Shown in pieces: positions 1-64,000 of a DNA stretch of 64,000 bases. Origin of the DNA: Podarcis melisellensis (Eukaryota). How positions within the stretch are numbered: the stretch's first letter is position 1; every line of letters begins with the position of its first letter. The DNA is taken from NCBI GenBank assembly GCA_964234715.1, contig OZ174275.1; one strand, given 5' to 3'. The notes beneath the pieces were generated by a model. That model ran no database searches. It saw only the letters and a list, made by a program, of their open reading frames with translations, and had not been told where the DNA came from. Both the position numbers and the translations under genes were made by a program.

Positions 1-2894
1 CTTAACAATATAATTTTACCACAATGATCTTTAGCTTTAAATACATTGAAAACATAGCACGCCTTCTGACTAGTTTTCTTATTAGAGTGTAATATAGACA
101 GATGTGTTTGTAGCTGCTGTAATTACGTTAATTTCATAGGAACATAAGACTGCTGTGTAATCAGCTATTACTAATGTAATTACTCTGACAAAAATGGTTC
201 ACAAAGAGACAGTGTGTTAGAGTTGCTCCTAAATGAGTACTGATTGTAGTAATTGAATAGTGAGTCACATTTGTATCTGAAGTGGATAATATAATGTAGA
301 TTTTTGCTATCCCGTAATTAAGATTCATGAAAAGCATTATTTTGATATGTGCTCTCAGGGTAGTGTTTGGCTTTTCAGGACTAATCCACATGTTTTTTTA
401 TCACCCTAAAAGAATGGTGTTTTGTTTGCGTTACAGTGGGGTCTCTTAAAATCAAGGTCTCATATGCTAGCATTGTATAATCAATTATCTTTATGAAATT
501 TAAGCAACCAAATATGTCCATTTTACAGACAGCAAAACTGCAGTAAAAAAAGAGTAAGGCCAATAGAGTCACAAAGACCAACATCTTCCAAACAGCGTTA
601 TAAGTGTCACACTCAGACGCCCCTTTCCGTGCCCAATAAGCACGGGGTGCCTTTGCCTGGTGGCACTGTGACCCACAGATTGCAGCAAAATATTGGGCAA
701 GGTTTTGCCCAGTATATTCTCTGTGTGATGGGCTCATGGGAAAAAGCTGTCAGTATCTGTCTGGTTGGAATCTGCACCCTGGTCCCCCAGTGAGACCTTG
801 CTTGCTTGGATCGCACCACAGCAAAGTTCAACACTGACTGACTCCCATGGAACAGGTTTGGAACATTTCCCCATCATTCACCAGGCACCAGCAGGCCAAT
901 ACTGGACAAGATAATGACATCAGGAAATGAGGTAAGTTGAGCCACATACTTATAAAGAGGAAGTTGGTAACTAAGAGAAACAAAGGGAGGATAATGACTT
1001 CCGAGAAAAATTGTTTTGTTTCTTATCTTGCATAAATTCAGCATCACCTCCATTGACTCATGAGACACTGAGGCAGGATTTAGTAGGTTGAATACGTGTT
1101 TGTACTTTGTACTGGGCAGGGTTAATTGCTGGACAGGGTTAATTGTGGCCGTTTTTACACTGTATGATGCAAAATGTAAATGATGCTGACAACACAGAGC
1201 ACATGTATGGTGATGAAATATGTTATAATGGTATGAGTGATAGTTATATGTTACAAGTATACCATACTAGTATGAGTGATAGTTATATGTTATTTACTTG
1301 AATAGTTTACAAGGCTAGAGTAGTTTAGATATTCAAGCATGAAAAATTGTTCAAAACTACATATATTTATATTCCATGCTGATCTTCAATATTGCAATCC
1401 TCAGCAGTAAGTGTTGTTTGCAATCAGTTGGAGAACTGATTACACCAATTAACTGCAAACTCACAGTTAAATTACTTACTTGCCTCTGTGATAGTTTCTG
1501 GGATGTGAAGGCGTTCATTCATTCAGCACAATCTTAAAAAGTACCATTAATATAAATAGTAAGAAGCACAGAAGCCTAAGGAAATGATTAGAAAGTGAGA
1601 AATCTTGTCTCATCCGCACTTGTAAAATAAGACATTACTGTCCTCATCTAACTGGGTTTCCTTAAACCTCAACAGGCTATAAAATAAATTTTGTGATGCC
1701 ATGCACTATTCAATCCAAGCAGGTATTGGGAGAAATTTTCAAAAGGCTCATATAAAATGAAAAGCAATGAATAAGCAATTAAAATAGAGTTCAGCTAAGG
1801 ATTTCATAACTATTGTAAACAAATTGCTGTGCTCTATAGCAATATCATATGGTTAAAGCTGCAGTATTACACACCCTTACTTGCCTGAACAGACAGGCAT
1901 AGGATTGCACTGCATGTAAACTAACTGAAATGAACTATTACCAGTGGTGCATAGTACAATAGGATTGTCCTTTATGCAGCTGTACCAGTATTAAGTAGTT
2001 TCTGAATTGTTTCTTGAAAACAAAAATGTTAAAAACTTTTTAAAGGGTATATATTAACTAAACACCAACTTTAATGCAAGTTTTGCTACGCAGAGGTGCA
2101 AATCATTTGGATTGTGACTCAAATGTCATGAATTCAATGTTTTACTTTCATATCTACTGCATGTTCCTCTTTTAGCACAAGGAAAAATTCTTAATAAAGG
2201 ATTGCATTAGCTAAAATTTCTATCAGTTTTCATCATTACAAAACTAGTAAAGTACAGTAAATTGAAAACAATCTTTTAAAACAATTCAACACTAAGATAA
2301 ATAGAAACCAAATTACATCTGAGGCACTCCCATTTTTATGGCACCATTAATCAGGCTAATTTTCATTTAAATCTGTGAAATAATTAAACTTGGAGGGAAG
2401 TTTTGAGTGAGTGTCCTTGACTCAAACAAAAATATTTTAACTAGGAATTATTTTCACGTATTGAGTTTGCTTCTAATCAAATAATATGTGTTCCACAAGC
2501 CAGTTATCTAGAAAACATCTAAATCTGTGTTTGTTAATCTATTTGAGCCTATAGTAGCAGAAAGATGAGAGATTTTAATTTGTAAACCAAAATAATTTAG
2601 TTTACATGCTTTTAATTATACTGTTAATCTGGAATATTAACCTGCACCATGTTGACCTCCCTACTGCCACCCTACTCCCCCTCTTGGTTACTTACAATGA
2701 CCTTTGGCTTGGAGAGCCAGGTAAGCAGTGCAGCTCCATCCTGGCCACTACTGTGTAAACTAGCATTATATGGAAATAAAAAATAGCAATGATATGAGAA
2801 TAAGAATGGTAAGTTATTTTTTATCAACATTATCAACATCAAAGGCTATTTCAAGCATTACTGCAGTTCATTGTGCATTTGTATCCAAAGCAGA

Positions 2895-3087
2895 TTATTC
2901 AACTTTCAGCCCTTTGGATTTAAATTCAGAGTGCAGGATCTGTGATAAGCATCTTCCAAATTCTTCTAAGATCATTTGTTCTGCTAGGCAAATAGAGTAA
3001 GCTTCTTTTTCTGCCTCTTCAGCTTGAGCAAGAAGACAGGCACATGTTGCCTCAACCACTTCCCATGATATACATGTACTAGACTGC
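2895..3087 (-). CDS. TESMIN: TESMIN last exon coding part with TAA stop
   Basis: [63 protein letters not shown]. Confidence 0.95.
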
Positions 3088-6000
3088 CTATTGGAACAAA
3101 AAAACCAATATATACTTTTAAAATAAGTAAATGAATGAAAAAGATAAGTTACCAATTTACTCATGGCTGAACTTTTCAGGGTCTTCAAACAGGATTTTCT
3201 GTGCCGGGTACACTTTTTTTGCATTTGGCCTTCAAATATAGGAAAGGGCACAAATTTGCATATGCTTTGTCCCATATGCATTCTTATTTTTTCTTTTGCA
3301 AGTGTGTGGAGAGACTGAAATAAATAAAAGGCTACCTACAACTAATAATGTCTCAATGTCAGCAGGTGAAGTTTTCCCCAAAATTTTATTTCCTCATTAC
3401 AAAAGGCTTAATCTGTTCAATTATTGTCTATTTAACAGTGCTTCATTTCCCCCATACAACTTTCTCGTTCCAGCCACTTTTCTCTGGTTGGAATTCTGGA
3501 AGGAAAAGCAACAAGAGGGTTGAGGTGCAGGGCAGAAGCAAAAGGCAGGCGAAAGATTAAGCACTCATCCTCACCTCCCATTTCTTCACTGCAAATCATG
3601 CCCTACTCAGGCTACTTTTCAACTCTTTGGAAACAACCTAGATTCACAAAGCTACCGGCCTCTCCCATCCCAATAGCAGGATAAAGCAGCCGCCTCAGGC
3701 AGAACCACCTGAGGTGGTGCCACGACATGTGCCCCACCCACCCCACCACCTGCACCGCTAATTTCCTGTGATTCCTCACCAAAATCTCACAAGAGCTCAT
3801 GAAGCATAGCAATGGGTGCCAGTGCTGGTGGTTCCAGCAGCAGACCTAGGTTGCTGCCAAATGTGTAGGTCAGCCTTTAGACAGGCAACATACATAAACA
3901 GTAAATGAGCTGTAAAAAAAATATTCCTTATACTGTATACCAAGCATGACACTTTCATTCCCAAATAAACTACTCTGTCCATTTCAATAGGTTTTTAAAA
4001 AGCCCTGCTGCAGTGCTTCCCTTGCTGGTGCACGTCATTGGTAAATAAAAATCTGCTGTACACTGAAGTTTTTGAAGGCTTGTCTACAAGCCTGCTACCA
4101 CAATTTTAGCAAAGCTGCCAACTTGCCAGCTACACACATTCGACTGCCTGAAATTAAAGCATATGTTGCTTAAAAGGTAAAGGGACCCCTGAACATTAGG
4201 TCCAGTCGTGACCGACTCTGGGGTTGCGGCACTCATCTCACTTTATTGGCCGAGGGAGCCGGTGTACAGCTTCCGGGTCATGTGGCCAGCATGACTAAGC
4301 CGCTTCTGGCGAATTAAAGCAGTGCACGGAAATGCTGTTTACCTTCCCGCCAGAGTGGTACCTATTTATCTACTTGCACTTTGACGTGCTTTTGAACTGC
4401 TAGGTTGGCAGGAGCAGGGACCGAGCAACGGGAGCTCACCCCGTTGCAGGGATTCGAACCGCCGACCTTCTGATCGGCAAGTCCTAGGCTTTGTGGTTTA
4501 ACCCACAGCGCCACCCGCTTCAAAAACAAACACACCAAACATATATTGGTACCAAAGAGTCAGTGCTACAACCTTCACCTCAGCAGTAACCTGTGTAGCT
4601 GAAACAAGTTACTAAGCTCTGACAGAATAATCATACGTAAGATGGAGCATCTAGAAAGGAGAAAGCAAAGGTTGAGAGGAACAGACAACTAGGCTGTTGC
4701 ATATATGTTTAAAATCAGTGCTATGGCATATAAAAAAGTTTGCTATTTTAAGATACATATCTTAGATAAAAGGTGGACATCACATTGGTAATCCTTAATA
4801 TTTACCTGTCTTTTCTGCTTTTTGATAATATTTCAAAATTAGAAAATGATACAGAGTCATTTCCTTCATAACTTTTAATTTCCATATAGTTTGGTATATT
4901 CATTAGTGTTTTTCGATCTGGGCTTTCTTCATAATTTTTGCAACCAACACACTTGCAGATAGATGAACACATGATTTTAGCCTAGAAGATGCAAAATGTT
5001 CTAATTCATAAATCACTCAATACTATTAAATAATATAAGATCTGGCTCTGCTACAATACAAGGACTCAGCCATACAGCAGCAAATAAAACATTTTAAGTG
5101 CAATTTGCAACGTGACACTAGATGGCAATGGTGAGTCTTATGGAAAATTCAATGTGTTGTTTTTTTTAAAATGATTTAAAAAAAACATTTTCAGAACGTT
5201 TTTTATGTGTGTATATTCCACCTATGTATGATTCTTTGGAAGTATGCTTCCAATATCATTAGTAATTGCTACAAAGAATATAATAGTGTGATAAACTATA
5301 TTTCACTACTCCTAGCTGTATGTGGAGTTCTCTTTGAAGAATACTAAGAAATGTCATTTAGTTTAGAATATGGACCCAGACTGACTGACACTGGCTAGCA
5401 TTAAAAAAAAAAAAGCTTAATTATTTCCATAGGCACAATTCAAGTATCAAACTTGTTTCCAGAAACAATTTGAAGCACTGGGATAGACCTATAAAAGTCT
5501 TGTATGGGACTCATCCATGAATCTGCTCTTAATATCTGTCTTGGATTTGCTGCTCCTATCTTTAATACTCATGTGTATCACATTTACCTTCAGGTGCCAT
5601 AAGAAAGGACCTTTTTCTGAGTTCTCCTAAAGTTGATTTCATTGACAAATTGAATGTGCATCTTGTATTCTTTGTAAACAGCTGAGTTGTATTTACAGTT
5701 AAGAGGGATACAGATTTTGTTAAATAACTAAAAAATAAATAAGATATACTGGTACTCATCACTTCAACCATCAAAGAAGCATCTTTGGTTTCTTGTACAA
5801 CCCTCACATACTGCTTTGTAAAATATATCATACCTGCATGGCGGAATAGGAAATGCTTTCTTCATTTTGCCAGCATATTTCCATTTACCTTTCTTCTAGT
5901 GCAGATGCAAAAGACAGGGCTGTTGTACCTTTAATAATTGTGTAGATGTAGAAGAAAAGTTTCACCTGCTGTAAAGATACAAAAGCCCTGTCTTTTTTTG

Positions 6001-9000
6001 CAGGTGGCCACCCAATATTCTAGCTGCTTTTAAACTTTGAACCTGCTGCTAGAGCCTGCAGTTTTCCATGAGGAGCACACTCTATGGGAGTTTCCCCTCA
6101 GATAAAGTTTCTAAGTGCCTACAATATTACTGGATGAATCCCACCACTGTTACACATTTTTATAAAGCAGAATTAGAAAATTTCATTGAACAAACCTCAA
6201 AGCATTCACAGTAATTTTTTAGGCAACCTGACCGCTTACAATTACATCCTTTATTATGTCTGGGCTTGATATCTCCTAGTTTCCCTTTTCCAATCTTTGG
6301 CAGAAAAGCTTCTGGATTTCTGTCAAGACAAGCCTAAAACAAATATTTTTTTATTTATATAGAAGACATTCAAATTGAAAAAAAAATCATTTTTTACCTT
6401 TTTATAGCTTACTTTATTTCTAAACTATGCTTTTCTGAAGGCATATTAATTATTTTTACAGGTGGTAGCAATCAAGGAAGTTCTTGTTTATATGGTCCAC
6501 CTGTTAACACGAGACAAGATGTACTCACAGCACTGTATGTTGTCGTCTGTGGAGGCTATTCTGCTAGAGCTACTAGGATACAGTCCTTCCAATAATAATA
6601 AAAATGTCAAGCAAATCTCAAAACCACACACTCTTTCCCATCATGTACACATTAGATAGTTAAATGAACTCAGAGGCTTTGTGGGGACATTTCTAGCAAT
6701 CTTCTAGTCTTTGGCACATCAGCTCTGTGCATTGCTCAGCCAACCCTAACCTAAAAGTATGGCTATGGTAAAGAGGTCCCTTCCATGTATCTCTAGGACA
6801 TGGGTAGGCAAACTAAGGCCCAGGGGCCGGATCTGGCCCAATCGCCTTCTAAATCCGGCCTGCGGACGGTTTGGGAATCAGTGTGTTTTTACATGAGTAG
6901 AATGTGTACTTTTATTTAAAATGCATCTCTGGGTTATTTGTGGGGCATAGGAATTCATTCATTATTTTTTTCAAAATATAGTCCAGCCCCCCAAAAGGTC
7001 TGAGGAACAGTGGACCGGCCCCCTGCTGAAAAACTTTGCTAACCCCTGCTCTAGGAGGAATGCCAGCTTTTTAGCCCTTGCTGATGAGATTTCTCCTTCG
7101 TCTCTTGTTAGAAAACAGGACAGTAATTAACACAGGAGATATAATAAAAAGTAGATAATAATACTTGCATTACCTTAATTGCCTTAATCCTCTCTAGTTC
7201 ATGTTGTGGATTGTTATAACAATTATTGCAGTTGCAGTTACTGCAGAAATCACCATTGGCAAAGCAATCACAGTATCTGTGTTTAACAAAGGCAGCAGAT
7301 GAAATACATTTTATAGTTCATCATTTTCAAGGATGGTTCATGTAGTCATGTGGTTATCTGTGTATTTTATGATTTTGTTTTTCTCTGTCCCCAATATTTT
7401 GGCGTTCTGAAGATTGCAACCAATCCAGCAACCAACATTTCATGCAAGTGCTTATAATGGGAGGTTGCTGATCCCATTCTCTTTAGTTTCCCTTCTAGAT
7501 ATTTTCTGTCTCCTTTTTATTCTAAACCAGCATTGTTTATGTCTTATTTAATGCAAGTAATTAAGTAATCTTCCCATTCTGCATGTAAACATTTACATGA
7601 ACCTTTACTCAAGATACCTACTAAAGAGTGGCAGAGGAAAACGAATGAATATCAGATAAAAAAGGCTGATACATTTTCAACATGCATTTTGTATATAAAA
7701 GCAATTTTTTAAAAAAAAATACTATTACAATGTTAGAAGAAAGCAATGAACATAATGGCTCAGAACCTCTATTTTCTATATTATCTTTATATAGTACTAT
7801 GAACAACTAGAGATACACTTATTTTGTCATGGTATCTATTTTTTTGTGCTGCCTTATTTTTCAACATGCTTCCAGAAGTGTATCTTCCAGGCATTACTTT
7901 GTATGCACCAGGCTAAGCACTGTGCATAAAAAGAAGAGGAAAATGCAGCTTCAGATGTGGTAAGTTAATATCCTGTTCTATATCAAAGTCCTGTTTACTG
8001 CCATGGCTTCAGTTTAACACATATGGCAGGAATAAATTAATTACATTTGGAGTTTTTTTACACTAAGAATAGATACTTCAATATTTCGTTTACTTACAAT
8101 TTGAGGCACTGTGATTTAGTGCAGTTGCATGGCTTCTTTGACTTTGTATCCCAGGAGCTGCAAGGTAACCTAGGCATTGCAATTTTTTTTTAAAAAAAGA
8201 AGCACATTATTAGATATATAATTAAAAATTATATATTGAATGTATTGGGAAGATTATTAAAGATTACACCCATTTACTGGTGAAAAAGCGTGAAAAATGG
8301 GACTCCTAACTATGACTCCATTCACAGAACCTTGTTTTGCTACCTCAAGTCCTCCACATCACTTGCTGTAAGGGTAATGAATCTCTTGAACAAATCATCA
8401 TTCAATCTTCTGTTATACAGAGGGAAACATAATGCATCGGGTCCTAAAATAAACTGAACTTATCCTTCCTCCCCCACTGCAGCTCCCAATGGCTCTGGTG
8501 GGCTGGAGCCCCTCCTAACAAAGTAGGATGGGATGGGAGGCTTCTGGAGCAGGAAAACAACCTAGGTAGGACCTGGATATAAGTCAACAGAAGGACCATT
8601 TCCCATCACCACCTCCTCAGGATTATGCTGAATATGTTGTGCCAAGGGTTCAATGGCCAAAACAAACAAAAGAGGAGAATGTTGATAGCCTTGCTTCATC
8701 CCCAACTGTGGACTAATTTGATTAAAATCAAGATTATTTATTATCACTTTATCAAACAAATCACTATATACTTGTTATATTTTATTTATAAATTTAGGGT
8801 CAAATCTCATCATTTTGATAACACCAATTAAGTACACCTACTCCACACAATCAACAGATTTGAATATTTTAAATAGTAACACCATTAGTGGAGTGTGAGT
8901 AGTTTTACAAAAGCAAATAATATTTAACAGTTACCAATTAGATCTGAAATCTGGAGGTAACAGACAAAGCTAGCCTGACTAGGGTATAGAGCTTTTCAGT

Positions 9001-12000
9001 ATTGCAGGGATTTGTATAAATACCATGTCTTATTATTAAAGACATTAACAAATATATATATATCTATTACTGTCTTACCCAACTAAGGTCAGTTTTGTTG
9101 GCTCTTGAAGATTTTTATCTGAATGGCATGTATATATGGATCCATTATCAAGCTGCTCAAAATACAAACCAGATATTCCATTTGCATTTAGTTGTCAACT
9201 TGTTATATACATTTAAAAAACAAAAATATTATAAAAATAGATTAAATAATCAAGATAAAATATTTATAAATCACCTTCATAAATGTTAGAACAAGTCATG
9301 GAAAAGTGAAATATACTTTAGGAAAAATGGTATTTTAGGATTGATATTTGCCTTTAGCTTATACTCTTAAGTATTGACACTATTTTCATGTTGCTGACTG
9401 GGACCAGCTCCAAATTTTGGAGCACTAGTACAAGAAAAAAAGGCTACCTTGTTGCTCCTAATAATTATCACAGGAGACACAGATCTCCATCCTTGATTTT
9501 GCAATCTGCTTGTTTCCAGATCAGGTATCTTTCTCTCTCCCATATAGTCTTCTTTTTATTGTGGGTCTGTGGCACATTGTTACACATACCCTGCAGGCTT
9601 TGGATTAGTAACAGACTTTTATTCTTTAGATCTAGGGTTTGTGTATACCTAATGAATGTATTTAATGCTTGTGTATAACTGTGCTGCCTGAAGCAGCATC
9701 TATATTAGGGTTGCCATATTTCAAAAAGTGAGAATCTGGACACAAAAGTTATTTTTTGCCATTCAACCACAGTATTCCAGGTTTCTCTGGGAAATTCCGG
9801 ATGTATGGCAACCCTAACTCCGTCTCTTCATTTTTGTGAAATAGACCAATCTACTTCCTGGTATGATTAGTTAGGTATAAGGGTTAAAGCTATACACCCA
9901 TTTTTAATGGACACATGCACTCCTTTCCATGCAAAAGGCTCCAATCCCCTGAGCTGTACATTGAGGCCATGTGTGTGGTGGTAAGGCATGTGGGTTCAGA
10001 TGCATGCCTCATAACACCCCCCCAACCCTCCAGAGGAGATTTGGGGAGCACAGGGGGAAGAGAGGGGCAGAATTCCTGCTGCGCTATCAGGAATCCTTGC
10101 AACAGCTTCCACTAGCACAACAGGTTTGTTGAATATGGCCCATTCTAACAAGGCCTGCCTGTAGCAACAAAGCAGAAACATGAGACAAGACATCTAAGCA
10201 GGCAATGGTTGGGTACTAACATATGCACAATCTGCATATCTCTTGGTAGACAGAGAAAGACGCATGATATGCAGTTTGAGAATGTCAAATTAAAAACTCT
10301 TATCTGAGGGCAAAAGTAACACTTACCTCTTGTGCACAGACATTCAGTTTACCTCCAACGGGTAAAAACTGTCCCAGTACAGATGTTACAGAATTACTTG
10401 CATCTAATAAGAAAATATTTCATTTAGGTTAGTGCAATGTATAGATTTAAACAAATGCATATTTGGATAACTGACCTACATTTCAGAGGAACTAAGAGAT
10501 GTAAACAGTTACTTCTTTAGCATAAATAAAACTTAGAAATAATTAAGTTTTTAACTATGCTAAAGAAGTTTGACATTTTCTATATATTTATCTTTCCAAC
10601 CCAAACTGCATTTATTTCACACAAATATAAAAAGAATGGATCCTACAGAGGGCAAAAAAACACATAAGACGCTCCAGAAGCCCAGGATGGTGGTAGTTTA
10701 GTTGTAAAGCCATGTTCTGCATGCAAAATATACATGTTCAACTCCTGATATTTCCAAATACAAATTGGAGAGACTGCCTGAAAGGCAGGATTGCTGCTGC
10801 AATATATTGAGATACATGAACCAGTGGCTTGATGGCATAAAGCAGCTTATGTTCACTAAGTAGGAACAGCAGCAGTTTGGAGACCAAGCTTCTGAGGCTG
10901 TTTCTAAAGCATCTCCAACTAGCTGTCCCAACACATATCTTTGCACATTTCACTTTCACATGCACTTCCATGTTCATGACTATCAGGCTTCGTTTTATAT
11001 ATTTGTATAATTTTGTGCAAATCTAATCCCCTTCCCCCAGCTAAAAAAATATGTGCCCTATGCTAAGAATTGGGTCCCGCAAAGAGTGAGTTTATTTTGA
11101 AATAGTGGTTTGGAGAATAATGAAAAGGCTTGGCTTGGCTTCTTCTTCTAAAAAGCTAAAGGTGTCCTTGTGTATGGGTGTAATAGTAATTGTATGAAAA
11201 AAAATTCTGGTCTGGATGCACAGTGAACTACCATTCAGTGGGTCTTACTTCTGAGTAGACATGCATAAGATTGCACTGTTGGTCTCAGGCCCAAATTTTT
11301 AAAAAGTACTGCATTCCTGCAATTGCAGGTGGTTTGAGGAGAAATTGTCTGAGTGCAATTTAAATATGTACAATTATTAAATTTTTTACAATTAAGATTT
11401 TGAGAAGAAACCTAAGAAAAACTCCTTCTCAGATTTTACCTTTGTCATCATTCAGAGACAGTGATTGCTATATAACAATATTGTGAAAAGAATGCTTATT
11501 GAAATATTATCATTACTATATTGATCTATTAAAATTATCAGATTCCTTTATAGTTGATTGAACAGTGACATCATGTGGATGGTTTGGGTAAATGCAGACA
11601 GAACTCCCCCTTGCAAGCATACACAATTTACTAGGAGCCTTTCTACACTTAAGATAAGCCCAAGTCCTTATTTTGTTCCTAAACTGTTGAGCTCAGTCTA
11701 GACATCTCCCCTAACTGCATGTTTCTGTTATGGGAATACTGCATTTTCCCAATGTTGCGAGCATTATATTTTATAACTTAGAAAACGTGGTGCTTCCCCC
11801 AGAAAATTGCCCTATGGATTATGGATATTTGAGTTTTACATATGTCATCTGGATAATGTCTATCATGAAGCTTGCTGAAAGTATACACACAGGATCTATA
11901 TTGGCAATAAATAAAACAATGAGACAAGGCACCTGAGCATTCCATTGTTGGGTGGCAAAATTATTCAGCATATTCTGCACATCCCTTGGTGAAGTTAGTG

Positions 12001-15000
12001 AAGGGAATGTTCACAATGGCTGGATCTTTTCAATGATTCAGGTTCCCCATGTCCATACCTTTAGGTGATTATTTACATTTTATGTCCTTAGTGTTTGTCC
12101 ACTCTCTGGCTGTGCCATCAGAATACTATAATGCAGTCTCATCAGTATTATACTTGTTCCCTCAAAGTGTTCATTTCAAGCACCTTTGGATTTCTTTGTT
12201 TTTGTTCTGATCAAAGATGCTCAAGACAGTTTTCAACAGTATATAGGAATTAACAATAGTGTTTAACAAAAACATAATATATGTTGAAGTACATATATTT
12301 TACAAAAGTGGAGGAATTCAGCAAAACTACCCTGATGTGAAGACAGGATAAATATTATTGTTTCCTGATTAAAGGTGCATGAATCTGTCAATTTCAATTC
12401 CCTCAGGAATTCAGTTTGATTCTCAACATTTCCACATCAGTTTGTAATTTATTAATTTTTTGAATTCTCATGAAAATTTGTCAGCATTTTAGTGTAAATA
12501 CGCATTTTTAGATGAAATATTCCTCAAATCCACATTTTTGCTAATCAGATTTCCCTAACACAATGCATTTTCTTCTGTTATTTTCACTAATTATATATGT
12601 TGTTCATATTTTCCAAAATTTCAATACCTGTCTGAGGATACTTAGGCTGGTCTTGATACTGGGGGACCAAATGAACTGCTTTTAATTCTCTTGTGTCTGT
12701 ATTGTTTATACAAAGTATATGAGTACCACCCTTCAACTGGTAGATGATCTGAATTGCATAATCAACAAAAAAAAATATCATCAGATTAAAACCCATATCA
12801 CACTCCTTAAAATGAGCATCAAAACTTAATATACAACATAATAAAACTATGAAATTAAAAAAGCTTAAGATTTTTCTTAAAAATCAACAGTGAAGGATCC
12901 ATACATACTTCCTGCAGGAGGGCATTCAACAAATACATTTATATCATAATTGTCAGGAGATGGAGATATAGCTCTGTCATTTGTGTGGCAAGCCTCTAGT
13001 TTGTACAAAGATAAGATTAACATCCATTTCCCCACCCACCACTGGCATTTGGCCCTTGGATGGTTGTTCACTATTGAATGTGACACATGGGCTGAACAAA
13101 GTTATCCACTCCTGCTTCAGCGGAGTGCATCCCCCACCCAGAACCAGCTGCACACCACCCAGCTGAGCAGATTTCTCAGCCAACAGGACTTCCACTTTAT
13201 AATAGGAGCCAACCTGAGGGACTGAGGGGGCTTCGTCCCCCATAAAATATTTAAGGGGTGGCCCCCCAAAGTTGAGGGGTATTGCCATTCAAATGGTGTG
13301 CATGCATCATGTCACGTGATGGATTATGCGGGGTGGGGCTTACCTGCCCAATATTTTATTCAAGTTGGCACCCCTGCACTTCATCAGGTTATTTGCCTTC
13401 ATAATCCCAAAAATAACCTTCACATTCATAACTGCCACTACCTCCCTGGGATTAAGTAAAGGAAAAGAGAGGTAGAGCTGTGTGTCATCAGCGTACTAAT
13501 GCCATTAGCATACTGATTACACTGAAGTCTAAACCATCAGATGGCTTATCCCAGTAGTTTTCAACTAATGCTAAAAATCATACGGACAAGATAGAAGTTG
13601 AAGCCAGCAACCAAGGGGTAGAATAGAAGTCCCCCCCAGCAGTGCATTCTGAATCCATTATCCCAGAATGGAGCAGAAACACAACATACTGTGCCTCTAA
13701 GTCCTACCCTAGTGATTTGCTTTAGAAGGATACAAATGCCAATGGTACTGAAGTATTCCCTGGCATGTCATCCAGGGAAGTGTTCTCCATTCCAAACCTT
13801 GCCTGGAAGCCAGATTTGAAAGGACCTAAGTAACCAATGCCTAAGACAGTTGAACTATTACTGAACTTAGAGGATCTTGCTTCTGAGTAAGCTTGCTTAG
13901 GATTGTGCATTAAATAATTAAAAATGTAATATAGCAGAAACAGTTGATGAGAAAAAGAACTTGGAACAAAGCCAAGGAAATATATTGGGTGGGAAGGGTA
14001 GATTAGGTAAAGTAGATGACAGTCCATAATGCTGCTCTGAAGAAGCAACTAATCATACACATATGGGTAAAGGGACCCCTGATCATTAGGTCCAGTCGTG
14101 ACCGACTCTGGTGTTGTGGCGCTCATCTCGCTTTATTGGCCGAGGGAGCCGGCGTACAGCTTCTGGGTCATGTGGCCAGCATGACTAAACCGCTTCTGGT
14201 GAACCAGAGCAGCACACGGAAACACCGTTTACCTTCCCGCCGGAGCGGTCACTATTTATCTACTTGTACTTTGATGTGCTTTCAAAGTGCTAGGTTGGCA
14301 GGAGCTGGGAATGAGCAATGGGAGCTCACCCCGTTACAGGGATTCGAACCGCTGACCTGATCAGCAAGCCCTAGGCTCTGTGGTTTAATCCACAGTGCCA
14401 CCCACGTCCAGGCTGCTCTGAAGAAACATCTAATCATACACATATAGTCAAGACTATAAACAGAACTATAAAATGGTCATTGTTTTCTTACTGCCTACAT
14501 GGCACCACTAAGAGGAAGCTACTCTACTAAGAGCCTTGTAGTTTCATTCTAATAAAAACATAGACAACAAAAAACTATTGGCAAAGTTTTTATATCGTAA
14601 AAACACAGCAGTTACCACTTGAGGACTGGCATAATTTCTCTGTGAGCAGGTAGGTTCCTCCATTGCATTTTGTGAAGCTGCTAGGTTATGGCTGATTTCT
14701 TCACCATTTGAATTTTGAAAAACTGCTTCATCTGAATTATTAGCTGTAATGCTAACAACTGCTTCTCTGACCTCAGCCTGAAATATAATCAATTTCATAT
14801 TTTAAAGGATATGCTTACAGTATGTTGCACTGTTAAAAAGCTGGTGTTGAAAAAAATAATTGAAGTTGCTTAAATTGATCGGAAAAATTATGATCAAATT
14901 GATACATAGAATAGTCAATTAAAATTGTCATTATTACCACTATCTTTAAAAGCCCAACTTACATCTAAAGGACTAAGAAAGGATGGGGAAAAAATAACCT

Positions 15001-18000
15001 GAAATAAATACCGGTAATTACATTCCACATTGCTTTGAGTCATTTAAATAATAGTATGAATAAATTATAGAAGGTGTATCAAGTAATCAATTTTATTGGA
15101 TGCTAAGGATTCAATACAGATAGTAATTCTGTGTCTATGTCCTAAATGCATCCATGGTACTTTTTCTCTGGCATCCTGTTTCCCATAATAACTGGATGTT
15201 CAGGAGGTAGCTGTACCCAGGAGTGTCTTTGCCCAACTTTCATTCATACAATGGCTTCATCCATTTCTAGAGAAGCCGGGTCCGGCTATGCTGACCCATT
15301 CAGAACCATCAAAGCAAAGGTTGCGGGGGAGGGGGGACAGACAAAAATTTGGGGGACATCTGCCTATGCAACTCACTGTGGATCCAACTCACATTATCCT
15401 AACAAGTAGTAAAACATAGTATATACTTACAATCTCATCACAAACAGCAGCAGTATCCTGAGATGAAACAGTGATACCGTTGCATGATTCTACAACACAA
15501 AATGGAGTTGAAGAGAAAATTATGTGGACAATGTTAAATATTCAATCTAATCAGAATATTATTGTTTATATCTCACGACTGTTACAATATAACTCATAAA
15601 ACCAACAACATTTGAAGTTGAGTATAAGCAATTGAGTGTAGAATAAGAAGAGCAAGTAGAAACGGCAACCTTCCTAGGTACAATTCAAACACATTTCCCC
15701 TTACAGTGGTACCTCGGAAGTCAAATGGAATGTGTTTCAGAAGTCTGTTTGACTTCCAAAACGTTTGGAAACCAATGCACGGCTTCAGATTGGCTGCAAG
15801 AAGCTCCTGCAGCCAATCGTAAACTACAGAAGCCACATTGGACATTTGTATTCCAAAAAAACGTTTGCAAACTGGAACACTCACTTCCAGGTTTCCGGCA
15901 TTTGGGAGCCAAAACGTTCGACTTGCAAGGCATTTGGGATTCAAGGTATGACTGTATTTCAAATCCATTCAAAGGAGTTTCACTGGGGTAATTTCTTTAT
16001 AGTAAATCTTTATATGACAAAACAATCTAAATTATTTTAAAATACATTTGAAATGTAAGTTTCAAATGAATATAAATTCAAATGAAAATATGAAGTATTT
16101 GAAAATGAAACAAAACAAAAAAAAACATCCCAAGGAAAAAATGAAGGCACCACATTACACTTTGTAATGTACTGAAAAATTAAGGCTTAAAGTGAATGGC
16201 TGTTAACTTTTCAGTAAATGATGGTCAGGATGCCAATAGGATTTTCATGAGGGCACACACATATAATATTTGAATATGGTTTGTATCCTGTGCAAATTGT
16301 GTCCTGTTTTGCAGGTGGAGGGGGGGGGCAAAGATAAATCAGGGACTCCATGCAAATAAGGGGACATACTGTATGCCAACAGGTGCAAGTTTTCCCAGAA
16401 TTGTATTTCCATAGTAGAATAGGTTTAACATGGATCTCTATCCATCACATAGCTGTTAAAAGAACAAAGAACATTTCCATTTCTGAAACAGCGCTACATT
16501 CACTGCAAGTGCCTTCCATTCCTGGAAGCTTTAGAAAACAAGTTGCAACTGAAACAACTTGGATGCCAAGTGTGAAGTTTCCAACTGTAATCAATAAACA
16601 TCAAACATAGGGCAAAAAGTTACAGTTTCCTTTAATGTAATAATTGGTAAGCAAAAGGCCTCCATTTCTGATTCCTTTAAAGGAAGCTAAAAGAGCTAAA
16701 GGTAAAAATGATTTATCTTTAATAATAATAAGCAATCCAGAAAACATATTAAGTGGAAACCCATCTGCACGAAACAAAAGATGCAAACATGAAAGGATAT
16801 TTCAAAAACACTCACCACCAGAACACTCTGGTATGGCTTGTGACACTGTAGAACTATTAATAATTCCTTTGATTTGGTCACAAGAAACACAGTTCTTTGC
16901 ATCTGCAGTTGAAGTTATTGTTCTCAATACCTAGGAAAGCAAACATACTGTTCGAACTTAATATACAAAACTATTTGTGGTGTAATAATAATAAATATTT
17001 TTAAATGTTAAATTATATACACTGTAATAGTACTATAACAAATCTTATCTATATCCCATGATCGATCCTATCATGCCTCAGTCCTCCATCAGGAGGCTGA
17101 GAGGGATACACGCCCAATGCCTATGCAGAGTATGTGGCCAATTTTAAATCCCCAAATATTGTCTTGTCCAGTTTGTTCTCCTTCTTAGGATGGACCTTGC
17201 TCCTTGGGGTGGGATCACTGTTAGTGGGACAGCAGTATTGTTCCCATTCTCAGGACATGAAGAGCTAGAAATGTACCTAATTAGGACTAAAATGCATTCA
17301 TGATATATTCCACATGTATCATAATGCAATATTTCTAAGCTGCACTACATTTTCATTAAATGATGCTGAATTTTTATCTAAAGCAACTAAAATGCAATGA
17401 TTACTTCAAAGCACATATATTATGATTCAGGTATTTTTAAAAAGCAGTCTTACTGGTATCATTTCTACATTTGTATTGACTGCTCCATCAGCAGTACTGG
17501 TGCCAAGAGATAGCATGGAACCTCTATGTTCTGTCATTAAGGAAGATGGAAAATGGATGTTCTGTGAGCCCAGTTGCAATTTTGGTAAATATGCACATGT
17601 TGTCACTTCTGAAAGAGTCGCTTCTGGTAATTTCTGATATTTTCCAAGGACTTCATCACAAAACTCTTGTGTACATGGCTGCATTTTAACTTCCAACATT
17701 GCATGTTCATTTTCTCTATTCAGAGCATGTTTCCCGCGATTCAGTGCAGCTTCAGCCATAGAACTTAAATAGGTGTCTTGACTGGAATAGAATTCTTCTT
17801 CAACTGGTTTATTAATTAAATCATTCTTTGGACTAAGAATTTCGGAATTAAAGGTCTTCACAAGTCCATTGTCTATTCTTGAAATTCTACTAAAGGTTAT
17901 ATGACTTTCCATAGGTACAGTTAAACTTTCAGATTGGTAGTATTTGATCTCTGTAGAGACATCTATTTGTCCTGGGCCAATTTTCATCTCGGTAGCTGTT

Positions 18001-19372
18001 TCAGCTTCAAAATAAACAAACAAAAATAAGCAACAAATCATATCCAACATAAGTCTCCAATCCTAAGCATATGCTCACTGATCACTTACATATTGGATGG
18101 TGTATACACAAGATCTCACTCTTGCACTCTGCAAATCCACACTACAAACTCACCCTTGGTTTTACAGATAGTAACTAACATGGATTAGAATTCCCAACTG
18201 AAATGTAAAGTTTCAATGGCTTAATGGAGAATCATTCACTTGTGTTTTCACTTTTAACCACCTTCTACGGGGTACTGGTTAAATTCAAATGCCAATTTGC
18301 TTTAACTGATCTTAATTATATTTTCTTCAGTAGTACTGCTGTGCATGTCTGATCTTCAAACATATAAACACTATCAACAGCAATCAATATAGAGTTGCAA
18401 CTTTTTCTATGCATTTGAAGTGCTTAAATTGTTTTTTATTAGACCACTGTTACTTGAACATGAATTATCTATTTGCCTTAGCCATACCTGAAACTTTTCC
18501 ATTGTTTGTGACAGAAACTTCTATGTATTATGAGAAAGTACATATTCTTACACTAGTATGAACTTGTCTTTTAAACATCACCATATGTAGTTTGGGAAAT
18601 GATTTCCCAATTACTATTACTATACTCAGAATAAATGTACCTTTTAATATTTCCACATTCAGTACTCGAACATATAAAGTTTTGAGATACAGTTCCAAAT
18701 AAGAAACAGACCCTATTGTTGGCAGACTAGATGCAAGATGCTAATATACATTATAAAGAAATAACAAAAAGTACATCTGAGGGGCATAAATGTGTTTTGT
18801 TTTTGTAAACTATTATACGGCCCTTCCAAAAATTTCAGATCAAACTTTTGCAACTGTGCCACTTCGAAATAGTATGTTTGCATCTGGATAACCCTGTCCT
18901 ATGATCTCCCATTTGCCTACCTGAAACAAAGGAGCTTTTTTTTAAGTATGTGTTGTGGTGGTTACCTCACACATTACAGATTAAGGGTATATTTACTTGT
19001 ATCTAAAGCAATTACACACCTCTACTTCACCTGAAGCAACAGTGCAATATAGATCTGTGTTGCTGCTTTGGATGCACCTCTATATTGTGTATGGTGCATA
19101 TCAGGGGTGGCTAACCTGGAGCCTTCCAAGTCTTATTGAATTAGAATTCACCTCATCCCTGGCTCTTAAACTTTGCTGTCTGGGGCTGATGGGAGTTGTT
19201 ACTCAACAACAAATGGAAGACCACAGGTTCCCCTGTACTGATGCACACACACACACTTTATTGGCCCAGCATGAAGATGTTCAGAGTTTCATGGTGTCTC
19301 CTTTTCACCAGGAGTGGGTGAAAAACCTGCCTGCCCAGAGTGGCTGGGGCAACCCAGTCAGATGGGTGGCAA

Positions 19373-19422
<50 letters not shown>

Positions 19423-19753
19423 GCCCTGACACGAATGACAACACTGGCCAGGGGTGGCTTCCATGTAGAGATGGTGGAATATGGGGTGCTTCACACTTTG
19501 CAGGTCTGACACCCCCGTGTGTGGTACACAACTAGTTCACAAAGACTTGTCGTTCATCCTTGGCACGTCTGCTTATTGTAAACACCAGTGTCCCAGGCTT
19601 GGGACGAACTTGATGGCAACCACATACAAGGTGAAGAAGCAGCCCTCACGCAGGCGGCGGACATTCTTTTAAACCGTGGTGGCTGAAGCGGGCCAGCCAC
19701 CCCGCCACCTCACCTTCCCCCTCCGCAGATTCCCGCCTTTTCCCCTCCATCAT
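2895..19753 (-). CDS. TESMIN: Tesmin (testis-expressed metallothionein-like, MTL5), CRC/CXC-domain protein, 13 coding exons, about 626 aa
   Basis: CXC motifs [18 protein letters not shown] and [19 protein letters not shown]; C-terminus [16 protein letters not shown]...FKSKGLKVE; synteny with CPT1A. Exon sizes 40,551,115,59,162,121,77,74,72,103,138,176,193 sum to 1881 nt in frame. Confidence 0.93.
4172..4518 (-). mobile_element. Sauria SINE (lacertid type), near full length
   Basis: tRNA-related head (GGTGGCGCTGTGGG...GGTTCGAATCCC) and Bov-B-related tail ending CCTTTACCTTT on the minus strand. Confidence 0.9.
4806..4981 (-). CDS. TESMIN: TESMIN penultimate exon
   Basis: [35 protein letters not shown]...KSRKDR; 176 nt. 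Confidence 0.95.
6196..6333 (-). CDS. TESMIN: TESMIN exon (RNPEAF hinge plus CXC2)
   Basis: [46 protein letters not shown]; 138 nt. Confidence 0.95.
6799..7048. mobile_element. hAT (Charlie-like) MITE
   Basis: TIRs CATGGGTAGGCAAA / TTTGCTAACCCCTG with a perfect 8-bp TSD CTCTAGGA. Confidence 0.85.
7174..7276 (-). CDS. TESMIN: TESMIN exon (CXC1 C-terminal half)
   Basis: [34 protein letters not shown]; 103 nt. Confidence 0.95.
8098..8169 (-). CDS. TESMIN: TESMIN 72-nt exon encoding the N-terminal half of CXC1
   Basis: (G)[23 protein letters not shown](L); phase 2 to 2; CCTAG acceptor, GTAAGT donor. Confidence 0.9.
8620..8760 (-). mobile_element. Degenerate L1-like ORF2 reverse-transcriptase fragment
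   Basis: [24 protein letters not shown] resembles the RT motif GxRQGCPLSPLLFxLAIEPLA. Confidence 0.75.
9079..9152 (-). CDS. TESMIN: TESMIN exon
   Basis: [24 protein letters not shown](G), similar to mammalian ...GPPKITLAG; 74 nt. Confidence 0.88.
9706..9816. mobile_element. hAT-like MITE
   Basis: TIRs TAGGGTTGCCATA / TATGGCAACCCTA. Confidence 0.7.
10327..10403 (-). CDS. TESMIN: TESMIN exon
   Basis: (D)[25 protein letters not shown]; 77 nt; donor GTAAGT. Confidence 0.9.
12628..12748 (-). CDS. TESMIN: TESMIN exon
   Basis: [40 protein letters not shown]; 121 nt. Confidence 0.93.
13201..13376. mobile_element. hAT-like MITE
   Basis: GCCAAC / GTTGGC subterminal inverted repeat; 8-bp TSD CACTTTAT / CACTTCAT. 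Confidence 0.7.
14066..14409 (-). mobile_element. Sauria SINE, full length, with 34-bp target-site duplication
   Basis: Highly similar to the 4172-4518 copy; flanking direct repeats at 14031-14064 and 14412-14445. Confidence 0.9.
14616..14777 (-). CDS. TESMIN: TESMIN exon
   Basis: [22 protein letters not shown]...YASPQV, similar to mammalian VEIKEAGG...NNPEEATLQN; 162 nt. Confidence 0.9.
15431..15489 (-). CDS. TESMIN: TESMIN extra exon B (59 nt, phase 1 to 0)
   Basis: TTGTAG|(E)[19 protein letters not shown]|GTAAGT; restores frame together with exon A. Confidence 0.65.
15704..15954. mobile_element. Tc1/mariner (pogo/Tigger-like) MITE
   Basis: TA|CAGTGGTACCTC ... AAGGTATGACTG|TA termini. 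Confidence 0.8.
16816..16930 (-). CDS. TESMIN: TESMIN extra exon A (115 nt, phase 0 to 1)
   Basis: TTTCCTAG|[38 protein letters not shown]+G|GTGAGT; frame is open. Confidence 0.65.
17454..18004 (-). CDS. TESMIN: TESMIN exon 2 (large, low-conservation N-terminal exon)
   Basis: Open frame ending in EMIP|GTAAGA, like the mammalian exon ending RMIP; acceptor TTTTGAAG. Confidence 0.85.
19373..19421. repeat. (ATT)n microsatellite
   Basis: About 16 tandem ATT units. Confidence 0.95.
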
Positions 19754-20030
19754 CAGCACTGCATTATGAGCAGCGCTCGCCGAAGGGGTGCCAAAGAGCC
19801 GTTGGCTGGGAAGTTTTAAGCGCAGAAGCGCCCGCGAGGGCCAGCGCGCGGGAAAAGCCGCTTCCTGCTAAGCAGCCCCGCCAAGCGGGGCGGATCTCCC
19901 TCCGGGCGGTTTTTCCTCAGCGCTTCTCCGCGCGCCTGCAAAAGCCACGCCGCCCGCTCGCATCTCTGAGCGGAGTGGATTCACGCTGGGCGCTGAAGGG
20001 AAAAGAATTCAGCCTTCCCGCCTCATTTCC
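19640..20030. promoter_or_regulatory. CpG island / TESMIN promoter
   Basis: CpG-dense block around exon 1, with GC boxes, an E2F-type site TTTTCCCGCGC (19846-19856) and a MYB-type site CAACGG (19799-19804). Confidence 0.8.
19714..19753 (-). CDS. TESMIN: TESMIN exon 1 putative coding part ([13 protein letters not shown])
   Basis: Donor GAAG|GTGAGG in the CpG island; phase 1 joins exon 2 in frame. An alternative start is the ATG at 17987. Confidence 0.5.
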
Positions 20031-21461
20031 CAATCTCAACCCCTTTCGATATTAGGGCAAGAATCACACAGGCAACTTATGTGCAATTGTTAAAACTCCT
20101 CTTCCCTTCCCCAGCCGGCGCCTGTTTTTCTTGAGGCAGCGGCTGAGAATCTAGGGGCTTTGCTGGTTTTCTCTCTTTTTTAATAAGGGGACATTCGCTT
20201 AAAAACGCATGAGGATCAGTGAAAATATAAGGCACAGAATGGCATGAGGGAAGTTCCAGAATAAGGAACATTCCCCGCCGAAGATACGCAGATAGTATCA
20301 GTGTCGGATTTACGTGTAAGCTAAACAAGCTATAGAAATATAAGATAAAAAACAAATAAAACATACAGCAACTGTTTGTGTTGTGTAGGCTCCTATGATG
20401 TAAGTAATGGGCCCTGCGTGCTATATAAAGGGCCCCATTACCTTCAGTAGCTTAGGGCCTCATCAAACCTAAATCTGGCCCTGAGTATAAGGCTGCTTCA
20501 TTTTTAACATATGTAATGTTAACGAACAAAGGTGGCACAGGGTAAAAAAGAGCTAAGCAAAGTTTACAACTAGATTGGTCTTTTTTTAAAAAAAATAAAA
20601 GAGTGGATTTTCTGTTAGATAAGAGGGAATTTATACACAACTAGACACCATGTCATATTCTCTAACTTCTTCCCTCACACCCGCTTCTTGTGGCACAGCA
20701 GCAGCATGCACAGGGCAGCATCAAGTAATTAGGGCAGGAAAAAACCTTGTCAAAACAGTGCAGTTTAATCATCCTCCCATAGAAGCCAACTCCTTGGGGT
20801 GGAGGAGGCTTTGCCAGCCCCACAGTAAATTTTTTTGAGGGGGGCAATGTTGATGGGCACTTCCATTGTGTGCGTGTGCAGTGTCATGTGATTTTGTGGG
20901 ACGGGGCCCACATATACACGATTAGAATATGCACAATTAAAAATGAGCATTCTTTACAAATTGACAAGCATCATGCTGCAAGAAATCACTTCCACAGAAA
21001 ATGAGTTCAGTTCCAAATATTCCAACTTTTGTGATTAAATAGCATATACACCTAAATCCATGCATTGGGAAAAGAACCGAGGGGGTGAAGTGCTTTTCAC
21101 TGGGCTTTTTAAAGTCTGGAATGTACCACTTCTGAATGCAATTAGTATGCAATAGAAAGCCAGTTTTCACATTCCAATTAGAAATGGAAATAGGTTCAGT
21201 GTCTCAAAGCTTCTGGTTATACAAAAATATAAAGATAATTAATTACTCATTACTATTCATGCATATTGTTGCAGTTTTCATTATCAAAAGCCCTTTTAAA
21301 AATCAGTGTAAGATCAATACATCTAAGTAGACTTTCTAGCATATATAATCCTTGACAATTCTTTTGAAATGAATGTTCTTTGGAATTTATAAGACTATGA
21401 TAGAAATGAATGTGTTCCCACATCTATGAAATAAAATCACATACTTCAGAATATTAATTTC

Positions 21462-21467
21462 TTTATT
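21462..21467 (-). terminator. Candidate distal CPT1A polyadenylation signal AATAAA (a proximal candidate lies at 23185-23190)
   Basis: TTTATT on + strand, about 2.2 kb after the stop codon, in AT-rich 3' UTR-like sequence. Confidence 0.45.
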
Positions 21468-23641
21468 AAGGATAACCTATGCTTACTGTGCGTTTAAAGA
21501 TTTACAACCAATGGAACATTATTTACATGCAGTTGACATTCTGAGAGGATACAAACCAAGTCTTTTTAGAAATTGTTTGGTGTCAAATAAAAAATGCATG
21601 ACAGCTTAACCCTCCAAACACTTGCAATAAAAAAAGGTTGTCCTCCGCCAATTACATTCCCTTAAAGAATGCAAAAATTGCATTGATAATGCATTAACTA
21701 TGATTACATTGGAAATATCTAAAACCTGAGTCAAACCTAAGTAAGCTCTTAATAAAAAAGATTATTTACCTTAAAATTAATATATTAGTCAGTGGACAAT
21801 ATAAAGCATATGAACAAAGCTCCAAAACACTGACTCTTAACTTGCTGCTGTACATTGATTAGACACCATGCTGCATTTTAGGATTCATTCCCACCCACCC
21901 CAAATTTTGTTTATTTACTGTAGTTAATCAAACGTAACATGTTCCACCCATTCCTGTGGGGGGCTCTGTACTCTAATATCTATTTACAGAGCATTGCCAT
22001 CTGACCTTCATTTTATACCCAAGCCGACATGTTGAACAACCAAGAATATTATTAATATTCTTCATCTCAGGACAGAAGAGACCTCCTCACACCCTCAATT
22101 TGTTTTAAATGTTAAAAGTTCTGGAACATTAGGATTGAATATTAAAATCTCTGAACATGTTGCATGATCATTTTTATAGCCTATTCATATAAGCAGATGT
22201 AATTGCTGCACTAAACTCTTAGTTTTATTTAAAGATTGCCAAGAGGACTTTGCTGTTATATTTTTGTAATGTTAATATTTTTAGGCTTTTTAGTGTACTT
22301 TGTGCCAGCCATGAGCCCCCATACTATTGTCCTTGTAATTCTCATTACAAATTCTCTGGTAATGTTATTCATGATTTGCCATGCCTTCTATTTTTAAGAC
22401 ATTGAGTTTGGGACCACTTATTTTAACCATGACCTAAGTATACTGAAGGTTTCTCCATTATAATTTTTCATGATTGCACATAAGGCAAGAGTTGCTTAAG
22501 GCAAACGACAATGTGCCACCTAGGCTGAGACTAGCTTGCACTGTGAATTGTCCCACAAATTTTGCATCTGATGGCTAACTTGCCTGAAATATAGGGAAAT
22601 GTTATGAAATGTGGCAGCTTTCACCGATATTGATCTCCCATTTGAAACAAAAAAGTTCTACTGAAACTTTTTATAAAAAACTAGCATAGAAATTACCCCT
22701 GTCTCAAAGGAAAGGGCTTTCATTAGGTTAAAACCAAAGGAAATTTCATGTTGGACCATTCAAATGCAACACCATACAGAAATGTGCTGACTTTTACCCA
22801 AATATACCTAGATAAGTTATTGTGAATTAGCAACTCTATTTCCAAGTTCAGCAGTTCTACTTTCCATATCTAGCAGACAATTTACAAGTTAATACAAAAC
22901 ACCCCACAGTGTAATAATGTCCTGCATTTAGAACCTTGTTTTTTGATGTACTGGAATACATGTAAAACAGGCCCATTCACAACGTAAGTGAGAATGCAGA
23001 AAAATACTAGGGCATGTATATTTTTTAAGTGTGTTCAATTGTCGCAGTTGCGGGTAGAGCAAATATTTCATCAGTGACCTATGGCAATATAAGCTTAGTT
23101 CCAAGCAACAAAACATTTTTTTCACTTAGCGCATTACATTAGATTTGCCAGAATATTATTTTACGTTCAGCTTAATGAAATGCCTTTATTTAAAATGAAT
23201 GCCCGAAGTTGTCACTTACTGATTAAAAAAACCCCCAGCAGATACATTAATTGATGGTTTGCTACAGGTACTTTTCAAGTCAGGTTTTTTGTTGACATGA
23301 GATTGGAATGCACCATTTTAATCCCTTCATTTATAGAATACAGGTAGAGAGATTTTAAAGTAAGAAATGATCAAATGTACACCAAATTAGGACAGGTCTA
23401 GACATCTTAACTTGTGGCCAGTTTGCAGCTCTTCTATTAACACAGAGAATATAAAAAGTCATATCTTGGGGAGAAGAAAACTCTTCTGATCAACTGTAGT
23501 AATGGATGTTGGAACTTCTCCCAATAATACTTATTTATATAACTCTGAATGGATTGCTGCATAGCTGCCTTGTTTTCAGCCACTGATCAGAAGAGTTCTC
23601 ACTGCCAACACAGGATGCTTAGTTGACTTGCTGTTAGGGAA

Positions 23642-52442
<28,801 letters not shown>

Positions 52443-54573
52443 TTACCTGGCAAACAGAAAAACAAACAAATGTTTATTCGTAGCTACTTAATTTGCATGA
52501 GAGAATTAGAAACCAAGAATATGATATCTACCGCAAATTTGTAAAGGCGACTAATCATCATCTTTGTTTACTGAAGGTATCAAATACTGCTTGAGTGCTA
52601 CTCCAGTCCACATCATTAGGCAGCATTCAGTCATTTATACCTCCACCAATAAGCCAAACTATGGGTGAGCGTTTTGGTCATGCACACAGCCCTTGCACAT
52701 GTAAGCAAAAAATGTTGGCTAGTCTTCCATTAACTAAAGTTTCCAGTTTTGTTGGAACTGGGAAACTTTGATTTAACAGATTTGGAGAAGACCAAAATAG
52801 TAAGCCATAGTTAATGGTATGTTTTCCACCTTTTACAGCTCGGTTATGTGTGTGGCCAAAAGGCTCAGTCATATCTTAGCCTAGATATGCCTCATCATGC
52901 ATGAGTGCCCACAATAACTTCAACAAGGCAACTGACAAGAAGTCCATGCTCTGGAGTAATCACATTCTCTCATTAAGAACAAGTGCTATAGTGAAGCCAG
53001 ACACTGCTTGCCAGAACCAAGATATTATTGATGGTCATAAACCCACAGGAAATATTTCAAGTAAAGCTTTTAAGCAACTGTTTTTCATATACAGATTTAA
53101 CACCCTATTACTCCAGTGTAACGAATACTTAGAACATCCACTTCCATTAACAAGCAGAGTTCTTTTAGAGCAAATTTGGCAATTTGGTTCACTGCCCAAC
53201 AGCAGCCCAGCTCCTCTCTCCCCATTTCCCAATCCATCCAAACCATAACTGGATTAAGTTTTGCCACAATAAAATGAATACTCTTTTTTAAAAAAGAGAT
53301 AAATGAACATTTAATTGAATACAATGCTTTAAAATGTATTTTGATGAGGCCGACAGCCCTTTGGGCAGGATTGATGGCTGAATCAGCATTGGAATTGCTA
53401 TGTACTGGTAAATCTTGCATAGTGGAAAGAAACTGGGTTCCTCACATAGGAGAATAAAACATAAACGTTTTGATAATATATTGTAAGCTGCTGAAAAGAT
53501 AGCTGCTTGTCAAAATCGATAAGCACATTCATGGCTGAGGAGGTGCCACCTGATTTATATCTCATTCTCTTCTTTGGTACACTATAACCTAAAGCAGGGG
53601 TAAGGAAACCTGTAGGCCTCTGGATGATTTTGGACTTCCAAACCCACTCAGTATGGCCAATGGTGAGGCACGTTGGGAGTTGTAGTCCAACAACATGTGC
53701 TAAAGGCTTCCCACAACTGACCTACAGCTTTATTTAAAACAAATTTGCGTAGATAAAGCTGATCTTCATGTAGCAATACAACATTAGCCACAGACAAAGT
53801 CACAGGTTGGGGATGGGACTAGCATATAGCCAGGAAAGAGTGAGAGGATTAAGGGAAGATTGGCTTTAAAAGGAAGACACGAGAATGAAATGACCATGCA
53901 GAGGACAACTTTATCATATTTGCTGTCAGTGTTAACCCTGGAAGCGCATGTATATCCCACTGGGCAAATGAAACAAATGAAAAATAGTTGGGGACCAAAC
54001 ACTTCCTCTTATAATGAATACAGGACTTCAACATTCTTTGCAGTAGTCAAGCATGATACAAGTTTAAATGGAAGCTTCCATTTCTACATCAGGCCCTTAA
54101 CAAGGTCTGTGACAACATTATTGTTCACTGGCAGAATGAGAGCTGCTTCCTTCCCCGGTGGAGGAGGGCCCAGAGCTTTGTAGCAGAGCTTGTGGCTTTG
54201 CATGCAAAACTAGGATCTCCAGTTAAAATTATCCAGTAGCAGTTGATTGCAAAACGTCTGTCCAAAATCTTCAAGAGCTGCTTCGTGAGTAGGCAAAATT
54301 GCTCTAGATGGGCAAATATTCTGATCTGCTATGAAGCAGTTTCCAGTGTTCTTAGTGGCTGGTTTGATTCTCATTTCTAAGTTCTTAAGCAATGAATTCT
54401 AGGCAAGATATATGAATAGTTGCATGAAAATTAGAGTTAATTGTATTTCATGTAAAGAGAAAACTAGGGTCTCAGACACTGATGTTGAAAACTAGCCCCC
54501 CCCTCTAAATTTTAAAACTGAATGCTTTTTCCTTTCCACCACATGAATTCCCAAAGAAAATGCTCACTCAATA

Positions 54574-54814
54574 CAGTGGTTCCTTGGGTTAAGAACTTAA
54601 TTCATTCCGGAGGTCCGTTCTTAACCTGAAACTGTTCTTAACCTGAAGCACCACTTTAGCTAGTGGGGCCTCCCGCTGCTGTGCGCTGCTACTGCACGAT
54701 TTCTGTTCTCATCCTGAAGCAAAGTTCTTAACCTGAGGTAATATTTCTGGGTTAGCGGAGTCTGTAACCTGAAGCGTATGTAACCTGAAGCGTATGTAAC
54801 CCAAGGTACCACTT
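54574..54814. mobile_element. Tc1/mariner MITE
   Basis: Same family as the outer element at 26130-26682. Confidence 0.85.
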
Positions 54815-55772
54815 TATTATTTCTCTGCACCAGTTATTATCAACTGGAGGTCCACGGACCACCAGGGATTCTACGTAACCCACCCAGGGGTTCCACTGCA
54901 CCATTCACATAACGAAAACTACTACAGAGATATCAAAATTCTCACAAGTAGGGAGTCCATAGCTTGGCTTTTGAAAAACAGGGCATCCGCAGTATTTCAC
55001 AAATTGGGAATCACTGCTCTGCACTCATGGACAAATATGAGAAGTCAAAATGCTACTCTGATGAAGGCTAAAATATATGAAACTTAAAGGATATGGCAGT
55101 GGGCTTATCCGCACTGTGCTCTGTAGCTTTCCTAGAGAAAACCCACCCTTTAGCGCTGAATTGGAGCAAATGGCAATCTGTGCAAAACCGAAATTGTTGT
55201 TTGTTGTGCTTCAGCTTTAAAGAGTGGGTTTTTGCAGGGGAAGCTCCAGGGTGGAAAAAAGAACCCACTCAGACACATAGCTTTAAAGCACAGACCTGTG
55301 CCTGGAAAGAACTGTACAGGGCAAAGGTAAGTATGGATATGCCTTCAGCCCTAGCAGCGTCACTAACACTTCACTTACATGAGTTTGTAGTTTCCCTCCC
55401 TTAAATAACAAAATATGACTTAGTATTATAAGCAGACAGCTGAGTATTAAAGAAACCCTGAACTATCATTTCTCTTTTAAGATTATTCTCCCGCTCTCTA
55501 AATGAGATTTTTTAAATAGTCTGCTGTACAGCACTTTTCCCCACCTCCACATTTCTAAAGCAGTCACATGTTTGCTCAGAAAAGTGGGTGAAAGGCCACG
55601 GCACTACAGAGCATGTGCGTTTATGCAGGGGGGGAAATGCAGATCACTACTGCAGGGAAAGCTAAAGCTATACAAAATTACGCAATTGAAAAAATGAGGA
55701 AGCTCTTATTTGGGTTGCCGGCGTGTCATTTGGCAGTACCCTTGGCCAGGCTTTGCTAAAGGAAGAGTAAAG

Positions 55773-55776
<4 letters not shown>

Positions 55777-55816
<40 letters not shown>
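55777..55816. repeat. (AC)n microsatellite
   Basis: About 20 AC units. Confidence 0.95.
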
Positions 55817-55818
<2 letters not shown>

Positions 55819-56439
55819 CTTGAGACAATCTCTCCACTTAGCATAGTTCTCCCAAGTTCTCAATGCCAACAGCATCTGTGCTACATCTGAATGATTTCCT
55901 CTGTAGTCATACCAATATGCTTTAGGGGAAAATAGCACAATGTGTTCTCAGAAGGAATGGATGTAACTATTCCACTGTCTCAACTGATCAAAGGTGCAAT
56001 TCAATATGTGTGTTGCAGTATCAAGTAAAAATGATTTAAAGAGAAGTAGTTACTGCTAATAACAGTATTAGTTATTTTTTACTGACCTATAACAAAACAC
56101 AACATACAAAAAAAAAAAAAGCACACAGTCAGGAATACGAAACAGAACAGATTTCATATCTTTAAGAAGCAAAATGTCCAATCTCTGTTAATATATGTAA
56201 ATACGCATATTGATTACAATTCTGCTACCAACAATGGTTATCTTTTAACCCAACATGCCCCTGATCCATACTGAACACCCTTCTGAAGACTTTAGTACAT
56301 GAGACATTAGAAAGCTATGTATTTTATAGCGGCTTCATTAACTTATAACCCCAGAATTTTGGTTTCCCTCCAAACTGATGTCAAAGTTTTGTGCTTAATG
56401 AAGCTTTTATATAGCGTCAGATCTAGAAAACTAGAACTA

Positions 56440-56663
56440 CAGTCATACCTCATGTTACGTCCGCTTCATGTTACGTTCTTTCAGGTTACGTCCCATGGCA
56501 ACCCGGAAGTACCAGAAAGGATTACTTCCGGGTTTCGCCGCTGGCGCATAAGCGGTGAATCGCAACCCGCGCATGCGCACACACGCTACTGCGGGTTGTG
56601 CTCTTTTCATGTTGCGAATGGGCCTCTGGAATGAGATCCCGTTCGCAAACAGAGGTACCACTG
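56440..56663. mobile_element. Tc1/mariner MITE
   Basis: TA|CAGTCATACCTC ... GAGGTACCACTG|TA. Confidence 0.85.
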
Positions 56664-56937
56664 TATTCCATTAGACAACAGGGTGAAGTCCATTACTGTG
56701 CCATTTCACTCCACTGCCAAGGAACTGCTTTCTCCCTGTGGATTTAGGTATCCAGTCACTGACCTTGGGCTAGGAAAATCAGAAGATTCCCTGCAGTTTT
56801 GGATACGTTATTACATTCTGCTGATCTAAGTGCTTGCAGTGTTTGCAAAATTCAGGGCAACAAGGACTCAAACAATAGGAAAAGACTAATAATGCATTCA
56901 AATAATGCAGAAGTGGAGAGCCACATTTCCTCAAGGA

Positions 56938-57073
56938 CAGGCTTCCTCAAACTCGGCCCTCCAGATGTTTTTGAGACTACAATTCCCATCATCCCTGACC
57001 ACTGGTCCTGCTAGCTAGGGATCATGGGAGTTGTAGGCCAAAAACATCTGGAGGGCAGAGTTTGATGAAGCCT
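56938..57073. mobile_element. Palindromic hAT MITE (ACTACAA(C/T)TCCCA family; degenerate copies near 19110, 42960, 45140, 47710, 53595)
   Basis: Long inverted arms; TSD CTCAAGGA / CTCAAGGG. Confidence 0.8.
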
Positions 57074-57824
57074 CTCAAGGGCAACTTTCAAGAGGTTGCA
57101 CACCTGTGGTGGGTGCGGTCAGAGCAACAGTTGAATCATACGAAAGTTGGGTGTTTCTGCACAAATACACTACCTCTCTTCAGCAAAACAAAAAAGAGGC
57201 ATTGTCACAGTTCAAAGACACAATCAAACCAGGCAAAAACACTTGAGGAGGTTGCTGAGCAGGACAAGTGAGGAGTATGGTCTAGGGAGATTGCCAAGAG
57301 ATGCACAGAGAGGCCAGGAGGGCTGCATTTAACCCCCAGGCCTGACATTCAGTACCCCTAAAATAATACAAGCACCATTTAGAAAAAAGCAGAGTAGATG
57401 GTAGAAAATGTTTTAGTATTTTCATGGGGAAATAGCATGTTTCGTTTAGTGGCAACGCAATGGCTATGTTTATATTGGTTTTGTATATTTTGACACTGTT
57501 TTAAAACAATGTTAAATAACTGCCAGTCTAGAAATAGTTTAAACGTATAAGTTGAACATAGTATCAAAATCCTAATATCCTAGGGTGGGAAGTTCTGGTT
57601 AATTTTGCCAGAAGTTTTCCCACCTTCATGTCACTTGTTAAGGCTGTGGTCCTCAACCAAGTGTGGCATAAAGTGAGCGAGCTAAAAGGAAAATAAAAAT
57701 AATTGGATAAGATCAAAGATGGATGTAACCTGATCACAAGTATGAAGAAGGTGATCACATTTACTAAGGCACATTCTAAGAACTAGAAGCCTTCAACTAG
57801 AAAGAAATAAAATGGGAGAAGGAG

Positions 57825-58140
57825 CAAGGTTGTTGGCATCCACCTGTCTCGAGAGACAATGGAGTGCGCCTCTGAGAATGAAGTCAAACCACTGTGTTAG
57901 CAGCACCCAAGTGACCTCTCTGGGGCACAAGCCTGGCCAGTGTGTATGGAGGTTCTCAGCTGCCCAGACGACAAGCCCCCTGCCCTCAACCTCGTTGATG
58001 TGGTCCAAAGAGCAACACATTTGGCACCAGCCTGGCTGCAGGATTTTCCAGAAGGTGTACACAGTACCATCCAACTGTCTTAGGGACTCCACTCTGAATT
58101 AGTGTTTTCTTCTCCAAATGGGCTATCTTCCCAGGTGGAC
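57825..58140. mobile_element. Interspersed repeat, probably RTE-related retroelement fragment
   Basis: GC-richer block resembling a lizard repeat recalled from memory (TGTCTCGAGAGACAATGGAGTGCGCC...); family not verified. Confidence 0.4.
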
Positions 58141-60733
58141 AAGCCCCATCTGGGGACCCACAGGTTGAGAACCGCTGCTCTAACTCATCAAGGGTTTAAG
58201 ACCCATCAGCTACCCTCACCTGACTTAGCCAGCTAGTTGAACCCATTCCTGGTGTGTGGCCACTGTCACATGCTAACAGCCTCTAGAAGCCACAGGTGAG
58301 AGCTGAGTGGGTTGGGACGAAAGAAAAAGTACCCAAGAAAAAGCACAACGCTTCCCCCAAAAGAGGTACTACCATGACTACAAAGAAAACACAGTAGAAA
58401 AGAATGCCAACCTGAAAAGGCTTGCACAAGCTAGCGAAGGAAAATGAGTAGAGAGTTACTGGGAACTAATCTATGGCTTGGAACTCTAGAAATATTGTGT
58501 GTGCTTTTCTGGAATGAAGCACATTATATGCCAATGTCAGAGAACTAAACTCAGATTCTCAATGTAGCTACACAGCCTCTGCAAGTCACATCATGAGCCA
58601 ACGGACAAACAGAAACCCTACGTGGCAAGGAAAACAAAGTAGTACAAAACAGCAGGTCAGCCAAGGACAACGTCACTGACAGCTGTGCAAGTTCACTTGC
58701 GCTTTCCCATCAATAGTCTAAAGGTAAGCAACTCTTTGAAGGCACCCTGTTTTTATCATAAGCTGCAATAAACATTAAAAGGTTAATAGATCAATAGGCT
58801 TTACTCAAACCTAGAACAACTGGTTGTTTCTTTTAATGAAAGAACAGGTATATTTTAATGCAAAGCCATATGGGTATGCAGAGATGCTGTTCTCTTTTCT
58901 GAAATCTGCAAGCTTCTCATTCACTTCTAGGGGGCAACATAATCAATGTGGCATGCCCCAAGATCCTTTGCAGAATGCTGTCTGCAACTCACAAGTGATA
59001 TGCTGGTATTAGTAATACCCATCCCAGAGAAGGTGGCTAAGACTAAGGGGTTCAGGACATAACTAGAGAAAGCAGAGAGGCTCCCCACTTTATGTCAACT
59101 GGCCTCTCCCACCACAGGCATGCTGGTAACAGCAAGGTTCTTAATGCTCCCCGAGGTTACAAATTTCTTGCCTTGATTAGAACTGGTATTTCTCCATGGG
59201 GCAAATCATAAAATCTAGATAAGAAGTGTACTCCTGATACTGAGCATTGTCAAATTACTGTAAGAGTAGTGGTCATAAAGAATTATCTATTATCTATGCG
59301 TTCCTTAGAAAGAACAGACACTAGTTAATAATTACTGCTTCAGTGTGGTTGCTGCCCCATATGTTAACAGTGAGACCACACGGAAGGTGTCTACTGTTGC
59401 CTCCAATGTCAGAACCACTTGGAGTACAGTTTCCCCATTACATACATTACCACGAAAACATGGGAAGCAGCCATGTAAATGCAACACCCATTTCATTAAG
59501 GTATGAACTGGCTATAGGTCAGAATGCACACACAAGATCCAGTATGAAAAGGCTATCACATTAGATTTCTCATAAAAGCGGTTAATAATTTTCAGAATAA
59601 GACAATGGGACCACCCCTTCCTTGTTGTAATAGAAACGAGGCTTATCGTCTGCAGGACATGCTGAAAAGTAAGTTGTGTTTGTTTTTAACTTCACTATAG
59701 ACAGTAGTAATTTCAATTGCATTTCAAAGCAGTTTTCCTCAGATTTCTCCTTCTCTTATAAATATTCCACTTGAGAATAAAGGAAGAGAACTTTGGCTTT
59801 ACAACTTTGGGTGTATGCACATAATTCTTAAGAGACCACTGCAAATATTTCTCAAGTTTCAGATATGCAAAGAAAGAGATAGCAGAAAGAATGACAGATT
59901 TGAAGAAACACGCACCAAACCACTTTGATTATTTAACTTTTTATAAGTTCCTTTCACTGGTTTACAGAATTCTCCAATAAACAGAAAAAATCAACAGTTA
60001 TTCTCTATATTTAAATAGCCTCATTTTGTAAAAGATTGAACTGTGTTTCCCAAGTACTCAACCTAATTACTATGTTGCACCAAAAGGAACAAAAAGGGCA
60101 AGAAATCATGGGTATCATGCCAAGGACGGCAGGCACACAGATTTAATTTACTGGACGAACAAATCTAACAAGCACAAAACACATTCAAGTCTAACAAATG
60201 TATTGTGACATAATTGGTTAATCTCTAAGGGAGCACAAACTCTTGCTTGTATTGGCTACAACAGAGGAATATGGCAACCCATGCGGAAGTCTAACAGGAG
60301 ATAGAAATATGTCTAGAACTAAACTTTACTGTCAAATATCAGAATACCCAATTTTATAAAAAGGTTATATAAAAGGAAAATAACTGACTTCCATGAAATA
60401 TGTCCCCAGATCCTTGGAGCTGGCAGTGAAGACGACTTATCTACAACAACAGGGCACGCTGCTACTTTTGCTTTTGTACAACTGAGTATTTTCCAGAAGC
60501 AATACTGCAAGCAGGAAGACAGCGTCTACTACAGTATTTCCGTTTCTAGCAACGCAAGAAAACATACTTGACCTACAACGAGTTCCCAAAATAGTGCCTT
60601 CTTGTGCCTTTTCTTCAGTCCGGCCTCTCATCCCCCCCCCCCCCGTTTTATTAGGCCCTGGTGATTTAATTTTATGGAGTCATGCAATATGTCATCTGAA
60701 AGGCACTTCTGCAAAGCAGCGTACTTCTTGAAA

Positions 60734-60798
60734 CCCCGCCCTTCCTCCACAGCAAAGAAAGATCACATGACGGACTCAGAAAAGTAGGCAAAAGGTTA
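60734..60798. promoter_or_regulatory. Candidate intronic enhancer: GC box, TCACATGA E-box and DR1/PPRE
   Basis: CCCCGCCC 60734-60741; TCACATGA 60763-60770; AAGT-AGGCAA-A-AGGTTA 60782-60798. Confidence 0.4.
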
Positions 60799-63499
60799 CG
60801 CTGATGAACACAACACACCACCAAACTACAAAAGCTCCGCTTGCCTTTCACGCTCTAGCCTTGATTCTGTTTCAACTTCCCAATTCTTAGAAATGGGAAG
60901 CACCATCAATGTCCCAAGAAAACGATAAAGCACTTTGAATGATTCACACATACAAAAGGAAATTCACAGTACGACTAAAATTCGGTGCTTTCTTAAACAC
61001 AAGCTAACCCGGCAACAAATTCAACCCTCAGATTTATAAAAGTATAACATGGATATACAATATGGGCTGCAGGGAGTGAGAGAACAGGATACACTTCTCT
61101 CTCTCTTGTGCTGCTCATTTCTTGATTATGTCCCTGTCCTGCGCCCAAATGCTATTCTAGGTCCCAGGGCTTTCAAAAGGACATACATCCACATAACTTT
61201 GCATAGGATTAAAAATCCGTATAGCACAATCCTATGCATGTTCACTCAAAGACCTACAAAGTTCAATGAGACTCCCATTGTGGATGGAAGAGAAAAGCAT
61301 GAAAACCTTTTCTGTGAGGTTTCTTGTAACATCTAGGCTTATTTTTACTATTATTTCTCTCTCAGCATCATGCACTTTGGGCGTCCACCACTCAACTTTG
61401 GGAACATAAAGTGCTGCCTACCCTTCTTAAAGCACGATGCATTCACGAGATGCCCCCGCTTTTCAAATGCTTCATTGTTATGGCCCCCAGCCTCCCTATG
61501 CCAAGTGTGCATTGTCTGGTGAAATACTTTATGTCTAGTATTTCACCCCACCCACCCACGACAGGGCCAGCCTGAGATATTTTGCTACCAAAGGCAAACA
61601 TCCTGACAGCACCCCAATGCCCGCACCCCCACCTCCGGATCCCCACTCCATCCCCACCACTGCAACTGTACTCTCACCTGCGACTTTGCCCACACAGCCT
61701 CCACAATGCAGTGGCAAGGGCACAGCAGACAATGGTGCTGTGCCAGTGGTGTGGGAAGCTGTAGTGGGACTGGCAGCGGCGCATCCGTGGGGGCAGGGAG
61801 GGGGTTGGATCTGCCGCCTGAGGCAAATGGTTTCACTTCGCCTCCTGCTGCTGCTGCCGCCTTCAAATCTCCCCTGCCTTGAATTCAGCACTGTTGACAT
61901 TTCAAGGTATTCCACAGTTTTCAAGTCTGGTTTTTGCACAGAATGGGAAGATCCAATGTGTAAGCTTCCACCTGCCCTATATTAGAATGAAGTGTTTCAG
62001 GACTTTCAAAACCCCACGCTAAGATGGTCATTGGCTCCTCTGTTGCAGAGGTGATGTGGCTAGGTCACAGAAATCTCAAGCATTAGGAAGCAGTGAGCAC
62101 TTGGCTTAATACACATTTGATGGCACTGCACATGTGTTAACACCACAATAGCTACTTTTTATTTTGTCCATACTAAGACTATTCCTAATCTGCAGCTATT
62201 TGAGGAATCAATTACATGCTTGCAGCTAATATTGAAGACACTTTCCATTTAAAGGTGTGAGAAACAGGATCCTGCTTATAATATCTCACCCAGCTATTCC
62301 AGTTATACTAGAACTACCACATTGCTCACGACAATTTATCCCAAATGTATAGGGCCATGGTCAGGGGGTTGGTGCAGTAAATGATTTTAAAATAAAATGT
62401 TTAGAAATTCCTCACAAGAGCCCACTAAGAAGCCATCATCATCCTTTCTAAGCAGTAGCCAAGATATAAGCTCAGCCATTATTATGAGAAATTCATATTA
62501 AAACAAAAGCTTCCTTAAAACCAAAGTTTGCATAATGCCCTGTGTTTCCTCAGTATTAAATGAAGGTCTACAAGTTCCTGCAAGGCTCAGATTCTTGGCA
62601 ATATGCACAGCTGCAGGCTCCAGAATTACAGCATTAGTGGTTTATAGGGATAGGTTTACCTGTACACAATGTCCAAAGATTATGTATTATTTACCCAATT
62701 CCAAAATACACCCCCACTGCTGTCAACTCATCGCTGAAAGCAATGTTCTCAAGAGGTGCAACCAGTTCATTTTTTCCACTATTTGTATTGTATAGAGCTG
62801 CCCTTCCTCTGCAAAATGCACACTAGGGAAACAGAGGGTTTAACTGTACTAGGGAAACATTCTTTATTATGAAAAATACAGCTGCAATTCTACACTTACT
62901 TATCTGGGAGTAAGGCTCTTGAACCCTATGGGCTTACTTTTGAGACTGAACTGTAAACTATCCAGTGATTTTAAGGTGTGTGTGTGTGTGTTTTTTTAAA
63001 AAAAGAAACAATTTGATTGCCTGACTTCTAATGAAGTCCCCCCCCCAAAAAAACCCCCAATGTTTGTACATCACTGTATGCCATTGATAATATCAAAGGG
63101 TATAATTTCCTGTCAAGGTGAGACAGCATTTGTTTATTATATGTTGTCAGCCACTCCTCAGAGAAGACCATATTGTGAGCAACCTGGACTTTAAGAGATT
63201 ACAACGGAGCACTGTTTGCTCAGTAGTTCTTACGTAGTGGCAAAAGGTTTCACTCCAATGCAAAATACCAGCTAAGTTCAAGTAAAAGCTGGAAGGAAAA
63301 ATAGTATTTTAATAGCACAAGCAGAAGTCCTGCTGTGTTCAGCTGGGCTTGCATCCAAGTTAAGAGGACACCATGCAAAACTTCAGTCTAAATTTCCGTT
63401 TCCTAATCTTTGACAGGGCTCGATGAGCTCAAGGGGAGCAAAGAGCTCTGCTCCGTTAGGCAGCAGAAGACCCTCCTCCTGTCCCAGCTTGCTGCATGA

Positions 63500-64000
63500 A
63501 CGGAAGGAAGATTATAAACCGCGATTCTCCAGTGGCCCCTCTTGAACACCCAGGAGCCAAGTTGCTCCCCACCCTGGGATGTCCTTCCTCCCGCTAAGCG
63601 CCAGGGAGCCGCGGAAGAGGAAGGCGCTCACGTGGGAAGGGACTCTCTCGCGCACGCCGTCTCTCTCTCCTAGACAGTCCCTCAGACGGCGAGCGGAGCA
63701 CCCCCCGGGCACGGGAACCCCCGGGCACTCCCCGCCCCAGTATCGCCGCCCCCTCCGAGCCTCGCGTGCTCATCTAGATGTGCGCGGGGCAACCCTCCCT
63801 AAACGAGAACCGAAAGACACCAAACGCGGGTGGGGGGACGGGGGGGGGCAGAAAGACACAACTTACGGGCTATCCGGCGAGGAGGGAAAGGGGCGCCTCC
63901 TCGCAGACGGCTGTGAGGAGACGGAGAGAGAGCGCGCAAGAGTAGCACGCGCGCAGTGCAGCACCCTGGAGCGCCGCCGCTGCTGCTACCGGCTGGGTCC
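63500..64000. promoter_or_regulatory. CpG island / CPT1A promoter region
   Basis: Abrupt rise in GC and CpG content, with GC-box-like motifs, at the 5' end of CPT1A. Confidence 0.85.
63867..64000 (-). other. CPT1A: CPT1A non-coding exon 1 (5' end may lie beyond the window)
   Basis: Donor GCCC|GTAAGT at 63866 inside the CpG island; mammalian CPT1A exon 1 is also untranslated. Confidence 0.6.

Follow-up and report, generated by a model that had tools for sequence, protein, structure and literature searches.

An ancestral 72-nt exon of TESMIN that completes its first CXC module, and its skipping in mammals and loss in two muroid rodents

The TESMIN locus of Podarcis melisellensis

The window analysed here is a stretch of 64,000 nucleotides from contig OZ174275.1 of the lizard Podarcis melisellensis (assembly GCA_964234715.1), which carries the TESMIN (MTL5) gene on the minus strand. 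The exon of interest is 72 nt long (8098..8169; 24 residues) and corresponds to coding exon 9 of 13 in the gene model of Podarcis muralis. Its 3' splice site AG (8170..8171) is positionally homologous to the acceptor of mammals and the gecko, and its 5' splice site GTAAGT (8092..8097) is the same in lizard, gecko and six mammals. The upstream coding exon (9079..9152) ends in KLTLVG and two bases (GG) of a split glycine codon, the 72-nt exon is translated into 23 residues plus two bases (TT) of a split leucine codon, and the next exon (7174..7276) opens with one base followed by TAC TGT GAT TGC, read as YCDCF. Both flanking introns are in phase 2 and the exon length is divisible by three. Since the exon is symmetric (phase 2/2), skipping would preserve the reading frame and create the junction KLTLVG-YCDCF. 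The AG acceptor, the GTAAGT donor and the split codons bear out the original prediction of a phase-2/phase-2 exon of 72 nt.

The remaining exons mentioned here lie on the minus strand as well. The 7174..7276 exon encodes the rest of the first CXC module (CXC1), including the minor-groove tyrosine and six cysteines, together with the start of the C-terminal helix of CXC1. It is followed by the exon at 6196..6333, which carries the RNPEAF hinge (6304-6321) and the first half of CXC2 with its tyrosine. In exon-wise searches, the exon at 4805..4981 proved to carry the remaining half of CXC2 and then a tail specific to TESMIN. In mouse MTL5, LIN9 is bound by a C-terminal tail (PMC8386835), and the last coding exon here (2898..3092) matches this tail. 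Mapping of the P. muralis protein also located a large coding exon for the N-terminal part at 17451..18008.

The best match of the 4805-4981 exon in a full-database HMMER search was the 626-residue tesmin isoform X1 of P. muralis (P0001), and its top matches were tesmins of Podarcis, Alligator and birds. LIN54 aligned only to the first 38 or so residues of this exon, while the tail after CXC2 is of the TESMIN type. The window exons were searched singly, and P0001 was used as a stand-in for the full-length protein. P0001 mapped onto the window as 13 coding exons at about 91% identity, with the same borders for the 72-nt exon; this exon-by-exon agreement identifies the locus as TESMIN of another lacertid. 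Moreover, a carnitine acyltransferase gene (Carn_acyltransf exons) was found upstream of TESMIN on the same strand, and in the mammalian gene order TESMIN adjoins CPT1A. The match to P. muralis tesmin and the exon-wise mapping uphold the assignment of the gene to TESMIN. TESMIN (MTL5) is the germline paralogue of LIN54, a subunit of MuvB, and the 72-nt stretch is one of the ordinary, ancestral coding exons of this gene.

Completion of the first CXC module

In human LIN54, DBD-N contacts the DNA backbone through N526, T528, K529, S530, K534, and L535, and Y536 enters the minor groove (PMC4974476). R574 is also among the contact residues, and high-affinity binding requires both CXC modules (PMC4974476). 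The lizard exon was found to align one-for-one with LIN54 residues 523-535, with all of the listed contact residues identical. It encodes three of the nine CXC1 cysteines (zinc ligands), the N-x-T-K-S loop that meets the DNA backbone, and the K-L which precedes the minor-groove tyrosine. The codon for the Y536 equivalent itself comes first in the next exon, which also supplies the six other cysteines, and CXC2 is made up of the following two exons. These four CXC exons are gaplessly collinear with the LIN54 DNA-binding domain (5fd3_A), covering chain residues 8-23 (the 72-nt exon), 25-58, 59-104, and 105-133, respectively. With the exon included, lizard TESMIN contains two tandem nine-cysteine CXC modules, and the minor-groove tyrosine is present in each (CLK-L-Y-C and CLKNYC, equivalent to Y536 and Y610 of LIN54). 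In an alignment of exon-containing TESMIN and LIN54 sequences, the nine CXC1 cysteines are invariant in 110 out of 110.

When the exons were searched one at a time with the Pfam TCR family (PF03638; cut-off 23.5 bits), scores of 23.8 bits for 7174-7276 and 31.5 bits for 6196-6333 were obtained. The two half-module exons reached 14.6 and 17.3 bits, below the threshold as expected for pieces, and the 72-nt exon covers positions 1-13 of the family. The original prediction had held that the exon completes CXC1 and that hinge, CXC2 and both tyrosines are intact. The first part is confirmed by the collinearity with 5fd3_A and by the three cysteines and contact loop that the exon supplies; the second was recovered in the downstream exons.

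AlphaFold models of two database orthologues, both zinc-free, unequal in alignment depth and truncated ahead of the residues that correspond to 4911-4948, were also compared. DBD-N with the exon (P. muralis P0001) had a mean pLDDT of 68 and matched 5fd3_A in Foldseek (E = 5.4e-6). For the model without the exon (Pogona X2, P0343) the mean pLDDT was 52, and the shared exon-B residues went from 72-84 to 53-65. A weakened fold in the model of the skipped form is only suggested by this comparison. Judged by sequence, lizard TESMIN that includes the exon has all the features of a LIN54-type DNA reader, as well as a conserved tail of the LIN9-binding type.

The exon across vertebrates

Squamate, turtle, crocodilian, and bird TESMINs carry the 24-residue block, as do those of a frog, coelacanth, ray-finned fishes, and a shark, and non-mammalian vertebrates normally include the exon. 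Among lacertids, all 12 gene models from five species contain it and none skips it. In the lacertid of the window, the gene models of related species suggest that the exon is included by default. Skipped RefSeq isoforms were found in two non-lacertid lizards (Pogona X2, Hemicordylus X3/X4), a partial Naja model skips the exon, and skipped models were also found in two turtles and the emu.

In mammals, the picture is a mixed one. Most of the 104 mammalian models show the junction KITLAG-YCDCF and lack the KPCNC segment. Tesmins of rodents, bats, hedgehog, and aardvark have this junction, and both the two human models in the match list and the mouse-type protein of 475 residues are the skipped form. 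The CRC domain of the mouse-type protein is annotated from residue 263 (PMC8386835). The mammalian junction that the original prediction had given is therefore real, occurring in dozens of models. A uniformly complete CXC1 in mammalian TESMIN is ruled out by the rodent, bat, hedgehog, and aardvark junctions.

Exon-including models were found in at least 17 mammalian species, and in these the 24-residue insert sits exactly at the KITLAG-YCDCF junction. They span echidna, Tasmanian devil, brushtail possum, dog, cats, mustelids, dolphins, and ruminants, as well as rabbit, tree shrew, naked mole-rat, and pocket gopher, and a lemur isoform contains the exon too. No anthropoid model with the exon occurs among the 913 candidates, from which nothing certain follows for anthropoid genomes. 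RefSeq isoform pairs that differ by exactly 24 residues were found in dogs, cats, mustelids, dolphins, deer, a marsupial, and two non-lacertid lizards. Examples, with and without the exon, are Panthera onca (531 and 507 residues), Mustela erminea (572 and 548), Orcinus orca (540 and 516), Sminthopsis (567 and 543), and the lizards Hemicordylus (702 and 678) and Pogona (620 and 596); these models are predictions, and some of the skipped ones, such as GenBank submitter annotations, may be projected from mammalian references. Both isoforms are thus already in public annotation. In addition, the skipped form is encoded by pig contigs of no more than 2.2 kb, which are too short for a genomic origin and hence must derive from spliced RNA.

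At the DNA level, the TESMIN locus was compared between eight non-primate mammals and a gecko. The exon, its AG and its GTAAGT are intact in Tachyglossus, Sarcophilus, Panthera, and Thomomys, and also in Ctenodactylus and Elephas, although the annotated proteins of the latter two skip it. The exon-including mammalian isoforms (Panthera onca X1, Mustela erminea X1, Sarcophilus X1, Tachyglossus) use the same 72-nt exon in the same phase and share 19 of the 24 encoded residues with the lizard. The reference mammalian protein is therefore an exon-skipped form and not the product of exon loss.

Of the genomes compared, only those of the two muroid rodents, Mastomys and Microtus, have truly lost the exon. 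In Mastomys a remnant survives (84% identity, E = 5e-28), in which the acceptor AG and the donor GT are gone and two 1-nt deletions and an in-frame stop are present. In Microtus no remnant was detectable in the 1.7-kb intron, the runs of N at this locus lying elsewhere. A search of mammalian introns for a decayed exon had been proposed with the original prediction; such a remnant exists in Mastomys, whereas the exon is intact in six other mammals. Compared to lizard TESMIN, muroid proteins lack the 24 exon residues and four further CXC1 residues, including two cysteines. Single CXC1 ligands have been lost in golden mole, a free-tailed bat, New World monkeys, and a mole-rat. In regular isoforms the CXC2 ligands are unsubstituted; the sole exception, a Myotis model (P0234), is doubtful.

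Conservation of the exon in mammals

The nucleotide sequence of the exon was compared between six mammals comprising monotremes, marsupials, and placentals (Tachyglossus, Sarcophilus, Elephas, Panthera, Ctenodactylus, and Thomomys). Three of its 72 sites are variable, and none of these is among its 23 third positions. The next exon (103 nt) is variable at 36 sites, including 23 of 34 third positions, and the following exon (138 nt) at 50 sites, including 35 of 46 third positions. The difference between no variable third position out of 23 and 58 out of 80 in the two neighbors combined is highly significant (Fisher p = 8e-11). Flanks of 100 nt are 66-84% identical between mammals around the 72-nt exon, as opposed to 48-64% around the neighboring exons. 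About 150 nt of flanking intron are conserved, with invariant columns from approximately -100 to +60. Such a pattern is typical of regulated alternative exons, and the invariant third positions and conserved flanks together form the signature of a regulated cassette exon in mammals. By this measure, the mammalian exon qualifies as an ultraconserved cassette exon.

A different pattern was seen in lizards. Between a gecko and the window lizard the exon has 9 differences, and 7 of its 23 third positions differ. In this comparison, which involved one gecko, the exon and its flanks showed no conservation beyond that of neighboring exons, and the gecko-lacertid split is estimated to be about as deep as that of the mammalian sample. 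From this, regulated skipping may be a feature of mammals. In short, mammals combine an almost invariant exon and flanks with paired skipped isoforms, whereas in lacertids synonymous sites drift normally and no skipped model is found.

Proposed role of exon inclusion

Inclusion of the exon gives the lizard protein both CXC modules in full, the hinge, and a C-terminal tail whose mouse counterpart docks on LIN9. When it is skipped, three zinc ligands and the DNA-contact loop are gone, while the frame, CXC2 and the MuvB-docking tail are kept. Within a germline MYB-MuvB complex, TESMIN with the exon most likely plays the part of a CHR-binding, LIN54-like subunit, and the skipped form is expected to bind CHR DNA (TTYRAA) poorly or not at all. 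Inclusion of the exon might then decide whether TESMIN-MuvB reads DNA via TESMIN itself. Skipping as a frame-preserving switch of DNA binding, as put forward in the original prediction, is plausible in view of the isoform pairs and the nucleotide conservation in mammals. Taken together, we consider it probable that an ancestral exon completes CXC1, is a cassette in mammals and was lost in the two muroids checked, with CHR binding, default inclusion in lacertids and a DNA-reading switch as the inferred parts of this explanation.

A broader version of this proposal is offered tentatively, and we lean slightly against it. Here most mammals would toggle between a TESMIN that reads CHR elements and a CXC1-blind form that still docks on MuvB, and lizards would produce the complete protein by default. 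The muroid loss would then mean that all functional studies, which were carried out in mouse, saw a crippled form.

The original prediction had instead supposed that the mammalian lineage lost the exon and that a complete tandem CXC domain is confined to reptile-type TESMIN. This would account for the KITLAG-YCDCF junction in most of the mammalian models listed and for the CRC domain of the 475-residue protein beginning at residue 263, and muroid genomes really are without a functional exon. However, six genomes, drawn from all three mammalian subclasses, carry an intact exon with intact splice sites, and at least 17 mammalian species and a lemur isoform have it in their models. Loss in mammals as a group is rejected by these intact genomic exons, the supposition survives for muroid rodents only, and as a general account it is now extremely improbable. 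A skeptical reader could also regard the skipped forms as functionless splicing noise or annotation artefacts and ascribe the conservation to an overlapping element such as an enhancer or non-coding RNA rather than to splicing control. Indeed, submitter annotations, possibly copied from mammalian references, are the source of some skipped models, and the mammalian splice sites look strong, which is unusual for an exon that is often skipped. Nevertheless, the skipped form is that of the cloned mouse cDNA and the form named in human models, and it is also present on transcript-sized pig contigs. The conservation is centered on the exon and its splice signals; over the conserved block, no match to Rfam was found and the predicted RNA fold is unremarkable (z-scores +0.26 and -1.19). 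We therefore judge this account to be quite unlikely, though less so than loss throughout mammals.

The mammalian cassette could also have a counterpart in the window lizard, where the exon would be a regulated switch, for example with stage-specific skipping in spermatogenesis, rather than simply constitutive. The symmetry of the exon would permit this, and skipping appears in RefSeq isoforms of two other squamate families (Pogona, Hemicordylus), in the partial Naja model, and in models of two turtles and the emu. On the other hand, inclusion in 12 of 12 models from five lacertid species and the ordinary conservation between gecko and lacertid argue for constitutive use. Regulation in this lizard is therefore a real possibility but an unlikely one. 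The preferred explanation thus remains that of an ancestral exon which completes CXC1, is included by default in lacertids, and serves as a cassette in mammals.

The findings bear on how the mouse protein should be viewed. The first module of mouse-type TESMIN lacks five of nine zinc ligands along with the loop that contacts DNA, and most other mammals have a near-invariant optional exon that restores three of the five ligands and the loop. Mouse may therefore be an atypical model for TESMIN. This raises the question of whether the germline MuvB complex reads DNA through TESMIN and whether splicing controls it.

Relation to known systems

In the literature covered, which was partial, no paper describing the exon, the truncation or the cassette was found, nor any report of DNA binding by a TESMIN. 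The closest structural reference is human LIN54 (PDB 5FD3; Marceau et al. 2016, PMC4974476), which shares with lizard TESMIN the two nine-cysteine modules, the RNPEAF-type hinge, and both tyrosines. LIN54 is, however, a paralogue encoded by a different gene, and the lizard tail after CXC2 is that of TESMIN.

Mouse TESMIN/MTL5 (475 residues) is the orthologue, and the two share a conserved CXC2, the hinge and, at the C-terminus, the LIN9-binding tail. In mouse, male meiosis requires the protein, whose partners are MYBL1 and a MuvB core free of LIN54 (PMC7124961, PMC8386835, PMC9789103). The mouse protein has been described as having a LIN54-type DNA-binding domain, and was proposed to replace LIN54 and steer MuvB to meiotic promoters (PMC8386835). 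Moreover, this protein, which lacks the exon, rescues the knockout (PMC7124961, PMC9789103). Since it also carries the further four-residue deletion in CXC1, the essential function in mouse is independent of a complete CXC1.

A parallel exists in Drosophila, where tombola of the tMAC complex, a testis paralogue of Mip120/LIN54, is likewise a germline CXC paralogue that takes the place of the somatic one in a MuvB-like complex. The likeness, as described in the literature, is one of outline, and tombola arose by an independent duplication.

A Second Possible Acceptor in the 72-nt Exon and Repeat-Like Sequence Elsewhere in the Gene

The 72-nt TESMIN exon (window 8098-8169, minus strand), which encodes the first third of the first cysteine module (CXC1), contains an internal TGCAG at 8158-8162 on the same strand. 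It is formed by Cys-Ser codons and follows a short run of pyrimidines. Splicing to this site would shorten the exon to 60 nt, keep the frame and drop the four residues LPCS; in all orthologous TESMIN models the acceptor is the upstream AG and not this site. An open frame at about 8565-8774 (minus strand), in the intron that precedes the 72-nt exon, resembles a reverse-transcriptase fragment of a putative retroelement. A long trinucleotide microsatellite of the ATT/AAT type was found at about 19361-19531, near a GC-richer region that holds the putative promoter and the first exon of TESMIN, and it appears as poly-Ile/poly-Asn in ORF lists.

Related Domains in Database Proteins

Several ray-finned-fish proteins with a TESMIN-type CRC domain, from teleosts, bowfin, and sturgeon, carry the RefSeq name "spexin prohormone 2" (database proteins P0090, P0122, P0312, P0313, P0316, P0319, and P0321). 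This label is probably a naming error or the result of merging with a neighboring gene. In two models named LIN54, P0030 (Xiphophorus) and P0077, CXC1 begins at YCDCF and the KPCNC segment is absent. There too, the LIN54 exon homologous to the 72-nt TESMIN exon may have been skipped or missed.

Further Changes to the Domain in Mammals

A 138-nt exon (phase 0/0), which codes for the hinge together with the first half of CXC2, is skipped in several mammalian TESMIN models (P0197, P0210, P0212, P0216, P0228, P0233, and P0235). In these models, its skipping is a second route to a crippled domain with the frame kept. Muroid rodents have in common a 12-nt deletion in the exon that follows the lost 72-nt exon (locus L004, about 14488-14577; locus L001, 9599-9691; proteins P0156-P0169), which takes out two further CXC1 cysteines. 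Placental TESMIN has Cys in CXC1 at the position of LIN54 Tyr555 (NCCNN vs. NCYNN); Tyr is retained there in marsupial, echidna, and nearly all sauropsid TESMIN. In LIN54, Tyr555 packs against the helix of its subdomain (PMC4974476).
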